Shown: in pieces, positions 1-64,000 of the stretch
How the letters are laid out: each line of letters begins with the position of its first letter
Position numbering within the stretch: the first letter of the stretch is position 1
Source of the DNA: a virus
Taxonomy: Duplodnaviria > Caudoviricetes
IMG/VR virus record: IMGVR_UViG_3300033121_001301
Span: 1 to 64,000 of that record
DNA: 64,000 nucleotides
Direction: 5' to 3' (one strand)
Program-made: the position numbers and the translations under genes
The notes under the pieces: generated by a model
Seen by the model: the letters and a program-made list of their open reading frames with translations, nothing else
Database searches by the model: none
What the model was told of the DNA's origin: nothing

Positions 1-937
1 CACCAGCTTTGATTGCCCAGAACCAGGCGTAGGGGTGACCAGTACCGCTTGGCTGACTACCGCTCTTGTTGGCCACGTTGCTTGTAGAAGAACCTGCAAC
101 GAAAGCTATGAACACCGAGACATTATCAGCTGCTGCAACAGTGAAGTCGGACGTATCTGAGGAGCCAGTGAAGATTCGGTACTCGCCAGTTCCATAGATG
201 TTAGTTGTTCCACCACCGCCAACAGTGATGTTGTCGTTGAGCGCTGAATAGCTTGCAGTGTTGGTGATTACCGAAAGTCCGCCAGTTTCTAAAGCTGTGG
301 CTCGATAGAAGAGATGTTCTCTGTTACCTGAAGACGGTGTGACCACCATGCTACCAGGATCAGCTCCAACCTGGGTTTCAACAGATGAGCCAGCTACTGT
401 AACTTCTCCACCACCACCAAGAGTGAAGGTATTCAACAAAGCTACTTTAGCTGTGGTATTACCACTAAAGTTGATCGTGACAGCCGCACCACTGGACAAT
501 GTTGATGTTGCTTTGGTGTACCAGACAGAGACTGTAGCTCCATCAGCAGCTACACCAGCTGAGTAAGTGTACTCTCGAGCCTTTAGCCAGATGTTTCCAG
601 CTGCATCCGTGACACTAGTGACTTCTGAGTTATCACCGATCGCTGTGCCAATGTTGTCAAAGTTGACCTGCAGAATGCCTACTTCACCAGCTGTCAATGC
701 CCCTGTGGTAACTGGTGCCCAGGAAGATGACGATGCTTTATCAAACGTTGACATGATCGATGAGCCAAACGCCCAAGCACTGGAAGTTCCAGGCTTGACG
801 CAATGCTCACCGACGAAGAAGTTCTTCCTGGAGCCATATGGATCGGAAATGACTCTTTCGGCAGCATAAAACAACCCAGAGACTTTGTATCTCCCTGGGT
901 TGCCAGCTAGTCGAATGCCATTGCCGACCAGGGCCAT
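1..937 (-). CDS. Putative virion/tail-fibre-associated protein, partial (runs off left edge; absent from ORF track)
   Basis: ATG at 937-935 overlaps the TAA of the upstream gene (TAATG). The frame reads MALVGNGIRLAGNPGRYK... open to position 1 and is Ser/Thr/Gly/Ala-rich and beta-type. The + strand ORFs 339-566 and 567-869 are its shadow. Confidence 0.75.
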   Translation of the reverse strand, partial: MALVGNGIRLAGNPGRYKVSGLFYAAERVISDPYGSRKNFFVGEHCVKPGTSSAWAFGSSIMSTFDKASSSSWAPVTTGALTAGEVGILQVNFDNIGTAIGDNSEVTSVTDAAGNIWLKAREYTYSAGVAADGATVSVWYTKATSTLSSGAAVTINFSGNTTAKVALLNTFTLGGGGEVTVAGSSVETQVGADPGSMVVTPSSGNREHLFYRATALETGGLSVITNTASYSALNDNITVGGGGTTNIYGTGEYRIFTGSSDTSDFTVAAADNVSVFIAFVAGSSTSNVANKSGSQPSGTGHPYAWFWAIKAG

Positions 938-2103
938 TATGCATCACCCCAGACGAAGTCTGTAGTTGCTGTGAATGGTGAAGCTGTAGTGGTAGCACCA
1001 GTGCCAAATAACATCCAGGCCAGGCAGGCTCCATCTTCAATTTGAGGCATACTTGGCAGCTGATTCCTGAGATCATGCTCAGACCACACACCGGTGGCTG
1101 GAAGGATGATGTCGCAAATAGGCTTAGCGATACAGAGAGCTACAACACCTGAACCAGTGTAAGCAGTACCACCAGACCAGGTGAATGAGTTGATTCGAGC
1201 AATGCCGGTGTCTCCACCCTGCTTCGGCAGGAATGGCCCATAGCGGCCTGTAGCATTACCTGAGTGTAGAACTCGAGTGGCATAAGCATCAGCAGCTGCA
1301 CCCATCGAAGGTGTGCCTTGGAATGCTCTAGTACCAGCACCAGTGTACGTGCCAGGGGCATCATAAGCAGAAGCAGTGAGATTAGGGCCACCACCTGTAG
1401 GAGCTGTCTGAGAGACAAAGAAAGCTTCGCAACCAATACCCTGATCGGTTCTTGTCTGGATTCTGAGAGTGTGTGTGCCTGTACCACCGTCTGTGTAGGC
1501 CACCACCGTGCCAGCAATAGCATTGGCAAGTGATGTAGCAACTCTGGCGGTCGTCGACGACACCCTGACCAGCCAGTAGTCAGTGTCAAGAGCCAGACCA
1601 GTTGGCAATGTGGTCGTGGTTGTGAACCTGACCTTGGTCAGTGTGTTGAAATCATTGGTGTACGTGAGCAACAGACCAGATGAGCTGGAAGCTGTGAAGG
1701 TGTTCGAATTGATAAGAGTTCTTGAGCCTGTACCAGTCACGTTGGTAGTGCTGAGACGGTAATAGCCTTGAATATCAACCAGCTTGGCCTGCCAGGGAGC
1801 TCCAGCAGCCGCCACCATCATCGCACCAATATTGAGCAAATGCTTGGTATTGGTCGGTCCTACCACGCCGCCGTGCTGAACACCAGTGACAACAGTGCCA
1901 TCACCTGTTGTTTCCCAGCAGGACTGAAACAACAGATCCGTACCGGGGAATGTACCGGCATTAGGGTATCCGTTGAGACCTTTCAAGAAATGCCAACCGC
2001 CAGCTGTGTGAACAGGAGCTGTAGACTTCGACCAGGTCTGCTTGTTGAACTTACCATTCTTGGTAATTTCCTGCAGCATATGATCGTCACTGGAGAAACC
2101 CAT
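937..2103 (-). CDS. Putative virion structural protein, paralog of 2114-2971, with an inserted Thr-rich beta domain
   Basis: 388 aa with RBS-like GGAG upstream. The C-terminus (KPICDI...PQIEDGACLAWM...DFVWG) aligns with the neighbour. The insert TTTTTLPTGL...YWLV...ATSLANAIAGT...GTGTHTL is typical of phage tail proteins. Confidence 0.7.
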   Translation of the reverse strand: MGFSSDDHMLQEITKNGKFNKQTWSKSTAPVHTAGGWHFLKGLNGYPNAGTFPGTDLLFQSCWETTGDGTVVTGVQHGGVVGPTNTKHLLNIGAMMVAAAGAPWQAKLVDIQGYYRLSTTNVTGTGSRTLINSNTFTASSSSGLLLTYTNDFNTLTKVRFTTTTTLPTGLALDTDYWLVRVSSTTARVATSLANAIAGTVVAYTDGGTGTHTLRIQTRTDQGIGCEAFFVSQTAPTGGGPNLTASAYDAPGTYTGAGTRAFQGTPSMGAAADAYATRVLHSGNATGRYGPFLPKQGGDTGIARINSFTWSGGTAYTGSGVVALCIAKPICDIILPATGVWSEHDLRNQLPSMPQIEDGACLAWMLFGTGATTTASPFTATTDFVWGDA

Positions 2104-2113
2104 AACTCACTCC

Positions 2114-2971
2114 CTAGTTCCAGACGAATTTGGCTTGGCCGAGAAGCAACCCGGCAGCTACTGAGCCAGCTGGATAGCAGATCATGTTGAGATAAGCACC
2201 ATCAATGATCCTTGGTGGCACCATGTTGTGCTGCAGGAAGTTAATCTCCCTGGTGGTGTTGATCTCACGAATAACAGAATCGCACAACGGTTTCACCAGC
2301 ACAAGAGATATCAAGCCGCCATTGGCCACTGTGTTGGTGATACTGACAATAGACCTGACACCGTAGTCACCACTGGCCAGGGTGAGAAATGGGCCTTTTT
2401 GAGCATTGGTAGCGGGTGCGCTGGTAACGAGCGAAGCAATGCTGACTGCAGCTGTGTTACAGGTCTGAACCGGTGAAGTCTTGAGATTGCCATCCTGATT
2501 GATGTAATCGAAAGTGAATGCACCACCACCGACTGATGGAGTCACCGCCACTGCCATCACCTGCAACCCAATTCCATCTGTGTATCTGGGCAAAGTGACA
2601 GTGTTATCCATCTCCTGGGGATCAAGTGAGTCCATATCCACAAACGGATAGAACAGCACATAATCAAGCAGTTGATACTGCCCCACCATCGCAGCTGTAG
2701 GAGTAGTCAGACCCAAGTGCGTCAGAAAGGTCTTTGCTGGATCTCTATCGAATCCAAAGAAGATGCCTTTTCTACTTGTCAGTACTGCAGCTACCAGTGG
2801 GTCAGCCGCATAGTAGTTAGCCAGAGGAAACCCTGCAGCCATCGACAGATCCACCCAAACGCTGGCTGTCGAAGCCTGGGATGGCACCTTACGGAAAGTA
2901 GTCGAATGCACCTGCCCGTTCTTGGCAAGTGCATTGACGTATTCAGTGATGTTGTTGAAACCTGCTGGCAT
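2114..2971 (-). CDS. Putative virion structural protein, paralog of 937-2103
   Basis: 285 aa, translationally coupled to the upstream gene. C-terminus KPLCDS...PRIIDGAYLNMI...KFVWN. Confidence 0.7.
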   Translation of the reverse strand: MPAGFNNITEYVNALAKNGQVHSTTFRKVPSQASTASVWVDLSMAAGFPLANYYAADPLVAAVLTSRKGIFFGFDRDPAKTFLTHLGLTTPTAAMVGQYQLLDYVLFYPFVDMDSLDPQEMDNTVTLPRYTDGIGLQVMAVAVTPSVGGGAFTFDYINQDGNLKTSPVQTCNTAAVSIASLVTSAPATNAQKGPFLTLASGDYGVRSIVSITNTVANGGLISLVLVKPLCDSVIREINTTREINFLQHNMVPPRIIDGAYLNMICYPAGSVAAGLLLGQAKFVWN

Positions 2972-3153
2972 TAGCTTTTCTGGGTCATGCTGGCTTGAAT
3001 GGAAAGCATCGTGAGACGACAGAACTCGTCTCGAACAGCTGGGTCAAGCCCGGCTGTCAGCCTCTGCAGCGTTCGCAAGGTTGAGTTAATCACCTCGCGA
3101 GCTTTGTGCTGCAGTTCTTTGGGTAGATTGTCGATCTGTTCTGCAATGTTCAT
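2971..3153 (-). CDS. Small hypothetical protein (60 aa)
   Basis: Fills the gap exactly, with ATGA and TAATG overlaps on both sides. Confidence 0.65.
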   Translation of the reverse strand: MNIAEQIDNLPKELQHKAREVINSTLRTLQRLTAGLDPAVRDEFCRLTMLSIQASMTQKS

Positions 3154-3314
3154 GACTTGAGCTTTCCTTCACCTTTGAGATTCGAAGAGCACTCAGCGAT
3201 GACAACAGCGTTGCAGGAGCAAGAACGTTGAACACCGAGAGCAGTAACAACAGCTGGCCTGCCGCACTTGGCACAGTAGTAGCACGACAGAGCTTGTACA
3301 GATACTGTGTTCAC
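3150..3314 (-). CDS. Small Cys-rich protein (54 aa; absent from ORF track)
   Basis: GTG start overlaps the TGA at 3311 and its TGA overlaps the ATG at 3153. Sequence MNTVSVQALSCYYCAKCGRPAVV...SCSCNAVVIAEC. Confidence 0.65.
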   Translation of the reverse strand: MNTVSVQALSCYYCAKCGRPAVVTALGVQRSCSCNAVVIAECSSNLKGEGKLKS

Positions 3315-3727
3315 AGTGTTACTCCAGAAGCTGAGGCTTCAGTGACACTAAGGCTATTTTCAGCGAAAACCGGATAAGTAACTTCGTTGAGCCTGCAAGA
3401 ACGATTCACATGACCAGATGAGATAGGCTTCCCTTCCTCATTGCGGACTTCAACACCCGTTATGAGGATTTCACCCCGCTCGGGAGTAGGGAAGTGAAAG
3501 TTGTCGATATTGATCAGCGTGTCATCTTCCTCATTGAACAGGAAGCGAGCCTTCTGCCTGGAGTAACCTGGGTATTTGGCTTCTTCATAACCAGTCATCA
3601 AACAAACGGTGTATTCCTTGATGACTGGCTTCTTAACCTCTGCAGCGAGCTGCGGCAGAGGAACCAGGTCAGCTAAAGGAAGCAAGACACAACAAGCTAC
3701 ACGCTTCAAGAAACCGCGACGAAACAT
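3311..3727 (-). CDS. Twin-arginine-like leader fused to a domain paralogous to 4429-4830
   Basis: N-terminus MFRRGFLK followed by a hydrophobic stretch. C-terminal domain YPGYSRQ...LIN...FP...ITGV...SG...PVFA..LS aligns with 4429-4830. Confidence 0.7.
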   Translation of the reverse strand: MFRRGFLKRVACCVLLPLADLVPLPQLAAEVKKPVIKEYTVCLMTGYEEAKYPGYSRQKARFLFNEEDDTLINIDNFHFPTPERGEILITGVEVRNEEGKPISSGHVNRSCRLNEVTYPVFAENSLSVTEASASGVTL

Positions 3728-3741
3728 GGGAACTCCTGAGA

Positions 3742-4404
3742 TTACGCTGCAAGTTCTGTTGGCCTGATGTCAATTGAACCGCAGTTGGCACATTGCAGGC
3801 AAATGCCTTTGCCGTGCCCGCCATGCCTCAATTGAAGATTATCAGGTTTGTTGTTCTTTTTGTCACCATCAATGTGATGAACAGTCTCATTTCGAGTGAG
3901 TGGCCTACCAAGCTCTCTGGCCTTAACGAGACGGTGTTCTGGGACATAGCCAGCTAGATTAGCCATCACGTACATTGGGTCATCTTTATAGACCAAAACT
4001 AAAACATAGCCTTGATCGTTTACGGACCTTCCACCTTTCCAAGAACCGTGCTTCTCTCCACGATGATGTGTTTCAGTTGGCAAACCCAACCGAATTAGTA
4101 TTCGACCCACAACAGGTTGGCTCATTCCAAGCTGTTTACCAATAGCTGCTTGACTCATTCCGAGACCGCGAAGCTCAGCAACTGCGGTTGCGTACTCTTC
4201 ATCCTTGAATCTTGGAGCTCCAGAATCCGCACCTCGATGCCGAGGTTTATGACCAGCACGTTTGACCATCGTAGTCACAGTCTTGCGGTTAAGCTGATAC
4301 TCTTTTGCAAGAGTACCAGCTTTTTTACCAGCGAGATACTTAGTTACTATCTCTGCTTCAACCTCTGGTAGAAGATCGCGTTTACCGGGCATGAGACGCT
4401 CCAA
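3742..4404 (-). CDS. HNH homing endonuclease with N-terminal HTH domains
   Basis: YVPEHRLV...ETVHHIDGDKKNNKPDNL is an HNH motif. WKGGRS..DQGY precedes it, and an HTH-like GMSQAAIGKQLGMSQPVV is present. The start may be the ATG at 4392. Confidence 0.9.
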   Translation of the reverse strand: MERLMPGKRDLLPEVEAEIVTKYLAGKKAGTLAKEYQLNRKTVTTMVKRAGHKPRHRGADSGAPRFKDEEYATAVAELRGLGMSQAAIGKQLGMSQPVVGRILIRLGLPTETHHRGEKHGSWKGGRSVNDQGYVLVLVYKDDPMYVMANLAGYVPEHRLVKARELGRPLTRNETVHHIDGDKKNNKPDNLQLRHGGHGKGICLQCANCGSIDIRPTELAA

Positions 4405-4428
4405 AAAGGATTACGCCTCAATTATATG

Positions 4429-4830
4429 CTAATCCTCTGCGCAACTCAACGCAGCAGGAGCAAATTGTGGCTGGATACCCGCAGACACCGCGCGAGAAGC
4501 GTTCAAAGCACCACTATAGAGAATCTGACCAGCACCGGAAGCAGTAGTCACGATCGCAACGTGTGTGATCGTTTCACTTCCCGAGGTACAAGCCGGGAAC
4601 TGCAAGAGATTCGTATTGGTAAGCGGGTTCGTACCAGTCCAGTCCGCAATAGGGACAGCTACTCGAGCGTAGCTGCCATAAGCGGACTCATTGGTCGTTG
4701 CTGTACCCGCTTCACCGGGGTCAGCAGTGTAGAGAGCAATCCAACGGTTAGCATTGGCTCGCCACGAAGGATCAGTTCCCTTGAGGTTTGCCGCCAGTGT
4801 ATCAGCTTCAGTAGTGTTGCTCTTGCTCAT
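4429..4830 (-). CDS. Small phage tail/tail-fibre-associated structural protein
   Basis: WIALYTADPGEAG...E..Y..YARVAV...TNTNLLQFP...TITHVAI...ILYSGAL..SRAV..G..PQF..AL is a pattern common in tail regions of environmental phages. Confidence 0.75.
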   Translation of the reverse strand: MSKSNTTEADTLAANLKGTDPSWRANANRWIALYTADPGEAGTATTNESAYGSYARVAVPIADWTGTNPLTNTNLLQFPACTSGSETITHVAIVTTASGAGQILYSGALNASRAVSAGIQPQFAPAALSCAED

Positions 4831-4866
4831 GACCAGATAGCCTCAGAAAGTTAATCTCACCCTGAG

Positions 4867-4896
4867 ATTATAGCTTTCAGACCTGAAACTGTGCAA
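4867..4896 (-). promoter_or_regulatory. Sigma70-like promoter TTGCAC-N18-TATAAT
   Basis: Perfect -10 and 4/6 -35, about 37 nt upstream of the ATG at 4830. The spacer contains the inverted repeat TTTCAG/CTGAAA. Confidence 0.5.
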
Positions 4897-4905
4897 TGGA
4901 CTCTC

Positions 4906-5148
4906 TCACACCTTCTTGTTCAATCGGATCAAAGCTTTGTAGTAGCTTGGATCGTAAATAGACTTCCCATCTGGCTGCTTGATGTTAGGAAGCAGGGTGA
5001 AATAGGTGTGTGACAGTGGATCAAACCCATCTTCCAGTGGTGTCCCGGCCCATGGTGGCTCTGATGTAGGCATATCCCACCACAGAACTGGTCCAAGCTC
5101 CTCAAACCACTCATCAGCCGTATACAGCTTCTCATAGTTGATTGACAT
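4906..5148 (-). CDS. Hypothetical phage protein
   Basis: Trp/Pro-rich (EWFEELGPVLWW...EPPWAGTPL). The likely start is the ATG at 5148 rather than 5184. Confidence 0.65.
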   Translation of the reverse strand: MSINYEKLYTADEWFEELGPVLWWDMPTSEPPWAGTPLEDGFDPLSHTYFTLLPNIKQPDGKSIYDPSYYKALIRLNKKV

Positions 5149-5326
5149 CTGAGATCCCCTTCTTTGCTCGATTATCAAAAGCATCGAGGAAGTACTGCAA
5201 GCTCATGCAAAACAGCACCCCCATATAAGCAGCTGTAGCATCTCTGGAAAAGGCTGCTATCCCAGACGCTACAGCACCTGTGCCACTCAGTACCATCAAC
5301 CAGCCCCACTGCGATCGAATGCTCAT
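5132..5326 (-). CDS. Small two-helix membrane protein
   Basis: 64 aa with two hydrophobic segments and an upstream GGAG. Confidence 0.55.
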   Translation of the reverse strand: MSIRSQWGWLMVLSGTGAVASGIAAFSRDATAAYMGVLFCMSLQYFLDAFDNRAKKGISDVNQL

Positions 5327-5338
5327 CTGACTCTCCTG

Positions 5339-5512
5339 TTAGTTAGTGGGATTCTGAAGCCTCTTCTGCTTGATTTCCAGCATGATGCAGAACCCTCGCA
5401 GATTACCTTCAACCAGTTCCTTCACTTCTTCCTGCGTGTACTTGGTGCCTGGTGGAGAACTCCACTCCATCGACTCCATCCACAATCGAAACTCCTCCTC
5501 AAAGTCCAACAT
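5339..5512 (-). CDS. Small hypothetical protein (57 aa; absent from ORF track)
   Basis: RBS GGAGGAGG, ATG at 5512, TAA at 5339. Sequence MLDFEEEFRLWMESMEW... Confidence 0.6.
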   Translation of the reverse strand: MLDFEEEFRLWMESMEWSSPPGTKYTQEEVKELVEGNLRGFCIMLEIKQKRLQNPTN

Positions 5513-5524
5513 CAAACCCTCCTC

Positions 5525-5863
5525 CTAGTCCGGTAAACTGTGCAACTTCACCTCCACCTCCGTGTAAGGAAGCATCGGTAAAGTCTGTCCGCTCTTGCTA
5601 TGAGTGCAATCACCACAGAAAGCCATCACCCCATCAGTCATGATGTAATGGCAGCAGAAAGCAGGGATTGCATCGTGATCTTCAAACTTGGGCATGCCAT
5701 GATGGAAGTGCCGCACTGATGGAGATATGGTTGGTTTCTCCAGACTCCCATTCCACTCCCAGAACTTACCTTCCTTGACCCCTATCTTCACAGGAACTGA
5801 GTGCCAGCCACAAGCATGGCACTTGTATTGAAGTTCATCACCTTTGAGCAATGCCAGCTGCAT
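5525..5863 (-). CDS. Cys/His-rich protein, DUF6527-like
   Basis: CHAC...WEWNGSLEKPTISPSV...CCHYIMTDG...FCGDCTH. The likely start is the ATG at 5863, after GGAG. Confidence 0.7.
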   Translation of the reverse strand: MQLALLKGDELQYKCHACGWHSVPVKIGVKEGKFWEWNGSLEKPTISPSVRHFHHGMPKFEDHDAIPAFCCHYIMTDGVMAFCGDCTHSKSGQTLPMLPYTEVEVKLHSLPD

Positions 5864-5867
5864 CAAA

Positions 5868-8800
5868 CTACTCCGGTAACTGATCGAGTCTAATCTCATT
5901 TCTGCCATTCATTGACTGAGACAACCCAGTTATTGGATTGAGACCACCTCTTTGAAGCTGCCCCAGAAAACGATTCAAATGATCGTCCCAGTTGTAGTCA
6001 ATTGTGGGAGAATCAGGCTGAATCTGATCCCTGTAGGCAGGAACATTCTCGTATCCACCAGCACCACTGGAACGACTACCTCGCACTGCTGGTATTTTCC
6101 CGAAGTTCTGATTCAAGTTGTTCACCACTGCTTTGAACACATCTGGCCTGTATTCCTTCAAATGCGTCAGACCCACTACGAGTGGCCCAAGCTCTTTGTT
6201 GGTCATCTTGGGAGTCCAACCCATCATGGCATCCTGCTCAGAGAAGTTCTTTCTGAGATTGGAAGTAAGCACCTTCGTCCAGTCATTCACAATGTTCTGA
6301 TCTGATTCAGGGCTGGCTGAAGTCAGGATCTGCGTAGGTGAATAGCCCTTGTAGGCTTCTGGGCCAGCCTGCTGCCAGGCTTGAACGTCTTCTGGTGTTC
6401 GGAGTGCTCCTGTTTCTCTGAGCTTGTATGGGCTCAGGAAGTCACCTAAGTTGCCACCTTTAGCAGAAAGATCACGCCATTGGCCTGCATTGAGTGGTCG
6501 ATACTCTGATAGCCCCCTGACCTTTGCTATTGCTGTCTGAACAGTTGGATCGAGGTAGTCAGGGACATTAGTGAGCTCTTGGTTCGCATCTCTCATGTGA
6601 GCATGACGAGAGAAGTTAGAAGCAATATTGCTGATTGCCTGCTGCCTGAGCTCTGGAGAAAGCGAGGAAAGCGCTTTTCCCAGGTTGTCTGGATTGCGAA
6701 TATCGTCAACTAGCTGGAGACGTTGACCAGCTGTGAGAGCTTTGAAAGCATCCGGATTAGCCAACGAACTGGGATCGTAAGGTTCCAATGGAGTTGAGGA
6801 AATACGAGAAGAGTGCTGAAGAGCACCATGAAGAGCCGCTGCTCTCGGGTCAGCTGCCACGGCTGAGTATGATCCTGCTCCCTTTTCTGACTGGAAATGC
6901 CGGTATTGGTTGTCTTGCAACACCTTGAAGAGTGTGAGCTTTCCTTGAGCTCCAAGGGCGTGGAGTGCATTGGGAACATTTGGGTCTCCATCTGCGGCTG
7001 CTTGAGCCAGGGAATTGATGTCTTTGTAACCGAAAGCCCCAATGGCTTCCATTCCTGGGATCTTGAACGTATCCAGGTTCATTGGAGTTGGTGGAACTGA
7101 AGTATCAATCTCACCCAGAGAGTTCAGATTGCCAAAGTCTTTGCTGCCATAGCCTATCTGCTGAGCCTTATTGAGAATCTGCTGATAGGTTTTTGCTTTC
7201 TGCAATGCTGCTGCATCACCAGCATAGCCGTTCCTGTACATATCACTCAAACGAGGGAATGAAGGATCGTTCATAGCTTCAGAAGCAACGAACTTTGAAA
7301 CGAGACCACGCATCGAAGCTTGTTGCTGCGGCGTTGCTTTGGTTGGATCAATTGCTGAAATCCCAGCTAATAGTTGATCAGGCTGCTCATAGATGATCTT
7401 GCTAAGCGGAGAGAGATTAGGTGGAAGTTGTTGAGAAGGTGGTGCAACCCTCACTCCAGCAGGATTAACTCCTGTTGCTGCCTCCTGAATTGCACCACCT
7501 TGGTTCAAAGCTGGGATCGCACCACCGACTGTAGCGGCTACTAAAGGTGCGCTCCCATTGTTAAAAGGGTTTTGAATTGGTGGCAGTTGTCCACCAGCAG
7601 GGGGCTGAGGAGCTACAGGTGGAGCAGCAGCTGGGCCTGAAGTAGTTGCAACTGGAGGTGCCCCCCAATTAGACCAGGCTTTAGCCGCTCCAGGAATAGC
7701 CCCGATAGCTTTTCCAGCACCATATCCAGCTAATGCCCCCGCATTAAGCTTGGTTTGCAGTGATGGAGGAGGTGGAGCTTGTGGAGCCTTGTTCAGATGG
7801 TTGTACAGTGCGTAGCCACCTAGACCAGCTGCACCAATACCTAATGCTGGCATGAGCCAATTGGGGCTACCAGAAGGTTTGGGTCTCCGTCTGCCGAGAA
7901 GATCTTCTTCCTCTTCTTCATCACCACCCATCATTTTGCTGCCAAGATAACCAGCACCGGCAGCTAAACCGCCACCGATGAGAGTTTCAGGCTCGAGCAT
8001 ATTCTTCCACTCAAAGCCATTGGGGCCATTAGCCATAGAGAACATAGTGCCTAGACCAGCAGCCGCTGGCATGGCTACATCTCGCATACCTGCAGGTGCC
8101 ATGGCTCCAGCTAACATGCCTAAGCCGCCACCAGTTACACCTTTGGTAACTGGATTGAGTTGACCGTGACCAGCGATAGCTGAATCAACATAGCCTTTAC
8201 CAGCCATTCGATTGAGCCCGTAAACCTGGCCAGCTCTGCTGAACTGATCAGGATTGAAAGCTTGAACTGCCTTGGTGCCAACATCAGCAGCCCAGTTCTT
8301 GGTCTTATCCCAAGCATTAGAAAGCCAGTTGGGGTTCGCTTGCTTGAGAATAGCAGCTGCTTTACGCAACTGCACTTTTTGACGCTGTGCATTAGATTCT
8401 GCTTCCTCCTCTTCTTTGATCTTGGCTACATGAGCTGCGAAATTACGAGCTTCTGACTCCTCGTAAGTCTCATTGGGATTTACTGGTTGAGAAGCAAGTT
8501 GAGGTTGAGCTGGTTGAGATGATTTTCCATCCAGCTTATCACCAAGAGCTGCCCAGATGCTTCGAGGATGGTTCCAACTCCAGCCAGGTCGAACACCGTT
8601 ATCAAGAGAGATGCCAGGCAAAGGTCCAGAAATACCAACACCGCCTCTTTTGCCACCAACTCTGATACCGAGGCTTGGCACAGGTACAGTTCCGAGAAGA
8701 TAATCGTAACCAGCCTGCAGACCTACACGGTCGTTACCAAGGTGATACTGCCCACCACCCCAGGCGGGGATGATCGCAGACTTCAAGAAATTGATGCCTA

Positions 8801-11800
8801 ACCCCCCACTCTTAAGAGCTGGAGCAGCTTCTTCCTCGTAGTACGGCTTGTATGGCTGAGCAGCTGGAGCAATGTCAGGCTTGGCTTCAGGAGCATAGAT
8901 GTTGTTGTTAGTAGCAGAACGACGGATCTTGTTCTGAGCTGCTCTGCCACCGAGGAATGGGGCCAGACCTGGGACAATGCCAACACCAACTCTGCCCAGT
9001 GTGCTGTTAGGACTGGCAACACCAGCAATAGTTCTTCGGTGAAGGCGATCGCCAAGCTCAGAAAGAGGGCCAGCTGAGCTCATTGGATTAAGCCAATAGT
9101 GGAATGGTCGTTCTTTCCTCATGTACCGGTGACCAGCAACATCTGAGTCTTTGTCAGCGAAATGACCCTGCATGGAGACGTGCCAAGGTGTTTCTCGCTT
9201 GGTGACTGGGCCTTCAGCACCTTCCAGCTTGTCCTGGTGTGGCTTGATGTGATCAGCGTACATCTGGGCTGTGCTCTTCTCCAACTCGGGAGAGCCACCA
9301 GATCGAATACCAGAAAGAGCACCCACAATGCCTTCCTGATGCCCACTGCGAGTAGGATCCAACTGACTGAGGATTCTCAATGGCATGTTGTTGGCAAGCC
9401 TGGCTCCACCAGTTCTGATGCGGCTACCAAGAGCCTTCTGAACTGGAGCAAGTCCGATAGCTGCCCGGTCATACAGAGAGCTGTCAGGCTTCTTCATGGT
9501 TTTCATCTTGTCAGCAGACCGCTCAATAGCAGTACCGCCAACTGAATCAGCCACGTAAGCATGCTGAATTGGCCCCAGCTTCTTCTTGGGCTTCTTTTCT
9601 TCCTTGTCTTCCTCAGCAGCTTGCTTGAGCATAGCAGCTGCTTTAAGAGTTGGAGTAGCTTCTTCAACAGGAGTGGGCTTTTTGAATTTACGATTAGCCA
9701 TGATGTTACTCGCTATTCTGGTGCCAACGCCTAGAGGGACGCTGGCATAACCTACAGGATCAATTGCCCCACCAACATAAGTGGCGTAAGCAGCTGGTAA
9801 AGTTCGAGTGCGGGCTTCTTCTCTGGATTTCAACTCTTCTGGCTTATCTTTGAGAACATCTTGTAAGGCTTTGTGGCTTTCTCTATTTGCCTGTCTTTCG
9901 TACCAGAGGTTTGCGGCATTACTGGCGTAGGGGATTTTAACTCCCATCGCTTCTGCTAACCCCAACCCGCCTTTCAGGGCGTAAAGATCGCGAAGAGTAC
10001 CAGCAGCTTGCCTGCCCAGCCAAGTCTTTGGTAGCGGCCTATTGTTGAAGTCAATTGCATGTCCAAGCTCATGCTCAGTAACAACTTTATTGTTAGAGGG
10101 CTGAACTACTGTGTTGGTGTACGGATTGTAATGTGGGCTTCGAAGAATAGCTTGAATCAGAGTATTAGAGGGTAGAGCCAAAAGACCTAGAGCTTTCCCC
10201 AGCGGCCCCGTTCGCTTGTTAGTGACAGTTCTCTTCAGATCCTGCCACATGTTGCTGCCACCAAGACTGACTCGAACATCATTCAGCTGGTGGGGTCTGA
10301 CAGAAGCAAAATCCTCTGCTATGTTCTTATGCTCTTGTGCCCTGTCTGGTCTAGCTGGATTTTGAAGCATATTTGAAAGAATCAGCGGCTGGAGACTGGC
10401 AATAGAGCCAACTCTTCCAAGAGTAGCATTGACTGCACCAGTTACTGGATCAGCTGTACCTACTTCAATACCGGCTTTGGTTAGCCCTCGAGAGTTCAAG
10501 AACGATGCGTCGTAGATGGTTGGATAGGTCTTAGCCTGTTTGTAGCTACCAGTCAGCCAATTCGCAGACTTAGCCACTCGAACACGCGAAGGCTCTTCTT
10601 CCTCTGGTTCTTCTCGCTTTTTACCATCAAGTTTATCTCCGATGGCTGCCCAGATGCTTCGAGGATGGTTCCACTGCCAGCCTGGATTAACACCAGTATC
10701 AAAAGAAACACCAGGTATCGGTCCAGAAATACCTACGCCACCTCTTCTGCCACCAACTCTGATGCCGAGATTTGGAACAGGTATAGTTCCGAGAAGATAG
10801 TCATAGCCGACTTCAGCTCCAAGCCCTCTGCCAGTTCCCAAGTGATACCTTCCACCACCCCAAGCTGGAACTGCTGACTTGAGGAAGTTGATCGAACCCA
10901 TCTTGGGAATCATCGGAGTCGGTCCAGCAACTGTAGGAGGAGACTCCATTATTTTCGCTGGGATTGGTCCAGGGATAGGTGCCAATGGCTCAGATGGAGC
11001 AGTTGGAGTTGGTCCAGGTAGTGTGGGTGGAGCTTCAAAGCTATTCCGTAGCTTATCCCTTACCATATCTCTCTTGATCATCTCAGCGCCCATAATGCCT
11101 CGATCGACTTTTTTGTCACCAGTCAGATTTAACCTCTGATGGAGATCCGCCTTTTGTTTAGCGGCTGCATCTCGAAGAGAAGGTCTAGGCTTCTCTGGAG
11201 CTGGTTGGAACTTAGGTTGGTTTGCCAGAGGATCAGTAACCTTCTTTCCGGTCAGATTCTTGTAAAGATGGTAACCACCAGCAGCAGCGCCAGCTCCAAG
11301 AGCCACTGGTGCAACTGCTGAAAGCCAAGAAGGAATGATCGACTTCTTCTTAGGTCTACCGTATTCGTCATACTCTTCTTCAGACCCCATCTTCGGCATA
11401 CCTGCCCCTGGAGTCATGATTTGATTCACAGCCCCGCCAATCGGATTAGGTAGCGTTGGAACTACACCAGGTGAAGCTGGGAACGGAGCTGGCTTGGGTG
11501 CATTGAATGCGGGAGCAGAACCACCGACAGGGTTAGGTAGAGTTGGAACAATACCTGGTGAAGCTGGAGCCGATCCAGAAACAGCAGGCTTCATGCCGCC
11601 CAAAGCTCTTTGAATGTGAGGAGGAACTCCAGTTACCACCCCGTCCAAAGCTTTTTGAATTTGAGGGGTCATTCCTGGAATAGCAGCTGGTTGCTTGGCT
11701 GCTGGTGGAGTGTAAACAGCTGGATCAATGGCAGACTTTTGAGTGAGCATGTGAGAAGCCTTTCCGGACTTTTGAACCGGGGAAGATGGCCGAGGTACTC

Positions 11801-13793
11801 GAATATAAGAGCCAGTGTTTCGATCGTAATCTATCATCCAACTACCATCGCGTTTTTGCAAGCCAAATGGAGTCAGAAAGTTAATCGAACCAGCCTTCTG
11901 AATACCCGTAGTAGTACCAGCAGTAATCGATGGTGCCTTGGTGGGAATCGCAGCTGACTGCGCTGGAGTAGCTCCGATCGCTGGCTTGGGAGCTGGTGGA
12001 GTAGTACCAAGCTGCTTGTTCAAAGCTGGGGCTGTGAGTGGCATGGATGGACCTGCTGGTGTTACCTTCACTGACCCTGGTGGAAGATCAGGAGTTGATC
12101 TGTTTCTGACGTAGATTTTTGGATCTACCCCCGAGCCTGGCATCAGTGGAGCAGTGAAAGCCCCTCTTGGCTTGCTTGGATACTTCACTTCCACAGAAGC
12201 TGGTGGCCATTGCATGTTCTGGTTCAGAGGCTCGCCAGGCTGCATATTGGCTGTTGATTTGCGAAGAGCATTGTTTGGAGCAGCGTAAAACCGTCTAGTG
12301 TAATCGCCTTCAGACTCTCCAGGCTGACGGGGAGCAGAAGAAGGATCAATATTAGAGATCAATTCATTGATTGCTTTTCGTTGCTCAAACAGCTTGTGGG
12401 TTTGACGCGATTCAGCATTGTGCTGCTGCATGGCATCCTGGTTCAACCCTCTCCGGATATCAACCACATTGGTTGACTCTGGTCTTCCAGTGAGATTCAT
12501 GGGCTTTGCGTGATAAGGCAATGCCTGCCGCTGTCTTGCAGCTTCAGCGTCGATCACTTCCTTCTGCTTGAGCCAACGATCACCTGGGCCACCCTCATCC
12601 CAAAAGCCTACCATCGTTGGGATGTCAGCAGAGAGCTTAAGCCAGTTGATAGACCCAGACTTCTGAACCTGTCTACGTTGAGAAAGAAGGTGTTTGAGCA
12701 CTTCCACCCGCGCAGCAAAAGCTTCAGGAGACATTGGGGTGACGTTCTTCATCAAACCAAGAGCCTTCCTGGGTGAGTAGTAGCCACGATTGTTAGCACT
12801 CCAATGATCCAATGGATTGCCACTTAAAGGTACTGAGTCATCAATGTCAGCAGTTACAAAGTGACTTTGACTGCCATGGTATTTCTGCTTCTCAGGGGAC
12901 AAGCCAGCTCTTTGTTCTGGAGTCCAAGCAAAAGAAACAGGCTTTACTGGCAGAAGACGTGGGTTCTTGACAGTCAGACCAGTCTCTTCAAAGAACTCTC
13001 TGGCTGCTGCTGTAGGAATGTCTTCGCCATCATCTACGCCACCACCTGGTACTGCGAATGACTTATCGTTGTCCCATACGCCGCCATAGATCTTCCCCGC
13101 TTTGTCCCTGGCAAACATCTCAGCCCGGTTGCGGAATAGTGGAGCAGCAGCAGGAGCGACTGGAGCTGTTGAAACATCAGCCTTCTTCTGTGTTTCCTTC
13201 GGCTTGGAAATGATCTTAATATCAGCAGATATGTGAGTGATTCCAGGCTTATCAAAGAAACCTACTGGCATGTTCTTATCGAAATGCCTTCGCTCTTTGT
13301 CTTCTACAAATGCGTTGAAAAGCTTGTCGATACCCTCGAAGATTGAAGCAGACTTCCTGCTTTCAAAGAAGTCAGCTTTCCTCTTCTTGGCTTCAGCCAG
13401 TGCTTCTGAATCAATCGAAGATTCTGGCAACTGCACTGGATACTTACCCCAATCGCTCTTTGCAGTGGGTGTACAGGTTCTGCAATCAGAAGGATCAACA
13501 TCATAGACTTGAGCAGCACCGATCGCTCGAGCGCCGCCATATGGCTTCTTGCATTCCTTGCAGTGATGATAGACCGGGTACTTCTGGGCAGCAGCTTTAG
13601 CTGTAGAAGGTGCAAACATCTGAGGATTTGATGCAGGTGCTGGCGGAACTGGAGCTGGCGACTTCAAAGGTAGCTTTGCTACAGGTGGGGTAGCGGGCTT
13701 GGTGTAGTTGTATCTGGAAGATGGAGAATTACCGATGATGGCAAATGGCATAGCTCCACCAGCATCAGCTATCTTCAGGTAATTCCTCGTCAT
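5868..13793 (-). CDS. Giant 2641-aa multi-module (polyvalent) protein, probable virion internal/ejected polyprotein
   Basis: Uninterrupted ORF with a CxxC..CxxC N-terminus, Nudix box, HELGH motif, duplicated modules, Gly-rich hydrophobic segments, Pro-rich linkers and repeated K-x-[AG] junctions. Confidence 0.9.
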   Translation of the reverse strand: MTRNYLKIADAGGAMPFAIIGNSPSSRYNYTKPATPPVAKLPLKSPAPVPPAPASNPQMFAPSTAKAAAQKYPVYHHCKECKKPYGGARAIGAAQVYDVDPSDCRTCTPTAKSDWGKYPVQLPESSIDSEALAEAKKRKADFFESRKSASIFEGIDKLFNAFVEDKERRHFDKNMPVGFFDKPGITHISADIKIISKPKETQKKADVSTAPVAPAAAPLFRNRAEMFARDKAGKIYGGVWDNDKSFAVPGGGVDDGEDIPTAAAREFFEETGLTVKNPRLLPVKPVSFAWTPEQRAGLSPEKQKYHGSQSHFVTADIDDSVPLSGNPLDHWSANNRGYYSPRKALGLMKNVTPMSPEAFAARVEVLKHLLSQRRQVQKSGSINWLKLSADIPTMVGFWDEGGPGDRWLKQKEVIDAEAARQRQALPYHAKPMNLTGRPESTNVVDIRRGLNQDAMQQHNAESRQTHKLFEQRKAINELISNIDPSSAPRQPGESEGDYTRRFYAAPNNALRKSTANMQPGEPLNQNMQWPPASVEVKYPSKPRGAFTAPLMPGSGVDPKIYVRNRSTPDLPPGSVKVTPAGPSMPLTAPALNKQLGTTPPAPKPAIGATPAQSAAIPTKAPSITAGTTTGIQKAGSINFLTPFGLQKRDGSWMIDYDRNTGSYIRVPRPSSPVQKSGKASHMLTQKSAIDPAVYTPPAAKQPAAIPGMTPQIQKALDGVVTGVPPHIQRALGGMKPAVSGSAPASPGIVPTLPNPVGGSAPAFNAPKPAPFPASPGVVPTLPNPIGGAVNQIMTPGAGMPKMGSEEEYDEYGRPKKKSIIPSWLSAVAPVALGAGAAAGGYHLYKNLTGKKVTDPLANQPKFQPAPEKPRPSLRDAAAKQKADLHQRLNLTGDKKVDRGIMGAEMIKRDMVRDKLRNSFEAPPTLPGPTPTAPSEPLAPIPGPIPAKIMESPPTVAGPTPMIPKMGSINFLKSAVPAWGGGRYHLGTGRGLGAEVGYDYLLGTIPVPNLGIRVGGRRGGVGISGPIPGVSFDTGVNPGWQWNHPRSIWAAIGDKLDGKKREEPEEEEPSRVRVAKSANWLTGSYKQAKTYPTIYDASFLNSRGLTKAGIEVGTADPVTGAVNATLGRVGSIASLQPLILSNMLQNPARPDRAQEHKNIAEDFASVRPHQLNDVRVSLGGSNMWQDLKRTVTNKRTGPLGKALGLLALPSNTLIQAILRSPHYNPYTNTVVQPSNNKVVTEHELGHAIDFNNRPLPKTWLGRQAAGTLRDLYALKGGLGLAEAMGVKIPYASNAANLWYERQANRESHKALQDVLKDKPEELKSREEARTRTLPAAYATYVGGAIDPVGYASVPLGVGTRIASNIMANRKFKKPTPVEEATPTLKAAAMLKQAAEEDKEEKKPKKKLGPIQHAYVADSVGGTAIERSADKMKTMKKPDSSLYDRAAIGLAPVQKALGSRIRTGGARLANNMPLRILSQLDPTRSGHQEGIVGALSGIRSGGSPELEKSTAQMYADHIKPHQDKLEGAEGPVTKRETPWHVSMQGHFADKDSDVAGHRYMRKERPFHYWLNPMSSAGPLSELGDRLHRRTIAGVASPNSTLGRVGVGIVPGLAPFLGGRAAQNKIRRSATNNNIYAPEAKPDIAPAAQPYKPYYEEEAAPALKSGGLGINFLKSAIIPAWGGGQYHLGNDRVGLQAGYDYLLGTVPVPSLGIRVGGKRGGVGISGPLPGISLDNGVRPGWSWNHPRSIWAALGDKLDGKSSQPAQPQLASQPVNPNETYEESEARNFAAHVAKIKEEEEAESNAQRQKVQLRKAAAILKQANPNWLSNAWDKTKNWAADVGTKAVQAFNPDQFSRAGQVYGLNRMAGKGYVDSAIAGHGQLNPVTKGVTGGGLGMLAGAMAPAGMRDVAMPAAAGLGTMFSMANGPNGFEWKNMLEPETLIGGGLAAGAGYLGSKMMGGDEEEEEDLLGRRRPKPSGSPNWLMPALGIGAAGLGGYALYNHLNKAPQAPPPPSLQTKLNAGALAGYGAGKAIGAIPGAAKAWSNWGAPPVATTSGPAAAPPVAPQPPAGGQLPPIQNPFNNGSAPLVAATVGGAIPALNQGGAIQEAATGVNPAGVRVAPPSQQLPPNLSPLSKIIYEQPDQLLAGISAIDPTKATPQQQASMRGLVSKFVASEAMNDPSFPRLSDMYRNGYAGDAAALQKAKTYQQILNKAQQIGYGSKDFGNLNSLGEIDTSVPPTPMNLDTFKIPGMEAIGAFGYKDINSLAQAAADGDPNVPNALHALGAQGKLTLFKVLQDNQYRHFQSEKGAGSYSAVAADPRAAALHGALQHSSRISSTPLEPYDPSSLANPDAFKALTAGQRLQLVDDIRNPDNLGKALSSLSPELRQQAISNIASNFSRHAHMRDANQELTNVPDYLDPTVQTAIAKVRGLSEYRPLNAGQWRDLSAKGGNLGDFLSPYKLRETGALRTPEDVQAWQQAGPEAYKGYSPTQILTSASPESDQNIVNDWTKVLTSNLRKNFSEQDAMMGWTPKMTNKELGPLVVGLTHLKEYRPDVFKAVVNNLNQNFGKIPAVRGSRSSGAGGYENVPAYRDQIQPDSPTIDYNWDDHLNRFLGQLQRGGLNPITGLSQSMNGRNEIRLDQLPE
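8524..8775 (-). repeat. Internal duplicated module, copy B (about 85 aa)
   Basis: PAWGGGQYHLG...GYDYLLGTVPVPSLGIRVGG...WNHPRSIWAALGDKLDGK. Shares a 29-nt identical run with copy A. Confidence 0.9.
9720..10500 (-). other. Zincin-like metallopeptidase module inside the giant protein
   Basis: YNPYTNTVV...TEHELGHAIDF (HExxH at 10059-10073) with a downstream LWYERQAN (E..A third-ligand pattern). Boundaries are approximate. Confidence 0.65.
10621..10870 (-). repeat. Internal duplicated module, copy A (about 85 aa)
   Basis: PAWGGGRYHLG...GYDYLLGTIPVPNLGIRVGG...WNHPRSIWAAIGDKLDGK. Confidence 0.9.
12760..13140 (-). other. Nudix hydrolase module inside the giant protein
   Basis: Complete Nudix box G-GVDDG-E-DIPTAAA-REFFEETGL matches GX5EX7REUXEEXGU. 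Boundaries are approximate. Confidence 0.9.
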
Positions 13794-13950
13794 TTCCGTG
13801 TTCCTGTGTCAGCATAACCATAAAAGTGATAATTCCTGAATTGCACATCTCAAAACAGGAATGTCAGAATGCTAAGTTGATTGTCAATAACCTTTTATGT
13901 CAAACAGGGGGTACTTTTTGCAGTGAAAATCTCAGAGGTGATGAGAGCTT

Positions 13951-14289
13951 TCACATCATTGGTTTTTGTCTGGGCATAACGCTTCCGTTAGGTCCAGTCA
14001 TAGGTTTGGGCATACCAACAGGCTGGCCGATGGTCGAGGGAGCGGGCATTCCCAGCTGCCCCAGAGGCATCGTGCCAGCCATTGGTAGCGTAGGCTGTTT
14101 GTTCGCACCACCAGCAAGGTTGTGCGGGCTCATCAGACCGGATCTCGCATTGACCATTCCATTGGTGTTACCGAAGCCTTCGCCGCGACCGGCAGCGGAA
14201 GACTTGATCATAGTCAGTAACACAGCAGCGGAATGGTTGCCCCTTGCAGCGAGACCAGCAATCTTTTGAAGCGGTGACAGCGTTATCAT
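13951..14289 (-). CDS. Small Gly/Pro/Met-rich protein
   Basis: 112 aa with GGAG-like RBS context. The N-terminal LQKIAG and IKSSAAG resemble the junction motifs of the giant protein. Confidence 0.65.
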   Translation of the reverse strand: MITLSPLQKIAGLAARGNHSAAVLLTMIKSSAAGRGEGFGNTNGMVNARSGLMSPHNLAGGANKQPTLPMAGTMPLGQLGMPAPSTIGQPVGMPKPMTGPNGSVMPRQKPMM

Positions 14290-14320
14290 CTAGGAACTCA
14301 CAAAAACCTATCCACATAGA

Positions 14321-14587
14321 TTAGCGAGTCAGAACAAAACTATCTACGGGAGTCTTATCGATCTCGTAAACGCCCTCTGGGGACTTCCTGTAGCCCATAG
14401 AGAGCAGTTTAGCCTCCAGCGCCTCGGAAGTCGGTGGAGCCTTCCCTGAGCAGTCTGAGACGACCACAGGGCAGTAGGTATTGGTAGTCATGTCACGGAG
14501 AAGCATAACCGTTTTCAGCTCAGGCTTGATCCTTTCGGGGAGTTGGTAGTTTGAGGGGAGTTCGACAGTTACATTCTCAGCGGTCAT
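14321..14587 (-). CDS. Hypothetical protein
   Basis: 88-aa ORF with normal composition, collinear with neighbours. Confidence 0.65.
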   Translation of the reverse strand: MTAENVTVELPSNYQLPERIKPELKTVMLLRDMTTNTYCPVVVSDCSGKAPPTSEALEAKLLSMGYRKSPEGVYEIDKTPVDSFVLTR

Positions 14588-14635
14588 AGAGACCCTTTCA
14601 AAACTGGCAAGCTACCACACAATCGCTGTGATAGC

Positions 14636-14680
14636 TAAAAAAAAGGCAACCCGCATCAGATAGAATCTGATGCGGGGCAC
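14636..14680 (-). terminator. Intrinsic terminator
   Basis: Stem CCGCATCAGA/TCTGATGCGG (14651-14675) with a 5-nt loop, followed on the minus strand by a T run. Lies just downstream of 14702-15751. Confidence 0.85.
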
Positions 14681-14701
14681 TTTTATGGGTTGATGGTTAA
14701 G

Positions 14702-15751
14702 TTAGCTGCGAGGTTTCAAAAATGAGAAGATGGGTGCATTCGTGCCACCCTTCAGGGATTCGCGTTTAGCGTTCTTGGCCATGAGAGCCAAACGCTGCAA
14801 ATCACGCTCATATGTTGGGTGAACGCTGATCACTGGGAACGTGGCGGTCATGACAGGTTCAGCACCTTTTTCAAGGATGCCGAAACTGCCAAGACGGGGA
14901 ACCAGGACTCGAGTCCCAGATTCTGCCACAGCTTGTGGAAGCTTCTTCGTAAGCTCCACAACCAGTTTGCGACTGCGACCAGCGTCTACCACCAGGTCAA
15001 TCAACTCGGTAATAGCACCCTTGGGGTAGGTGCTACAGTTCCGAGCCAGGTAGGTAGCGACCCGGTATTCCATCTTCTCAACATCAGGATCAGCGAAATC
15101 CATGAATGGATCTGTAGCTTCCTGAATGATAAACAACGAACAGCCATAGCTGTCGTCATTGATCGCAGGAAGATTCATCGCTGTGCTGTACCAGAAAGCA
15201 ACCCGAGCGTCACCAGCGTGAGCCAGAGTGCAATGCTGCTTCCGGTCAAACCGGATATTGTTCCCCTGGGTGATGTCGTACTCAGGGTTCCGCAGCATGT
15301 GGCGGAAGAGGTGCTGGAACACCTCAACTTCGTGCTCCTGACTTGAGGTATCCAATTGGATACCCAGAGAAGAAGCTCGCTGATGGTGCTCTGGAACGGG
15401 AGCATCTCCGTAGTTGTAGACCCCAGCAAGGATGCAGGCTCGCACCCAGCTGAAGTCCCAGGTCTTGCATTCGCCAGTTGTCTGACGAGCGCATGATCCA
15501 CCTTCGTGAATCGTAACCTTCTCAAAACTCTTGTGATCACAGATCTGATTCTGGATCGTTGGTGTGGTCTCACCAACATAGTTCAAAGGCTGAACGAACT
15601 CGAGGGTCATGGGGGCCAAGAAGCCGCTGGCAGCGCGAACCGACTCGAATACGTCGTCGAAGCTGACTTCACCATTTACGAATGGAAGTGAGTTATCGAC
15701 CAACTGATCAGCGGCGGCTGCGACGGACAAAATAGCGTTCGACATGTTCAA
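14702..15751 (-). CDS. Hypothetical protein with possible C-terminal HU/IHF-like domain
   Basis: RBS AAGGGG. C-terminal ITELIDLVVDAGRSRKLVVELTKKLPQAVAESGTRVLVPRLGSF resembles the HU helices and G..V....G.F strand. Confidence 0.7.
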   Translation of the reverse strand: MNMSNAILSVAAAADQLVDNSLPFVNGEVSFDDVFESVRAASGFLAPMTLEFVQPLNYVGETTPTIQNQICDHKSFEKVTIHEGGSCARQTTGECKTWDFSWVRACILAGVYNYGDAPVPEHHQRASSLGIQLDTSSQEHEVEVFQHLFRHMLRNPEYDITQGNNIRFDRKQHCTLAHAGDARVAFWYSTAMNLPAINDDSYGCSLFIIQEATDPFMDFADPDVEKMEYRVATYLARNCSTYPKGAITELIDLVVDAGRSRKLVVELTKKLPQAVAESGTRVLVPRLGSFGILEKGAEPVMTATFPVISVHPTYERDLQRLALMAKNAKRESLKGGTNAPIFSFLKPRS

Positions 15752-15787
15752 TCCCCTTAAAGCTTCCGTGTTTTTTCCAGTTGTTAT

Positions 15788-15842
15788 TGACCGCTAGGAA
15801 CTGGACTCACCAAGCGTCCTGGAGCTTCCCCAGGAGTATTAC
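15788..15842 (-). promoter_or_regulatory. Conserved tandem-hairpin leader motif, copy 1
   Basis: GTAATAC-TCCTGG-GGAAGCT-CCAGGA-CGCT...AGCG-GTCA, upstream of 15751. Confidence 0.6.
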
Positions 15843-15885
15843 TTTCAGTTTTCAGCCATGAAGTGGGCTGTTCTGGGTGTGTGCT

Positions 15886-15920
15886 AAAAAAAAACCCTGC
15901 TTGTGCGAGCAGGGTTTCTT
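15886..15920 (-). terminator. Intrinsic terminator
   Basis: Stem AAACCCTGCT/AGCAGGGTTT with a long T tract on the minus strand, after 15938-16525. Confidence 0.85.
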
Positions 15921-15937
15921 TGGATTGATAGGATGAA

Positions 15938-16525
15938 TTACTTCTTCAGCAGAGCCACCAGGTGGTCTTTATCAGTCTGAGACTGCAGAGTGCTGAGACC
16001 ATTCGCACTGAGTTCAGCACGACGTGTCTCTTCCACAGCCTCAAAAAGCTCGTTGTTCAGCTTTACTTGATCCATCTTGTCAGCTACTGCCAACAGGTCA
16101 GAGATCTTACGATAAGCTGCTGCTGTTCGTGATGCGTAAGCTCGCATCCGTTTGTCAGCGTGTGGATAGTCGGTGAACGCAGAGTCCAGATTCTGAGCAG
16201 CTTCATTGTAAATAGCTACCCGAGCCGAGATCCTCCACGATGCGAACCACAGACTGGTCGTCTCTGTGGTTGTCCACTTCCTGATGGAACCGATATGGTT
16301 GTACAGCTCTTCCGAAGCAACGGCTGTGTCGTTGGCTGGAGACCCACTGACGGTCTTTTCGCCAAACATTCCGAAGCACCAGGTTTTGTCCTGAATACTG
16401 CGATTCTTGTAGGAATCAGCAATATTCGGAGCATCTGCTGCGAAGGCAGATGAACCAGTGAAGAGAAGAGCAACTGCCAGGCTGACGGTGATGAAGTTTT
16501 TCACGGTGAACAGATTCCCAAACAA
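15938..16525 (-). CDS. Putative exported helical protein with signal peptide
   Basis: TTG start. KNFITVSLAVALLFTGSSAFA|ADA is a Sec-type signal with an AxA site. Confidence 0.7.
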   Translation of the reverse strand: MFGNLFTVKNFITVSLAVALLFTGSSAFAADAPNIADSYKNRSIQDKTWCFGMFGEKTVSGSPANDTAVASEELYNHIGSIRKWTTTETTSLWFASWRISARVAIYNEAAQNLDSAFTDYPHADKRMRAYASRTAAAYRKISDLLAVADKMDQVKLNNELFEAVEETRRAELSANGLSTLQSQTDKDHLVALLKK

Positions 16526-16547
16526 GCTAAAGAAAACAACACAACAG

Positions 16548-16589
16548 TGACCGCTTGTTAAGCGTCCAGGAGCTTCCCCTGGATATTAC
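16548..16589 (-). promoter_or_regulatory. Conserved tandem-hairpin leader motif, copy 2
   Basis: GTAATA-TCCAGG-GGAAGCT-CCTGGA-CGCTT-AAC-AAGCG-GTCA, upstream of 16525. Confidence 0.6.
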
Positions 16590-16611
16590 CCCCAGTCAAA
16601 CACTGGGATAG

Positions 16612-16950
16612 TTAGGCAGAAGCCAGAGCTTCTTCCTCGGTTGGTTGCTTATTTGTCTCTCGCATGTACCAGGGTAGGTACTTCTGCTCAGTCTTCCTGA
16701 TGTGGTGTTTCCACCCATCTGGGAGCTTTTCAACAGAGAAGAAACCAATGCCGCCATTGGTTCCTTCAGGAGATATTGCGTGTTCGCAGTCGTCGCAGAG
16801 CAATGCTCCGCAAACGAACTGCCCGGTTTCTTCACATTCATGTGTAGCTGGTGCTCCACATGATTGACACTTTTTGTCTTTATGGCTTTCGCAGGGCTCT
16901 TCGTGCTGGCACTTTGAAGAGCTCCAAGCCAACTTGATTCCACAGAGCAT
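16612..16950 (-). CDS. Cys-rich putative zinc-binding protein
   Basis: CQSC..ATHEC...VCGALLCDDCEH. The likely ATG at 16950 overlaps the upstream TAA. Confidence 0.65.
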   Translation of the reverse strand: MLCGIKLAWSSSKCQHEEPCESHKDKKCQSCGAPATHECEETGQFVCGALLCDDCEHAISPEGTNGGIGFFSVEKLPDGWKHHIRKTEQKYLPWYMRETNKQPTEEEALASA

Positions 16951-17267
16951 TATCTTGTCTCCGCTGACTGCAGATGCCACAGTCCATCTGGTAGGCCGAG
17001 GAAAGTTAACTCGGTGTTCCCTAACTGACCAACAGCTACCTTGCAGACTCCAAAGCTCCGGATCTTCCATTTGGCTGTTGCGAACCCTAACTTTACAGTC
17101 AGAGCTTTTGTGGTGCTGACTTCAATCCCATCCTTGATTGCAAAAGTTTCAAGAGTTGGACGCTCAGTCGGCAAGTTGTTATTGATCGCTATCAAAGCGA
17201 TGACGACAAAGATAAAGAATGCTGCAATCAGGCCATTACGAAACGTAAGTAGTGGTTGCTCATTCAT
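16950..17267 (-). CDS. Membrane-anchored hypothetical protein
   Basis: RBS GAGGAG then ATG at 17267. Hydrophobic GLIAAFFIFVVIALIAI. Confidence 0.6.
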   Translation of the reverse strand: MNEQPLLTFRNGLIAAFFIFVVIALIAINNNLPTERPTLETFAIKDGIEVSTTKALTVKLGFATAKWKIRSFGVCKVAVGQLGNTELTFLGLPDGLWHLQSAETR

Positions 17268-17408
17268 GATGATCTCCTCAAGTAAGGTGAAAACACTCCA
17301 AGCGTGAAACGGGCGAATCACGCTTGGAGCGAAGAGGAGAGTGACGACGTAGCCACTCTCCCCTTTTGTTGTTACCAGCCGACCCCCGACTGGTTGTATT
17401 GGCGGCAA

Positions 17409-17615
17409 TCATGCCAGATGAATAACAGGTGTCTCGACTCTAACGAGAGCCCTAAAGAATTCAGTAACTTGCTCGTCGAGAGATGGATACTCCTCTCGTA
17501 CCAGCTGCAGCACTATTGGTCTGTCAGATGGAATGACTCCACCCAACTCTTCCATTACTTCTAGTACTCGATTCAAAACCAAACTGTGCTCTCTCTCAAT
17601 CGCTGTGATGTTCAT
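17409..17615 (-). CDS. Small hypothetical protein
   Basis: Strong RBS GAGGAGGT then ATG at 17615. Confidence 0.6.
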   Translation of the reverse strand: MNITAIEREHSLVLNRVLEVMEELGGVIPSDRPIVLQLVREEYPSLDEQVTEFFRALVRVETPVIHLA

Positions 17616-17662
17616 ACCTACCTCCTCGCATAAGTGAAAAGAAACCAACACTTAGCTGCCTG

Positions 17663-17947
17663 CTACTTGAAGCAGCTGTTCTTGTACTCTCCCAACAACT
17701 CCACATGAAGCTTTTGAATCTGCTTGTCAGCAAACTCAACTTCACGCTTGTAGTCATTGGCATGCTGAGTCAGCTGCTGGCAGCGGAACTCGATGTTTTT
17801 AACAGTGTCTTCCAACTGGGCGTTCTTCTCGATAAGTCCGCTGATGATCGCCATGGCAAACACCAGCATACAACCGAAGATTAGACCCAGCAGGTTCTGC
17901 ACGACCCAAGCGCCGAGACTATCGGCTTTCTTAACGAACTGATTCAT
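17663..17947 (-). CDS. Membrane protein with C-terminal coiled coil
   Basis: RBS AGGAG. A TM segment (LLGLIFGCMLVFAMAIISGLI) is followed by a heptad-like region. Confidence 0.7.
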   Translation of the reverse strand: MNQFVKKADSLGAWVVQNLLGLIFGCMLVFAMAIISGLIEKNAQLEDTVKNIEFRCQQLTQHANDYKREVEFADKQIQKLHVELLGEYKNSCFK

Positions 17948-17965
17948 GTGAAACTCCTGTTGAAA

Positions 17966-18220
17966 TTAACGTAACCCGGCTTGTGCTAGAGCGATATCCG
18001 TGTAGCGCAGACCAACATGCGCAAGCCTTCCATAAACTTCTCGCTTTTGCGACAAGTCATAAATAACACGTTTCACCAGGTCAATTGACCGGATTTCAGT
18101 TGGAATCTCTCCACATCTGAATTGCTGAGCTTCGACCCCAGCTGCTTCAAATATGATTTGATCACCCTCCTGGGTAACCTTGACTCCTACTACCACCTTC
18201 TGCTGCAAAATAGCAAGCAT
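17966..18220 (-). CDS. Hypothetical protein
   Basis: 84 aa, GGGAG upstream. Confidence 0.65.
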   Translation of the reverse strand: MLAILQQKVVVGVKVTQEGDQIIFEAAGVEAQQFRCGEIPTEIRSIDLVKRVIYDLSQKREVYGRLAHVGLRYTDIALAQAGLR

Positions 18221-18239
18221 CAGACTTCTCCCAGAAAGG

Positions 18240-18640
18240 ATTGATAAGTGCGAACCAGTTTAACGTCCTGGCAGACGGCTGCAATTTTCATCAGCATCCC
18301 ATTTACCGCAGTGGGTTTCTGCTTCTAAAGAGACTTGGTTTACGATCCAGCGAGCCACCTTAGACTGGCTTGCTGGCGATCGTCCAGGATAACCCCTGGC
18401 GGTCCGCTAGTTTAACGTCTGTTCAGACGGTCAGATCCTCGACCCACAGTATCTGGCTACCAGAACTCAGGGCTGTTGCCCCAAACTAGTACGGTGATTG
18501 GACCACTATTCTCAGTGGAACTACACCAGACTTCCCTCCAACTTGGAGAAGCCTACACCAGATACTGCTTCGGCTTGCACCTGCTGCAAGCTGCATCCTG
18601 TTTGATCAGAGACAAACAGGCAAAGCCTCAAAAAGCGTGT
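18240..18640 (-). ncRNA. Candidate structured non-coding RNA
   Basis: About 400 nt with no convincing CDS, more than ten hairpins and long-range complementarities (CTAGTTT/AAACTAG, CAGTATCTGG/CCAGATACTG). Strand is inferred from neighbouring genes. Confidence 0.55.
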
Positions 18641-18678
18641 TTAACGTCACGCCTGACGAAGCAAGTGAACACAAAAAC

Positions 18679-18876
18679 TCAAACACTGGCCCAACCGGCC
18701 AAGCTGGGAGACTCTTGTATAAGTCTCCCATTCGAAGCAGTTACTGCTTCGTTGTAACACTCCTCGCAGACAGCCTCATAATTGCCACCACCTGCTCCAT
18801 TGTTGGACAATGGGTTCCACCCGGTCTGGACCTCGGTGGTGGCTTCTTTACCGCAAGCACAAAGTACCTTTTCCAT
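18679..18876 (-). CDS. Small Cys-containing protein (65 aa)
   Basis: RBS AGGAGG then ATG at 18876 (MEKVLCACG...VCEECY). The ORF-track extension to 18987 crosses a repeat and is unlikely. Confidence 0.65.
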   Translation of the reverse strand: MEKVLCACGKEATTEVQTGWNPLSNNGAGGGNYEAVCEECYNEAVTASNGRLIQESPSLAGWASV

Positions 18877-19000
18877 CGCAGACCTCCTGTTGTGAAACTC
18901 CCTCACTCTGCATTTACTCCAGGCTTGTGACTGGCTACTCCACAACATCGTGGAATAGGCTGCATTAAGGTACGTGTTTAACGTCACGCCTGACAGCTGG

Positions 19001-19141
19001 TTAAAACACGCAGCGACCGGGGAGACTACTTACGTAAGCCCGGTAGTGTTGTAGCTGGTACCATTCCTGACAGTCGCCAGGAACGGAGGTGAGCCAGTAG
19101 TACCGCCCGTCTTTTCCCCGATGATAAACATGCGTAAACAT
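19001..19141 (-). CDS. Small aromatic-rich protein (46 aa; absent from ORF track)
   Basis: RBS AGGAG, ATG at 19141, TAA at 19001. Sequence MFTHVYHRGKDGRYYWLTSVPGDCQEWYQLQHYRAYVSSLPGRCVF. Confidence 0.55.
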   Translation of the reverse strand: MFTHVYHRGKDGRYYWLTSVPGDCQEWYQLQHYRAYVSSLPGRCVF

Positions 19142-19162
19142 ATCAATCTCCTGGTTAACTGC

Positions 19163-19196
19163 AAAACGAAACCACCACTGGAAAACCCAGTGGTGG
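19163..19196 (-). terminator. Intrinsic terminator (twin 1)
   Basis: CCACCACTGG-GTTTT-CCAGTGGTGG-TTTCGTTTT. Confidence 0.75.
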
Positions 19197-19263
19197 CTTA
19201 AGGGTTAATTCCCGACACTTGGACAACACTGAGTGACCAGCTCAGTAATTGGCCCTCCAGACT

Positions 19264-19297
19264 AAAAGAAAACACCACTGGAAAGCCCAGTGGTGTT
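19264..19297 (-). terminator. Intrinsic terminator (twin 2)
   Basis: AACACCACTGG-GCTTT-CCAGTGGTGTT-TTCTTTT, a near copy of twin 1. Confidence 0.75.
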
Positions 19298-19570
19298 AAA
19301 GATCCTGCTTAACGTCTACGGGAGACGTGCTGAGTTCTCATCAGCATCCCTATTTGATAAGAGGTAGGTTACCTCGCATAACAACTGACACTAACCTGAC
19401 GCAGTGAGAGAATAAATGGACTCTCCCACCCTTGCTGAAGTTACATCAGCACCCCATTTGAACTGGCGGGTTACCAGAGTTTGCCCGATATCCCTGGCAT
19501 AAGGGGAGAGAAGATAGAAACTCATAATACCTATCTCTCTCTATCTATTGTGCCACCGTGGAGCCCTGAA

Positions 19571-20104
19571 TTAAGCTACGCTTGAAAACTCTCCAAAATG
19601 GTGCTTTGAAGCTGCAACGTAAACTTTGGAAGCTTCATCAAGATCTGTGAAAAGACCCAAATGGATGTACTTTCCCCTCACTCTGATCTTTGCTTGCCAC
19701 TTGTTGGTTGGCTTATTCCAAGTAACACCCCTTCGACCACTGGTGTTATTCTTAGCTAGACGACTATTACTTCCATTTTGAGAGGGTGTAGCCAATCGAA
19801 GATTAGAAATTTTGTCATCAAGAGAGTTTCTATTCTTGTGGTCAAGAAGAATACCAGCAGGAGGAGAAGAGCCCTTGTTCAACAACCAAATCAAATGAGC
19901 TCGCTGATACAGTTTTCCATTGATTCCTATTATCCAACGATGATTTCCATTGGAACTGAGGTGAGAGCCAGCTTCTTTCAAAGCAAACCTGGTGTTCCAA
20001 GATCTACAATCCCTGTCACTCTTGAAGTCACTCTCTGGTCTCACATTCCAGAAAAGCTTACCATCGACTTCAGTAAACAAACGTCGTACATCAATTGCAG
20101 TCAT
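19571..20104 (-). CDS. HNH-AP2 homing endonuclease
   Basis: LDHKNRNSLDDKISNLRLATPSQN (HNH) plus SGRRGVTWNKPTNKWQAKIRVRGKYIHLGLF (AP2). RBS GAGGAG. Confidence 0.92.
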   Translation of the reverse strand: MTAIDVRRLFTEVDGKLFWNVRPESDFKSDRDCRSWNTRFALKEAGSHLSSNGNHRWIIGINGKLYQRAHLIWLLNKGSSPPAGILLDHKNRNSLDDKISNLRLATPSQNGSNSRLAKNNTSGRRGVTWNKPTNKWQAKIRVRGKYIHLGLFTDLDEASKVYVAASKHHFGEFSSVA

Positions 20105-20133
20105 TGCTCGGCTCCTCGAAAGCTGAGTAGTGT

Positions 20134-20173
20134 AGAGTGCAGGCGTTCAAGCGCCTGCACTCTTATCATATCA
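20134..20173 (-). promoter_or_regulatory. Perfect 12-bp hairpin preceded by an extended -10-like TGATATGAT
   Basis: AGAGTGCAGGCG/CGCCTGCACTCT at 20134-20163 with a 6-nt loop and no T tract. Intergenic, upstream of the HNH-AP2 gene. Confidence 0.45.
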
Positions 20174-20175
20174 CA

Positions 20176-20901
20176 CTAATCGACAATTAGCTTCTTAGCC
20201 CTGGCTTCTGCGTCTTTCTTAGCCTGAATGTTCTTCTCAACAGCGTGGAGATGATCTTTTTCCAGAGCTTTGGAAGCTGCGATGTACTTCCCCTCGCTGT
20301 GATGCAGGTAGCCAATCATATGTGTGCGGGTCTGAAAACCCCACAAAGAGATGTACTCCTCTGAGCCGTTGTACTCCTCAAATGGAGCACCAAAGGTCAG
20401 AGGCAGGTTCTGCCTGCGGTTCATCCACAGCAGAGAGCCTGCTTCAGAGCAGCCTACTCCGTCCATCCAGTGAAACAGGTCTCGACCACGATCCTTGGGT
20501 ACTCCGAACAGCATCTTCCCCATGTAGCTGAAAGAAGCATCAGGAGAGACATTGAACAGGGCAGTCTTAGCTAATGGAAAGACCACCACTGACTTCTTGG
20601 AAGCTCCATCACGCATGTAGAACTCGAGCAATGGATCTACAGGCAAGCCAGCATAAGAGAACCACAAGCAATGGTTGAACAAGTAATACTCTTTGGTGAT
20701 TGCCTTCAGATCTGCAAAAGAAGCTTCTCTCTGCAATGGAAAGATGGGCTTCAACTTGAAGTCAGAAGGAAGCTCAACAGGCTCTGTCATCCCAGGTGGA
20801 AGAGAAATGGGTATCTTCACCGTATCAAGTGGTGAAGGGCTGTTAAATGCCCCAATCTCCTCACTGGAGTCGAAGTGGCGTGATTTGATAACACTACTCA
20901 T
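20176..20901 (-). CDS. Hypothetical protein
   Basis: 241-aa ORF coupled to the upstream resolvase gene. Confidence 0.8.
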   Translation of the reverse strand: MSSVIKSRHFDSSEEIGAFNSPSPLDTVKIPISLPPGMTEPVELPSDFKLKPIFPLQREASFADLKAITKEYYLFNHCLWFSYAGLPVDPLLEFYMRDGASKKSVVVFPLAKTALFNVSPDASFSYMGKMLFGVPKDRGRDLFHWMDGVGCSEAGSLLWMNRRQNLPLTFGAPFEEYNGSEEYISLWGFQTRTHMIGYLHHSEGKYIAASKALEKDHLHAVEKNIQAKKDAEARAKKLIVD

Positions 20902-21607
20902 TGGGAGCCACCTCAGTTGAATCGATTACATCTACAGCTGGTGCGCTGATTGTTATCGCTTCAGGGGCCAGGTCACGAACGGAGATAACAGCATTCTTTA
21001 CGTTCTTGGACAAAGTACCAAGCAATGAACGGCGAGCCCACTCAGCAATGAGCAGTGACTCAGCAATGCCATCAAGGTTCTTTTTCTTGACGTTGATAAG
21101 AGCAAGAGGGAATAGTTGCTTGGCAGTCTCTACAGCCAGCATCTTCCGCATGGTGGATACTTGGCGCTTTGCCCTGCCATGCTCTCTGAGTTTCTTCTTG
21201 GACTTCTTACCCTGGGGCATCTTGGCATTGGAGACGGTCTTACTGATCATCTCCCGCTTCCAGGCTGGTGGGGTGACAAACGAGTAAGGGCACTGAGAGG
21301 CGACTACAATGCCCTCCCACATGCCGATGTTTCTACCAAAGGCAAAGGCAGACTTGGCACCATCTGTGAACATGGCTTCTACCTTCTCCAGGCAGATGTG
21401 CAATCGCTTGCCCTTGGACTCTGCAATCGCTTTGAACTCCATCAACACAGCATAAGCCTGTGCAATGTCGATCTGCGCTCGCAGCTTCCCACCCTTTACT
21501 ATCTGAGAGCAGGGAGTTGGCAAAGCTTTGATAGCAACTCCTGTCTCATCCAGAAGGGAAATGCCACCGAAAGAACCAGGATCGATACCAGCTACCAGAT
21601 AGTCCAT
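20894..21607 (-). CDS. ruvC: RuvC-like Holliday junction resolvase
   Basis: VAGIDPGSFGGI, CLEKV, AFAFGRNIG and DGIAESLLIA motifs. Carries a basic insertion. Confidence 0.88.
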   Translation of the reverse strand: MDYLVAGIDPGSFGGISLLDETGVAIKALPTPCSQIVKGGKLRAQIDIAQAYAVLMEFKAIAESKGKRLHICLEKVEAMFTDGAKSAFAFGRNIGMWEGIVVASQCPYSFVTPPAWKREMISKTVSNAKMPQGKKSKKKLREHGRAKRQVSTMRKMLAVETAKQLFPLALINVKKKNLDGIAESLLIAEWARRSLLGTLSKNVKNAVISVRDLAPEAITISAPAVDVIDSTEVAPNE

Positions 21608-22401
21608 TATTCGACCGCTCCACTAAAGAGCTTATAAAGCTCAAAGACCTTCCAGGAATCAGTAAGTGCCGTGTGAGGTGCTTCCCTGATGTAAGCTGGC
21701 AGCTTTTCAGTCAATTGAAACTGCTTGGTGCAGAACTCACCAAGGTTCCAGTATACACCCTTTGCCCTGATCTTGTTGAGTTCAAGAATCCAATCAAGAT
21801 GGTCAATGAACTTCGGTATCTTGGTAGGGTTCAATTGAGCTGCTTTGACAATCAGACCAGTGTCTACCAGCTTCTGATAGATAAATGGCCTGACACCCAG
21901 CTTGGAACAGTTGTGATGCATCATGTTGGCATCAAAGCTGAACAAGTTGTGACCACACGCAAACATCATGTGTGTAGCATTGTATTGCTCAAAGAACTGC
22001 ACCGTCAGATTGGACAAGGCCGTGAGCGACTCAGCTGGATGCCTTCCCAGAGATCGCAGCTCTACTGGATCAGGCCGCTTGACATCAGGATGCTTTTCCT
22101 TCATCGCCTCATTGGTCTTACGGAATCGATCAATGTAGGTCTGGGCTTCAACTACATTAGGGCAGTCAAGCCAGTTCAAATACGAGTGGAATACATGTTC
22201 CACTTTCAACTTCATGTTGGTTTGAACCACAAACAGTGCAGCTATCTCGTAGGCATAATCGCTCGTACAAGAAAGCCCCGTCGTTTCGCAATCAAAAATG
22301 ATGAAGGCACAATCTCTCCCGAATGGGACGAGATTGTTCTTCATTTGAGCACATTTGAGAACGAAACTCGGGTCGACTACAGCGCTGGCTTCTGAGCCCA
22401 T
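21607..22401 (-). CDS. DEDDh 3'-5' exonuclease (DnaQ-like)
   Basis: IFDCETTG (ExoI), GHNLFSFD (ExoII), HTALTDS (ExoIII). Confidence 0.9.
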   Translation of the reverse strand: MGSEASAVVDPSFVLKCAQMKNNLVPFGRDCAFIIFDCETTGLSCTSDYAYEIAALFVVQTNMKLKVEHVFHSYLNWLDCPNVVEAQTYIDRFRKTNEAMKEKHPDVKRPDPVELRSLGRHPAESLTALSNLTVQFFEQYNATHMMFACGHNLFSFDANMMHHNCSKLGVRPFIYQKLVDTGLIVKAAQLNPTKIPKFIDHLDWILELNKIRAKGVYWNLGEFCTKQFQLTEKLPAYIREAPHTALTDSWKVFELYKLFSGAVE

Positions 22402-22901
22402 TTCTGCATATCCTTCAAAAGATTCGCTCGCTGCGAATCGGTCATGGATTCCATCATCTTCTTCATGCCTTCACCCATGTTGAGCAGGCTCTCTTTCGAG
22501 AACATGGGAACAACCAGTTCTGGGTGAGCTGAACGTCGCATGAAAGCATAGAACCTTCCCAACAGGTTCTGAGCAATCAGAGTAAACACAATCTGCAGCA
22601 CTGGCTCAGGTAGCCTGGTGAAGCCAGACTCTTCAATCGCATCCTGCAGAGAAAGACCCTCAGTCTTGTCAGCAGCAAAAATGACGAAATTAGCCAACGC
22701 TTCCGCTGCTGGCACCATGTCTTTCATCGTGATGTTGTGCTGCTTCACCAGATTGGCATAAGCGTGGTTCAACGGGAGTAATTCGTCCACCATGTTGAAG
22801 GTAGTTTCCCGTATTATTTGCGCTGTCTGAGAAACGAGGTCTCGGTTTGGGTTGTACCAATGGCTTGACCCCATTGGTCTTAATTCCACTGACATTAGCA
22901 A
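22377..22901 (-). CDS. Hypothetical helical protein
   Basis: 174 aa. GGAG precedes the ATG near 22895. Confidence 0.75.
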   Translation of the reverse strand: MLMSVELRPMGSSHWYNPNRDLVSQTAQIIRETTFNMVDELLPLNHAYANLVKQHNITMKDMVPAAEALANFVIFAADKTEGLSLQDAIEESGFTRLPEPVLQIVFTLIAQNLLGRFYAFMRRSAHPELVVPMFSKESLLNMGEGMKKMMESMTDSQRANLLKDMQKWAQKPAL

Positions 22902-23580
22902 GTCTCCTGTTTATGACATCTCGATTGTAACTCATGATAGAAGTCGAACAACCAAGATCAAAGTAAGTTAGCATCGAAGAGTTACTTGCCTGCAAAAGGC
23001 AGTACCACATCAACTCTCGGACATCCTCTGGCTTCAATAGCCTCGGGTGCTTCGGCTTCCTATCCGAGTTTTCGTTCCTTGGCTTCTTACCGAATCCCAT
23101 TTTCGGAGAAAGATAAACCAGGGACTGCTTGGAAAAAGTACGGGTGACCGTCTGACCAGCAAAAGGACCAATAAGGACTCTGGACTGAACCTGATAGCAC
23201 ATGTCTGAGATACGTTGAGAACCCTCAGCTGTGATAACAGGACCAATACTCATGACTTCAGAAAGAGCCCACACAGGTTCAACAGGTAGTCCCAGATAAG
23301 CTGGCGATCGTCCTAGTCTGATCGACCCACACTGGTCTGCCAGAAAGTACGCCATTCTCGTCAGTTCCGCATCGAACACCGAGTCAGTAGCGTGGTAGAA
23401 CAAGGGATTGAGTGTAGTTGAAAGTGCAAACAACACTGATGACTTGCAATTACCTGGGGACTTACCGGTCAGCAGCTGTAATATCTCAGCGATCGCGATG
23501 GGTGCGTGGTCTTTACTCAAAGGCAGGTTAGGCTGCTTCTTGGCTTTCAACAATTCCGTCATCAAAGAAAGCAGAGTCAT
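22690..23580 (-). CDS. Hypothetical protein
   Basis: Likely start at the ATG at 23580 or later. The 3' end overlaps the next gene by about 200 nt. Confidence 0.65.
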   Translation of the reverse strand: MTLLSLMTELLKAKKQPNLPLSKDHAPIAIAEILQLLTGKSPGNCKSSVLFALSTTLNPLFYHATDSVFDAELTRMAYFLADQCGSIRLGRSPAYLGLPVEPVWALSEVMSIGPVITAEGSQRISDMCYQVQSRVLIGPFAGQTVTRTFSKQSLVYLSPKMGFGKKPRNENSDRKPKHPRLLKPEDVRELMWYCLLQASNSSMLTYFDLGCSTSIMSYNRDVINRRLANVSGIKTNGVKPLVQPKPRPRFSDSANNTGNYLQHGGRITPVEPRLCQSGEAAQHHDERHGASSGSVG

Positions 23581-24022
23581 CGCCAAAGACCGCTGGGCTT
23601 TGAGCTTCTTGAGATTCGTTTTCGGCAAAGGGGGTGGGGGGCTTCGTTTCAATTTCGCCCAATTCTTCATCGAATTCTCCAGTCAGTAAGGTGTGATCTA
23701 CGACAAAAGGCTCTTCCTCCTGATTGGCTTCAACAGCCTTCACAACATAGTCTCGAGCCACTGTAATGGGCTCAGTACCTGGAACCTTCAAACTCTCTTG
23801 AAGAATAGTCAGCAACTGAGAAACTGCATCAGCTCTGCGATTCAGCAGATTGAATACCTGTGACTTGTCAACCTTGTTAACGAACAGTGTGTTAACCCGG
23901 CTGTCTACGAAATGTGCTTGAACTTCCATCTCGTCTGAGCTCACAACTCGTATGAGCCCAGCTGAGGAAGCTTCTGTTTCGAATAAAAGCACTACTATCG
24001 GTTTATCACTTGGCGTTGGCAT
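23528..24022 (-). CDS. Hypothetical protein with acidic C-terminus
   Basis: 164-aa ORF collinear in the operon. Confidence 0.7.
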   Translation of the reverse strand: MPTPSDKPIVVLLFETEASSAGLIRVVSSDEMEVQAHFVDSRVNTLFVNKVDKSQVFNLLNRRADAVSQLLTILQESLKVPGTEPITVARDYVVKAVEANQEEEPFVVDHTLLTGEFDEELGEIETKPPTPFAENESQEAQSPAVFGDDSAFFDDGIVESQEAA

Positions 24023-24782
24023 CTGCTAAGTCTATTGCCTCCAGCCAGGCGTTAAGCTTGCATACGTTCTCAGTAAACCCAGGCGAGATGCTCTTAACGA
24101 GAGACAGCATGGATCGCTGTTTCTCGGTCAACGCAGCAACACCAGCCTGGTTAGCAGCGATCTTGTCAGCCACATTCACGCCATCGCGAGCCTGTTGGTT
24201 AACAAAGTCATTCCACTTGTTGTAGAAATTATGCAATGCTTCTAGCTGCTTAGTCAACGACAATGTTGCAGAAGCAGACTCAGCAGCTGGTGCCTCACCG
24301 GTGACTGCTTTCACCTCAGCTTGAAGCTTTCGACAGGTCCAATCCTCTTCAGCACATGTCACTGCCACCGAGTCACGCTCAGATTCGTTCTTGATTCGGA
24401 GCAGAAAACGAACGTGAGTTGGTGTCCAAGTATAGGTCTTCGCATCCTTGGTTTTGAGCTCTTTCAGCTGATCAAAGCCAGCATCATCGTAGGCTTCAGC
24501 AAACCTGATCGCGAATTGGATCTTTTGCTTGTAGGTGCTCAGCTTCTTGGCTACTTCGGCTGTGATCTTGGGACCATAAAGATCCTGACCTTTGGCATCC
24601 ACTAACTGGACACCCACAGCATGGATGGCTTCAAGCTCGACGTTCTCGCTGTTTCCCAGCAGTTGCTTAACACTCTCACAGAGGTTCTCAACTGCCTTTT
24701 CCCTCTCTTCAGCTTTGGTGGTCAGCTCGTCGACAGCCTTGGCTACCTCTTCCATGACCGGTGCTTTTGCTTGCTTTGCCAT
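24006..24782 (-). CDS. Protein with DUF1016/YhcG N-terminal-like helical domain
   Basis: TWTPTHVRFLLRIKNESERDSVAVTCAEEDWTCRKLQAEVK resembles the LSWSH..LL.......R......A....WS.R.L pattern. RBS AGGAAACAGG. Confidence 0.7.
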   Translation of the reverse strand: MAKQAKAPVMEEVAKAVDELTTKAEEREKAVENLCESVKQLLGNSENVELEAIHAVGVQLVDAKGQDLYGPKITAEVAKKLSTYKQKIQFAIRFAEAYDDAGFDQLKELKTKDAKTYTWTPTHVRFLLRIKNESERDSVAVTCAEEDWTCRKLQAEVKAVTGEAPAAESASATLSLTKQLEALHNFYNKWNDFVNQQARDGVNVADKIAANQAGVAALTEKQRSMLSLVKSISPGFTENVCKLNAWLEAIDLADANAK

Positions 24783-24794
24783 GCCTGTTTCCTG

Positions 24795-25517
24795 TTAACT
24801 GCGTGTAAGACTGCATTTTATAAAAAAAAGGAACTGAGATCGATGTTTCCAAGTGGAAACATTGTGAGCCACCCTGGCTGGTGGAGGGGCAGGTTGAGCG
24901 CCACAAGAGTAAAGAGCTGTCTTCCTCACCTGCCAGGACTCTCGCTTCTTAAGCCTGACACTGAATCCTCGCTTGGCTCCAAATCGCTTAAGGTGAATTT
25001 GAAGATCCTCGCTGTCCCCCTCCAGTAGCATTTGAAATCGCACGTCTTGAATGTCAGCAAGATAGCGAAGCACCGTCGAAGGGAAAGCAACAACTGAACC
25101 CGGTGAAGAAACTCCTCGAACAATTCGAGAAGGAATTGCAACACTGGTACCCAGTTTTGAGCCTGGAACAAACCTCTTGATTGCCTTGGATCCTGTCGCT
25201 TCTTCTACCAACAACTGCAATGGCTGATCCTTAAGCTTCTTCAGCTTTTTGTTAAGGTAAGGCAGAGTAGCCAGCATAGATACTCTAGCCCACTCCCATG
25301 GCAACTTAGCCATAGCAGTAGCATAAGGCTTTGATATCGATTTACAGAGATCGAAGACTACATGGCTGTTCCAGTATTTACCTTCAGAGTCAGCATGATT
25401 GAAAACAGTCTCATCTAGCTTCACTAAAGGTAGAAACTCTAAACCTAGCTCATCTCCCACAGCTTTTTGGATACAGTCTGTGACAAGAAGCCGTTCAGCG
25501 GGCAGATTAAATAGCAC
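24795..25517 (-). CDS. Hypothetical protein
   Basis: 240-aa ORF in the replication operon. Confidence 0.7.
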   Translation of the reverse strand: MLFNLPAERLLVTDCIQKAVGDELGLEFLPLVKLDETVFNHADSEGKYWNSHVVFDLCKSISKPYATAMAKLPWEWARVSMLATLPYLNKKLKKLKDQPLQLLVEEATGSKAIKRFVPGSKLGTSVAIPSRIVRGVSSPGSVVAFPSTVLRYLADIQDVRFQMLLEGDSEDLQIHLKRFGAKRGFSVRLKKRESWQVRKTALYSCGAQPAPPPARVAHNVSTWKHRSQFLFFIKCSLTRS

Positions 25518-25990
25518 TGTCCATCCCCTTTCAGAGATGTGGAGACATAACCAGAGAAATGACGGTTAAGTGGGAACTCCCTTTTCCCCACCACTGAAAG
25601 ACCTGGAAGTAGTTCCAGATCAGTAATCAACCATTGGCCGTTTTGATCAGCACCAAACAGTTGAACTGCTTCACCCAGGTCAGATTTATCCAACCACTCA
25701 AAGCTCAGAGTGGTTACTCGCTTTACCTTGTTTCGAAACTGGTAAGCTGTGAATCTGGGCAGCTCAGGAATAAGCTCAATCAGGCAAGTGAGACGAAGAT
25801 TGTCGTCAGCATGCCTTTCTTTTGAGAAGCGATAAGCGAGCTTCTTTGGCACTTTATAGTGACTAAGAATCTCTGTTACGCACCTGCTCTCGAACAAACA
25901 TGCTAACCGGTGAGCTTGTTCTTGTTGAAGGAACTTGTCACCGGTTAGCACATCATCCGAGAAAGAAAGATCGTCAATCGGATTTGACAT
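25445..25990 (-). CDS. Hypothetical protein
   Basis: 181-aa ORF in the replication operon. Confidence 0.7.
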   Translation of the reverse strand: MSNPIDDLSFSDDVLTGDKFLQQEQAHRLACLFESRCVTEILSHYKVPKKLAYRFSKERHADDNLRLTCLIELIPELPRFTAYQFRNKVKRVTTLSFEWLDKSDLGEAVQLFGADQNGQWLITDLELLPGLSVVGKREFPLNRHFSGYVSTSLKGDGQCYLICPLNGFLSQTVSKKLWEMS

Positions 25991-26008
25991 CGAATAACTC
26001 TAAACGGG

Positions 26009-27298
26009 CTACGCTGGAGGAACTGTCTCGAGTTCACCATGATTAGTCAACTCTGACAGATTAGCTGTAGCACTCGGAATAGCTGAAGATGGAGCAGCTA
26101 CAGGTTCGTACTTGATACGAGGAACGAAGTAGGGGTGCTCGTAGATGTTCAGGACAGTTCTGAGCGACTGCCTGATTTCTGGATCAGTGTTGATTCGCTT
26201 ACCCATCTCAGAAGCTGATACGGCTTCCGATTCTGGAATACCCAAGGCTTTGCAGTGGTATCTGCCACCTGAGATGGCTTGGATATTGCAAATGCTTTTG
26301 ATCCCTTTCATGGTCTCAGCTGAGAAGTTCTCAGAATCGATCAACAGCATGGTTGTCGCTTCATCCCAGTCCCACCAGGTAACTTGCCTGTTTTCAAGCT
26401 CGTCGTGACTCCAGTAGAGACCACAGACAAGAGAGCGGAACCCCTTAGTTCCAGCAAGTGTATTCTTGGGGAGCGAGAACCGTACTTTCTGACCTTTCAC
26501 GTCAACTGTGTCTGTCTTGCCTGCATTGGCCATAAACAGATTGATTGCTGACATATACGCCAACTTTTGACCACCAGAAGCTATCTGCTTGGGTGGGCCA
26601 AAGCTAGGCATCTGACCTTGCTGCTGATTGACATAGGTGTGAGTCGTGCCAACCAAAGTGATTGGATTACCCGACAACTTGTGGTTAGAGTACACTCTCA
26701 ACCAGTCGCCAATCAGTTTTGCTTCTGTTGCATAAGACGAAGTAGCAAAGCCCTCTTCAAGAATGGATTTCGTCTTAGCCTTGCACAGAGCACCAACATA
26801 CGAGTCAACACCGAAACAGATGGGAACGGTGTACTCGGGATTCTTATCGAAAAGCTTCAGAACACGATCTGTAGCCTTCATAATGTAAGCCTGCCAATCC
26901 TCCAGGATTTTGCATGGCCGAAACTCAAAGGCTTTTTGGTCATATTTAACGATGCTGTTGCGAAGAGTCTGAGAGTCTTTATCGCCCTCAGTACATCCAA
27001 CACCACCACGCCCACCCAGCAGTCTGTGCCAACGAATCATCTCGTATAGCATAGCTGTCTTACCGACATGCGGTTCAGCTGTCAGACCCCAAGAGCGGCT
27101 CAATGGACAACCATTGACACCAAACAACCACTCCAGGCAGAAACCTGGGAATGGGATCACCAGCGTGTGGTTGGTGAAGTCAGCATCGATCTTACGAGAA
27201 CCATGCTCGTAAGCCTGCTGAGACAACACACCATCCATAGCTGCATCTAGCTCTGAGCTAGTAGGTATCGCTGTTTCAACTTTCTTCTTCTTTGCCAT
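26009..27298 (-). CDS. recA: RecA/UvsX-like recombinase
   Basis: Walker A variant AEPHVGKT, Walker B region FGVDS, and GGQKLAYMSAINL (RecA GG..L.FY.S.R motif). Confidence 0.85.
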   Translation of the reverse strand: MAKKKKVETAIPTSSELDAAMDGVLSQQAYEHGSRKIDADFTNHTLVIPFPGFCLEWLFGVNGCPLSRSWGLTAEPHVGKTAMLYEMIRWHRLLGGRGGVGCTEGDKDSQTLRNSIVKYDQKAFEFRPCKILEDWQAYIMKATDRVLKLFDKNPEYTVPICFGVDSYVGALCKAKTKSILEEGFATSSYATEAKLIGDWLRVYSNHKLSGNPITLVGTTHTYVNQQQGQMPSFGPPKQIASGGQKLAYMSAINLFMANAGKTDTVDVKGQKVRFSLPKNTLAGTKGFRSLVCGLYWSHDELENRQVTWWDWDEATTMLLIDSENFSAETMKGIKSICNIQAISGGRYHCKALGIPESEAVSASEMGKRINTDPEIRQSLRTVLNIYEHPYFVPRIKYEPVAAPSSAIPSATANLSELTNHGELETVPPA

Positions 27299-27314
27299 CG
27301 ACCTCTCCCAAAGA

Positions 27315-27338
27315 AGAGGGGGTCAATTGACCCCCTCT
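27315..27338. terminator. Perfect 24-bp palindrome; probable terminator/attenuator between SSB and RecA genes
   Basis: AGAGGGGGTCAA|TTGACCCCCTCT, followed on the minus strand by TCTTT and the recA RBS. Confidence 0.6.
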
Positions 27339-27352
27339 CGTACCAACAGGAA

Positions 27353-29116
27353 CTACTGAGCTGCTTGCTGAAGCTGAGCCAGATTACTCAGACCACTGCT
27401 GATTCCAGCTGGGTTAATAGCAGGAGTTGGCAGAGGTGCTGGATTTACTGGCACAGCATGAGGGAAGTCAGCAACAGGGTTAGTTCCAGCAAAAGCTGCA
27501 TCAACCACCGGAGGGGTGGCAACAGTTGGCTGGTCTGGGGCAGTTGGCCAAGGTCCAGTAGCTACAGCAGGCGCTGGTACACCACTGGTAAATCCAGCTG
27601 GAGCTGCGGCGGCAGCGGGATTAAAGCCTGCCATTGGGGGAACGCCCGCAGGAGCTCCTGGGAAGCCTGCTGGGGGAGCTGCATTGGCTGGATTCACCTG
27701 AGCAGGCTGAACCGCTGGTTGTTGCTGCACAAACGGTGCAGGCTGGCCAGCTGGCTGCGTGGGAGTAAATCCACCTGGAGCCGCAGCTGGAGCCATAGCT
27801 GGAGCAGGAGCATAACCGCTCTGAGGTGGAAAGCCAGGTACACCAGGCTGTTGCCAAGCTGCAGCGGCAGCTGGTGGCTGAGTGCCGTGCGGGATAAATG
27901 GCGCAGCGGCAGGCTGAGCATATGTTTGACCAGACACCGGTGGGTGGATTGGAGCTGCACCAGGTGTGTTGGCATTGATTGAAGTGTGCTCGTAAGCAAT
28001 CTGGCGAAGTTCGTCAGTGATGAAGTGAGGATACTTCTCCCAGGCGTACATCAAGACTTCTGGGTTGAACTGCCGATAGATAGTTTTCGCCTGATCCAGC
28101 GGAGACATGACCTGGATGATCTCGTCCAGAGGCACATAGCGATCGCGAATCATGTTGTACAAGAACGCATGTGGCTCTGGGTAGTTTAGCTTAGCTGGGA
28201 AGTTGCTGTTATCTTGAGGATAGCCAGGCAACGTTTTAGTGAAGAACCCAGAGTAACCAGCTTGTGGTTGCTGATTGTTAGTGGAAGTCTGCTGATAAAC
28301 AGCCAGACTGTCGAGATTGGAGGCAGCTTGCCGAGGATCAGTACCAATCTTAAACACATGGAGAAAACGACCGAAATGAGTGCTAACAGGGTCACCATTT
28401 TCGAGCGAGTTCTCGAAGTCGTCAGGGTTACCCTGATAGTTTGGCTTAGCCTTGCCCATCTCTTTGATGACGCAGTCTTGCCAGAAGGCTGAGGAAAACT
28501 CGCCAACAATGGCGGTATCACCTTCTCGAACACCAATCGGTGGACCGTCGTTGAACACCTTGTTGCCAAAGCTGTGCTGATAAACCAGCACGTAGCAGAT
28601 GTAGATGGAAGTCAGGTAGGGAAGATCCGCTCCCTTGCCTGTTGAACCCTTGATCAGACCACTCCAGTAGTGAGGAACCACTGGGCCACCGTGGAACAGG
28701 CGACGACCGTCAGGGAAAGCACCATTAGCCTTCTCTGCGTACTGCACCGCTCGCTGAATCTCATTACGCAGAATCACCAGAGGGTTGGTGTTCTTATCCC
28801 AGGACTTGTTGATCTGGGGATTGTTGAGATAGATGGTGGGTTTGTTGTTACCGCAACCAATCGACTTTACTGCCGGGTAAGAGCGGAACCACGGAGAATA
28901 CCGGACACCGAGACGGAAAGGCACCTCTGAATAAGGTGTCGTCTCTGTGTCGAAGCAGGGAAGCAAGCGGAAGATAGTAACCTTACCATCGTAGCTTGGG
29001 GAAACGATCTTGATGGGATACTTCGAATTAAAATTGATCCCACTGCGACCACTGGACTCTACCTGATTGGCACCAGCGTCGTTGTCTGAAGTGAAGAACC
29101 GATCCATACCAGCCAT
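27353..29116 (-). CDS. Putative gp32-like single-stranded DNA-binding protein with long Pro/Ala/Gln-rich tail
   Basis: VTIFRLLP resembles gp32-type IRFLP. Position between polymerase and recombinase. About 200 C-terminal residues are low complexity. Confidence 0.55.
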   Translation of the reverse strand: MAGMDRFFTSDNDAGANQVESSGRSGINFNSKYPIKIVSPSYDGKVTIFRLLPCFDTETTPYSEVPFRLGVRYSPWFRSYPAVKSIGCGNNKPTIYLNNPQINKSWDKNTNPLVILRNEIQRAVQYAEKANGAFPDGRRLFHGGPVVPHYWSGLIKGSTGKGADLPYLTSIYICYVLVYQHSFGNKVFNDGPPIGVREGDTAIVGEFSSAFWQDCVIKEMGKAKPNYQGNPDDFENSLENGDPVSTHFGRFLHVFKIGTDPRQAASNLDSLAVYQQTSTNNQQPQAGYSGFFTKTLPGYPQDNSNFPAKLNYPEPHAFLYNMIRDRYVPLDEIIQVMSPLDQAKTIYRQFNPEVLMYAWEKYPHFITDELRQIAYEHTSINANTPGAAPIHPPVSGQTYAQPAAAPFIPHGTQPPAAAAAWQQPGVPGFPPQSGYAPAPAMAPAAAPGGFTPTQPAGQPAPFVQQQPAVQPAQVNPANAAPPAGFPGAPAGVPPMAGFNPAAAAAPAGFTSGVPAPAVATGPWPTAPDQPTVATPPVVDAAFAGTNPVADFPHAVPVNPAPLPTPAINPAGISSGLSNLAQLQQAAQ

Positions 29117-29181
29117 GCGAAACTCCTCAATGAAGGTTTGATTTTGTAGGTGAAAAAAGTCAAACGACTAGTGAACAGCAT

Positions 29182-32100
29182 TTAAGCCGCTTTGGCTTTT
29201 GGTGCTTTGCCGTAAGAACGGCTGATTTTTAATCTGTCACAATCATCATGAGACAAATCAATGCCCCACTTTTCATAGACGTGAATGTCCAGATCGAACT
29301 GGCACAACTTATCTGACACCTTCTTTCCATCATCATCAACAGCGTAGAACTGCACTGCTTTGGACAAACAAGTGGGCAGAACATGCTTCACGTATCTATC
29401 CAGACTCTCGGTAGCACACTCAGCTATCGCCGCATCGTGAATCTGATTGCAGATGCGATAGTTGAGATTCGTTTCAATAGCTCGTCGATACTTTCTCAAG
29501 TTATAAAGTCCAAGAGACATAGCTCGAGCTACTGAGCCCTGAATACGGAAATTACCAGCTTCACGCTTGGCATCTTCCACAGCCTTCCGATCATCACCAA
29601 TAATGGTGAATCGACGGATGCCACCAAGCGCGTCACGAAGGTAACCAGGAGCAGTAACGCGGTTCTTGGTCTTTTCGAGGAAAGGCAACAACTTGGGATA
29701 GCGAGCGAAAATACCATCTCGAATCTTCCCAGCGTCGTCTACAGAGATCTCGATTCCACTTTCTTCTTTCACAGCCATCACGACTGCTTCCATACCACGA
29801 CCGTATGGAATACCGAACACAATCGTCTTCACAGCATCGCGAAAAGCGCTTTTCCCGGCATCCTTCAAAGCAGACTTCTTTGGTGGAAGATCCAGCTTGA
29901 AGATTTCCACGGCAAAACTGCTGTGAATATCAAAGTAGTCAGGATGGTTCTCATCCAAACCGCTTCTACGAACGTGCTCAATCATCAACTCGTCGCCAGA
30001 TAGCCAGGCCATCATGGCTAGCTCGGCTCCGATGAAGTCAGCCTCTACCAACACCGTACCAGGTCGAGCAATGAACAAGCTTCGAATAGGCTGGAAACCA
30101 GCTCCCACTATTCGCTTGTAATCCTTGTCCCTCTTCTTCGATATGGCCATCAAGTTGGGCTTGGCAGAGCTGGCTCGACCAGTTTCCTTCGTCTGCCAAT
30201 AGAGACTGTGAACAGCACCATCGCTACACACGTAGTCTAACAGACCACGTTGCATGACATCCTCATGCTGCTCATCATCAGCTGCTGCAATAGCTGCATC
30301 AGTGATGTCCACACCGCTGTCGGTGTCGTTGTAAAGGATGTTACCTTCTGACACTTCTCTCAGGGCTGTGTTCAAAGCCTGATTGATGAAGTTGTAATCC
30401 AGCAGTCTCTTTACTGTTGGATTGGTGTGAGCAAAAATACCCAGCGTCTCTTTAGCTGTAGATGGTGAGTAAGAAGCTACCAGGTTTTCTTTTACAATCT
30501 TGTCCCACATCATAGCGCCTTTACCAGACGCTTTCATGGGAGTAAGCCCAAGAGTCAGAGCTCCCTCTGGTCGAGTCTTTACCACAGACCCGTCTTCAGC
30601 TGGCTTCTTGCCATTGAGAGCTTCACCGAAGAGCATCTCTCTCTTCTGGTTCACGCTATTAGGATTGAAATCAGGCCACTTAAGCTCTTGCCTCAACTCA
30701 CCCAACACTCTCGTCTTCGCTTCGACAAACTTCTCTCTGAGAGCTGTACAAGCCTTGTTGTCGAAAAGAATACCAGTCTCTTCCATCTCCATGAAAGCAC
30801 TCATTGCCATCATGGAAATCCAGAAGTGCTGCCTGGAGTTCAAACCGAAAGTCGGGTCAGCATCCAGATAGCCTGGCCTGACACACTGATGCGGCTCTGG
30901 ACCAGTCCACACCCCGTCGAACAACTCAGCCAGCCTGAACGTCACATCAACGTCTTTGGCACCATAGGGATAGAGAACCTCATCGGGCATGAAGCCGAAA
31001 GGAATCTTCTTGTCTCGAAGTTCATGGATCTTCGTATCCCATCGAGGAACACCCAGGTACAGAACACCCAGTGATTCGAGCTCGAATGGCCCAGTCTCCC
31101 TGACAGCGTGAGCTGCCAACATGGTGTCAAACGCACCCTGAACCCTGGTCATTGCTGGGCCATGCAGGATACCCAGCTCGGGTGGGTAAAGCATTTCCTC
31201 AATGTCCAAGCCTCGTTCCATCAGTGGTTTACGCAACCACATGCCATCAGACTTGATGCTATGACCAGTCAGTCTGGGCTTCACCGTGTTGATCAACCTG
31301 ACCAATGGTGCATAAGGATCACCATCGAAGGTGTACTCCCCTTTATCATTGGTCAGAGCAATAACAGCTGCGTGTTTAGCCATCCAACTGATCTGATAGC
31401 AGCGAAGGAAGGCTCCTGGATCAATAGGGAGGCGACCAAACCACTCAGCATCAAGAGCTAGCTTGGTTGGAGCAACTGCTATGATGTGATCTACCAGAGC
31501 GTTCAGCTCTTTCTCTGAGCGAATCACGTAGTAGTGCAAGCCAGTCTCTTCGATCATCGAAGCACCAGTCTCTATCAGATCCTTGAATTGACGGATCGAC
31601 AGTTGAAACTGGTTAAGCTTGGCAGCTTGCTTTGCCAAAGCACTGGGATGCAAACAGACAACTGCCTTAGCTGTCTTCTTGCTAGTAGAATCCCCTGGCA
31701 CCGTGAGATACTCGTAGTCGTAAGTGAGACCATAAGCTCGATCAACGGTGACTCCGAGAAGTTCCTTGGAAGCTTCACCACCCAGACAAAGAATGAAATC
31801 AGGTTGCACAATAGCCAGCTCTGCTTCCAGAGTTGTCTTGCACATCTTGATCCACGGCTTGGGTAAAGCACCTGAGAAATTATCGGGTGGTGCAAACTTC
31901 ACCAGATTGGTGATGTACCAATCGTCTACAGGAAGGTTGAGCATGGCGAACTGCTCTTTCAGCAGCCTGCCAGAGTTGGAAACAAAGTTCCTACCCTTGG
32001 ATGCGTCATCCTTACCTGGTGTCTTGCTGACGATCATTACCCTGGCTGGAGCTGGACCAGCTTGAGTGCCACCCCAGGTGTGACCTGGTACAAACTTCAC

Positions 32101-32394
32101 ATCAAGTGTCTGATTCTTGTAGACAGTGTCGATGTGGAAGTTGGTGGAATAAAGAGCAGAAGCGTAGATCATCGCTCTTGTTGAATCAACATCGGGGGAA
32201 TCAACTAGCCCCTTGTTGGTCTTTTCGAATGGCTTGTTTTGAAGATTGAGCAAGCTCTCAACAGCTTTATCGAAATAGGCATCTGGTAAGTGCCTGTAAA
32301 AATCAGGCAAGAACCACTCTGAAGTGCTACGTTGAACCAAATTGATGGACTTGTTCATGTAGCTAGGTAACGATTGCTGGTTGGACACTGGCAT
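29182..32394 (-). CDS. polA: Family A DNA polymerase with N-terminal uracil-DNA glycosylase-like domain and 3'-5' exonuclease
   Basis: UDG-like TPG..D...GRNFV..SG.LL, YITNLVK..PP and HPSAL. Exo motifs LDAEW, GHSIKSD, YGAKD. Pol motifs TGRASS..PNL, ADFIGAEL, RDAVKTIVFGIPYG, QIHD. Start at ATG 32394 after GGGAG. Confidence 0.95.
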   Translation of the reverse strand: MPVSNQQSLPSYMNKSINLVQRSTSEWFLPDFYRHLPDAYFDKAVESLLNLQNKPFEKTNKGLVDSPDVDSTRAMIYASALYSTNFHIDTVYKNQTLDVKFVPGHTWGGTQAGPAPARVMIVSKTPGKDDASKGRNFVSNSGRLLKEQFAMLNLPVDDWYITNLVKFAPPDNFSGALPKPWIKMCKTTLEAELAIVQPDFILCLGGEASKELLGVTVDRAYGLTYDYEYLTVPGDSTSKKTAKAVVCLHPSALAKQAAKLNQFQLSIRQFKDLIETGASMIEETGLHYYVIRSEKELNALVDHIIAVAPTKLALDAEWFGRLPIDPGAFLRCYQISWMAKHAAVIALTNDKGEYTFDGDPYAPLVRLINTVKPRLTGHSIKSDGMWLRKPLMERGLDIEEMLYPPELGILHGPAMTRVQGAFDTMLAAHAVRETGPFELESLGVLYLGVPRWDTKIHELRDKKIPFGFMPDEVLYPYGAKDVDVTFRLAELFDGVWTGPEPHQCVRPGYLDADPTFGLNSRQHFWISMMAMSAFMEMEETGILFDNKACTALREKFVEAKTRVLGELRQELKWPDFNPNSVNQKREMLFGEALNGKKPAEDGSVVKTRPEGALTLGLTPMKASGKGAMMWDKIVKENLVASYSPSTAKETLGIFAHTNPTVKRLLDYNFINQALNTALREVSEGNILYNDTDSGVDITDAAIAAADDEQHEDVMQRGLLDYVCSDGAVHSLYWQTKETGRASSAKPNLMAISKKRDKDYKRIVGAGFQPIRSLFIARPGTVLVEADFIGAELAMMAWLSGDELMIEHVRRSGLDENHPDYFDIHSSFAVEIFKLDLPPKKSALKDAGKSAFRDAVKTIVFGIPYGRGMEAVVMAVKEESGIEISVDDAGKIRDGIFARYPKLLPFLEKTKNRVTAPGYLRDALGGIRRFTIIGDDRKAVEDAKREAGNFRIQGSVARAMSLGLYNLRKYRRAIETNLNYRICNQIHDAAIAECATESLDRYVKHVLPTCLSKAVQFYAVDDDGKKVSDKLCQFDLDIHVYEKWGIDLSHDDCDRLKISRSYGKAPKAKAA

Positions 32395-33463
32395 TCTCTC
32401 CCTGAAAATAGTCAAACACATTAATTCCCTGCTTCTTGCAGGAGTCGTGAATAGCCTGCCACGACCTCTCTTCGCCCAAAGTGCCTGGATCATCAGTGAA
32501 AGGTATTTCAGCTCGAACAATGGGAGTGTCACAGTTAGACTTCAGTTGAATGAAGATCTTCTGTGATTCCTTTACTGCTGAGCCGTCGACCATCACCACA
32601 ATCAAACAGTCATCTCCCCAATACGTTCGCAACAACTGCATTTGATCATGGGAAAGAGACTTGCTCCACAAAGCTACACTTCGAGTCCCTACTGTCCACA
32701 CACTGCTTGGCCCTTCAACTACCACAACTATTCGACTGCGCCTGGCAACATCGAAATTGTAAAGGTACTTGCTTCGAGCCATTCGTCGCATGGTTCGGTA
32801 CTTGGGGCACTCTGGAGTCCAAACCCTGTCCCCGATGTACCTGCACTGATAGCCAACCAACCTTCCCTCAAAGGACATGGGAATGTAGATTCGATTCAAA
32901 CAGTCAACATGGTGTCCCCAGCTCACTGTGGTGACATAGCCGATGTTGTACCAGTCTACCAGGTTTTGAATGTTGTAACCTCGACCAGTCAGGTACGAAA
33001 TGCAAGGTTGAAGGGGATTCATATCCTTTAACGAGATCACCGTACCCGGTGGCTCTGGTATCAGCGGCTTTTCATTGATAGCGTTGTCTGAAGGTGCAAC
33101 GATACCAGAAACACCAAACCACGGTGTGTCACCGTAAGTCATGGTGTGGAATTGTGATCGCTTCTCTGGATCAGAGAAACAATTCTCTTCGTTAAAACAC
33201 TTGATCATGTCGTCAACACTGCGGGCTGCATCTGCGTCCCACTGCATCCACATGTGATTGACGTACAATCTGCCTTTTGCGTCTCCACAATAAGGGCAAT
33301 TCAGGCGATATGCCTCACCATTGACTGTACCCAAACCTCGAGAACGTCTGCCTGTAATGGGGTCTAATTGCCACACTGGTCGATACGTTTCATTAGGTCT
33401 TACAATCTGCACATCACCAAACTTAGCCTTTAATCGTGCAAACAGTTCTGGGTTGAGAGCCAC
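32363..33463 (-). CDS. dnaG: DnaG-like DNA primase
   Basis: Zn-binding CPYCGD...C, RIYIPM...GRLVGYQCR, TOPRIM VVVVEG. Lies between helicase and polymerase. Acidic motifs are atypical. Confidence 0.8.
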   Translation of the reverse strand: MALNPELFARLKAKFGDVQIVRPNETYRPVWQLDPITGRRSRGLGTVNGEAYRLNCPYCGDAKGRLYVNHMWMQWDADAARSVDDMIKCFNEENCFSDPEKRSQFHTMTYGDTPWFGVSGIVAPSDNAINEKPLIPEPPGTVISLKDMNPLQPCISYLTGRGYNIQNLVDWYNIGYVTTVSWGHHVDCLNRIYIPMSFEGRLVGYQCRYIGDRVWTPECPKYRTMRRMARSKYLYNFDVARRSRIVVVVEGPSSVWTVGTRSVALWSKSLSHDQMQLLRTYWGDDCLIVVMVDGSAVKESQKIFIQLKSNCDTPIVRAEIPFTDDPGTLGEERSWQAIHDSCKKQGINVFDYFQGENASVQPAIVT

Positions 33464-33480
33464 AACTGTATCTCCGATCG

Positions 33481-35115
33481 TTAAGCTGTTTTTCTGCGGA
33501 AAGGAACCACCAAAGTACCACGATCATCCCTCTCAAAGTTGTGATTATGAACGAAGGTTCCCATCGATCGATCAAGATCAATCTGATTATCCATCACCAC
33601 CATCCGATTGAAACCACCATGAATGAACAGGGTAGACGGAGGTGTTGGCTGGAAGTCACGATGCTTGGAGCAATTGATGAGACAGCAGTTATCATCCTGG
33701 CTACGAGTGCCAAGACAGAAAGTGAACCAACAGTTGTCACCGAAGTCACCAGCTTCTGAAGCATAAGAGTGCGACGGAACCCAAGTAGGAGACTTTCGAT
33801 TAGCATCCGTGTTGAATTGATTGGCAATCCAACCGTGAGCTCTCGGCAGATACGAATTCAACTGCCTGACACACTCGTTGGGCATGCCACCAATGACGTG
33901 CCGCAAGTAATCCAGCTTGCTTCCAACCTGATTCTTGGCAACCAGCTTGGCGTAATCGACATAGTACCCGGCAACCTCAAGACCTTCTTCCTTTTGTGCA
34001 AGAAGAATGTTTTGAATCTCGGGAATGCCACCACAGCCCTTCTTGGGGTTCTCCAAAGAGGGGATCATCTCGCAGACAAAGACGTTGCGAGAAAGGATGG
34101 CATTAGCGTTGGCGTATCGTTCAACCTCTGATGCCAGGTTCTCTCCATAGGGGCCAACACCATCAGGGAAGAAGCGAGTTTCATACTCTGGTCTTTCATC
34201 CCCTGGGCCTGCTAACTGCATCATCGGATCATACTCGTACTTGGTGAGTCGATCCAAAGGTATGTGAGCAAGGTAAGCCATACAACGACGCTGGATGTCT
34301 TCCTTGCATCCCTCGTAGACGAAGTAGTAGTACATACCCATTTTGGTGGCAGCGTTTGGGCCAACCTTGGCAACTTCCTGCTGGTACCTGATCTGCTCTT
34401 GAATGGCAGAAGAGACCATGAGAGTTACCAGGTTCAAAGTCTTACCAACACCGGTTGGCCCCAGAAGTCCGTACACTTTGCCAGGACTAACTCCACCGTT
34501 CAATCGCTCATCGAAGTAATCGATGCCCGTTGGAACAATGTAGTGAACCGGCTTAGACGACTTGTGGTGAGTGGCAGTGTAAAGGTCAGTAACACCCAGA
34601 CCAGAGATTCGAGTTGCTTCATCATGAAGCGACTGGATATTAGCAAGAGTCTCAGTGTTGTTGCCTTGAGTGGCAATAGCAGCAAGCTTCTTAAACACCC
34701 GTCTTTCGAGCAGGAACTTCTGCAGGCAATTCCAGGCCATCTGACGATTCATGGTCTCTTTAGTGAAACCAGTAATAGCCTGATGAAAGAAGCCTCCCTG
34801 AGCCATCATCTGCTGATAAATAGCAGGGTGAGAAGCTTTAATCTCGTTTTCCAGGTAAGCAGCAACTGTCATGTAAACGACATTCTGCAAACCTTCAAGT
34901 GGCAAGCGACCCTGGTTGTCTTCAGCTATCTTGACAATGCATCTCCAGAAGATGGCATACTGAGCTTCTTCCGGTTGAAAGTACTCAGGTAGCAACTTGT
35001 CTTTAGCTGAGTTGAACAAGTCAGGGAAGTGCAACATGGCAGAAAGAAGATAGCTCTTCTCGATGTCTGTCAGGGACTTAACAGCCTGGGCTGGTGGGGC
35101 TTTCTCTGGTCTCAC
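33481..35115 (-). CDS. dnaB: DnaB-like (SF4) replicative helicase
   Basis: Walker A LGPTGVGKT, YYVDYA (Walker B), WIANQFN and DnaB-like N-terminal helices. Confidence 0.88.
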   Translation of the reverse strand: MRPEKAPPAQAVKSLTDIEKSYLLSAMLHFPDLFNSAKDKLLPEYFQPEEAQYAIFWRCIVKIAEDNQGRLPLEGLQNVVYMTVAAYLENEIKASHPAIYQQMMAQGGFFHQAITGFTKETMNRQMAWNCLQKFLLERRVFKKLAAIATQGNNTETLANIQSLHDEATRISGLGVTDLYTATHHKSSKPVHYIVPTGIDYFDERLNGGVSPGKVYGLLGPTGVGKTLNLVTLMVSSAIQEQIRYQQEVAKVGPNAATKMGMYYYFVYEGCKEDIQRRCMAYLAHIPLDRLTKYEYDPMMQLAGPGDERPEYETRFFPDGVGPYGENLASEVERYANANAILSRNVFVCEMIPSLENPKKGCGGIPEIQNILLAQKEEGLEVAGYYVDYAKLVAKNQVGSKLDYLRHVIGGMPNECVRQLNSYLPRAHGWIANQFNTDANRKSPTWVPSHSYASEAGDFGDNCWFTFCLGTRSQDDNCCLINCSKHRDFQPTPPSTLFIHGGFNRMVVMDNQIDLDRSMGTFVHNHNFERDDRGTLVVPFRRKTA

Positions 35116-35762
35116 GATGCTCTCCTCTTCAAACCTAGTTCCTTCAATCGAGCTGGGATGAGCTCACCCCAGGTCTGATCAAATGCTTCTTGCGAAAGTC
35201 GATAATCTTGCACCGCCTGTACTATCCACGGTGACGATTCTCTACCGCATCTCTCAAGAACACAACAACGGAACAACGCTGTGTAATTAGCTGTCACCAT
35301 GGACACCGCATCAGCTTCAATTTGACTGTGCGTAGCGTCCGAAGACATGGAAACGATATCGACAGTTCGCTGCAACCTCTCCACCTGTTGCTTCAAACTG
35401 TCAGCACAAGCTAAAGTACTTGGTTGAAGTCTGTCGTAAGCATGCTGCGTAGTCTTACTAAAGATCTCCTGATGCGGAAAACCTACCGCCTTGCTCATGG
35501 GGGAAACAGCCCTAAATACGGCTTGAATAAGCCGATAAGGCTCAAATTTACCGGTCTTACAATAGAGGTAAAGTTTACCCCAAAAATCAGGTTCACCCCG
35601 TTTTGGTGGTGTGCTCAACAATGCAAGTTTGTTTTGAGCAAACTGCAAGGAAACCGCTTTTCCCCCAGCCTTGCGCTGGAGGAATCGATGATATTCGCGC
35701 GTGTAAGCGTCGATGACGAACGTGCGAAAATCATCTTCACTTTGGAAGATGTCTACACTCAT
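35112..35762 (-). CDS. Hypothetical protein
   Basis: ATG at 35762 overlaps the upstream TGA, and its own stop overlaps the helicase start. Confidence 0.75.
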   Translation of the reverse strand: MSVDIFQSEDDFRTFVIDAYTREYHRFLQRKAGGKAVSLQFAQNKLALLSTPPKRGEPDFWGKLYLYCKTGKFEPYRLIQAVFRAVSPMSKAVGFPHQEIFSKTTQHAYDRLQPSTLACADSLKQQVERLQRTVDIVSMSSDATHSQIEADAVSMVTANYTALFRCCVLERCGRESSPWIVQAVQDYRLSQEAFDQTWGELIPARLKELGLKRRAS

Positions 35763-37237
35763 TGTCGCTCCCATGACAACCAACCTACCTCTTCCCACCC
35801 CTGAGAACGGTAGTTGGTTCGCTGTCGTTGTTCCTTAGAGTACAACGGCTTATTGAACATGTCAAGCAAGGTGTAAAGCCTGCCCATTTCCTTGATCGTT
35901 CCATCCGACTTTATGATTCGACTGGTTCGACCTGGAGCCTGGGTATCTTTGATCACACCTGCTGCAAAAGGATCTGTGCGGAAAACCCCAGCTAAGTCTG
36001 GGAAGTTCACACCAGTGTCCCAGATGCTTGTGACAATGACTTTCTTCAACTTGTTCTTGGAGAAAGCCACACGGAGATTTTGATTTTTTTCTTTTCGATT
36101 TTCACAAGAGTCTGCGGGGATAAGACCCTGACTTGCCCAGTAGCTAGCTTCTTTGATAGTGGTAGCACCAGCACCAAAAGCAACTTTGTACTCGGGAAGA
36201 AACTTAGCCAGGTGCGCTAAGTGCTCAATCGACTGAACAAGAATCAACGTTTGATCAAACTCTGGTATCTGTTTTTTGCAGTACTCAGCGATGAAAGCGT
36301 TCCTTTTCTCGTTTCTCCAAATCCCAAACCTCGCCATTTTGGTAGGGTCAGACTCATCCCCAATTGGATCAAAGTCCATGAAGAAAGGCAGGTAGTTCAC
36401 TTCAATGTTGGCTACCAACCCATGTTCAACACACTTCTGAAAAGGAAACTCTGCTCGGGTTTTACCAAACATGGCTTCCACGCGAATGCTGGAATTATCA
36501 GCTCGATCCCAAGGATTAGCTGAGAACCAGTAACGTCGGGCTTTCTTGTACACAGAGAACTTGGGACAAGCTTTCTCTGTGACCACCTCATGTACTTCGT
36601 CCACCAGAAGAACGTCTGCTTCTCCATCGGACTTGTGAAGAGAACCAGTGGTGTAGATGGTAATTTGCTTGGGCTTATTGGTACCATCACCAACAAAGCC
36701 AACCATGTCTTCACCAAGCTCGCTAATGAGATACTCTTCCAGGGTTCTGCAAACTTCAACAGACTCCGTGGTAATGTCCACACGATAATCGCGGAACAGC
36801 TGACACAGAATGCTGATGATGAAGCTTTTACCGTAACCTGGAGCTGCATCCAAACCACCAAAAGGAAACTTCAATATTTCCTGCAGGTGCTCCAACTGCG
36901 GATACCTGAATTTAGTGGAGGTGGAAAGATTTTTCCAGTTGGGTGCAGCGGAGCTGAAACCGTGGAAGGTGAACTGATGCTGCAGATCGAACTTGCTGAG
37001 AAGTTTACTCAGCAAGTCCATAAAGCCAGCGGGAATGGCAATGAAACCACCCTCTTGCTTGAAGAAGGTCTTTTTCACTATCTCATTCCCGCTGGATTGA
37101 CCAAACTTCGCCCAAGCTTCCTTGCCGCGAAGATACTTTCGATGCTTGTAACTGACCAGGGCTTCAAGCTCATCCGACACTACTTGAGGCAATGGCGGAA
37201 TGAGCATGACGCGACTGTTGATCTGAATGTTGAGCAT
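35759..37237 (-). CDS. Superfamily 2 helicase (UvsW/XPB-like)
   Basis: AAPGYGKS, LVDEVHE, SANPWDR, WDTGVNFP, QAPGRTSR. Start at ATG 37237 after GGAG. Confidence 0.9.
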   Translation of the reverse strand: MLNIQINSRVMLIPPLPQVVSDELEALVSYKHRKYLRGKEAWAKFGQSSGNEIVKKTFFKQEGGFIAIPAGFMDLLSKLLSKFDLQHQFTFHGFSSAAPNWKNLSTSTKFRYPQLEHLQEILKFPFGGLDAAPGYGKSFIISILCQLFRDYRVDITTESVEVCRTLEEYLISELGEDMVGFVGDGTNKPKQITIYTTGSLHKSDGEADVLLVDEVHEVVTEKACPKFSVYKKARRYWFSANPWDRADNSSIRVEAMFGKTRAEFPFQKCVEHGLVANIEVNYLPFFMDFDPIGDESDPTKMARFGIWRNEKRNAFIAEYCKKQIPEFDQTLILVQSIEHLAHLAKFLPEYKVAFGAGATTIKEASYWASQGLIPADSCENRKEKNQNLRVAFSKNKLKKVIVTSIWDTGVNFPDLAGVFRTDPFAAGVIKDTQAPGRTSRIIKSDGTIKEMGRLYTLLDMFNKPLYSKEQRQRTNYRSQGWEEVGWLSWERQ

Positions 37238-37239
37238 TG

Positions 37240-39372
37240 CTACTCCAAAGAGATGACGTTGTCGAATAGAGGCAGCAGGCTTTTTTCGTGAGTGATAACA
37301 ATCACTTGAATACCCTGCTCGATCGAAAGCTTCTTGAGATACTCGAGAGCTATCCCAACACACTTCATGTCGTCTGGACCAAAGCCATAGGTAGGCTCGT
37401 CCAGAGCAAAGAAACCGAGCTCTTGTGCCCAAATGGATTGAGCAGCTATCTGTAGTGCCAGACCAAACTGAGCACTTTCACCACCAGAAAGTCGTTCGTC
37501 TGGTTGAATGCCTTTGAAAGAATTGTCGAAGAAGGTGGCAGAGAAAGTGCCGTCTTCTTTAGACAATACTCGATAGTTGGCACTGAACTCTTGCAGCACT
37601 TCGTTCATGCGAATCGCTATGGCTTTCAACGATTCTTTGGCCAAGTGTGCTGGAAGGTTATCCTGATGAAGAACGTCTCGGGCTGAAATGATATCAGTTC
37701 GGAACTTCCTCGACTTGAGAACCTTCTCCATCTTCACCTTGAAGTCAGCCATGCGAGCTTGTTCAGCCTCCAGCTGCTTCTCCAGTACAGCAATGGAGCC
37801 GAGATACCTGTTGTTGTTGGTGACTACATTCTCATACTGAATCACCTTGGTAGACGCTGCCTGCACCTCAGCCTGGGTAAAGGAAGCTGATCGAACCTGA
37901 GATTGAAGCTCAATCACCTTGCCTTGAAGAGTCTCTACAAGAGCTTCACAGGTAGTCACCTGAGCTGTCTTGGTCTTTAACAGGTTGTTCTGCAGCGAAG
38001 TGTTGTGAGCGAAGTTCTTCATAAAGAAGTCTTCCTCAGTGTTGAGGCCCATTAACTCAACATCAGGGTAAGTGTCCATATCAGCTGGATAAGTAGCCAG
38101 CATTTCCCTGTACTGCTTCAACAACTGTTGGTTGTTACTGACAGTCACTTTCGCAGCTTCATACATCTGCCAGAAAGAGATGGACTGCGTTAGTTTGGAA
38201 GCTTCGCCCTGAATGTAAGCTCGTAGAGTGTCTATCTTTGAAAGATCGTTAAAGATCGTCGAAGACACTTCCTGCATACAAGTGGGACACACCTGCTTGC
38301 CGGTGTTAGCTACCAGCTTGCTGCTCAACTGCTTCAAGTGCTCGAGAACAGCCAGCTCCCGTTTAGCAGCTTCCACTTCTGGGGAAGGCTTCAAATTCTC
38401 CTGCGAATAAACACCAGGAGGAACCGCTGGCAAGGCAAGGTTACTTTCCAACTGAGTGATGTACTGCTTGGTAGCTTGCCAATTCCTCTTGGCAGACACC
38501 TGCAGCTTCACTTGAGAAATCAGCTGCAACTTCTGATTCAATGCCGCATATTGCTGTTCATGTGATACGAGAGCAGCTGAAATAGTAGTGACATCAAGCT
38601 TGGCAGATGTTAGTGCCTGAAGATTGCTATCTCGAGCAGCAATCGATCGATGGAGATCTTCGTTGAACTTCGTCAGCTGCGCGTGGTCACTCAAGAGCTT
38701 TTTGGCGTTGTTGTAAGTGTCAACGTCTTCTTGAGTTATCTCAATCACAGCCTGCTGAGTAGACTCCAACTGCACACGGATCTTCTTGATAGCGTCAGCA
38801 ATGACTTCTTCAGAATCAAGAACTTCCACGGCTGGCAGCTGGGTGACGTACTGTCCAAGCCAGGTGTGAAGCTTGGAGAACTTACCCATGCCACTCAGCT
38901 TCTGCATAGCAATAACGCGATCAGCTGGATCGAGATTGAGAATGGCTGCTAGCTTGCCCTGGTTAACCACCACGAACTCATCAAAGAGTAGTGGGTCAAC
39001 TCCGAGTCTCTCTCGAAGCATTTCAGTCACTTCTTTGTCAGCAGTTACTACAGGCTCTTCTCCCCACTGCAACGTGCGTTTAGAGGAGCTCAGATACCGA
39101 CACAGGGAGAAAGCATCTGCTTTGTGCTGTCCCACCAGAGTGACCGAGGAGACTGCGCCTCTACTAGGATTGCTGGTCATCGAATAAGTGATATCAGCTT
39201 CCTTCTTGCCAGCGTTACCACTCGCACCAGTAAAAACAAATCGAACACCTTTGAGGATGTTCGATTTACCTGAACCGATGGGGCCAACAATGGCGTTCAA
39301 TCCCGGTTTGAATTTAACTGTCAGATCGCGATGCTGACAGTAATTCAAAAAGTGCATCTCATGAATTAACAA
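37240..39372 (-). CDS. sbcC: SbcC/Rad50-like ABC ATPase
   Basis: GPIGSGKS, Q-loop VNQG, zinc hook CPTC, signature LSGGE, ALDEPT, ITH, coiled coils. Confidence 0.95.
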   Translation of the reverse strand: MLIHEMHFLNYCQHRDLTVKFKPGLNAIVGPIGSGKSNILKGVRFVFTGASGNAGKKEADITYSMTSNPSRGAVSSVTLVGQHKADAFSLCRYLSSSKRTLQWGEEPVVTADKEVTEMLRERLGVDPLLFDEFVVVNQGKLAAILNLDPADRVIAMQKLSGMGKFSKLHTWLGQYVTQLPAVEVLDSEEVIADAIKKIRVQLESTQQAVIEITQEDVDTYNNAKKLLSDHAQLTKFNEDLHRSIAARDSNLQALTSAKLDVTTISAALVSHEQQYAALNQKLQLISQVKLQVSAKRNWQATKQYITQLESNLALPAVPPGVYSQENLKPSPEVEAAKRELAVLEHLKQLSSKLVANTGKQVCPTCMQEVSSTIFNDLSKIDTLRAYIQGEASKLTQSISFWQMYEAAKVTVSNNQQLLKQYREMLATYPADMDTYPDVELMGLNTEEDFFMKNFAHNTSLQNNLLKTKTAQVTTCEALVETLQGKVIELQSQVRSASFTQAEVQAASTKVIQYENVVTNNNRYLGSIAVLEKQLEAEQARMADFKVKMEKVLKSRKFRTDIISARDVLHQDNLPAHLAKESLKAIAIRMNEVLQEFSANYRVLSKEDGTFSATFFDNSFKGIQPDERLSGGESAQFGLALQIAAQSIWAQELGFFALDEPTYGFGPDDMKCVGIALEYLKKLSIEQGIQVIVITHEKSLLPLFDNVISLE

Positions 39373-39374
39373 CG

Positions 39375-40520
39375 CTAGACTCCTTGGGAAGCACGAAGCT
39401 GATTGAGCTTTGCTTCCAGATCTTTGGGATTTGTGGAAATCAGAACCTGGTCAACAATGTCTCGCACCAGCTTGCCCTGACTTGTAGCTTCATGCTTGTT
39501 CAAGTACTCAGTCACACTGTTGGACAACTGCTGAGCGCCAGGTCCGTAGATGCTCTCAAATGAAAAAGCCTCGCTCTCACTTTGAACATAAGGGTCAGCA
39601 AACAAGTGAAACCGACCTTCACCATACTCTTCGAGAGTCTGCTGCAGACCGGGAATCCTCGAGTTGTAGCTGACTTTCAGCAAAGCAATGTTGATGTCAG
39701 CTGGGTCATAGTACTTCGGCAATTGGCTGAGATGGGCCATTTGCAGATCAAGCTCTTCTTCATTGCGGATAGTTGTCTGAAACACTTTGCGGCAAGGTAG
39801 AGGAACAGACACCACAGAATTGTCTCTCAGATCCAGAACCAGAAAACGTGGCTCTGCTTCTTCTCGCCAAGCCTGCATGAAGAAGGGTCCAACTGAGAAG
39901 AACTGCCTGCCGTCTGGAAGGAACAGATCTTTCTTCAGATGCATATCACCCGAGAACAACCTCTGGATGTTGCCAGGTAACTGCATGAGATCCAGATTAC
40001 CAACACCCATGGGTACCCAGGGCTTCCACAACTGGTGAGTGAACAAGTTGTAGGAGATGTCTTCATCTAGCCCACCGATGAAAGACTGCAGCTCTTCAGG
40101 TGAAGTGTTGTCAATCGCGGCAAAGCACTGATCACCGATGTAGAAAGTCTTCCTGTCGATGTGGATAGTTCTTTTGTCAATCGCAGAAAGCCACGGAGTG
40201 CCTGGACATCGACTCGACTTTTCATGCTGCCCCTGGATGTACAGGTAGTGCTTGCAGACTGATAGGTGCTTTTCAAAGTAATTCTTAAGCCACAACACTC
40301 GGTCAGGCTGAGGATCCGATGTGTCAATCGTGTCTCCACCGGAGATGTGTATCACGTTTTCGTGTTGGTTCAACTCATCGCAGTACTGTGTAACAAACTC
40401 CGCAGCTCTCTCAGTGTCACCCCTAATCAGCGGTCTCTTTGCCCACGGACCTCGCAGCAGGTGTGGCTGGTGATGTTCATCCGAAGTAATCACCACGTAT
40501 CGAATGTCGTCAAACTGCAT
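39375..40520 (-). CDS. sbcD: SbcD/Mre11-like metallophosphoesterase nuclease
   Basis: SDEH, GGDTID, QGQHE and SGDMH motifs, adjacent to SbcC. Start at ATG 40520. Confidence 0.88.
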   Translation of the reverse strand: MQFDDIRYVVITSDEHHQPHLLRGPWAKRPLIRGDTERAAEFVTQYCDELNQHENVIHISGGDTIDTSDPQPDRVLWLKNYFEKHLSVCKHYLYIQGQHEKSSRCPGTPWLSAIDKRTIHIDRKTFYIGDQCFAAIDNTSPEELQSFIGGLDEDISYNLFTHQLWKPWVPMGVGNLDLMQLPGNIQRLFSGDMHLKKDLFLPDGRQFFSVGPFFMQAWREEAEPRFLVLDLRDNSVVSVPLPCRKVFQTTIRNEEELDLQMAHLSQLPKYYDPADINIALLKVSYNSRIPGLQQTLEEYGEGRFHLFADPYVQSESEAFSFESIYGPGAQQLSNSVTEYLNKHEATSQGKLVRDIVDQVLISTNPKDLEAKLNQLRASQGV

Positions 40521-40524
40521 CCTG

Positions 40525-41136
40525 TTACTCCTGATTGATAAAGACGTAATGGGTGGGTTCAGCCTTGGGATCCATCTTGTCGTTGGAAAACAAACCGTAA
40601 GTTCCAATGATGCTACTACGCTTCACAGGAATGCCGGTAGTGTTGAGCATATCGCCATTTCGAGTCAGGTAATATTCGACACCAACATAGTCGTCGGCTT
40701 TTGCTATCTCAAAACAAAACACTGTACCGTCACGGAAAGGAACAGAGAATCGAAACAGCTGCTTGCCAGTGGAAAAATCAAAAGGCTTTCCATCAGTCAA
40801 AGTTCCAAACATGGGATGAGTCCCATTGAGCATTGAATCAAGCTCTTTGACAGTCGCTGCAGTGAGAAAAATAGTGGCACTGTGAGTTGGGTAATCCAAA
40901 AGCATTTGCAGCTTGTACTCAACCTTGCCATCTTTTGAGACATTCGAACCAGGTATGGAAGCTTTCGTCTTGATGGGGCCAAGAACAGCATCAAGGTACA
41001 CATCGACTGGCTGACTGAGACCATTCAGGATATCACCCAACTGTGCGTACAAGGCTAAACATGCCTTCTTGTAATCACCTCCTCTCACTTCAACTTCCTG
41101 ACAGAATTGGTTAAACCGCTCGATCACTGAACTCAT
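40525..41136 (-). CDS. Hypothetical protein
   Basis: Likely ATG at 41136 after GGAG. Confidence 0.75.
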   Translation of the reverse strand: MSSVIERFNQFCQEVEVRGGDYKKACLALYAQLGDILNGLSQPVDVYLDAVLGPIKTKASIPGSNVSKDGKVEYKLQMLLDYPTHSATIFLTAATVKELDSMLNGTHPMFGTLTDGKPFDFSTGKQLFRFSVPFRDGTVFCFEIAKADDYVGVEYYLTRNGDMLNTTGIPVKRSSIIGTYGLFSNDKMDPKAEPTHYVFINQE

Positions 41137-41268
41137 GGAGAACTCCAAATAGAAAAACCGAGAGTAGCTGTCCAACTACTCTCGGTCTTAGGGTGGGTGT
41201 GCGACTGACCATGGAAGCCTGACGAACATCAGCGGCACAGTGTAATCATAGAGCCAAAAACAGCGTAT

Positions 41269-42378
41269 TCAACCGGTAGATTGAGGAATTTCTGCTGCTG
41301 TTGACTCCAGTTGAAGACGCTTGAACTTGGTGACGTAGTGATTGGTATTCAGCCTTTTGCGCTTGAGGAAAAAGGTTTCAATCGACCGCTCCCAGCGCAC
41401 CTTGGAAAAAGACATGGAGCGAGTGAGACGGAGTTTCATACTGGTGAAACTGTGCAGAACATCTGGCTCTTCTGCGTGTTTGAAAAACAGATAGTAGCCA
41501 AACGAAAAAGCTTTAGCGAATAAGTGCGCGGAGTTTCTCACCCTGTCGAGTGGCCTGGTTTTACTCCTAGTAACTTTTGCCACGTCTGCCGCAATACCCC
41601 TGAAAACTCGCTTCTTAAAAGCCTTCGTGTCCAACACCGGGGTATGCGCCAACAGAATAGAGCAGCGGAAAAGAAAGCCTTTTTTCTTATCCTTGACCCG
41701 ATAAATACGAGTGTTGTAAAGTTGTCCAAACACTTCCGCATCTACTTTGATTCTAGCTTTGACCAGCTTCAAAACAGATCGAAGGGTCTCTTCAGTAGTT
41801 GTGACTGCATCAAAATCTAAGTGATACACGGTTCCCAACAACGGCAGTAAGTGCTTCTTTCCGAAGGCTAGTGCAATGTTGTACACACGCTTGTGCATTC
41901 TAACTGCGGCACGAAAACGACAGTACTTGCAATCAACAGCCCCGCACCTTCTGAACTTGAAAGGCTGCTCAGCTACATTAAGTAGCCTGGAACGACACAT
42001 AGGTGGAGGGCAATTATATCGACGCTCGTACCCACGAAAACCAATGTCGAAAGCAGCTACAGCTGAAGAATCAACATCGCGACGAAGCTCCATAGTGCTT
42101 CGAGACCAGCTCTTAAGCCAAGTTCGATAGCTGTTAGAAAGAGACAGCGCAGCGAAAGAGCAGAAATCGACTAAGCCAAAACGACGAGCTGCGAGCAAAG
42201 TCTTGTCTTGCAGAAACTCAGGCGAGTCTTTATTAGTCAGTTTGCCTTTGTGCCTCAACCACACCTGGTAAATACCAGGAAACATGCCGCGAGCCAGAGT
42301 GAAAAAGATTCGATCAAGGAATCTCAGGTTGTGTGGGTCAGATGGGACAAGCTTGTAGACAGCTTTGAACATAAGCAC
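41269..42378 (-). CDS. Basic nucleic-acid-binding protein with Cys cluster, possibly a degenerate Rep-like protein
   Basis: 369 aa, very K/R-rich, containing CGAVDCKYC. Lies directly below the AT-rich hairpin region. Confidence 0.7.
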   Translation of the reverse strand: MLMFKAVYKLVPSDPHNLRFLDRIFFTLARGMFPGIYQVWLRHKGKLTNKDSPEFLQDKTLLAARRFGLVDFCSFAALSLSNSYRTWLKSWSRSTMELRRDVDSSAVAAFDIGFRGYERRYNCPPPMCRSRLLNVAEQPFKFRRCGAVDCKYCRFRAAVRMHKRVYNIALAFGKKHLLPLLGTVYHLDFDAVTTTEETLRSVLKLVKARIKVDAEVFGQLYNTRIYRVKDKKKGFLFRCSILLAHTPVLDTKAFKKRVFRGIAADVAKVTRSKTRPLDRVRNSAHLFAKAFSFGYYLFFKHAEEPDVLHSFTSMKLRLTRSMSFSKVRWERSIETFFLKRKRLNTNHYVTKFKRLQLESTAAEIPQSTG

Positions 42379-42384
42379 CTAAAA

Positions 42385-42700
42385 AAGTAGCTTGCAAAGC
42401 TTTCGATTGAAGCCAATTTGCAAGACAGATGACTTAAATGGCCACTTAACATTCTCAGAGAAGTCTGATTAAAGACTTCTGAGAAATAAGGTAAAACTTT
42501 TTTCAGAACAAGGTAGTTAATATTCAATTAAGGTGTTGAGAGTCTTCAGACTCATCTCAACGTAAAAATTTCTTAATTGACCTGCGACCCTTAAATCCCT
42601 GGATATCTATCATAACTCTATCATAATCTCTCTGAAGCCTGTTTTTAACACAACGTCTATAAAATTACTTATGTGGCTATGAAAATAGACTCCGTTCTCA
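42385..42700. other. AT-rich multi-hairpin intergenic region; candidate replication origin or regulatory hub
   Basis: Hairpins at 42391-42424, 42452-42485 and 42524-42580, and direct repeat CTATCATAA x2 (42607, 42618). Confidence 0.45.
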
Positions 42701-42813
42701 AGAAGGCCATTCCCGGCCCTTCTGAATCCTCGACGACCCAATCCACGAAAAACGTACCGAGCCTGTCACAGTGAAGGCGTGGGGAGCTGGAATGAGGCTT
42801 CTGAGTTGTTGTC

Positions 42814-43332
42814 TTACTCTTCGTCTGACTCGGTCCCGAGATCCTCTGGATCGAGGATACTTCGGCGGGCTTGAACAAATGAAAGCGTCTTGGTCTGGTT
42901 GTTGGAGAACCAGGAGAACCCACACTCATTGCAGGCTAGCTTCCAGATAGGCTTGTCAACCTGGGGCAGGACGTTGACTACGTCTCCAGGGTTGTTGCAG
43001 CGCGGGCAGGACTTGTTGCGAAGAAGATCTGCAAAGGTCTCTTCCGGTAACGGCTTTTCGTAAATCAGCGGTCCCAGATAAAGCTCAGATGCCAGCATCA
43101 TCATTTCAGCAATGACGCTGGTCATCTCTTTGCAGATTTCGTTCGGCTTCTTCTTCCTGACGGAATCTATGAATTTCCGCCAGTGTGCTTCCAGGGTGTA
43201 CCACTCCCGGTTGAGATCAATCATGATCTCACGGAGCGGTCTATTGGTAGTTTTGCTGGAAGCCTTTTTGGCGATGAGTTGTTTGGTAACGGCGATCAAG
43301 ATCTGATTGATCTTAGGCTTCGGAACTGCCAT
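42814..43332 (-). CDS. Protein with C-terminal zinc ribbon
   Basis: CPRC-x19-CNECGFSWF. Confidence 0.75.
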   Translation of the reverse strand: MAVPKPKINQILIAVTKQLIAKKASSKTTNRPLREIMIDLNREWYTLEAHWRKFIDSVRKKKPNEICKEMTSVIAEMMMLASELYLGPLIYEKPLPEETFADLLRNKSCPRCNNPGDVVNVLPQVDKPIWKLACNECGFSWFSNNQTKTLSFVQARRSILDPEDLGTESDEE

Positions 43333-43370
43333 TGAGTGTCGCCCTTACCTTGGAACTCCACTTCAGGTTT

Positions 43371-43751
43371 CTACTTTTCCTGCCCGAGAAAGTGACACAA
43401 GACGTAGAAATAGCCAAGTCCTGATAGTGCTATCAAACACGATACTTCAATTCTGGGCCAAAACAAGATGTTTTGGTAAAGAGGAATCAACCTGTAAGCC
43501 AGTAAAGAGAAGACTATCGCGTAGACATAAGTACCAAAACAGTACTTGCAACTCAGAACAGCTGAGAAGAATCCAGCGGAGAAAACCCCAGCATCCCTGT
43601 GGGCTTCCATTCTCGCTCGGAGTGGGGACATCAAGGTGGATATCGCCACCAGGTAGGCCATGGTCAAAGCACAGCCGGTGGCAATGAAACTGCACACCAA
43701 CGCCCACGTCACTATCTCAGTCATGAATAAATCTCTGTTGAAGCAGAACAT
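43371..43751 (-). CDS. Small membrane protein (DUF1360-like)
   Basis: Three hydrophobic segments with LSCKYCFGTYV. The likely start is near 43724. Confidence 0.7.
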   Translation of the reverse strand: MFCFNRDLFMTEIVTWALVCSFIATGCALTMAYLVAISTLMSPLRARMEAHRDAGVFSAGFFSAVLSCKYCFGTYVYAIVFSLLAYRLIPLYQNILFWPRIEVSCLIALSGLGYFYVLCHFLGQEK

Positions 43752-43935
43752 TCACATTGTTAATGTAATAGTTGTTCTGGATGTAAGTCACAGAGTGGTT
43801 TCTAGTTACGTTTGGCGGATTCTGCTTTGCCTCTTTTCTGTCTTCTCGCTTTCTTGGCAGCTGCTTACTCTCCGCAAACGTCTTGAACCGATGCAGCGCC
43901 TGGGTTGATAACTCTTGCACAAGTGATCCCAACAT
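43717..43935 (-). CDS. Small hypothetical protein
   Basis: GGAG then ATG at 43935, head-to-head with the terminase start. Confidence 0.5.
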   Translation of the reverse strand: MLGSLVQELSTQALHRFKTFAESKQLPRKREDRKEAKQNPPNVTRNHSVTYIQNNYYINNVNVLLQQRFIHD

Positions 43936-45790
43936 GGTAGCTCCAGTCTCTTTCAAAAATTCACCAGAGTTAGCAAACTACGATCGAGGAGAAAAGGTTA
44001 GACGAACAAGCTATGTGCATCAGTTGCCCCACTTGTTCAATCTGAATGGTGTACCTTACAGCTTACAGCGATATGCTCCAATGGAGCCTATTTACACCCT
44101 TCCTCTACCCGAAATGCTTTGCATTGTCTCCGGTCGTCAGGTTTCCAAATCAACTGTGTTAGGTTGCCGACAGCTCACTATCGCGACTCATCGACCTAAC
44201 ACGGACATACTCACTATCCTACCCCGTTTCGAACAAACCCGCACCTTCAGTAGTGGAGTAGTTGCCCGATTTATTGCCGAATCAGATTTTGGTAAAACCT
44301 GGTGTGGCCCAAATGCCATGCAAAACGTGCTTCAACGCTCGTTTGCCAATGGAAGTAACCTCTACTTTTCTTACGCTGGTACAACTGGGAACACTGCTCA
44401 AAAGTCATCCGGTGACCGTGTCCGTGGTAAATCCATCGACATGGTCAACTATGACGAAAGCCAGGACATCGACTACAGCGTGGTGGCTGTTATCAATGAA
44501 ACCATGGCTGCTTCCGGTGTGGAAGGTACTACCTACACCGGAACTCCCAAGACTCTGACAACGACTTTGCAGAGTGCCTGGGACTATTCGAGTCAAGCTC
44601 GCTGGATCATCCCCTGCCATCACGGCGGCTGCAACTACAGAAACGTCTGCGATGAAGATCACCTGTGGAAGATGGTGGGAGAGTATCGAGCTAACATCTC
44701 CCTCAAAGAACCTGGGGTGGTTTGTTCAAAGTGCAGAAAGCCTGTTTTCCCTCACCACGGCTTCTGGCACCACAACGTAGCCAACCTTCGGTATCGCCGC
44801 CCTGGCTACCACATCCCTCAGCTGATCCTGCCACTTCACTACGCTGATCCCAGAAAGTGGAGACGTTTGATTGACAAGATGCGAGGTAAAGACGGCTTCA
44901 ATAAAGCCCGTTTTTACAACGAAGTTCTTGGTCTGCCTTATGACAAACTGTCTTCGCTCATCAGTCAGTCGGAGCTGCAAGCTGCTTCCAAATTAGACTG
45001 GCATGGTCAGGATCTGGAAAAAGCCCTGGCTGCAAGTCACAACTACGACATAGTCATCATGTCTGTGGATTGGAGCGGTGGTGGCAGTCTGACCGGGGAG
45101 GAATCCTTTTCACACACGGCTGTAGCTATCATGGGCTACTCGGGCATCGACAACAGAATCGATGTTATCTACGGTGAAAAGTTCGACGTGTCGATGGACA
45201 CTTTCGGTGAAGCTGACAAGCTGATGTACCTGTACAGGATGTTCAACTGTGATCAGCTGGTTCATGATTACACTGGTGCTGGTGGTGTTCGAGAGACCAT
45301 CATGATTCACCAGGGTGTGGATGTCGAGAAGATCTGGCCAGCCAAGTTCATTCCAGCCACCCGAGGTCCAGCTGTTCGAGCTGTTCATGGAGTGCTTCCC
45401 AACACTCCACGTATCGTGTGGCAGGTGGAAAAGACTCGATGTGTGCAGCTGGTGTGTGCTGCGATCAAGATGAAGTTAATCAACTTCTTTAAGAATGATT
45501 TCAAGGATCAGAATGACCCCGGCTTGATCGCTGACTTTCTGGCGTTTGTGCAGCATAAGATCCAGACTGTTCGAGCTGCGGAAACTTACACTATCCGCAG
45601 AAACCCCAACAAGTCTGACGACTTTGCCATGGCCGTATGCCAGGGAGCCGTAGCTATCTGGCACATGCTGCAGGCTTGGCCTAACTTCGGTATCAACATC
45701 TACGACAACGAAGATGACCTTGCTCGAGAAGCTGCTGATTACGAAGACATGGTCAAGACACTGGGGATGTCTCTGAACAACTCTTACTAG
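43934..45790 (+). CDS. terL: Terminase large subunit (GpA-like)
   Basis: Walker A variant SGRQVSKST, Walker B NYDESQD, coupling motif TGTPKT, nuclease MSVDW and DDFAMA, Cys insert PCHHGGC...CSKC. The start is uncertain. Confidence 0.9.
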   Translation: MVAPVSFKNSPELANYDRGEKVRRTSYVHQLPHLFNLNGVPYSLQRYAPMEPIYTLPLPEMLCIVSGRQVSKSTVLGCRQLTIATHRPNTDILTILPRFEQTRTFSSGVVARFIAESDFGKTWCGPNAMQNVLQRSFANGSNLYFSYAGTTGNTAQKSSGDRVRGKSIDMVNYDESQDIDYSVVAVINETMAASGVEGTTYTGTPKTLTTTLQSAWDYSSQARWIIPCHHGGCNYRNVCDEDHLWKMVGEYRANISLKEPGVVCSKCRKPVFPHHGFWHHNVANLRYRRPGYHIPQLILPLHYADPRKWRRLIDKMRGKDGFNKARFYNEVLGLPYDKLSSLISQSELQAASKLDWHGQDLEKALAASHNYDIVIMSVDWSGGGSLTGEESFSHTAVAIMGYSGIDNRIDVIYGEKFDVSMDTFGEADKLMYLYRMFNCDQLVHDYTGAGGVRETIMIHQGVDVEKIWPAKFIPATRGPAVRAVHGVLPNTPRIVWQVEKTRCVQLVCAAIKMKLINFFKNDFKDQNDPGLIADFLAFVQHKIQTVRAAETYTIRRNPNKSDDFAMAVCQGAVAIWHMLQAWPNFGINIYDNEDDLAREAADYEDMVKTLGMSLNNSY

Positions 45791-47117
45791 GGTTTAAGAA
45801 CGTCGACAGTTCCAGCGCGTACTTGGAGTATCGACGATCGAACTCCAGTTGTACGTTGTTGACCATGCATTCTCGAAGAAGCACATCAAAGGCTCTTTTC
45901 TCTAACTCTCGACCAGCAGTGAAAACCAAGGTCCAGTCTTTCGACTGCAGCTCGCAGTGATAGGTGACATTTCGACCTTGTTTAACAGCGTTCTTCACCA
46001 CCAGGTTGGCACCCAGAATGACTCGGTTGTTGATATCAACCCATCTGTTACCTTCGTTGAACACCACAACACCTTCCGGTAATCGTCTGCTGAACTTCTG
46101 CAACAGCAAGCTGGCTTCAATGTCTTTCCAGCTCTCTGCTGGCAGGTGCTTGGCTATCTCCTGAATGTCATTTCCAGGAAGCTTTGATCGATTCAGCAAA
46201 GCAGCTGCAAGTTCCCAAGGCAGCTTAATCAGGTTCCTGGCAATGGTGGTAGACCAGTGCGATCCCTCCAGTAGTGCCTTCTCAACAAGAGCTGGCACCA
46301 TGGGGGCATTTACTTTTTTCTCCTCACTGCCACGGTGCGTGATCGAGTAAGTCTTGCCATTGATTTTCGGCATCTTAGCGATCGAGTCTGGTGAGAAGTG
46401 AGTAAACGCAGCAGTGTGATTGGCTATGTCTGAGTTTCTGAAATTCAGGTTGTTGGTGCAGAGATAGCCAAGTGGGAGATTTGTCTTTCCCAGAGAAGCC
46501 TGGTAAGCGTGGCTCCGGATAACCAGGGCGGGATCTTCCAGCAGTACAGACTCTACCTGATTGTCACTTGGTAGAAACCCGATCTTGGGATTGTCTACCA
46601 CAGTAAGCACTTCAGTCCAGGTTTTAGAGTGGCTGATTTTCACCAGGCAAAAACCGGTGATTCTCCCAGGAGCGTCTTCCAGTTTCATCACCAGGAAAGG
46701 TGGAGCCAGTTTCAAGTAGCCTGCTGGACTCCATCGTTCCAGCAGAGAAGCCTGCTCGAGATCGAAAGCTACCCTGACATACTTGGTTAAGTACTCAGTG
46801 TAAGCCAGGCATTTGCTGACTGTTTCATCCTTGGTCATGACATTCCACACCGAGTTGGCTTTGTCGATCTCGTTGAGGAAGATGTCGTGATAACCGACCA
46901 TCACCCGTTGTTCGATGTCTGGAAGGCTGCTGAGGTAGGCAGTATTAGCTACCTTGACCCGAGAGAAGCCATAGCCACAAGTGGGGCAATACACCCAGTC
47001 TTTTTTGCTGTGTTTAACGAAGGATTTCTTGCACAATTTGCAGATAGCTGCTGGTATTTGCTCATCCGGAATCGTTAAACCATGTTCAAAAGTCACAGCG
47101 TCGGCTATCATACTCAT
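45753..47117 (-). CDS. Zinc-finger protein, possibly a degenerate primase-like protein
   Basis: CKLC...CPTC at the N-terminus. LVMKLEDAPGRITGF resembles primase FP..D..GR..GF. Confidence 0.75.
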   Translation of the reverse strand: MSMIADAVTFEHGLTIPDEQIPAAICKLCKKSFVKHSKKDWVYCPTCGYGFSRVKVANTAYLSSLPDIEQRVMVGYHDIFLNEIDKANSVWNVMTKDETVSKCLAYTEYLTKYVRVAFDLEQASLLERWSPAGYLKLAPPFLVMKLEDAPGRITGFCLVKISHSKTWTEVLTVVDNPKIGFLPSDNQVESVLLEDPALVIRSHAYQASLGKTNLPLGYLCTNNLNFRNSDIANHTAAFTHFSPDSIAKMPKINGKTYSITHRGSEEKKVNAPMVPALVEKALLEGSHWSTTIARNLIKLPWELAAALLNRSKLPGNDIQEIAKHLPAESWKDIEASLLLQKFSRRLPEGVVVFNEGNRWVDINNRVILGANLVVKNAVKQGRNVTYHCELQSKDWTLVFTAGRELEKRAFDVLLRECMVNNVQLEFDRRYSKYALELSTFLNPSKSCSETSPVS

Positions 47118-47144
47118 GTCCTGGATTCTCCATAGGAGTTACGC

Positions 47145-48290
47145 ATGTCTGCTAAGATTATCGACCACGTCAATGACCCAACCCGCGTTCATCTGATGAA
47201 CAAGATCGCCAGTCACTACACTATCCCCGATTTTGTCCTCGACATGCCGGAAGATGATTTACAGCCACCCGCAGCTGGTGAACACATCTACGCCATGCCA
47301 GCCAAAAAGATGTTCCCCATCCACAACAAGGCTGCAGCTGTTCTCAGCGCCATCTACTACGATTCTATCAAGGAACAGCCTTTTGAAAGATCCGAAGGCA
47401 TTCTGATGAAGAACGCCAAAGAAAAGCTGGAAACAGCTCTTACTCTCTTTGGTGAAGCCTGGCCCCAGAAGAAAGCCGCAGATGATCCAGTTCTTCGAGC
47501 TGAAGACTGTCTGGTGACTATCAAGAAAGAAGATGGCACAGAACAGTACCTTTTACCAGTTCGAAACGTGTTTGAGCTCAAGCGAGCTATTCACTATCTG
47601 GATGGCTTCAAAGACCACATGCCCATTGCTGCCAAGAAGATGATTGCAGAAGGTTTAACTAAACGGATCCAGAGCGATCAGAGCGAGCACCTTCTCAAGC
47701 TTGGCTTTACTCGCGAGTCTTTGAGTAATCGACTTGAAGATTATCAGGTCATTCTGGGCAACTACTATCTCAACAAGGATGAAGTACTTCCCCGCCTGAA
47801 GCGAGCAAGCCTGTATCTCAAGGCCAAGGGTCTGTCTGAGGCTGAAGCCGACTTCAACAAGGTAGCTGAAGAAGTAGAGAAGGCCGACTTGTTTGTTCCA
47901 GGTCCAGTGGCTGAAGCTGTCGATCAGGTCTTTACCAAGTACTCGGAAGAAGTGGGTCGACCTAACTTTATCAAGATCACCCAGAAAGCTTTTGATGAAT
48001 ACTGCAATCAGCTCATCACTCTTCCAAACGCCAGCGTAATCAAATCTGCAGAGCTTCTGAAGCTGAAGAAGGCTGACTTCGCTGAGATCCTGGAACTTGA
48101 TGCTGATTCTTTTGCTGACTCGACTGGCCTTTACCTGGAGCCAGGATTAGTGATTGCACAGATTAAGCGGGCTTCAGTCACTCAAGCAGATCGATTGATC
48201 AAGTCCATGAAGTTCAACAAGCTGGCTATCGAATACGAAGCCAGCGACTCTTATGAGCTGACTCAGGTAGATATGTCCAAGCTGATCTAA
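47145..48290 (+). CDS. Hypothetical protein, possibly head-morphogenesis related
   Basis: RBS AGGAG, 381 aa. Two similar internal motifs FPIHNKAAA and LPVRNVFEL. Confidence 0.8.
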   Translation: MSAKIIDHVNDPTRVHLMNKIASHYTIPDFVLDMPEDDLQPPAAGEHIYAMPAKKMFPIHNKAAAVLSAIYYDSIKEQPFERSEGILMKNAKEKLETALTLFGEAWPQKKAADDPVLRAEDCLVTIKKEDGTEQYLLPVRNVFELKRAIHYLDGFKDHMPIAAKKMIAEGLTKRIQSDQSEHLLKLGFTRESLSNRLEDYQVILGNYYLNKDEVLPRLKRASLYLKAKGLSEAEADFNKVAEEVEKADLFVPGPVAEAVDQVFTKYSEEVGRPNFIKITQKAFDEYCNQLITLPNASVIKSAELLKLKKADFAEILELDADSFADSTGLYLEPGLVIAQIKRASVTQADRLIKSMKFNKLAIEYEASDSYELTQVDMSKLI

Positions 48291-49099
48291 GCATCCAGCG
48301 AGGCTTCTTCCTCTTCAATTTTCTGAATGTTGAGACTGGCTGCTCTTTTGAGTTCAGCCAGTTTTTCTTTTATGTCCTGGCTTTCGTACAGCGTCTCCAG
48401 CTGGGAGTACATCTTCCACAGGCTGATGTAGACGGCTTTCTCGATATCCAGTGTTTTGGTTTTTTGGTTGTAGACCGTATCGGCATAGAAGGCCGGGTCA
48501 AAGCTCATGTCGCTACCAGGCGCATCAATGCTGTTGCCAATGAATGGCAGCAGCATGCTAGGTGGGCTGGTGATGCCTTCATCCTGGCAGGCGGCATAGA
48601 TGTAAGCCGAGATCTCTTCTGAGAACACGATCTGGTTGTTTGGATCGAGATCGAGAAGCTCAGCTTCTGTGATCGCCCAGCACATCTCAGCAACTGTAGC
48701 TGGATCAAACTCATCAGTGATCGGTGAGCCAGAAAGAACGTTGCACAGTGGTACGAATGTTCGAAGGTCGTTCCAGAAAAGATCGGTGGTGGCTATGGTG
48801 ATGCCAGCCATCAGCCTGTCGAAGCAACCCTGGGGGATAGGGCCGAAGTCTTCTTCGAGAACGTGCAAAAGAGTGGAAGGGCTCCACTTAAAGAAATTGG
48901 GCTCCTCCATACTGTCTTCTGGAGAAGCCGAAGCTGCTGCTCTTTCCATCTCGTCATGGAAATGCTGAATAGCTCCCATCAACAGGGGAGTGGCAAAGCT
49001 CTCACTGTTCTTTAGGAGCTTCTTTAGGTGCTGACTTGGGTTCAGCCGCTGGGGCAGCTGCAGCCTTTTGTCGGGCTCTTTCCGAATAGACATTGCCAT
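48287..49099 (-). CDS. Hypothetical acidic helical protein
   Basis: 270-aa ORF with a convergent 4-nt overlap with 47145-48290. Confidence 0.75.
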   Translation of the reverse strand: MAMSIRKEPDKRLQLPQRLNPSQHLKKLLKNSESFATPLLMGAIQHFHDEMERAAASASPEDSMEEPNFFKWSPSTLLHVLEEDFGPIPQGCFDRLMAGITIATTDLFWNDLRTFVPLCNVLSGSPITDEFDPATVAEMCWAITEAELLDLDPNNQIVFSEEISAYIYAACQDEGITSPPSMLLPFIGNSIDAPGSDMSFDPAFYADTVYNQKTKTLDIEKAVYISLWKMYSQLETLYESQDIKEKLAELKRAASLNIQKIEEEEASLDA

Positions 49100-49670
49100 A
49101 AATTCGATTCACCGAATAAGCGACTGTTTCGAGCGGCATCGATTCGATGCGAGCTTTGTCGTTTTTCATCATATCGTAAAAGAACGTGGAATTGAATAGC
49201 TTTATGTACCTGCGATCAGTGATGAGAATGCGAATGTGCGGTAAAGCAGCTATGGGTTCTGTAGCTGTCACCGCAGTCTGATCAGTACCAGCGGCTGCTT
49301 GACCTTCTGCTGCGACTGGTTCTGGCTTGGGTTCTGCCTTGCTGGCTTTATTGTTTTTTTCCCAGATCTTGCAGAAGTCAGAAACACCCTCAATGAGTTC
49401 TTTAGCCTGGAAGCTAAGGAACCCAAGAAGGTGATCTACAGTCAACCCCAACCCACCCTGGAGAATAGTTCCGAAGGTGAGATCGATCAATGGGCCTGTG
49501 TCCGGATGAGTGTTGGTCAGGTACTTTTGCATCATGGCAACGTAGACTGACCTGGAAAATGGACTCAAGCTCTCATTGAACGATGCCTTGTTATTCACGT
49601 CACACTCCGAGAAAAGTGAAGTTGCCGTGCAGCTCGTACTCAAGGTTTCCCTGTTGCTTGCACTGCTCAA
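49002..49670 (-). CDS. Hypothetical protein
   Basis: Ala/Pro/Glu/Lys linkers. The true start is probably downstream of 49670. Confidence 0.65.
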   Translation of the reverse strand: MSSASNRETLSTSCTATSLFSECDVNNKASFNESLSPFSRSVYVAMMQKYLTNTHPDTGPLIDLTFGTILQGGLGLTVDHLLGFLSFQAKELIEGVSDFCKIWEKNNKASKAEPKPEPVAAEGQAAAGTDQTAVTATEPIAALPHIRILITDRRYIKLFNSTFFYDMMKNDKARIESMPLETVAYSVNRIYGNVYSERARQKAAAAPAAEPKSAPKEAPKEQ

Positions 49671-49878
49671 CTTCTTCTGATGCTAACCGCCTGTTCTGTA
49701 ATTTATCAACTGGATAAGGATCGTGACATAGGGTGGCAGTATTCACAGGAGCTTGCTTTCTCAATTCCTTGATTGCAACCCTGTGCCAGTCAGCACCTAG
49801 AGCTTCTGCTTCAGCTGGGTTACATCTAAAAAAAGCATCCACACCACCGGTGGTGTTCGTAAAGCTGATCAAACGCAT
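49600..49878 (-). CDS. Small hypothetical protein
   Basis: RBS AGGAG then ATG at 49878. Confidence 0.55.
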   Translation of the reverse strand: MRLISFTNTTGGVDAFFRCNPAEAEALGADWHRVAIKELRKQAPVNTATLCHDPYPVDKLQNRRLASEEVEQCKQQGNLEYELHGNFTFLGV

Positions 49879-50002
49879 GAGAGTTTCTCCTAGCTAAATT
49901 GTCTCAAATACATTGTGACGCATTTTGACCTTCAATTAAGCTATCTCCTAGACAGCAGTTGTTTTACTGATACGATAGTGTTGTCATATTTCGGAGTGTG
50001 AA

Positions 50003-51199
50003 ATGTCCAGAAAGCCGAGTGAGACTCTCGATGTATCGAAGCTGATTGATGATGGTTCAGGTGCGAATAGAGACTTGCGAGACCGGTATGAGTTTGTGGA
50101 TGACGATTCGGTATCACAGACAACTGGTCATGGTGTTAATCTTCCTCCTGTTCGTGTTCCATCTTCCAAAGCAGCTGAGCACGGCGGCTCTTATGGCTAC
50201 GAGCCTAGCAAAGGCTCGTCCATGACGGTGGATTGTGGCGGTCAAAAGTTCACGATCCCCAGTCTGGTTGACCTCCCTGCCGAAGTCAAACAAGCAATCA
50301 ATGCTGAACTGGCTATGGCAAATAATGACTCCGATCTGGATGGCTCAGACTTTGGCAAAACCATCGCCAAGGTCTTTAAGAAGTATCTGGCTATCCAACA
50401 CGAAGATGGCTTGTTACCACCTTTGAAAACCTGGGTCAATGGAAACAAAGATCCATTCAAAAGAACCGTCAACCTTCCACCACCCATCTGCATGTCTGAC
50501 CCAAGGTTCAAGAAGTCGGCAGCAGTAACACCACCAGCAACGGGAGCGCAGAAAATGCAACAGGGTTATTTCTCTCCAGCAGTAGCGGCAGGTCGTCCAG
50601 CGGCAGCAGGCATGAGTCCAGATCAACGTGCAGCTTTTGCCAACTTCAATCCACCAGGTTCTCCCAATACTGTCAGCCTGCCACCACAAGCTGCTCCTCG
50701 AAGGGAAGCCCAACCTCCAGCTCCCGCTCGCCAGGTAGTTGCTCCGCAAGTACCCAACCCTGAGATTGTGGTTGCTTTCCAATCTGCAATGGGCAGCATT
50801 CGTTCCCGTTACCACCATGTTCAACTGGTATCTGGAACCCCCATCTACAATCCAGACACCAATGAAACTCTGGAAACCTTCTATCTCGTTCTCAGCAAGA
50901 ACTCCCTGAATCCTGGTGCTGGTGACGACTTTGTACCAATCTCACCAGCCCCTGGGACCGAGACACTGGTTATTCTTGCTGACAACACGATCCTGCGATT
51001 GCACTATGTTTTGCTGCAACACAGCATCCGTTCAGTGACTCACACCATTCTGTCTGTATCTCATTTTGTTGAAACTCCTCAGTATAATGAGCCAAGTTTG
51101 CCTCAAAGTGAGACTGATCCTTTGAGCGATCATGCCATGGCACAGGCGGCTCCTATCCCTGTGGAGATGAGTCCAGAGGATGCGGTTAGCGGTCTTTAA
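50003..51199 (+). CDS. Hypothetical protein with Pro/Ala-rich linker
   Basis: 398 aa, GGAG upstream, followed by a terminator. Confidence 0.8.
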   Translation: MSRKPSETLDVSKLIDDGSGANRDLRDRYEFVDDDSVSQTTGHGVNLPPVRVPSSKAAEHGGSYGYEPSKGSSMTVDCGGQKFTIPSLVDLPAEVKQAINAELAMANNDSDLDGSDFGKTIAKVFKKYLAIQHEDGLLPPLKTWVNGNKDPFKRTVNLPPPICMSDPRFKKSAAVTPPATGAQKMQQGYFSPAVAAGRPAAAGMSPDQRAAFANFNPPGSPNTVSLPPQAAPRREAQPPAPARQVVAPQVPNPEIVVAFQSAMGSIRSRYHHVQLVSGTPIYNPDTNETLETFYLVLSKNSLNPGAGDDFVPISPAPGTETLVILADNTILRLHYVLLQHSIRSVTHTILSVSHFVETPQYNEPSLPQSETDPLSDHAMAQAAPIPVEMSPEDAVSGL

Positions 51200-51224
51200 G
51201 CCCCGATAACCCTTTCAGATAACC

Positions 51225-51263
51225 GAAGGCTCAGCTATCATAATGCTGAGCCTTCTTTTATTT
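51225..51263 (+). terminator. Intrinsic terminator
   Basis: GAAGGCTCAGC-N9-GCTGAGCCTTC-TTTTATTT. Confidence 0.8.
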
Positions 51264-51275
51264 GAGAGCCAAAGT

Positions 51276-53168
51276 ATGCTTCCTTCTCGAAAGTCCAACG
51301 TATTTGATGTCGGGGGGATGTCATCTACCGTAAGTGGTTTTTATCCAGATCCCTGGACAACAATTTCTTCTACCACTGACCCTCAAAGCATTCGCCATTT
51401 GATGGTGATGGCTGAAAGGCTGGTATTCCACAACCCCCTGTTGTTTCGGGGTTACCAGCGAGTAGTAGCCTTCCTCATCACCAAAGTGCAGATCGAAGAC
51501 TGCTCTGATGATGAGCGAGACAAGTACCTTGAGTACCTGAATGAACGATTGAAGATCATCACCGTGCTGCATGAAGTAGCTATGGATTGGATCATCTACA
51601 ACAACTTCTTCGGCAGCATGCAGACTCCGTTCACCCGCTACCTGATGTGCAAGAAGTGTCGCAAGTACCAGGCTCCACTGGAAAACGTTGACTACGAATT
51701 CATTGACTTCAAATTCTTTGCCAAGTGTCCCAAGTGCAAGACTAAGGGTGAATGGCACCGTTACGAGATCTACAACCAGGATCAGAAGCGAATGACTCTG
51801 CGGCGCTGGAGCCCGCATGAGATGGAAATCAAGGAAGTTGAAACCACCAAAGACAAGATCTTCTTCTGGAAGATGAATCCCACTATCCGAGAACGAATCA
51901 GAAAAGGTGATCCCGATTATCTGAAGTGGACACCGTGGATTGAAGTGGAATGCGTTCAGAAGAACATGTGGTTGAAGTTCAATCCTGATCAGATTATCCA
52001 CCTCTGTACAGCCCCACCAGCTGGCTATCGCACTGGTGGCTGGGGAATTCCATTCGTACTCAGCTTGAAACCCGAGCTGTACCGCTACCAGGTTCTTCGC
52101 CGCCATGACGAAGGCATCTGCCACGAAAGTGTGGTTCCAGCCAAGTTCATCTCCCCACAGATGGGAACCAAGGTAGGTGTGCCTGGTACTAACAACATCA
52201 TGGATCCTTCAATCCTGACTAACATCGGTGCCAACTTCATTGGCAACATGACCAAAGTACTGAATGCCCGTCGAAAAGACCCTCACGGTACTTTCCTGCT
52301 TCCTCACCCAATCAACATTCAGACCATGGGTGGAGATGCCAAGAATCTGGTACCTCGCGATATCATGGACTCGACTGCGGACTTCCTGCTCAATGCTGGT
52401 GGCATCCCTGTAGACTTCTACAAGGCGACCTTCAACACCCAGGCGGCTCCACTGGGCCTTCGACTGGTGCAGTCAGGCTGGTCTCTGTTGTTTGAGTGCC
52501 TTAACCAGCTGCTCGAGTTCATCATGGCCAGAACCAGTCGTGTTCTGCAGACTGAGCCAGCTAAAGCCAAGCTGGTCAAGCCAAGCGACACCGACGACAT
52601 CAACCGCGCGATGATGGTTGCCAACCTCATGCAGGCTGGTAAGGTCTCCGATGAGACTGGTCTGGGTCTACTCAACCTGGATGCCAAGGAAGAGCTGAAT
52701 CGAACCATCTACGGTCAGATTCAAGCTGCCAAGGCTACCAAGAAGATGAACGAGACCATCGAGAAAGAAGGTCTCACCGACATGCTCAACCAGGGCACCA
52801 CTCCTACCATGCAGGCTCAAGCTCAACAGCAGCAGGGTGGTGGTGCCCCTGGAGGCGGTGGTGGTGATCCTTCTCAGCAGCAGGGTGGCGGTGGACCGCC
52901 TCCACTGGTGTCTGACCCCAATACCAAGATGAGCCCTGTTGAAATGGTTCAACGGGCTCAGGCTTGGGCTGAGTACCTGATGGGACTCAGCGTGAGCAAC
53001 CGTCAGTACTACCTGCAGTATCTCAGCAAGCTTCGTCAGGATGAACCCAACATTCACAGTATGGTCATCACGATGATGGAGAAGCAGCGTAACCAGATCC
53101 GTCAACAGGCTGGTGACGCAGCTATGCAGCAACAGTATGGCGGTGGAGCACAACAACCAGCAGCTTAA
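51276..53168 (+). CDS. Probable portal protein with zinc-finger insertion and Gln/Gly-rich tail
   Basis: FNPDQIIHL and GWGIPFVLSL...LRR...P..FI are portal-like motifs. Contains CKKC...CPKC. The size fits a portal. The ATG at 51243 lies inside the terminator, so the start is 51276 or 51318. Confidence 0.65.
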   Translation: MLPSRKSNVFDVGGMSSTVSGFYPDPWTTISSTTDPQSIRHLMVMAERLVFHNPLLFRGYQRVVAFLITKVQIEDCSDDERDKYLEYLNERLKIITVLHEVAMDWIIYNNFFGSMQTPFTRYLMCKKCRKYQAPLENVDYEFIDFKFFAKCPKCKTKGEWHRYEIYNQDQKRMTLRRWSPHEMEIKEVETTKDKIFFWKMNPTIRERIRKGDPDYLKWTPWIEVECVQKNMWLKFNPDQIIHLCTAPPAGYRTGGWGIPFVLSLKPELYRYQVLRRHDEGICHESVVPAKFISPQMGTKVGVPGTNNIMDPSILTNIGANFIGNMTKVLNARRKDPHGTFLLPHPINIQTMGGDAKNLVPRDIMDSTADFLLNAGGIPVDFYKATFNTQAAPLGLRLVQSGWSLLFECLNQLLEFIMARTSRVLQTEPAKAKLVKPSDTDDINRAMMVANLMQAGKVSDETGLGLLNLDAKEELNRTIYGQIQAAKATKKMNETIEKEGLTDMLNQGTTPTMQAQAQQQQGGGAPGGGGGDPSQQQGGGGPPPLVSDPNTKMSPVEMVQRAQAWAEYLMGLSVSNRQYYLQYLSKLRQDEPNIHSMVITMMEKQRNQIRQQAGDAAMQQQYGGGAQQPAA

Positions 53169-53497
53169 GAGCCCAGCACAACGGTCTTTACTGCTTTGCC
53201 ATTGTTGTAAACAACAGTCAGTGTTTTGTGGCCGGTCACTCTGAGAAAGTCTTCTTGAGACTTCCCAGAAAGACCGGCTACACTTCTTTTCAACTCACTA
53301 AGAACACCACGAATTTGCAACGTATTGGATGGTGCAGCTGCTGAAGGTGCTCCACAGCAACCTGAAGAAGCTGGAGCTTGTCTCTGGTTACCTATCTCAG
53401 CAAGTCTCTTCCTGGCTGCAGCCAATATGGGAAACTGCTTGACAACATCATTGTTGGCAAGCAATCGAGTGATGAGTGCTTCATCTAAAGCTGCCAT
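53165..53497 (-). CDS. Small hypothetical protein
   Basis: 110 aa with a GCCG motif, convergent with the portal-like gene. Confidence 0.7.
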   Translation of the reverse strand: MAALDEALITRLLANNDVVKQFPILAAARKRLAEIGNQRQAPASSGCCGAPSAAAPSNTLQIRGVLSELKRSVAGLSGKSQEDFLRVTGHKTLTVVYNNGKAVKTVVLGS

Positions 53498-53499
53498 GA

Positions 53500-53925
53500 T
53501 TACGGGCTCACCAGGAAGCTGTTAGTTGTAAAGGATTCACCCAGGATACCTGACAGTACATACTCTACTTGCAGGCTGGCTTCAGCTGCATCCAGTGCAG
53601 CAGTCAATGCGTCGACCCGCTTCTGATAATCATCCTTGAGCTGCGGAATGCTCGTAGCGTCAAGATAGTAGTCTTCAAACACACTTGTCCGGAACTTGAG
53701 AGGGAATTCAGATTCTGGATCTGGTTCATCTTTGGGAATCGCCCCCAACTGGTAGGGGTTGGCAATCCCCTCAAACTTGTCGTTGTCTCCGTCTGTTTTC
53801 GTGTAGACAAATATTTCTTTGTCCATGTTGTTCGCAGATTCAGCTGTGACTCTGAACAGGTACGAAGGCATGGAGATGGAGATGTTAGACATCTCGAATT
53901 TCAAATTGACGCTATGTGGACCCAT
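53500..53925 (-). CDS. Hypothetical, probably structural protein
   Basis: 141 aa, operonic with the glycosyltransferase and tail genes. Confidence 0.7.
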   Translation of the reverse strand: MGPHSVNLKFEMSNISISMPSYLFRVTAESANNMDKEIFVYTKTDGDNDKFEGIANPYQLGAIPKDEPDPESEFPLKFRTSVFEDYYLDATSIPQLKDDYQKRVDALTAALDAAEASLQVEYVLSGILGESFTTNSFLVSP

Positions 53926-53951
53926 GGTAACCCCTGGAAATTAGCTTAGCA

Positions 53952-54719
53952 TCAATCGCCCCAGAATACGAGATCAGGGGTCGGGTAGACGGTCATACCA
54001 GCTCGAGCTGCCTGAGCTGTCAGGTTAGAGTAATTGTACAACCACTTGGGCTCAAGCTGGAATTCCCCAGGCTCAGCCACCTTCTGACCTATCTGCTCCC
54101 ACCCCTTTTCCACGTTGTCTTTGTCGTGAAGCGAAGACATGTGGATGTCGCTGATGCCCCAGCGATAGATGTACTGCCAGCGAGATCTGTCCAGCTCATT
54201 GGTAGCTGGGGGCTCATTCATGCGAAAAGCTCGATCTATCTCCAGGTCAGCACCAGAACTCATGATGGGGTATCCACCCACCTTGGCGTAAGCTTTCCTG
54301 GTGAAGACTGAGCTGTTGTGGCCAACAAAGCTTTCCATCTTGGACAGGCCATGCTTGTTAAGCAGCCACTGACCGTGAGACTTGTAGTACTGCGAGCCCA
54401 GTGCCTTGAGTGTCTCCATTGCCACCTGCAGCCGCATGGGCAAGCTGATGTCGTCATCATCCCAGGGTGCCAGGTAGTCACCCTGAGCCAGGGCAACTCC
54501 AATAGCCATCTTCTCTCCGTAGGTTCGGCAACGAAGAGGGAGATTGATGATCTTCACATCAGGATGATCAAACACCAACTTCTGCTCGGGGCAGTCGTTG
54601 ATGATGAGCAGCTCTTTATCGGGCCAACTCTGCTGCAGGAAAGACTGAATAGCCTCCTCTAGCAGGTAGGTGTAAGTTGGTGGTCTTTGAAAAGTGATGC
54701 AGATGCAGCTGACTTTCAT
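53952..54719 (-). CDS. GT-A fold glycosyltransferase (GT2-like)
   Basis: VSCICITFQRP...EAIQSFLQQ...ELLIIND...GDYLAPWDDDD...RL. Confidence 0.92.
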   Translation of the reverse strand: MKVSCICITFQRPPTYTYLLEEAIQSFLQQSWPDKELLIINDCPEQKLVFDHPDVKIINLPLRCRTYGEKMAIGVALAQGDYLAPWDDDDISLPMRLQVAMETLKALGSQYYKSHGQWLLNKHGLSKMESFVGHNSSVFTRKAYAKVGGYPIMSSGADLEIDRAFRMNEPPATNELDRSRWQYIYRWGISDIHMSSLHDKDNVEKGWEQIGQKVAEPGEFQLEPKWLYNYSNLTAQAARAGMTVYPTPDLVFWGD

Positions 54720-55582
54720 GTTACCCTCAGAGCGATGCTGTGATCAAAATGATAGTTCGCAGGCAGCACCTTTGAACAGATCTCTCTGATGTCAGTCATG
54801 TTCAAGTAGTTGGTAAAGTGCAGAATACACTGCGTCCACAGCTCATTGGGTTTGCGGAGCTTGGAGATGTTCAGCAGGTAGTTGGTGAACTTATCTGAGC
54901 TTTTCACCACATGGCTGATTGTCTTGCTGCTGTTGAAACTGTGCGTCCATTTGATGAAAGGCAAGCAAAGCGCTTTTCCCCCTCGATCGCGGTAGATCTC
55001 CTGAATGATCCCCTCTTCACCTCCGAAGCCTTTGGTGTCTGGATGGTAGCCAGGCCAGTTGACTCGATCAACGCAGAACAAAGCTCCACCATGTCCGAAG
55101 ATCTCAAAGGGTTGGTCTGTCACAGCTGTCTTGGCAAAGCGGTTGTGCCACTTGCCCATCATTCCTCCGCTCCACTCACTGGTCATCTCAGTGTGAGATA
55201 TCTCCCCTTTAGCGTTATAAAGTATGCCATGTAGGATGTCTTTATTCCCAGCTGGGGTGGCTTGCAGATAGACCAGCAATTGGTCAACAGCACCAGCACT
55301 AAGAAGTACGTGACTGTCAATCACCAGCACGTACTGAGACAAGCAGTGCTCAATGGCTTGGCTTTTAGCGTAGCAAGTACCTTGCTTGCTCACGTCTGTC
55401 ACATATCGATCGACACCGTTGTTCTTGCAGAACTCAGTTGTCTTCTCGCATTTGCCGTAGTTATCGAATACCAGAATCCTGAAGTTCTTTCTGGTCTGAT
55501 GCAGCCCCAGTGATTGCACTGTCAGGCTCAAACCACGATAGTCGTCAAACGTCACGATCGCGATTGTCAGAAGATCTCGCAT
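54716..55582 (-). CDS. GT-A fold glycosyltransferase with polypeptide GalNAc-transferase-like motifs
   Basis: IAIVTF, ILVFDN, VIDSHV (DxH), GGALF, GFGGEEG and WTH. Confidence 0.85.
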   Translation of the reverse strand: MRDLLTIAIVTFDDYRGLSLTVQSLGLHQTRKNFRILVFDNYGKCEKTTEFCKNNGVDRYVTDVSKQGTCYAKSQAIEHCLSQYVLVIDSHVLLSAGAVDQLLVYLQATPAGNKDILHGILYNAKGEISHTEMTSEWSGGMMGKWHNRFAKTAVTDQPFEIFGHGGALFCVDRVNWPGYHPDTKGFGGEEGIIQEIYRDRGGKALCLPFIKWTHSFNSSKTISHVVKSSDKFTNYLLNISKLRKPNELWTQCILHFTNYLNMTDIREICSKVLPANYHFDHSIALRVT

Positions 55583-55602
55583 AGTTGGCTCTCTAAGGAC
55601 TG

Positions 55603-56715
55603 TTAGCTGAACATAGGAACATCCAAAGGAATGAACTCAGCTGAAGCTTCAAATCCTCCCCCGAAACCAGGAGCGATTGGGCAAAAGCCATCGTATAGCC
55701 TGAAAGCAGGGTAACCAGCCAGGAACCATCCGAATAAAGGTATTAAAAATTGACCAGGGTTAATGGGGCTAGCACCAACACCCCCACTGTTGTTCATCGC
55801 AGACAAGTTTGCCAGACTTCCTTTAATGGTAAATTTGAGTGGTGAAGTAGAGTCTAAAAATACGTCTGCACCCTCTATGATTCCTGCTTTGGTCTGATTA
55901 TCAATAGTTGATTGTCCAAGCAGCCCACCCCCACCAGGAACCCAGTAGATTTTGGAGCAGTAGACTCTTCCGTAGGCTGCGACTTTGCTTGGATAAGTCG
56001 CCATACCTGCAACGGTATAACCTGGATTGGGGGGCTGCACAGGTATTTGTGGACCACCACCAAACCCAACACTGCCAAAGCCAGTAGCAAATTGGTACCC
56101 ACCTATTTTTACACAACGCCCATCTGGCATCGGTCTTATGGAAAGAGCTACTTCAAAGAATTCTGCTTCGGCAATTAATCCAGCCGCTGGAAATCCATTT
56201 TCGCTGGCGTAAACATTATAAGCAAAGCCGCTTATCTGAAACGCAGTTAGAGCTTTATTGAATGTAACAGAGCACCATTTGTCAGCCTGGCTAAATTGAG
56301 CTTGAACAGTTCTTTCACCAATAGTATTGCTAGGTGGCTCACCAAATTGTGGTTGTCTCGCTCTGTAGTTCTGGCTGGCTAGTCGAGGGGAAGACAACAA
56401 ATTGGAGCAAACGGGTGAAAGCAAGGTAACTTTAGCGTCGTAGTTACCTGAATTAGGTCCACCTTGACCAGCGTCGTTGTACAGTAGATCGGCAGTATAC
56501 GGTGATCTCGCGTAAGCTTCGCAGGAGCCGCCGCCAGGGGGTGGAGGTGGTTCAACTGGTATGTCGTCAGGTGGTTCCGGCTCAATCGTCGGATCGCCAC
56601 CAGGTTCACCTGTTGGATCTTCACCAGGCGGCTCTGGCTCATCGTTGTTAACGCAACCAGCCCAAGTTTTTTCTATTGGTGGCACGTCCAGTAAGTCAGA
56701 TTTTTTGCAGTTCAT
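55603..56715 (-). CDS. Putative tail-fibre/receptor-binding protein
   Basis: N-terminal C...DVPPIEK...GC motif, a Pro/Glu-rich linker, then a Gly/aromatic beta-rich domain. Confidence 0.6.
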   Translation of the reverse strand: MNCKKSDLLDVPPIEKTWAGCVNNDEPEPPGEDPTGEPGGDPTIEPEPPDDIPVEPPPPPGGGSCEAYARSPYTADLLYNDAGQGGPNSGNYDAKVTLLSPVCSNLLSSPRLASQNYRARQPQFGEPPSNTIGERTVQAQFSQADKWCSVTFNKALTAFQISGFAYNVYASENGFPAAGLIAEAEFFEVALSIRPMPDGRCVKIGGYQFATGFGSVGFGGGPQIPVQPPNPGYTVAGMATYPSKVAAYGRVYCSKIYWVPGGGGLLGQSTIDNQTKAGIIEGADVFLDSTSPLKFTIKGSLANLSAMNNSGGVGASPINPGQFLIPLFGWFLAGYPAFRLYDGFCPIAPGFGGGFEASAEFIPLDVPMFS

Positions 56716-56729
56716 GATTAGACCAGTTC

Positions 56730-57515
56730 TTACCCTAGATTGGGAGCCAGGCCATTGTTGCTGGCATTAAGCTCATAAAACAAGAGCTCTGTCACTTGCT
56801 TGTCGTAAATTCCCCAATTGGCACCACTGAAACCATAGTTGCCTAACTCATTAAACACATTCCTAGTCCAACCTCCAGTTTGACCAAGCGGGCCAACTCC
56901 TCTATCCAGTTTATTTTGTACGCAGCAGGTAGCAATGAACGGACTCCAGGATTGTATCACAATGGTGTCCAGACTATGCCAAACTTTTGGAACGTACAAA
57001 GCCAACGAATCTGTGGTTAACATGCCTGTCAGTTCATTAGTAGCTACGCCAAATCCATAGCCCCTTACAGGGGGTCCAAGCAGCAAACCCAGGTACATAT
57101 TTTCCTGTATCACTTCGTACTGAGAAACTCCATAGTTTCCACCACCACCTATGTTGGTCATTCTTATCCGACCAACTCTACCTATGCTTTCTCCTCTTTG
57201 AGCACTGACTGGAATATCAAAGCTAAATATGTGTGTGTAGTACTCATCGCCAATGTCTCCGTAAATAGTTCCACCACCAGGAGGGGCTCCAAAATACTTT
57301 TTTAATTTGTGATAACCACCATTAGTGGTGTAGCACCAATTGAGAAAAAGTTTACTGGATGGAGTTTCAAACACTCCTATGGTTTTAGTAGGACCGGGTC
57401 GAGGGTTAGGTGGTGGTACAACGATGCCAGCGTTGCATCTGCCAAGTTCCTTCTCTATCGGTGGAACTTCCACGATTTCGTAGTCCAAGCAGTCTTTCAT
57501 GTTATTTCCACCCAA
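56730..57515 (-). CDS. Putative tail-fibre/receptor-binding protein
   Basis: N-terminal C...EVPPIEK...RC motif, a Pro linker and a Gly/aromatic domain. Confidence 0.6.
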   Translation of the reverse strand: MGGNNMKDCLDYEIVEVPPIEKELGRCNAGIVVPPPNPRPGPTKTIGVFETPSSKLFLNWCYTTNGGYHKLKKYFGAPPGGGTIYGDIGDEYYTHIFSFDIPVSAQRGESIGRVGRIRMTNIGGGGNYGVSQYEVIQENMYLGLLLGPPVRGYGFGVATNELTGMLTTDSLALYVPKVWHSLDTIVIQSWSPFIATCCVQNKLDRGVGPLGQTGGWTRNVFNELGNYGFSGANWGIYDKQVTELLFYELNASNNGLAPNLG

Positions 57516-58660
57516 TCCGACATCGAAAATGTGACGTTAGGGAGTAACGGAGGAGAGTTAAAGTTTGGATTGCTGATTGGTGGTGGATTGAATATTTGAC
57601 CAACCACGGTGACGCTAGGGGTGTTGTATTCGATGTACTCGGCTTGAGCTGTCATTGTACCTCCACCAGGCCAACCTATTCCTTCGGGGATGGCATTCAC
57701 GGATCCCCCGCCAATCGCGGGAATTTGATCAATCAGCAAAAAAGCATTAAGACCATTAGTGTTCTCATCTACAACTGAAGTTAAAACAAGATAGCGTTTC
57801 AAAGTGAATTTAATAAAAAACCTCGAGCCCCGTACACCTGAAGGTTCTCCATTAAATATGTTGCCAGTCAATTGCCTGCACGACATGGAAAGATGGCCAG
57901 TCGTGACTGTAGTGAAAGAGACAGTTTGAGTTTCTGACCCCTGGCAGTCAGGTGGTCTTTGAACGAAGGTTATTGGCCCAGACCCTATGGGATCTGGAAC
58001 CCATCCGTATTTTTTATAGGTTGTTGTGACATGGACATCTGGCCCTAATTTCACAGCTTCCAATGTGTAGAGGTCGGGTGGCAGATAAGCCCCACTAAAG
58101 GCAAGACTCAGAGTTATTCCAGCATCTACTGCACCTTGTATCATTTGCTCAGCAAAAGGATCAGCTATGAAGTTTAACGAAGAGATAGCATGCGTTGCTT
58201 CGTTGCCAACAACTCTCGAGCTCCAATAGGGTGTACCCTCTAATGGTGGCCATTTATTGAAAAACGAAAATAACCAGTCTGGGTATTCGATCGCAGCCAC
58301 ACCATTGCCGACTGGCTCCCAAGAAACCGTAATTTTCCTTGGATACTTATTACCGCAGGTGTCTTGAGGTGGACCACCAGTAACTGGAGTGCAGCCTAAT
58401 TCGGGCTTTGTTATCTTGGGGATGTCTTCTAGTGGATCGTCAAATTCAACACAGATCGGTGGAGCATCTTTGCTGAGTTTGAATTCTCTGTCTACCGCAT
58501 CTCTGACACCAGAAAGCAAAGATGGGCTGTCTGCTGGTGCCCTGGGAGCAATCGGCGGGCTGGTAGGGGTTATCGGTGGTTCAACTGGGGTAGTCGGTCC
58601 CGACTTACTAAACCAGTTCTTGAACCAGCTGTTAAACCATTTTGGATACCAGGAAGCCAT
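57497..58660 (-). CDS. Putative tail-fibre/receptor-binding protein
   Basis: C...DIPKITK...GC motif and Pro-rich segments, located in the tail operon. Confidence 0.6.
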   Translation of the reverse strand: MASWYPKWFNSWFKNWFSKSGPTTPVEPPITPTSPPIAPRAPADSPSLLSGVRDAVDREFKLSKDAPPICVEFDDPLEDIPKITKPELGCTPVTGGPPQDTCGNKYPRKITVSWEPVGNGVAAIEYPDWLFSFFNKWPPLEGTPYWSSRVVGNEATHAISSLNFIADPFAEQMIQGAVDAGITLSLAFSGAYLPPDLYTLEAVKLGPDVHVTTTYKKYGWVPDPIGSGPITFVQRPPDCQGSETQTVSFTTVTTGHLSMSCRQLTGNIFNGEPSGVRGSRFFIKFTLKRYLVLTSVVDENTNGLNAFLLIDQIPAIGGGSVNAIPEGIGWPGGGTMTAQAEYIEYNTPSVTVVGQIFNPPPISNPNFNSPPLLPNVTFSMSDWVEIT

Positions 58661-58687
58661 TCGTTACTCGCAAGTTCAGATGAAAGA

Positions 58688-59428
58688 TCAAGCCGCTGTG
58701 GTTGTCTCAGGAACTGGAGTTGAAGCAGTAGCGGTCAATGTAGTAGTTGGTGCGGCAGTTGTTGAAGCGGTCGAGGAGGTATTTGGATCTGGAGTCGTTG
58801 TGCAACATCCAATGCTTAGCAATGGAATGTTATTCCAATACTCTCGAGCCACCACTGTCACCATCGGTTCCTTAACAGTCTGCTCAGTGCTGTTGTCACT
58901 CAAGTAGGGCAAACCCAAGTTACTTCCTGACGTGTCGTAGAACGACTGAGTCGCTGTAAAGGGAGTGCTTCCATCTCGACAGATGTAAGTGATCTGCCCC
59001 ATCGGGTCTGCGTGAGCTATTGGAGGGGCTCCATCAGCACAGAGAAGTCTTTCAACTTCTCCAACTACTGGAACTCCCTCTCCGTTGCTTTTTACGGTGT
59101 TGCGTGGATCCCAGACCACGTCAAAAAGGTTCTCCTGTGGTTCTGCCTCTACATTGCCGATGGTTACCCCAGCTGGAACATCAATGTCTGGAGTAGTGAA
59201 AGAGTCAACAGCCACAGCTGATACTGTCAGCAGTCGTTGAGACTGCATGGTCAAGACATGCGATGGTAGCTTGGGCCAGCAGTCAACCTTCATCGGTGCA
59301 GTGGCTTTGATGACAGTCCCTTGTGGCAGCTCTACCATCAACGAATGCACGTCGAGACCACCACCAGGGCTGCAGGTGATGTCGGTGATGATCTTGATCT
59401 GATAAGCCATCTGTGGCTCATTCATCAC
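58688..59428 (-). CDS. Putative tail protein with mucin-like Thr/Ser-rich C-terminus
   Basis: The last 37 aa contain 16 Thr, 4 Ser and 5 Pro. Coupled to 59425-60549. Confidence 0.7.
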   Translation of the reverse strand: MMNEPQMAYQIKIITDITCSPGGGLDVHSLMVELPQGTVIKATAPMKVDCWPKLPSHVLTMQSQRLLTVSAVAVDSFTTPDIDVPAGVTIGNVEAEPQENLFDVVWDPRNTVKSNGEGVPVVGEVERLLCADGAPPIAHADPMGQITYICRDGSTPFTATQSFYDTSGSNLGLPYLSDNSTEQTVKEPMVTVVAREYWNNIPLLSIGCCTTTPDPNTSSTASTTAAPTTTLTATASTPVPETTTAA

Positions 59429-60549
59429 TTCACCTTGGCAAAGATAGCTGGAATGATGGCCGTCAGCTCGTTGGCGCTCGATGGGAACGTCGCAGGTAGA
59501 GAGCTGTAGGTGTAATCAATCGCGTAGCCCAGCACCGGGTCGAGGAAGCCATTGTCCCAACCCATGTAAGCCCAGGCACCTTCTTTGGGAATCGAGTACA
59601 AGCCCATGCTGGAAGAGTTAGCCAGGACAACCAACCATACCAGTTGACCAGCAGCTAAGACCGTGTCGGTGATTGAAATGGACTTCGGGCCTGCGCTACC
59701 GCCGTTGAAAACACCGTTGGCAGCTGTAAGCAAGCTTCCTGGGTAATTTCCTGCGTTAGCATAAATTCCTAGTTTGCCCTCATCTCCTGGATTACCAGCA
59801 GCAAGGATCTTGATACCAAGCTCGCTCAGCGTCACTCCACCGGGGGCGGCGAAGGGAACAGCCAGCAGCTGATTTCCAGGCAGGTTAGCATTGGCACCCA
59901 TTGGGGAGAAGCTAATTGGCCCCAGGTACCACCTTCCTGAAGCCATAGCGGGCAAAGCAGCCGGTCCGGTGGCTCCGGTGGCTCCGGTGGCTCCAACGGC
60001 TCCTGTGGTGCCTGGGATGCCCTGGATGCCCTGCAGACCTTGAAGTGGCAGATATTCGCCCGCGTTGTACAAGAAGGCACCACCCTGGCCGTCAGCGAAC
60101 AGAAGAGGGTGCTGGATGCCAGCTGTGGGTCGAATACTCAGCAACAGCCCGGCAGTGGTCTGGGAGACGTAATAGATGCCAGCTGCTGGGATAGCTTCCC
60201 CGGTAGAGGCTGTCAGATCGATGGAAGTGATGTAACCACCCATCTGCACATCGCATAGCACGTCCCCATGCTTGGCAATGCACAAGCCGACCGCTGGTCG
60301 AACGCCAGCGATCGCAGGCTCAAACGAATTGGTCGGTGCCCACCAGCACACAGGCATGCCCACTGCAACAGCTGCCACGCAGCGATTGTTAGTGGCAATG
60401 ATTCTATTTGAGCTGATGGCTGCAAGCTCTTGCTGCAGGAGTTGTTGATTGTTTGACAGCTGCTGTAAAGGCTTATTCAACGAAGAAGCATTGATATCGC
60501 CTGTCTCAGCCTGGGTCAGGGAATCTACTGGTGCAAGGACAATGGCCAC
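59425..60549 (-). CDS. Tail fibre protein with short collagen-like repeat
   Basis: N-terminal KPLQQLSNN baseplate-anchor-like helix and GLQGIQGIPGTTGAVGATGATGATGP. The 9-bp unit CCGGTGGCT occurs x3 at 59966-59994. Confidence 0.75.
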   Translation of the reverse strand: MAIVLAPVDSLTQAETGDINASSLNKPLQQLSNNQQLLQQELAAISSNRIIATNNRCVAAVAVGMPVCWWAPTNSFEPAIAGVRPAVGLCIAKHGDVLCDVQMGGYITSIDLTASTGEAIPAAGIYYVSQTTAGLLLSIRPTAGIQHPLLFADGQGGAFLYNAGEYLPLQGLQGIQGIPGTTGAVGATGATGATGPAALPAMASGRWYLGPISFSPMGANANLPGNQLLAVPFAAPGGVTLSELGIKILAAGNPGDEGKLGIYANAGNYPGSLLTAANGVFNGGSAGPKSISITDTVLAAGQLVWLVVLANSSSMGLYSIPKEGAWAYMGWDNGFLDPVLGYAIDYTYSSLPATFPSSANELTAIIPAIFAKVK

Positions 60550-60560
60550 AAGAAGTCTCC

Positions 60561-61079
60561 CTAGACACCAAATGTGAGTGGGTATTTGGCCTGGAAGTTA
60601 CCCGAGGGCTTGAGCACTTGCTCTCCACCAGACGAGTAATAGGCACGTTGAATGAGGATATCTTTGCTTCGATCAGTCCAGTCAGATACAGCCACCAGAG
60701 CTAATCCATAGATCTTGGAATTGCTGGCGTTAGCAAAGGCTCTACCAAGCTCTCCAGCAACAGCAGCTGTTTCTGCTCGAAGTGTCAGTGTGTTACCCTC
60801 ACCGTCTCCGAAGTAGGGTGTGAACCCCGAAGCGATCGAAAGCTCAGAGGGGCCAACGATAGGGGCTCTGATGAAATCCCGGTCTGCAGCCAGATTGTTG
60901 TAGTATTCCAGACCTTCTGCTGGAGTTGCAGAAGGAACGGCTGCTGTGTCGCCAGGCAAAGCTACGTTCATGAACTCGATGTAAATGCAATTGATCGGAT
61001 GAGTGTTATCTCCCCGCATCTGCTTGGCCAAGGCCATGCCGCCCCGGTAAGGATTCACAAAAGTAGCACTCATTACCAC
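60561..61079 (-). CDS. Putative baseplate/tail structural protein
   Basis: 172 aa, between the baseplate wedge and tail fibre genes. Confidence 0.65.
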   Translation of the reverse strand: MVMSATFVNPYRGGMALAKQMRGDNTHPINCIYIEFMNVALPGDTAAVPSATPAEGLEYYNNLAADRDFIRAPIVGPSELSIASGFTPYFGDGEGNTLTLRAETAAVAGELGRAFANASNSKIYGLALVAVSDWTDRSKDILIQRAYYSSGGEQVLKPSGNFQAKYPLTFGV

Positions 61080-62515
61080 ACTCCAATAGTTGGGTTGCCA
61101 CCAAATGACGTGCCAACACCCAGTCCATAATAGCCAGCTGTACCCTGGAACACCACGCCGAACTCAGGTTCAACACCCACAGGTCCAGGGTAAGTTCCAC
61201 CCAGTACTTCATGTTTTACGATTGTCTTCAGCATCTGGTGACCTGGAATCAGTTTTTGCAGGGCATTGAGGAACTCAAAGCCACTGACTGAATTTACCTG
61301 ATTGGTGTCCACAGACAGCAAGATGACATTGAAGCGAAACAAGTTCTCCAGCAGCAGATCCACCATTGGATTCATGTCCGTTGGCAGGTGCATGGCTTCT
61401 GGTTCGGTAGTGGGGTTTTCCCTGCTATCCAGGCTTTGGGCCAGGGTCATACCAGCTGTGATTCCTCGCGTGTGTACGTCATTCCAATAGGTCTCTACCG
61501 ACAAAGCATCTCCGTAGAGAGGCAGTGTCAGCTTGGTGTAATTGGCCTGCGTGGAGACTGTGGTTGGCAGCAGCTGATTGGGGAAGATGATGTCACTATG
61601 GTAGTCAGGGCCAAGCTCAGACTGGCTGATAGCCAAAGATGGCAGATCCACATCCCCAGGTTTGTTGATGTTGTACCACTTGATGGCTGAGCTGATCTGC
61701 TGACCCTTCTTGAGCTTATCCCCCACAGCCACGGTGATCGTGACTGTCGTAGGGTAGTGGTAGACAGACTTGTCAGTGATCACCAGCTTCTCGTCAGGGT
61801 ACACCAGCAGGTATTTGACTACCTCATCGTGGATTTCACAGACAGGGTTACCGAAGGCTCTACCAAGGCCGATTGTCATGTTCTCCAGGTTGCAGCCGTG
61901 GGTGAGACAATCCTTGAGGGAGAAAAGCGCTTTTCTCTGATCTTCATTTGTGACAGTGGGGTAGCTGAGTAGCCAGCCCCAGTTCTTCGCGATCGGAGAA
62001 TCTGCTATTTTCGGCTCAGAAATGCGGAATTCCATGAAGCGATCAGCTTCCAGGTTATCAGCGTCAAGTTCCACAAATAGCGAATCTGAATTAGTGGCAA
62101 GGATGTCTACAGGGAAGAGAATTCGAAGTCCATCTCCCCAGGGCTCCAGTTGGAAATCGATGCCCCGAAACAGCACCAAACCTGTTTCAAACATGGAGAC
62201 TGAAAGCTCGTCGAAGTACACAACTTCAGGCAGTTCAAACCAAAACAAGCCACTGCTGGTCTTTTGCTTCTCACTTACCTTGAGCACCAGCTTCTTCGGA
62301 GGCAGGATGTTCTGCAGCAGGGTGTTCTCAATGAAAGCCAGGTTGTTGTACTGGTAAGAGAGCTTCCACACGTCATCAAACGAAAACACCAACGCATTGC
62401 ACAATGCTCGATAGAACTCCCGGTCACCAGACAGGGCATTGAAATAAGTTCCAAGTGCTCGCTGAAGTGCAGAAGCTATTGCTGGTAAGTCAGCGTCGTT
62501 GATGTTGTATTTCAT
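61073..62515 (-). CDS. Putative baseplate wedge protein
   Basis: Follows the baseplate J-like gene. Contains VAVGDKLKKGQ and C-terminal LQKLIPGH (cf. P.H motif of wedge proteins). Confidence 0.6.
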   Translation of the reverse strand: MKYNINDADLPAIASALQRALGTYFNALSGDREFYRALCNALVFSFDDVWKLSYQYNNLAFIENTLLQNILPPKKLVLKVSEKQKTSSGLFWFELPEVVYFDELSVSMFETGLVLFRGIDFQLEPWGDGLRILFPVDILATNSDSLFVELDADNLEADRFMEFRISEPKIADSPIAKNWGWLLSYPTVTNEDQRKALFSLKDCLTHGCNLENMTIGLGRAFGNPVCEIHDEVVKYLLVYPDEKLVITDKSVYHYPTTVTITVAVGDKLKKGQQISSAIKWYNINKPGDVDLPSLAISQSELGPDYHSDIIFPNQLLPTTVSTQANYTKLTLPLYGDALSVETYWNDVHTRGITAGMTLAQSLDSRENPTTEPEAMHLPTDMNPMVDLLLENLFRFNVILLSVDTNQVNSVSGFEFLNALQKLIPGHQMLKTIVKHEVLGGTYPGPVGVEPEFGVVFQGTAGYYGLGVGTSFGGNPTIGVW

Positions 62516-64000
62516 CGGATGGTCACGCTCACTTGATCTTGGCTGGAGTAGAACGCCACCGTTTTCCAGGTGAGCAGATTGTCTGGGTCATCTGGTATCG
62601 TGATTTTGGTTCCGTCATAACCGACAGTTAAATTATCGTTATCGATCGTCTTGATGCTGCAAGTCATGGAAGTAACTGCAACCACCAGGCTGGGGTTCAC
62701 ACTTCTCGCAGCAGCAGCCACGTCAGCTACCGTCAGTGTTTTAGTAAACAGCTGACCGTTGATCATTTGGATGACAGCACTCTTGGCAGCATCAGCAGAG
62801 CTGGAAGCGTTTGGGCCAGAAAGCTCAATGGCTAGGAACACCTGCGCTGGAGCTGCATGACGTACCAACACGTCGCCAGCGCCACTGCGGATAGCTGGAG
62901 AACCCAGGTATTGCTGCAGCTCAGCAATCTTGGGATCGAAATAGGTCAACGCCAGATAAGACCGGGAAGCCCCAACATTGACACTGGTCACGTCATATCG
63001 ATTGTCTTCGAATAGCACCTGAAGATTGCAGAACTCAGAAAAGGCGGCTTCTTTGACGCTTCGCACGTCCGGTATGTATCTCTCACCCTCCAGTGGAGCC
63101 AGGTTAGTCTGGTCAGCCGCCAGTACAAACACTTCGGAGCTTGGATAGAACTTGGTACCGCTTTGATTGTCTTGAGCAACGATGTTGACAATCTTGTAGA
63201 TGCCCGGTGCAGCAGTACCACCCAGCGTGAATGACCAGGTGCCGATTGATCCAACCTTAGAAACAAGTACAGCACTTACTGTGACCGCTTCAGAGTACAG
63301 TCCAGCCCGGTTCTTCACCCACAAGTCCACCCTGCCACCAGTTGCACCTGGAAGCACTCCTCGGCGGTCTCTCTGCTGCTCAGCATCACCGAAGCCAGCT
63401 ACAGAAATGTCTATCAGTTCAGGGTAATTCCCAGTGCTTCTGGCCATGGCTTCGAAGGAATTGCGACCAGACCAGCTCTTGACCGAGCTTTCACTGAGAG
63501 CCCTGTCAGCCAGCTGCTCGTCAGTTTCAGCTGCTTTACCAGTTCCAGCTGACTTGACTACTTTGACTTCAACCAGATTGGATACGCTCTTGGAGAGAGT
63601 CAGCAAAGTGTCTACAGCCAGGTTGTACTCGGAACCCACAGCCCTGGCAGTGAGGCTAAGTACAATACCCCATCTCCCAGTTCCAATCTGAGACAGCACC
63701 AGATCCGTGCTGGTTACCACTGTTGAGCGAGAGCTTCTGACGCTGACTGACTGAGCTACAGAGAACTTGGCTGAACCGCTGTAAACATAATCGGCAGTCG
63801 AAAGGCTGAACGGAGCTGCACTGGAAAAAGAGAACAACACATTGATGGTGTTCTTTGTTCCAGCTTCTCTGGTCATTCCAAACATGCCAGCAACTTTGTC
63901 AGCTTGTTCGGTGGTCAGTTCACCCTTTGACAAAGACTCCAGGTTCAGCTTGTCGATGTCTTCCAGCAGGTTGGTGACGGTACTGGCTAACAACAAGCCG
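62512..64000 (-). CDS. Baseplate J-like wedge protein, partial (open to right edge)
   Basis: ARAVGSEYNL...G..AETDEQLADR...DISVAGFGD...GGRVDLWV is a baseplate J/gp6-like pattern. The reading frame is open at position 64000. Confidence 0.8.
   Translation of the reverse strand, partial: GLLLASTVTNLLEDIDKLNLESLSKGELTTEQADKVAGMFGMTREAGTKNTINVLFSFSSAAPFSLSTADYVYSGSAKFSVAQSVSVRSSRSTVVTSTDLVLSQIGTGRWGIVLSLTARAVGSEYNLAVDTLLTLSKSVSNLVEVKVVKSAGTGKAAETDEQLADRALSESSVKSWSGRNSFEAMARSTGNYPELIDISVAGFGDAEQQRDRRGVLPGATGGRVDLWVKNRAGLYSEAVTVSAVLVSKVGSIGTWSFTLGGTAAPGIYKIVNIVAQDNQSGTKFYPSSEVFVLAADQTNLAPLEGERYIPDVRSVKEAAFSEFCNLQVLFEDNRYDVTSVNVGASRSYLALTYFDPKIAELQQYLGSPAIRSGAGDVLVRHAAPAQVFLAIELSGPNASSSADAAKSAVIQMINGQLFTKTLTVADVAAAARSVNPSLVVAVTSMTCSIKTIDNDNLTVGYDGTKITIPDDPDNLLTWKTVAFYSSQDQVSVTIR

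Follow-up and report, generated by a model that had tools for sequence, protein, structure and literature searches.

Is the giant protein encoded at positions 5868-13793 (minus strand; 2641 aa) of this phage fragment a single long chain or a string of separable units, and what is the short peptide that recurs along it? The window, by which we mean the whole 64,000-nt stretch analysed and to which all positions refer, is part of an 85-kb record whose completeness was estimated at ~41% of the genome. A circular record was considered and rejected: its ends lack an overlap, and the two open ORFs at the ends lie in different frames. From the translation, the first-pass annotation had described the giant ORF (here P0001) as a candidate polyprotein divided at nine K-x-[AG] junctions. 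The ORF is present just as described, and all nine quoted motifs sit at the residues given for them (378, 633, 675/686, 801, 964, 1075, 1384, 1661 and 1811), where they flank a Nudix module (206-376), an HExxH module (1088-1382) and the two copies of a Gly/aromatic module (975-1058 and 1675-1757).

The family to which this protein belongs is very rare, with only 11 clusters among 1.84 billion representatives. Megablast and tblastn searches of 50,697 phage records returned no match to the giant protein, and a scan of IMG/VR with an alignment returned no relative; one locus from the metagenome scan, L012, proved to be spurious. Pfam searches of the protein at E<=1 recognise only the NUDIX domain, as do searches against PHROGs. 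The versions compared here measure 1709, 1897 and 2641 aa, although the DNA flanking them is ~80% identical.

The tripeptide on which the original division was based is, taken alone, statistically empty: K-x-[AG] occurs 31 times, against 35.6 +/- 5.0 expected from 5000 shuffles, and is thus not enriched. Redefined, the signal is bipartite and consists of K-[SAMQ]-[GA], a spacer reading (S)-I-N-[FWY]-L or A-[IM]-L, and K-[SQ]-A. The composite K[SAMQ][GA]-x0-4-[NH][FWYM]L is found seven times against 0.02 expected, a count reached in 0 of 5000 shuffles, and the doubled form six times against 0.06 expected. Across the whole 85-kb record, a six-frame scan located the composite only in the giant ORF and in one 72-codon junk frame; no other sizeable ORF of the fragment carries it, and a weaker form occurs only in a 112-aa protein encoded upstream. 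Sites beyond the nine originally quoted comprise KKA at residues 203-205, a half-junction (MTRNYLKIA) at residues 1-9 and KPSGSPNWL at residues 1972-1980. In a low-confidence AF2 model of aa 201-1400 (mean pLDDT 39), the junctions at 633, 675, 801, 964 and 1075 lie in coil, the junction at 378 abuts a helix end and that at 1384 falls within a short helix. We know of no match to the junction among the Prp site (LNLQFF/A), prepilin peptidase and signal peptidase sites, clamp-binding motifs or TolB boxes. The junction copies differ at many synonymous codon positions and share ~65% nucleotide identity over ~27 nt, so that the copies reflect selection on the peptide, not recent duplication at the DNA level; a signal operating at the level of DNA recombination alone was rejected because of this same divergence.

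Read from its N-terminus, with every feature on the minus strand, the protein begins with the half-junction MTRNYLKIA (13767..13793, aa 1-9), after which DAGG... follows. The N-terminus is thus itself a half-junction; it reads MTRNYLKAA in relatives P0003 and P0004, and in the distant P0007 K-x-A precedes the same DAG...PFAII module (DAGxPMPFAII), with IKSA and AKA standing ahead of it. Module M1 (13188..13766, aa 10-202) is kept in P0003 and P0004, has a C-terminal part in common with P0010 and P0012, and holds the only four cysteines of the protein in a Zn-ribbon-like CxxC...CxxC arrangement (aa 78-107). Junction J0, KKA (13179..13187, aa 203-205), leads into M2 (12666..13178, aa 206-376), a Nudix hydrolase (Pfam PF00293, E 5.7e-10, with Nudix matches in PDB as well) whose box, GX5EX7REUXEEXGU, is intact at ~aa 248-270 as read from the translation; this module is missing from P0003 and P0004 and found in P0005. 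Beyond J1, QKSGSINWLKLSA (12627..12665, aa 377-389), lies M3 (11901..12626, aa 390-631), of which P0004 has two copies, and J2, QKAGSINFLT (11871..11900, aa 632-641), is followed by the short M4 (11775..11870, aa 642-673), which P0003, P0004 and P0015 do not contain.

J3, QKSGKASHMLTQKSA (11730..11774, aa 674-688), corresponds to IQKA-SHMLTQKSA in P0015, and is succeeded by the Pro/Gly/Ala-rich M5 (11397..11729, aa 689-799) and by J4, PKMGS (11382..11396, aa 800-804). M6 (10908..11381, aa 805-962) has PKMGS at both ends, is not present in P0003, and combines acidic and basic patches with the tripeptide SWL and a Gly-zipper helix of hydrophobic character (aa 819-840). J5, PKMGSINFLKSA (10872..10907, aa 963-974), introduces M7 (10575..10871, aa 975-1073), the first copy of the Gly/aromatic module, which is 77% identical to aa 1675-1757. 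After J6, AKSANWLTGSYKQA (10533..10574, aa 1074-1087), comes M8 (9648..10532, aa 1088-1382), a zincin-like module with the sequence HELGH that is not found in P0003 or P0004. A fragment, P0016, is 72% identical to M8 and continues into RKSGSFNLL. M8-like domains also exist as stand-alone phage proteins; indeed, the ESM-Atlas clusters nearest to M8 (score 0.93-0.94) consist of separate viral proteins 237-362 aa long. J7, LKAAAMLKQA (9618..9647, aa 1383-1392), joins M8 to M9 (8817..9617, aa 1393-1659), which is kept in P0003, P0004 and P0010; J8, LKSGGLGINFLKSA (8775..8816, aa 1660-1673), precedes M10 (8367..8774, aa 1674-1809), the second Gly/aromatic copy, not present in P0003 or P0004; and J9, RKAAAILKQANPNWL (8322..8366, aa 1810-1824), closes the series.

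Comparison of the relatives reveals how this arrangement changes. The motif is kept in homologues at 53-90% identity, the 53%-identical one carrying the variant KSGSLL[KS]GA (K-S-G-S-L-L-K-G-A), and whole junction-bounded modules are gained and lost with breakpoints inside the motif (P0001, P0003, P0004 and P0015). For example, P0003 reads QKKA-INYLKLSA where P0001 reads QKKA-[Nudix module]-QKSGS-INWLKLSA, and further indel breakpoints lie at PKMGS...PKMGS, at IQKA/SHMLTQKSA and at AL/KAATILKKANPNWL. HSP ends fall no more than 6 aa from a junction in 6 of 8, 5 of 6 and 4 of 6 cases, where 8.4% would be expected by position alone. The junction-bounded cassette architecture proposed in the first-pass annotation is therefore real, backed as it is by both motif conservation and module indels. 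The giant protein is built as a chain of exchangeable modules, each linked to the next by the same conserved short peptide. Every module is bounded by the bipartite junction, that is, K-x-[G/A], then the spacer, then K-x-A, with modules entering and exiting between its two halves and each bringing its own terminal K-x-[G/A]; a swap of this kind regenerates both the reading frame and the junction.

Such exchange might require nothing more than a seam. Under this alternative, the junction is never cleaved but serves as a linker that keeps modules independent and as an in-frame splice point, the product being one long tethered, membrane-anchored chain. VENN and kindred pre-toxin motifs function in this manner in polymorphic toxins, where they set off exchangeable C-terminal domains. 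Breakpoints located exactly within the motif, the regeneration of short repeats (PKMGS...PKMGS), the fast turnover of modules between ~80%-identical genomes, an empty protease search and the absence of the motif from other proteins are all consistent with a seam; however, the nucleotide identity between junctions makes them a poor recombination substrate, the peptide is kept in 53%-identical relatives whereas the surrounding linkers are not, and a seam would have no use for the half-junctions seen at the N-terminus and in a separate small protein. We regard the uncleaved seam as possible but rather less than likely.

Downstream of the last junction lies a conserved core. Its first part (7785..8321, minus strand, aa 1825-2003) is found in 11 of 11 family clusters and comprises a hydrophobic, Gly-rich domain and an acidic patch, together with KPSGSPNWL and a hydrophobic helix of Gly-zipper type. 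A Pro/Ala-rich linker (7482..7784, minus strand, aa 2004-2104) separates it from the second part (5871..7481, minus strand, aa 2105-2641), a ~540-aa, mainly helical C-terminal domain modelled by AF2 with a pLDDT of 78 and a pTM of 0.78. Fold searches with this domain (Foldseek against PDB and BFVD, and a wide VIA-align search) gave no match, the best scores (TM ~0.15, Z <=5) involving a single helical hairpin only. Non-modular distant relatives of 475-1140 aa lack the junction motif. The conserved core (aa 1825-2641) is the ancestral part, which stands alone in distant relatives, and in the present clade up to ten add-on modules have been placed N-terminal to it, among them the Nudix hydrolase, the zincin-like HExxH domain, the duplicated Gly/aromatic module and another module with a hydrophobic helix.

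The first-pass annotation had counted two duplications within this chain. That of the Gly/aromatic module stands, and it is the only one detectable by BLAST; the supposed second duplicate is a repeated element at residues ~805-850 and 1960-2003, in which acidic and basic patches are combined with [SN]WL and a hydrophobic Gly-zipper helix. The placement of NWL or SWL directly ahead of both Gly-zipper helices, together with the resemblance of the INFL/NWL core of the junction to [SN]WL, lends some weight to a different role, in which the junction is an uncleaved docking or targeting peptide for the interior of the capsid or scaffold, a chaperone or the membrane surface. The occurrence of the motif in the small upstream protein also suits a docking peptide, and the N-terminal junction copy resembles the logic of the T4 capsid-targeting sequence. 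Docking nevertheless leaves unexplained why K-x-[G/A] brackets every module and why modules bring their own terminal K-x-G, and the T4 targeting peptides are themselves cleaved off; we consider this role unlikely.

The genes around the giant ORF offer clues to where its product may act. Immediately upstream lies the 112-aa protein (13951..14289, minus strand), in which a junction-like ...LLTMIKSSA precedes a conserved GRGEGFGNTNGM core. This protein is syntenic in related loci L003, L007, L008 and L011, and its motif, [LIVM]-I-K-S-[SA]-A (LKQA in L008), sits between variable N-terminal add-ons and the conserved core; of the four relatives' loci examined, L003, L008 and L011 have the motif and L007 has a weaker form. 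Next comes a syntenic gene encoding 88 aa (14321..14587, minus strand), the first gene past a terminator-like hairpin at 14650-14676, and farther upstream are a replication module and small genes. Downstream of the giant gene are a fibre-like gene (PF23140, GP4 gp80) and beta-rich, structural-looking genes, and in distant relatives the family gene sits among small unknown genes, past the replication module. Hydrophobic helices, proline-rich spacers and neighbours of fibre-like type make delivery in the virion plausible, and the fibre-like and beta-rich genes nearby suggest that the giant protein may be packaged in the head, as the first-pass annotation had supposed; the replication module upstream and the small unknown genes around the family gene in distant relatives speak against a virion location.

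This same setting invites the idea that the ORF encodes a tail tape-measure protein with embedded enzymatic domains, the repeats being periodic motifs. The gene is larger than any other, its product has hydrophobic segments, two small genes (88 and 112 aa) that are possibly chaperone-like stand ahead of the ORF, and structural-looking genes follow. Yet Pfam and PHROG searches of the protein give no tape-measure match, its N-terminal part is Pro/Gly-rich and largely non-helical, and the downstream genes are small unknowns and not Dit/Tal or hub genes. Moreover, near-identical genomes carry versions of 1709-2641 aa, which as tape measures would make their tail lengths differ by ~50%, and family members of 475-860 aa exist. 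A tape-measure identity is thus very improbable.

A closer precedent is provided by the polyvalent proteins of phages and conjugative elements described by Iyer et al. (2017), for which the predicted proteolytic release of domains and their delivery together with DNA is an established concept (PMC5512222). The giant protein is a variant of these. As in polyvalent proteins, a giant multi-domain phage protein combines unrelated enzymatic modules (here Nudix and the zincin-like HExxH), and the architecture changes fast between relatives (PMC5512222). Such proteins are recognised by 2-15 unrelated effector-type domains, and P0001 has the Nudix domain, the HELGH zincin-like domain and at least eight further junction-bounded modules; the hallmark domains (polyvalent-protein MPTase, ArdC-N, DdrB-ParB and MuF) are not among its Pfam matches, which show Nudix only. 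Unlike in polyvalent proteins, a single bipartite junction peptide here bounds every module, and the core is a membrane-type protein without a recognisable fold. The word 'linker', the sole related term checked, is absent from the text of PMC5512222.

The recurrence of the peptide may equally be compared with the substrates of prohead proteases. In T4, phiKZ and SPN3US, a protease motif marks many head proteins, and SPN3US gp245 cuts at A-x-E (PMC10052503). The substrates in T4, phiKZ, 201phi2-1 and SPN3US resemble the giant protein in carrying a short recurring motif of tripeptide type, in which one residue two positions ahead of the presumed cut is fixed, and are internal or ejection proteins from which N-terminal leaders are removed. 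Their motifs, however, mostly serve to remove N-terminal propeptides, whereas the motif described here is confined to the giant protein, with its weaker form in the neighbour; it is also bipartite and built on Lys plus a small residue, whereas motifs of the T4/phiKZ/SPN3US type are Glu-based. A third likeness is to polymorphic toxins, in which a conserved short peptide (VENN in CdiA, DPxGL in Rhs) marks the boundary of cassette exchange; the Rhs junction DPxGL is an autoproteolytic site too. In polymorphic toxins a single junction precedes a single variable toxin at the C-terminus, whereas the phage protein has ~10 junctions in series, its C-terminal core being conserved and its N-terminal modules variable.

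Of the roles considered for the peptide, that of a processing site is the likeliest, and the polyprotein reading, in which modules are released at the junctions, is a plausible one that we hold at somewhat less than an even chance. Cleavage would occur after the Gly or Ala of K-x-[G/A], on each side of the short hydrophobic spacer, and would yield separate module proteins together with loss of the 9-residue leader MTRNYLKIA. The enzyme might be a prohead protease encoded in the ~59% of the genome that the record lacks, or a DUF6527/BubE-type Ser-His protease encoded directly downstream. Among the 55 ORFs of the ~41%-complete record, Pfam and PHROGs searches found no prohead protease, capsid or portal gene, and PDB sequence searches with three plus-strand ORFs beside TerL found nothing. 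A match of a 258-aa ORF (24006-24782) to phrog_2276, annotated 'tape measure', looks like a coiled-coil artefact and was set aside. P0003 and P0004 keep their junctions without having the embedded HExxH module, which was for this reason rejected as a universal processing enzyme. A 349-aa syntenic upstream protein was likewise dismissed as a protease, having no invariant His or Cys, one invariant Ser only and no match in the ESM Atlas.

The remaining local candidate is a 127-aa protein of the DUF6527/BubE family (5525..5908, minus strand), whose gene overlaps the 3' end of the giant gene by 41 nt and keeps this position in three related contigs (L003-L005). It is assigned by Pfam PF20137 (30.6 bits against a cut-off of 23.6) and keeps all residues that are at least 90% conserved across the family; the residues matching the four Zn-binding Cys and the invariant Ser and His of the family, C30, C33, C86, C101, S64, H36, H87 and H103, are conserved in an alignment with 24 bacterial and 4 phage homologues. 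Members of this family have been shown experimentally to be Ser-His proteases that cut after a C-terminal Gly, and BubE recognises a folded Ubl domain (bioRxiv 10.1101/2024.11.21.623953). Searches with tblastn recovered 149 relatives in bacterial genomes; the homologues are scattered prophage accessory genes following endolysin, MuF or tape-measure genes, and those checked in bacteria lie within prophage head, lysis or tail modules. None of the Bub operon partners (ThiF/E1, E2 and Ubl families) is encoded among the 55 ORFs, and the gene is absent from the sequenced flanks of junction-bearing P0005 and P0010.

Could this neighbour be the junction protease? Coronavirus PLpro (LxGG) and the adenovirus protease combine polyprotein processing with Ubl deconjugation, and, by analogy only, the DUF6527 protein, if it is the enzyme, would be a Ubl-tail protease acting at repeated small-residue junctions in the manner of these viral enzymes; its family, however, is unrelated to theirs and its hosts are bacterial. 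To our knowledge, BubE-type proteases have so far been found only in bacterial ubiquitin-like conjugation systems. The assignment is favoured by the conserved overlap with the giant gene, by cleavage after Gly in a family whose putative target here has Gly or Ala at P1, and by retention of all invariant residues. Weighing against it are the lack of strict co-occurrence with junction-bearing proteins, the widespread occurrence of homologues as prophage accessory genes in unrelated positions and the fact that the known BubE substrate is a folded Ubl. We therefore consider a junction-protease role for DUF6527, akin to that of viral papain-like proteases, distinctly unlikely. It is simpler to read the gene as a counter-defence against Bub/Bil conjugation in the host, and the spread of the family through prophage accessory genes fits a counter-defence deconjugase better. 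The fullest form of the polyprotein proposal, namely a true polyprotein of ~12 units, with Nudix, metallopeptidase and membrane modules and a pore or anchor core among them, cut at a K-x-[G/A] code that is also the cassette socket, possibly by a BubE-type enzyme, appears improbable.

Independently of the giant protein, the DUF6527 gene deserves attention because it may allow the phage to counter ubiquitin-like defence in bacteria. Should the junctions prove to be processing sites, this phage lineage would, like RNA viruses, rely on a polyprotein strategy, with a simple peptide grammar through which an effector module could be added with no new promoter, ribosome-binding site or packaging signal of its own. 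Such a grammar would also explain how one protein can differ by almost 1000 residues between 80%-identical phage genomes, and would allow the mature products of giant phage proteins annotated as 'hypothetical' to be predicted by a practical rule.

Ala, Gly, and Pro abound in the 2641-residue product (P0001) of the giant ORF at 5868-13793 (minus strand), in which Pfam and PHROG searches match only a Nudix domain (aa 231-285). The first-pass annotation had divided this protein by nine K-x-[AG] peptides, all nine of which do lie at the residues assigned to them. The loose K-x-[AG] pattern is not enriched (31 observed versus 35.6 ± 5.0 in shuffled sequences), although its composite and doubled forms are: K[SAMQ][GA]-x0-4-[NH][FWYM]L occurs seven times against 0.02 expected, and doubled K-x-[GA]...K-[SQ]-A six times against 0.06, counts that 0 of 5000 shuffles reach in either case. 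A six-frame scan of the complete record (85 kb) placed the composite motif in this ORF only, apart from one occurrence in a 72-codon junk frame. Because the junction copies differ in synonymous codon choice at Ser, Gly, Leu, Ile, Phe, and Asn, their repetition is kept at the peptide level and does not reflect recent DNA duplication. The bipartite junction peptide is real, conserved, and under peptide-level selection.

Relatives of the giant protein are rare: when aa 1822-2641 served as the query of an exhaustive HMMER search, 11 clusters were recovered from 1.84 billion representatives, and a word-based search yielded four long relatives. Two of these, P0003 (1709 aa) and P0004 (1897 aa), come from contigs that match the window at ~80% identity in the flanking DNA, yet they have only part of the P0001 modules in common; P0003, for example, matches aa 1-205, 382-636, 787-804, 1389-1655, and 1831-2641. 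Whole modules are gained or lost, as the first-pass annotation had anticipated; the breakpoints fall inside the junction peptide. Where P0001 reads QKKA-[Nudix module]-QKSGS-INWLKLSA, P0003 reads QKKA-INYLKLSA; the module at aa 805-962, flanked on both sides by PKMGS, is missing from P0003, which carries PKMGSVNFL; P0015 has IQKA-SHMLTQKSA at a site where P0001 carries an extra unit; and in P0004, which lacks module 1674-1809, ...EEEAAPAL is fused straight to KAATILKKANPNWL. Alignment ends lie within six residues of a junction in 6/8, 5/6, and 4/6 cases, whereas residues that near to a junction make up 8.4% of the protein (binomial P 8.5e-6 to 6.5e-4).

The motif is also conserved in a more diverged homologue, P0005 (53% identical in the C-terminal domain), whose modules differ from those of P0001 and whose junction takes a variant form, K-S-G-S-L-L-[KS]-G-A, at four to five sites. 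In the phage encoding P0005, a pair of neighbouring ORFs, 10 nt apart and in different frames, divides the modules between P0010 (1074 aa) and P0005 (1839 aa). This split is seen in two independent assemblies (L010:3-8742 and L011:884-4484), with a hydrophobic helix in each protein. Distant members of 475-1140 aa (P0006-P0009, P0011, and P0013) have just the core, without the composite motif; thus, the motif travels with modularity. The junction peptide bounds the modules, and close relatives differ by gains and losses of modules at this peptide.

BLAST recovers aa 975-1058 versus 1675-1757 (77% identical) as the sole detectable internal duplication. A second repeated element, which combines an acidic and a basic patch with [SN]WL and a hydrophobic helix of the Gly-zipper type, occurs at about aa 805-850 and 1960-2003, and the protein has a conserved membrane-type core. 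Its only four cysteines form a CxxC-x22-CxxC array in the N-terminal module (aa 78-107; 13473-13562, minus strand), probably a zinc ribbon. For the HELGH zincin-like module M8, the nearest ESM-Atlas clusters (score 0.93-0.94) comprise free-standing viral proteins of 237-362 aa; Peptidase_M48, the nearest named family, scores only 0.77. The C-terminal domain (aa 2105-2641; 5871-7481, minus strand; 537 aa) gave a confident, mostly helical model (pLDDT 78, pTM 0.78) with no fold match in the PDB or BFVD, and may represent a new fold.

For aa 201-1400 the model is of low quality (mean pLDDT 39), with the Nudix fold and some helices visible. Within it, the junctions at 633, 675, 801, 964, and 1075 map to coil, J1 (378) adjoins a helix end, and J7 (1384-1392) falls inside a short helix, a placement that might fit linkers. 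That the junctions are uncleaved recombination or linker seams is rather unlikely in our estimation, and that they serve as binding or targeting peptides is less likely still. We infer that the giant protein is virion-delivered; its being a tape measure appears highly improbable. A processing site is the function we tentatively favor for the junction peptide, and cleavage would then occur on either side of the short hydrophobic spacer, each time after the small K-x-[G/A] residue.

The IMG/VR record (85,272 bp, classed linear, CheckV completeness ~41%), whose first 64 kb make up the window, is a fragment, because it ends without overlap and its open end-ORFs are in differing frames. The phage is tailed and very divergent, the best TerL matches being 22-28% identical. 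The recognizable genes are limited to those for replication (PolA, a primase, DnaB-like and other helicases, SbcC, and a UvsX-like protein) and those for TerL, HNH endonucleases, a pair of glycosyltransferases, a Baseplate_J protein, and a GP4-gp80-like fibre protein. As precedents for head proteases with Lys-linked sites, the first-pass annotation cited HK97 and A511; the HK97 delta-domain is ~103 residues long. Against a classical prohead-protease code, the motif is missing from all other ORFs of the fragment, and neither head-maturation genes nor the prohead protease expected by the first-pass annotation were detected in it, although ~59% of the genome is missing.

A second candidate lies next door. 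A 127-aa DUF6527 protein (5525-5908, minus strand; over the Pfam cut-off) is encoded by a gene overlapping the 3' end of the giant gene by 41 nt, at the same position in L003-L005. DUF6527 corresponds to BubE, which experiments have shown to be a Ser-His protease stabilised by Zn and able to cleave both peptide and isopeptide linkages that follow the C-terminal Gly of ubiquitin-like BubA (bioRxiv 10.1101/2024.11.21.623953). Aligned with 24 bacterial and 4 phage homologues, the phage protein retains every residue conserved at 90% or more, including C30, C33, H36, S64, C86, H87, C101, and H103. The overlap, the cleavage after Gly, and the retained residues hint that it might cut K-x-[G/A]. The gene is missing, however, from the sequenced flanks of P0005/P0010; other phage homologues are flanked by tail-fibre genes, follow a portal-MuF fusion, or lie near TerL; and the known BubE substrate is a folded Ubl. 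Bacterial genomes contain 149 relatives, and those examined are prophage accessory genes following endolysin, MuF, or tape-measure genes, not members of Bub operons. No E1, E2, or Ubl partners were found in the record. The gene is more simply read as encoding a counter-defence deconjugase, and its product may protect the phage against Bub/Bil ubiquitin-like defence.

Two genes upstream of another DUF6527 gene, a 1167-aa fusion (L095:3798-7301) joins portal, papain-like, 2H-phosphoesterase, and MuF domains. Here, x-F-A-[DE] recurs at apparent domain boundaries (TFADKKK, SFADGGE, KFAEPVS, and EFADSIG) and may be another junction code.

Conceptually, the giant protein is closest to the polyvalent proteins of Iyer et al. 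2017 (PMC5512222), for which proteolytic release of domains was predicted; a term search of that text found no repeated junction peptide of the kind seen here. The closest mechanistic precedent is multi-site prohead-protease processing in SPN3US and phiKZ, where x-x-Glu motifs are distributed over many head proteins (PMC10052503). A full-text literature search turned up no description of a junction-coded phage polyprotein.

Downstream of the giant gene and the DUF6527 gene lie small ORFs, the GP4-gp80-like fibre gene (PF23140, E 3e-22), an HNH endonuclease gene, and genes for beta-rich, structural-looking proteins. The HNH gene (3742-4404, minus strand) is inserted between paralogous gp80-like fibre genes (4429-4830 and 3311-3727), an insertion also present in L003. 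Upstream, a strong bidirectional terminator-like hairpin (14650-14676; 12 bp, GC-rich, T-rich tails on both strands) separates a 349-aa gene from the 88-aa, 112-aa, giant, and following genes. Farther upstream, a secreted 195-aa phage protein (15938-16525, minus strand) has a classical Sec signal peptide (…SSAFA|AD).

Distant relatives retain the gene order of ~350 aa, ~85 aa, small junction protein, and core protein. The N-terminus of the giant protein, MTRNYLKIA-DAGG, itself corresponds to a junction's second half; the start in P0003 and P0004 is MTRNYLKAA-DAG, and distant P0007 has IKSA-DAG and AKA-DAG ahead of two tandem copies of the same module. The 112-aa protein encoded just upstream (13951-14289, minus strand), with syntenic counterparts in L003/L007/L008/L011, belongs to a family with a variable N-terminal add-on (none, a KAQ-motif region, or this region plus DUF5661), followed by a conserved core, (V/A)GRxEG[FY]GxTN, and a Pro/Met/Gly-rich tail. 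A DUF5661-like N-terminus is also fused to the giant-protein family in P0010 and P0012. Between add-on and core, L003, L008, and L011 carry junction-like (L/V/M)-I-K-S-[SA]-A or LKQA, the L007 form being weaker. The junction-like sites in this family and in the giant protein therefore point to a boundary signal common to two neighbouring genes.

Follow-up and report, generated by a model that had tools for sequence, protein, structure and literature searches.

Between two small genes of a phage of the class Caudoviricetes lies a 458-nt gap (18678–18221, minus strand) that a sequence-only reading had described as a densely folded, non-coding island with a partial hatchet-like layout. The locus therefore raises the question whether this island is a single self-cleaving ribozyme, and if not, what kind of RNA a phage would place between its genes.

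The window analysed here, 64 kb long, covers the first part of an IMG/VR phage record of 85,272 bp, which is classed as linear and has a CheckV completeness of ~41%. The phage is very distant from described phages; its UDG-PolA polymerase shares at most 26% identity with SPO1-like polymerases, and a DNA search of INPHARED gave no match for the region. All genes around the island are encoded on the minus strand, where they follow each other in 5'→3' direction as an HNH endonuclease gene (20104–19571), a 429-nt gap, a 46-aa ORF (ORF46, 19001–19141, ribosome-binding site AGGAGA), a 124-nt gap, a Cys-rich 65-aa ORF (18679–18876, ribosome-binding site AGGAGG) with a weak DUF7685 match, the island, and ORFs of 84, 94, 68, 123, 112, 195 and 347 aa. 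The 84-aa ORF (17966–18220, minus strand, ribosome-binding site GGGAGAAG) is the first gene downstream of the island, and relatives of its protein were not found outside this phage. Two similar intrinsic-terminator-like hairpins (19271–19297 and 19169–19199, minus strand) stand 100 nt apart upstream of ORF46, between this gene and the most upstream copy of the repeat described below (site 5). No sigma-70-type promoter was seen on the minus strand of the region, and no tRNA or tmRNA was found there.

Relatives were collected via the recombinase and via a 241-aa protein. In the three nearest ones that reach the locus, L015 (recombinase 67% identical) as well as L013 and L014 (51%), synteny and the flanking genes are kept, and the whole 19527–16525 block is absent, and with it the island, the repeat elements and the twister ribozyme discussed below. 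Elements and twister are likewise missing from L021, a short contig of a further relative. Nine contigs of the same phage, obtained from several samples, are 100% identical in sequence and thus offer no covariation. The small-gene array as a whole is hypervariable and assembled from mobile modules. As a side observation, recurring break points of contigs of this phage from other samples fall in the island region.

Coding potential and fold of the island

The non-coding nature of the island was borne out, as 18221–18678 contains no ORF of at least 40 aa and none of any length with a credible ribosome-binding site, and six-frame pieces of it found no protein-level relatives in the genome or in related contigs. 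Every hairpin that had been listed for the island is present in the sequence, and most of them recur in the minimum free energy (MFE) fold of the minus strand. Among those confirmed are an 8-bp hairpin (CCUGUUUG/CAAACAGG), a 7-bp hairpin (GCUUGCA/UGCAAGC) and the hairpins CCAC-UGAGAAUA-GUGG and CCAGG-GGUUAU-CCUGG. The sequence likewise contains the perfect 10-bp pair CAGUAUCUGG/CCAGAUACUG; in the MFE fold it grows to 12 bp (~18556–18567 with 18445–18456) and closes a three-hairpin junction. The CUAGUUU/AAACUAG plus CCG/CGG pairing, which had been proposed to close a four-hairpin junction crossed by this 10-bp pair, is also present, and the two helices are mutually exclusive.

Folding energies were compared with those of dinucleotide shuffles. 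Over 440 nt the minus strand reaches a z-score of −4.39 and the plus strand one of −3.86, with none of 100 shuffles as good on either strand. This signal comes mainly from a 202-nt ORF-less core, called U3 (18431–18632, minus strand; z −4.14, 0/200 shuffles as good), in which two hairpins of 7–8 bp are followed by the 12-bp helix closing the three-hairpin junction, while the stretch 18279–18406 reaches only −1.68. The island as a whole thus folds better than its shuffles, but nearby coding DNA reaches equally low values: in a 150-nt scan of 14–24 kb, z-scores of −4 to −7.7 occur in many windows between 14 and 19.3 kb, also in coding ones, and windows inside the island range from −1.3 to −3.2. 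Since local z-scores are as low in coding windows, fold energy alone does not single out the island and is weak evidence here. Relatives of U3 were found neither in INPHARED nor in the related contigs, and because the island is absent from the three closest relatives the core is without comparative support.

Two further parts of the island recur elsewhere. The hairpin CCAGG-GGUUAU-CCUGG, followed by ACGAU (18381–18399, minus strand), is a degenerate copy of a hairpin that also occurs in the leaders of the 195-aa and 347-aa genes, and the copy of this leader hairpin at 16562–16588 is kept at 24 of 27 nt in the relative L013. Module 2 (AGAAACCCACUGCGGUAAAUGGGAUGCUGAUGAAAAUUGCAGC, two small hairpins; 18279–18320, minus strand) has further copies at 19331–19354 and 19433–19459. 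It is 79% identical over 38 nt to a module that lies directly 5' of twister P1 in L068, a phage contig sharing almost no proteins with this phage, and its stem covaries between the two (GCUGA/UCAGC versus GCCGA/UCGGC). The counterpart in L068 precedes two twisters.

One way to account for such a mosaic is decay: apart from the repeated boundary modules, the island would consist of functionless gene cassettes that have lost their ORFs, with hairpins left over from leaders and terminators. Several observations fit this explanation. U3 holds an RBS-like start–stop sequence, GGAGGG-N7-GUG-UAG, that resembles the real ribosome-binding site of the 84-aa gene; the unit U2 contains the degenerate leader-hairpin copy, and its fold is no more stable than those of shuffled sequences (z −1.68); the nearest relatives lack the block; and the recurring contig breaks fall here. 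The 202-nt core may therefore be a decayed cassette, yet its z-score of −4.14 together with a 12-bp closing helix argues against this, as does the low chance of finding a perfect 10-bp pair in 440 nt (~0.09 by our estimate). The complete identity of the sequence in nine contigs from several samples points in the same direction, and the array of L068 also carries an ORF-less, strongly folded cassette (z −5.35). We consider decay of the non-repeated parts not very likely.

Ribozyme families and an upstream twister

The hatchet ribozyme is built from a P1 hairpin, three conserved linker residues, P2, UGGG, a single P3-L3-P4 arm, GCAG...AAA and P2', whereby the linker between P1 and P2 consists of exactly three highly conserved residues, C20-A21-A22 (PMC6561176). 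The likeness noted in the sequence-only reading is that the island holds a UGAGA-type loop hairpin, a UGGG block and a CAG..AAA block in the same order as the hatchet (RF02678; Zheng et al. 2019, PMC6561176). Beyond that the layout breaks the defining features of the class. The candidate P1 (CCAC..GUGG) and the candidate P2 (CUAG) are separated by 13 nt (UCCAAUCACCGUA) instead of three, and in place of the coaxial P3-L3-P4 arm there are three separate hairpins, and the last one is hp1 of one of the coremin-like elements described below. The CAGACGUUAAA block that had been likened to the hatchet is the stem plus spacer of a coremin-like element.

Covariance models gave no match to the suspected family either. 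The Rfam check that had been suggested for hatchet and pistol, run in sensitive mode on 17800–19700, returned no hatchet, pistol, twister-sister, hammerhead or HDV-like match at E≤10. Across the whole genome, the best hatchet score (RF02678) was 13.8 bits at 16838–16883, outside the island and compared with a gathering score of 51 bits, and the pistol model (RF02679) found nothing. Three further candidates were tried and rejected: a manual parse of site 3 as a pistol failed with no P2 formable, CUGAUGA words sit in hairpins and not in hammerhead cores, and an unfiltered run of a custom twister model gave no more than 5 bits for a second twister inside the island.

We therefore judge it very improbable that the island or a part of it is a self-cleaving ribozyme, be it a hatchet variant with insertions or a member of an undescribed class. 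Such a ribozyme would be in fitting surroundings, as a twister lies 260 nt upstream, twisters in phage arrays typically keep such company, and new ribozyme classes were originally found beside twisters and hammerheads (PMC4604425). The 202-nt core is strongly folded, and the order UGAGA-loop hairpin, CAA, UGGG, CAG..U.AAA loosely tracks the conserved hatchet blocks (PMC6561176). Against this weigh the empty family searches at E≤10 in 17800–19700 and in the whole genome, the 13-nt linker in place of three invariant residues, the missing coaxial P3-P4 arm, the unfiltered twister model that finds nothing in the island, a core without homologues, and the fact that a coremin-like repeat accounts for the CAGACGUUAAA block.

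The twister itself (18900–18971, minus strand) lies 260 bases upstream of the island in the leader of the 65-aa ORF, just outside the coordinates covered by the sequence-only reading, which missed it. It belongs to type P1 and its predicted cut falls between 18967 and 18966. The Rfam model RF03160 is matched over its full length with 58.3 bits, below the gathering score of 67.2, at an E-value of 1.5e-10 over the whole window; with a custom model the same stretch scores 69 bits. P1, P2, P4, the UAA cleavage site, the conserved loop nucleotides and the pseudoknot are all present in the model alignment. The sequence departs from the consensus at two points, with CAC for CCC in the loop and GUG for GGG close to the 3' end, and the one change compensates for the other. 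The pseudoknot triplets covary and occur in three versions, namely CCC:GGG in the Rfam consensus, UCC:GGA in the four twisters of L068 and CAC:GUG in the window. The score falls below the threshold because both pseudoknot strands have changed together, and covariance models cannot score pseudoknot covariation. Judged from its sequence, 18900–18971 thus appears to be a convincing, if sub-threshold, twister-P1.

This twister is predicted to cut the same minus-strand transcript between the 46-aa and the 65-aa genes. Genes flanked by ribozymes were described in prophages as early as 2011 (Perreault et al. 2011, PMC3088659), and like the clustered hammerheads and twisters, this type-P1 twister (RF03160) sits between small phage genes. 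It differs from known twisters in its score below the Rfam gathering threshold and in a coremin-like hairpin that is fused where the optional P0 stem sits (PMC5408937). The broader claim of a structured RNA island on the minus strand, with pseudoknot-type elements and near ribozymes, stands.

A five-copy coremin-like repeat

In our reading, the island is a chain of reusable RNA modules and not one ribozyme. Its most regular module is a repeat with five minus-strand copies within 1.1 kb, at 18255–18277, 18407–18429, 18633–18658, 18972–18995 and 19303–19327 (sites 1 to 5), the first three of which lie in the island. The sequence-only reading had treated this repeat as a separate finding that was not linked to the island. 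Each element is composed of a 5-bp hairpin YGUCN/NGACG, counting wobbles, with a loop of 4–5 nt, followed by GUUAA(A/G)C. The pattern CGTC-N6/7-GACGTTAARC occurs four times, always on the minus strand, and not once in 100 shuffles; the fifth copy starts with UGUC. Among the elements the fifth stem pair covaries (U-A versus A-U), and two U.G wobbles, at sites 1 and 4, pair only in the minus-strand reading. In four of the five elements the next 3–6 bases can pair with the hairpin loop to give a compact H-type pseudoknot, whereas site 2 cannot form it.

Following the direction of transcription, site 5 (CGUCU-CCCGU-AGACG-UUAAGC-AGGA) has a marginal loop–flank pairing, UCC:GGA, and is followed by a strong hairpin. 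Site 4 (UGUCA-GGCG-UGACG-UUAAAC-ACGU, pairing GCGU:ACGU) begins 6 nt after the stop codon of ORF46 and ends immediately (4 nt) 5' of twister P1. Site 3 forms the 5' edge of the island and begins 21 nt after the stop codon of the 65-aa ORF; its hp1 CGUCA-GGCG-UGACG and spacer UUAAAC are followed by ACGCUU, which makes the pairing AGGCGU:ACGCUU possible. A small hairpin, AGGC-UUU-GCCU (18618–18628, minus strand), starts 4–6 nt after this pseudoknot strand and is a candidate hp2. At the matching place the contig L074 has GGCC-CCUUU-GGCC, so that the position is kept and the stem sequence differs. Site 2 (GUC-UGAACA-GAC-GUUAAACUAG) is without Watson–Crick loop–spacer pairing. Site 1 (CGUCU-GCCA-GGACG, UUAAAC, then UGG) allows the pairing CCAG:CUGG (GCCAG:CUGGU), lies 38 nt upstream of the AUG of the 84-aa ORF and is 89% identical over 27 nt to a sequence in the contig L086.

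These features resemble coremin, a motif of plant RNA viruses that stalls Xrn1 and scanning ribosomes (PMC6546385, PMC10520033). Coremin, GUCCGAAGACGUUAAACUAC, consists of an hp1 of 3–5 bp with a YGAD or YGNNAD loop, a conserved spacer and hp2, and in its spacer GUUAAACUAC the residues A15–A17, C18, U19 and A20 are essential (PMC6546385, PMC10520033). With the coremin or xrRNA_C of BNYVV RNA3 (Dilweg et al. 2019, PMC6546385; 2023, PMC10520033) the phage elements have in common the GUC/GAC stem hairpin followed by GUUAAAC, the arrangement as tandem copies after coding regions and a further hairpin downstream. Two sites come closer still: the spacer GUUAAACUAG of site 2 matches the BNYVV coremin spacer at 9 of 10 bases and keeps GUUAAACUA, and site 1, read as the hexaloop UGCCAG, fits YGNNAD. 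In contrast to coremin, the phage elements occur in a dsDNA phage of bacteria, their stem has 5 bp, most of their loops do not follow the YGAD/YGNNAD rule, other bases stand in place of CUAC in the 3' half of the spacer, and the second hairpin lies 3–6 nt further off or gives way to a twister. The nuclease that is blocked, if any, cannot be Xrn1.

Taken site by site, an hp1 of 3–5 bp with a GUC/GAC-type stem is found in all five elements. The loop rule fits site 1 only; site 2 has UGAACA, which resembles the CGAACA loop that failed in vitro in published coremin tests, and the loop reads AGGCGU or GGCG at sites 3 and 4 and CCCGU at site 5. Sites 1, 3 and 4 keep GUUAAAC and then diverge, which changes the essential U19 and A20, and GUUAAGC at site 5 changes the essential A17. 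In coremin the spacer leads straight into a second hairpin of at least 4 bp. Downstream hairpins start 9–10 nt after UUAAAC at sites 2, 3 and 5, site 4 is followed by the twister and site 1 by none; insertions between the coremin spacer and the second hairpin were described to reduce resistance (PMC6546385, PMC10520033).

A closer counterpart is xrRNA_WCC, a variant with Watson–Crick pairs between loop and spacer such as GGCG-CGCU, selected as 'Hit2' (Dilweg et al. 2023, PMC10321173). It is known from a laboratory screen and two RNA-virus species. Shared with it are hp1, UUAAA and the short Watson–Crick loop–spacer helix, which is present at sites 1, 3 and 4, marginal at site 5 and absent at site 2, and the GGCG loop of sites 3 and 4 is the loop of 'Hit2'. 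In the published xrRNA_WCC register, loop nt 6–8 pair with spacer nt 18–20 and loop position 5 is G; the phage loops GGCG and GCCA start with G. The phage hp1 differs in being one pair longer, and the pairing strand starts 1–2 nt further 3', with a helix that can reach 4–6 pairs. No site combines all rules of Xrn1 resistance, which were derived from a eukaryotic enzyme. As none follows every BNYVV-type rule, we file the five sites, from their sequence, as coremin-like elements of mostly Watson–Crick type and not as proven xrRNAs.

The motif also recurs in other phages. IMG/VR was scanned with a pattern in which only the stem and GUUAAAC were set and loop and downstream flank left free. For the pseudoknot test, YGNNAD loops and one large family were removed and one sequence per loop was kept (n=72). 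A loop–flank helix score of at least 3.5 was reached by 20 of these 72 sequences, compared with 11.6 when flanks were permuted (p ~0.005), and the loop–flank pairing is thus non-random. The YGNNAD-loop matches gave no such signal, as expected for the non-Watson–Crick type. Overall, the matches fall into several unrelated families, most of them other than that of the phage element. In one family, GUC-CGNNAU-GAC-GUUAAACUA occurs in tandem on contigs of 2–5 kb, one of which also has a luteovirus-type BTE element.

Among the phage contigs, the distant relative L125 (195-aa protein 33.5% identical, three further proteins 22–31%) has, directly upstream of the homologue of the 195-aa gene, the sequence UCGUCCGGCGUGACGUUAAACACGC, identical to site 3 in 24 of 25 nt. 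The same GGCG type is found in L074, L137 and L068, 3–35 nt after stop codons and followed by a small hairpin. Twisters accompany the motif only in L068, among the pattern matches, where four of them lie on the same strand as the coremin-like elements. At 2505–2590 of L068 a twister stands directly behind a variant of the hairpin, GUCCU-GGCG-AGGAC-AUUAAAC, in the same arrangement as at site 4. What is observed, then, is the repeat with its strand, its match to coremin in sequence and structure, the twister and the recurrence in other phages.

The position of the elements at cassette boundaries, 6–21 nt after stop codons, would also suit sites that act on the level of DNA, either as N4-like hairpin promoters for a phage RNA polymerase or as recombination sites for cassette shuffling of the integron attC or T4 type. 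T4-type phages have promoter-stem-loop repeats. GTTAAAC fits the attC core GTTRRRY, the element in L137 has an intrinsic terminator on one side and the next ribosome site on the other, the array is hypervariable, and a sigma-70-type promoter was not seen on its minus strand. We nevertheless regard a DNA-level role as quite unlikely. The wobble pairs work in the minus-strand RNA only, the loop–flank complementarity points to an RNA pseudoknot, and the same motif is an RNA element in RNA viruses. Moreover, the attC inverse core site is missing at sites 1, 3 and 5, a variant in L068 reads ATTAAAC, no such element stands between the terminators and the ribosome-binding site of ORF46, and neither an RNA polymerase, N4-like or other, nor an integron integrase was detected in the 85-kb fragment. 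Two specific candidates were discarded, namely an N4-type virion RNA polymerase, as the 2641-aa protein shows a NUDIX domain only, and an integron attC, as the inverse core site is absent at most sites.

Knots as candidate roadblocks to RNA decay

Our preferred explanation, on which we find belief and doubt about evenly balanced, is that the island would serve as a modular RNA leader in the minus-strand transcript, whose coremin-like knots block 5'→3' decay and insulate the units downstream. By analogy with viral coremin, each knot would be a mechanical roadblock to enzymes travelling in 5'→3' direction. Candidates for such enzymes are RNase J-type exonucleases, RNase E scanning from the 5' end and possibly ribosomes, although the host may not have RNase J. 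A flaviviral xrRNA was found to block bacterial RNase J1 in vitro (PMC5760640). Decay begun in one unit would halt at the next knot, so that the unit behind the knot would persist and its 5' end would be defined. Two products would be expected from this arrangement: a protected, strongly folded ORF-less RNA of ~200 nt (18431–18632) that lies between sites 3 and 2, and a leader with three guarding knots for the 84-aa gene and those that follow it. It is by analogy that we infer both the blocking of nucleases and any role of the ORF-less RNA.

Two observations speak against a simple roadblock. The twister cut falls downstream of the knot both at site 4 and in L068, so that there the knot cannot protect the gene behind the cut, and the rules established with Xrn1 are broken at several positions.

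The conserved GUC/GAC stem and GUUAAAC tail, combined with loops that vary, would also be expected of RNA sites that are read by a specific protein which recognises stem and tail, for example an endoribonuclease of host or phage or a regulator of translation, instead of acting as passive roadblocks. We hold such a reader to be unlikely; no candidate protein was identified, and a simple hairpin-and-tail site would not need loop–flank covariation. One version of it, in which the elements mimic CRISPR repeats as an RNA anti-CRISPR, was tested and rejected: 185,579 genomes were scanned for GACGTTAAAC at repeats of 40–66 nt, and no matching array emerged. The hits were 69-nt repeats that are coding, and repeats of Cas9 or Cas12a type that lack the hairpin.

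If the roadblock explanation is extended beyond this locus, bacteriophages would use coremin-type exoribonuclease-resistant pseudoknots to stop, at the boundaries of cassettes, bacterial decay by RNase J or scanning RNase E, the ORF-less RNA would be the phage counterpart of a flaviviral sfRNA, and motif and twisters would together form mobile junction modules shared among unrelated phages. This extension is tentative and, in our view, somewhat doubtful. Coremin-type resistant pseudoknots have so far been reported in eukaryotic RNA viruses only, and a full-text literature search returned no paper reporting exoribonuclease-resistant or coremin-type RNAs in bacteriophages.

Should the knots stall bacterial RNases, a protein-free RNA device of ~30 nt from plant viruses would also work in bacteria and phages and could become a compact tool to stabilise RNAs in bacteria. 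It would further explain part of the unexplained structured RNA between phage accessory genes and suggest why twisters and hammerheads cluster there, with cutting and capping of message pieces going together. On the sfRNA reading, the phage would possess a decay-resistant non-coding RNA that is made by, and perhaps acts on, the host RNA decay machinery. Even without RNase stalling, a suspected hatchet is ruled out and a twister missed by the Rfam threshold is mapped. The locus is compact, with five natural variants of the element, one twister and one ORF-less RNA within 1.4 kb.

Probable transcription units and leaders of the array

Strong intrinsic terminators such as AAACCCUGCUCGCACAAGCAGGGUUUUUUUUU occupy intergenic stretches at window positions 15746-15937 and 14290-14701, within the same array as the ORF-less, hairpin-rich island, and their placement between array genes makes it probable that host RNA polymerase reads the array as several units. 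A leader hairpin (CCAGG..CCUGG, then ACGCU) was found at 16562-16588 and about 15820-15850, 5' of the 195-aa and 347-aa genes; 24 of its 27 nt are kept in a relative with 51% recombinase identity (L013:19118-19144). A degenerate version lies within the island at 18381-18399. The 2641-aa protein encoded at 5868-13793 features an N-terminal NUDIX as its only recognisable domain, and a close-relative scan of IMG/VR returned zero relatives of it.

Suggested cassette variation and gene junctions

Contigs of this phage assembled independently from further samples stop at two shared points, 18503 and 17803 (ends of L005/L006 and L007/L008), suggesting that cassette content varies at the population level. 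One of these recurrent break points falls within the island. In the twister/coremin array of an unrelated phage, an ORF-less cassette (L068:3815-4075, minus strand) adopts a multibranch RNA fold with long helices (z -5.35). L014, whose recombinase is also 51% identical, carries at the equivalent gene junction a tRNA-like element matching the mascRNA model (7878-7933, 38.3 bits, E 3e-4), which would represent another type of RNA-processing punctuation. The 46-aa ORF46 terminates in GUG UUU UAA (19001-19009), where a hypothetical +1 slip on UUU_U would carry translation into an open frame (18679-18987) that crosses coremin-like site 4 and the twister ribozyme and leads into the 65-aa ORF; this continuity is probably due to chance.

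A possible coremin-like leader element in other IMG/VR contigs

CGUC-RAGCUG-GACG-UUAAAC-GYAGCA, with GCUG:CAGC loop-flank pairing, is present in about 20 IMG/VR contigs of 10-200 kb (L030, L045, L055, L060, L087, L103, L108, L126 and others). It may be a coremin-like leader element of large eukaryotic DNA viruses, and is positioned about 40 nt 5' of ATG codons without a Shine-Dalgarno sequence.
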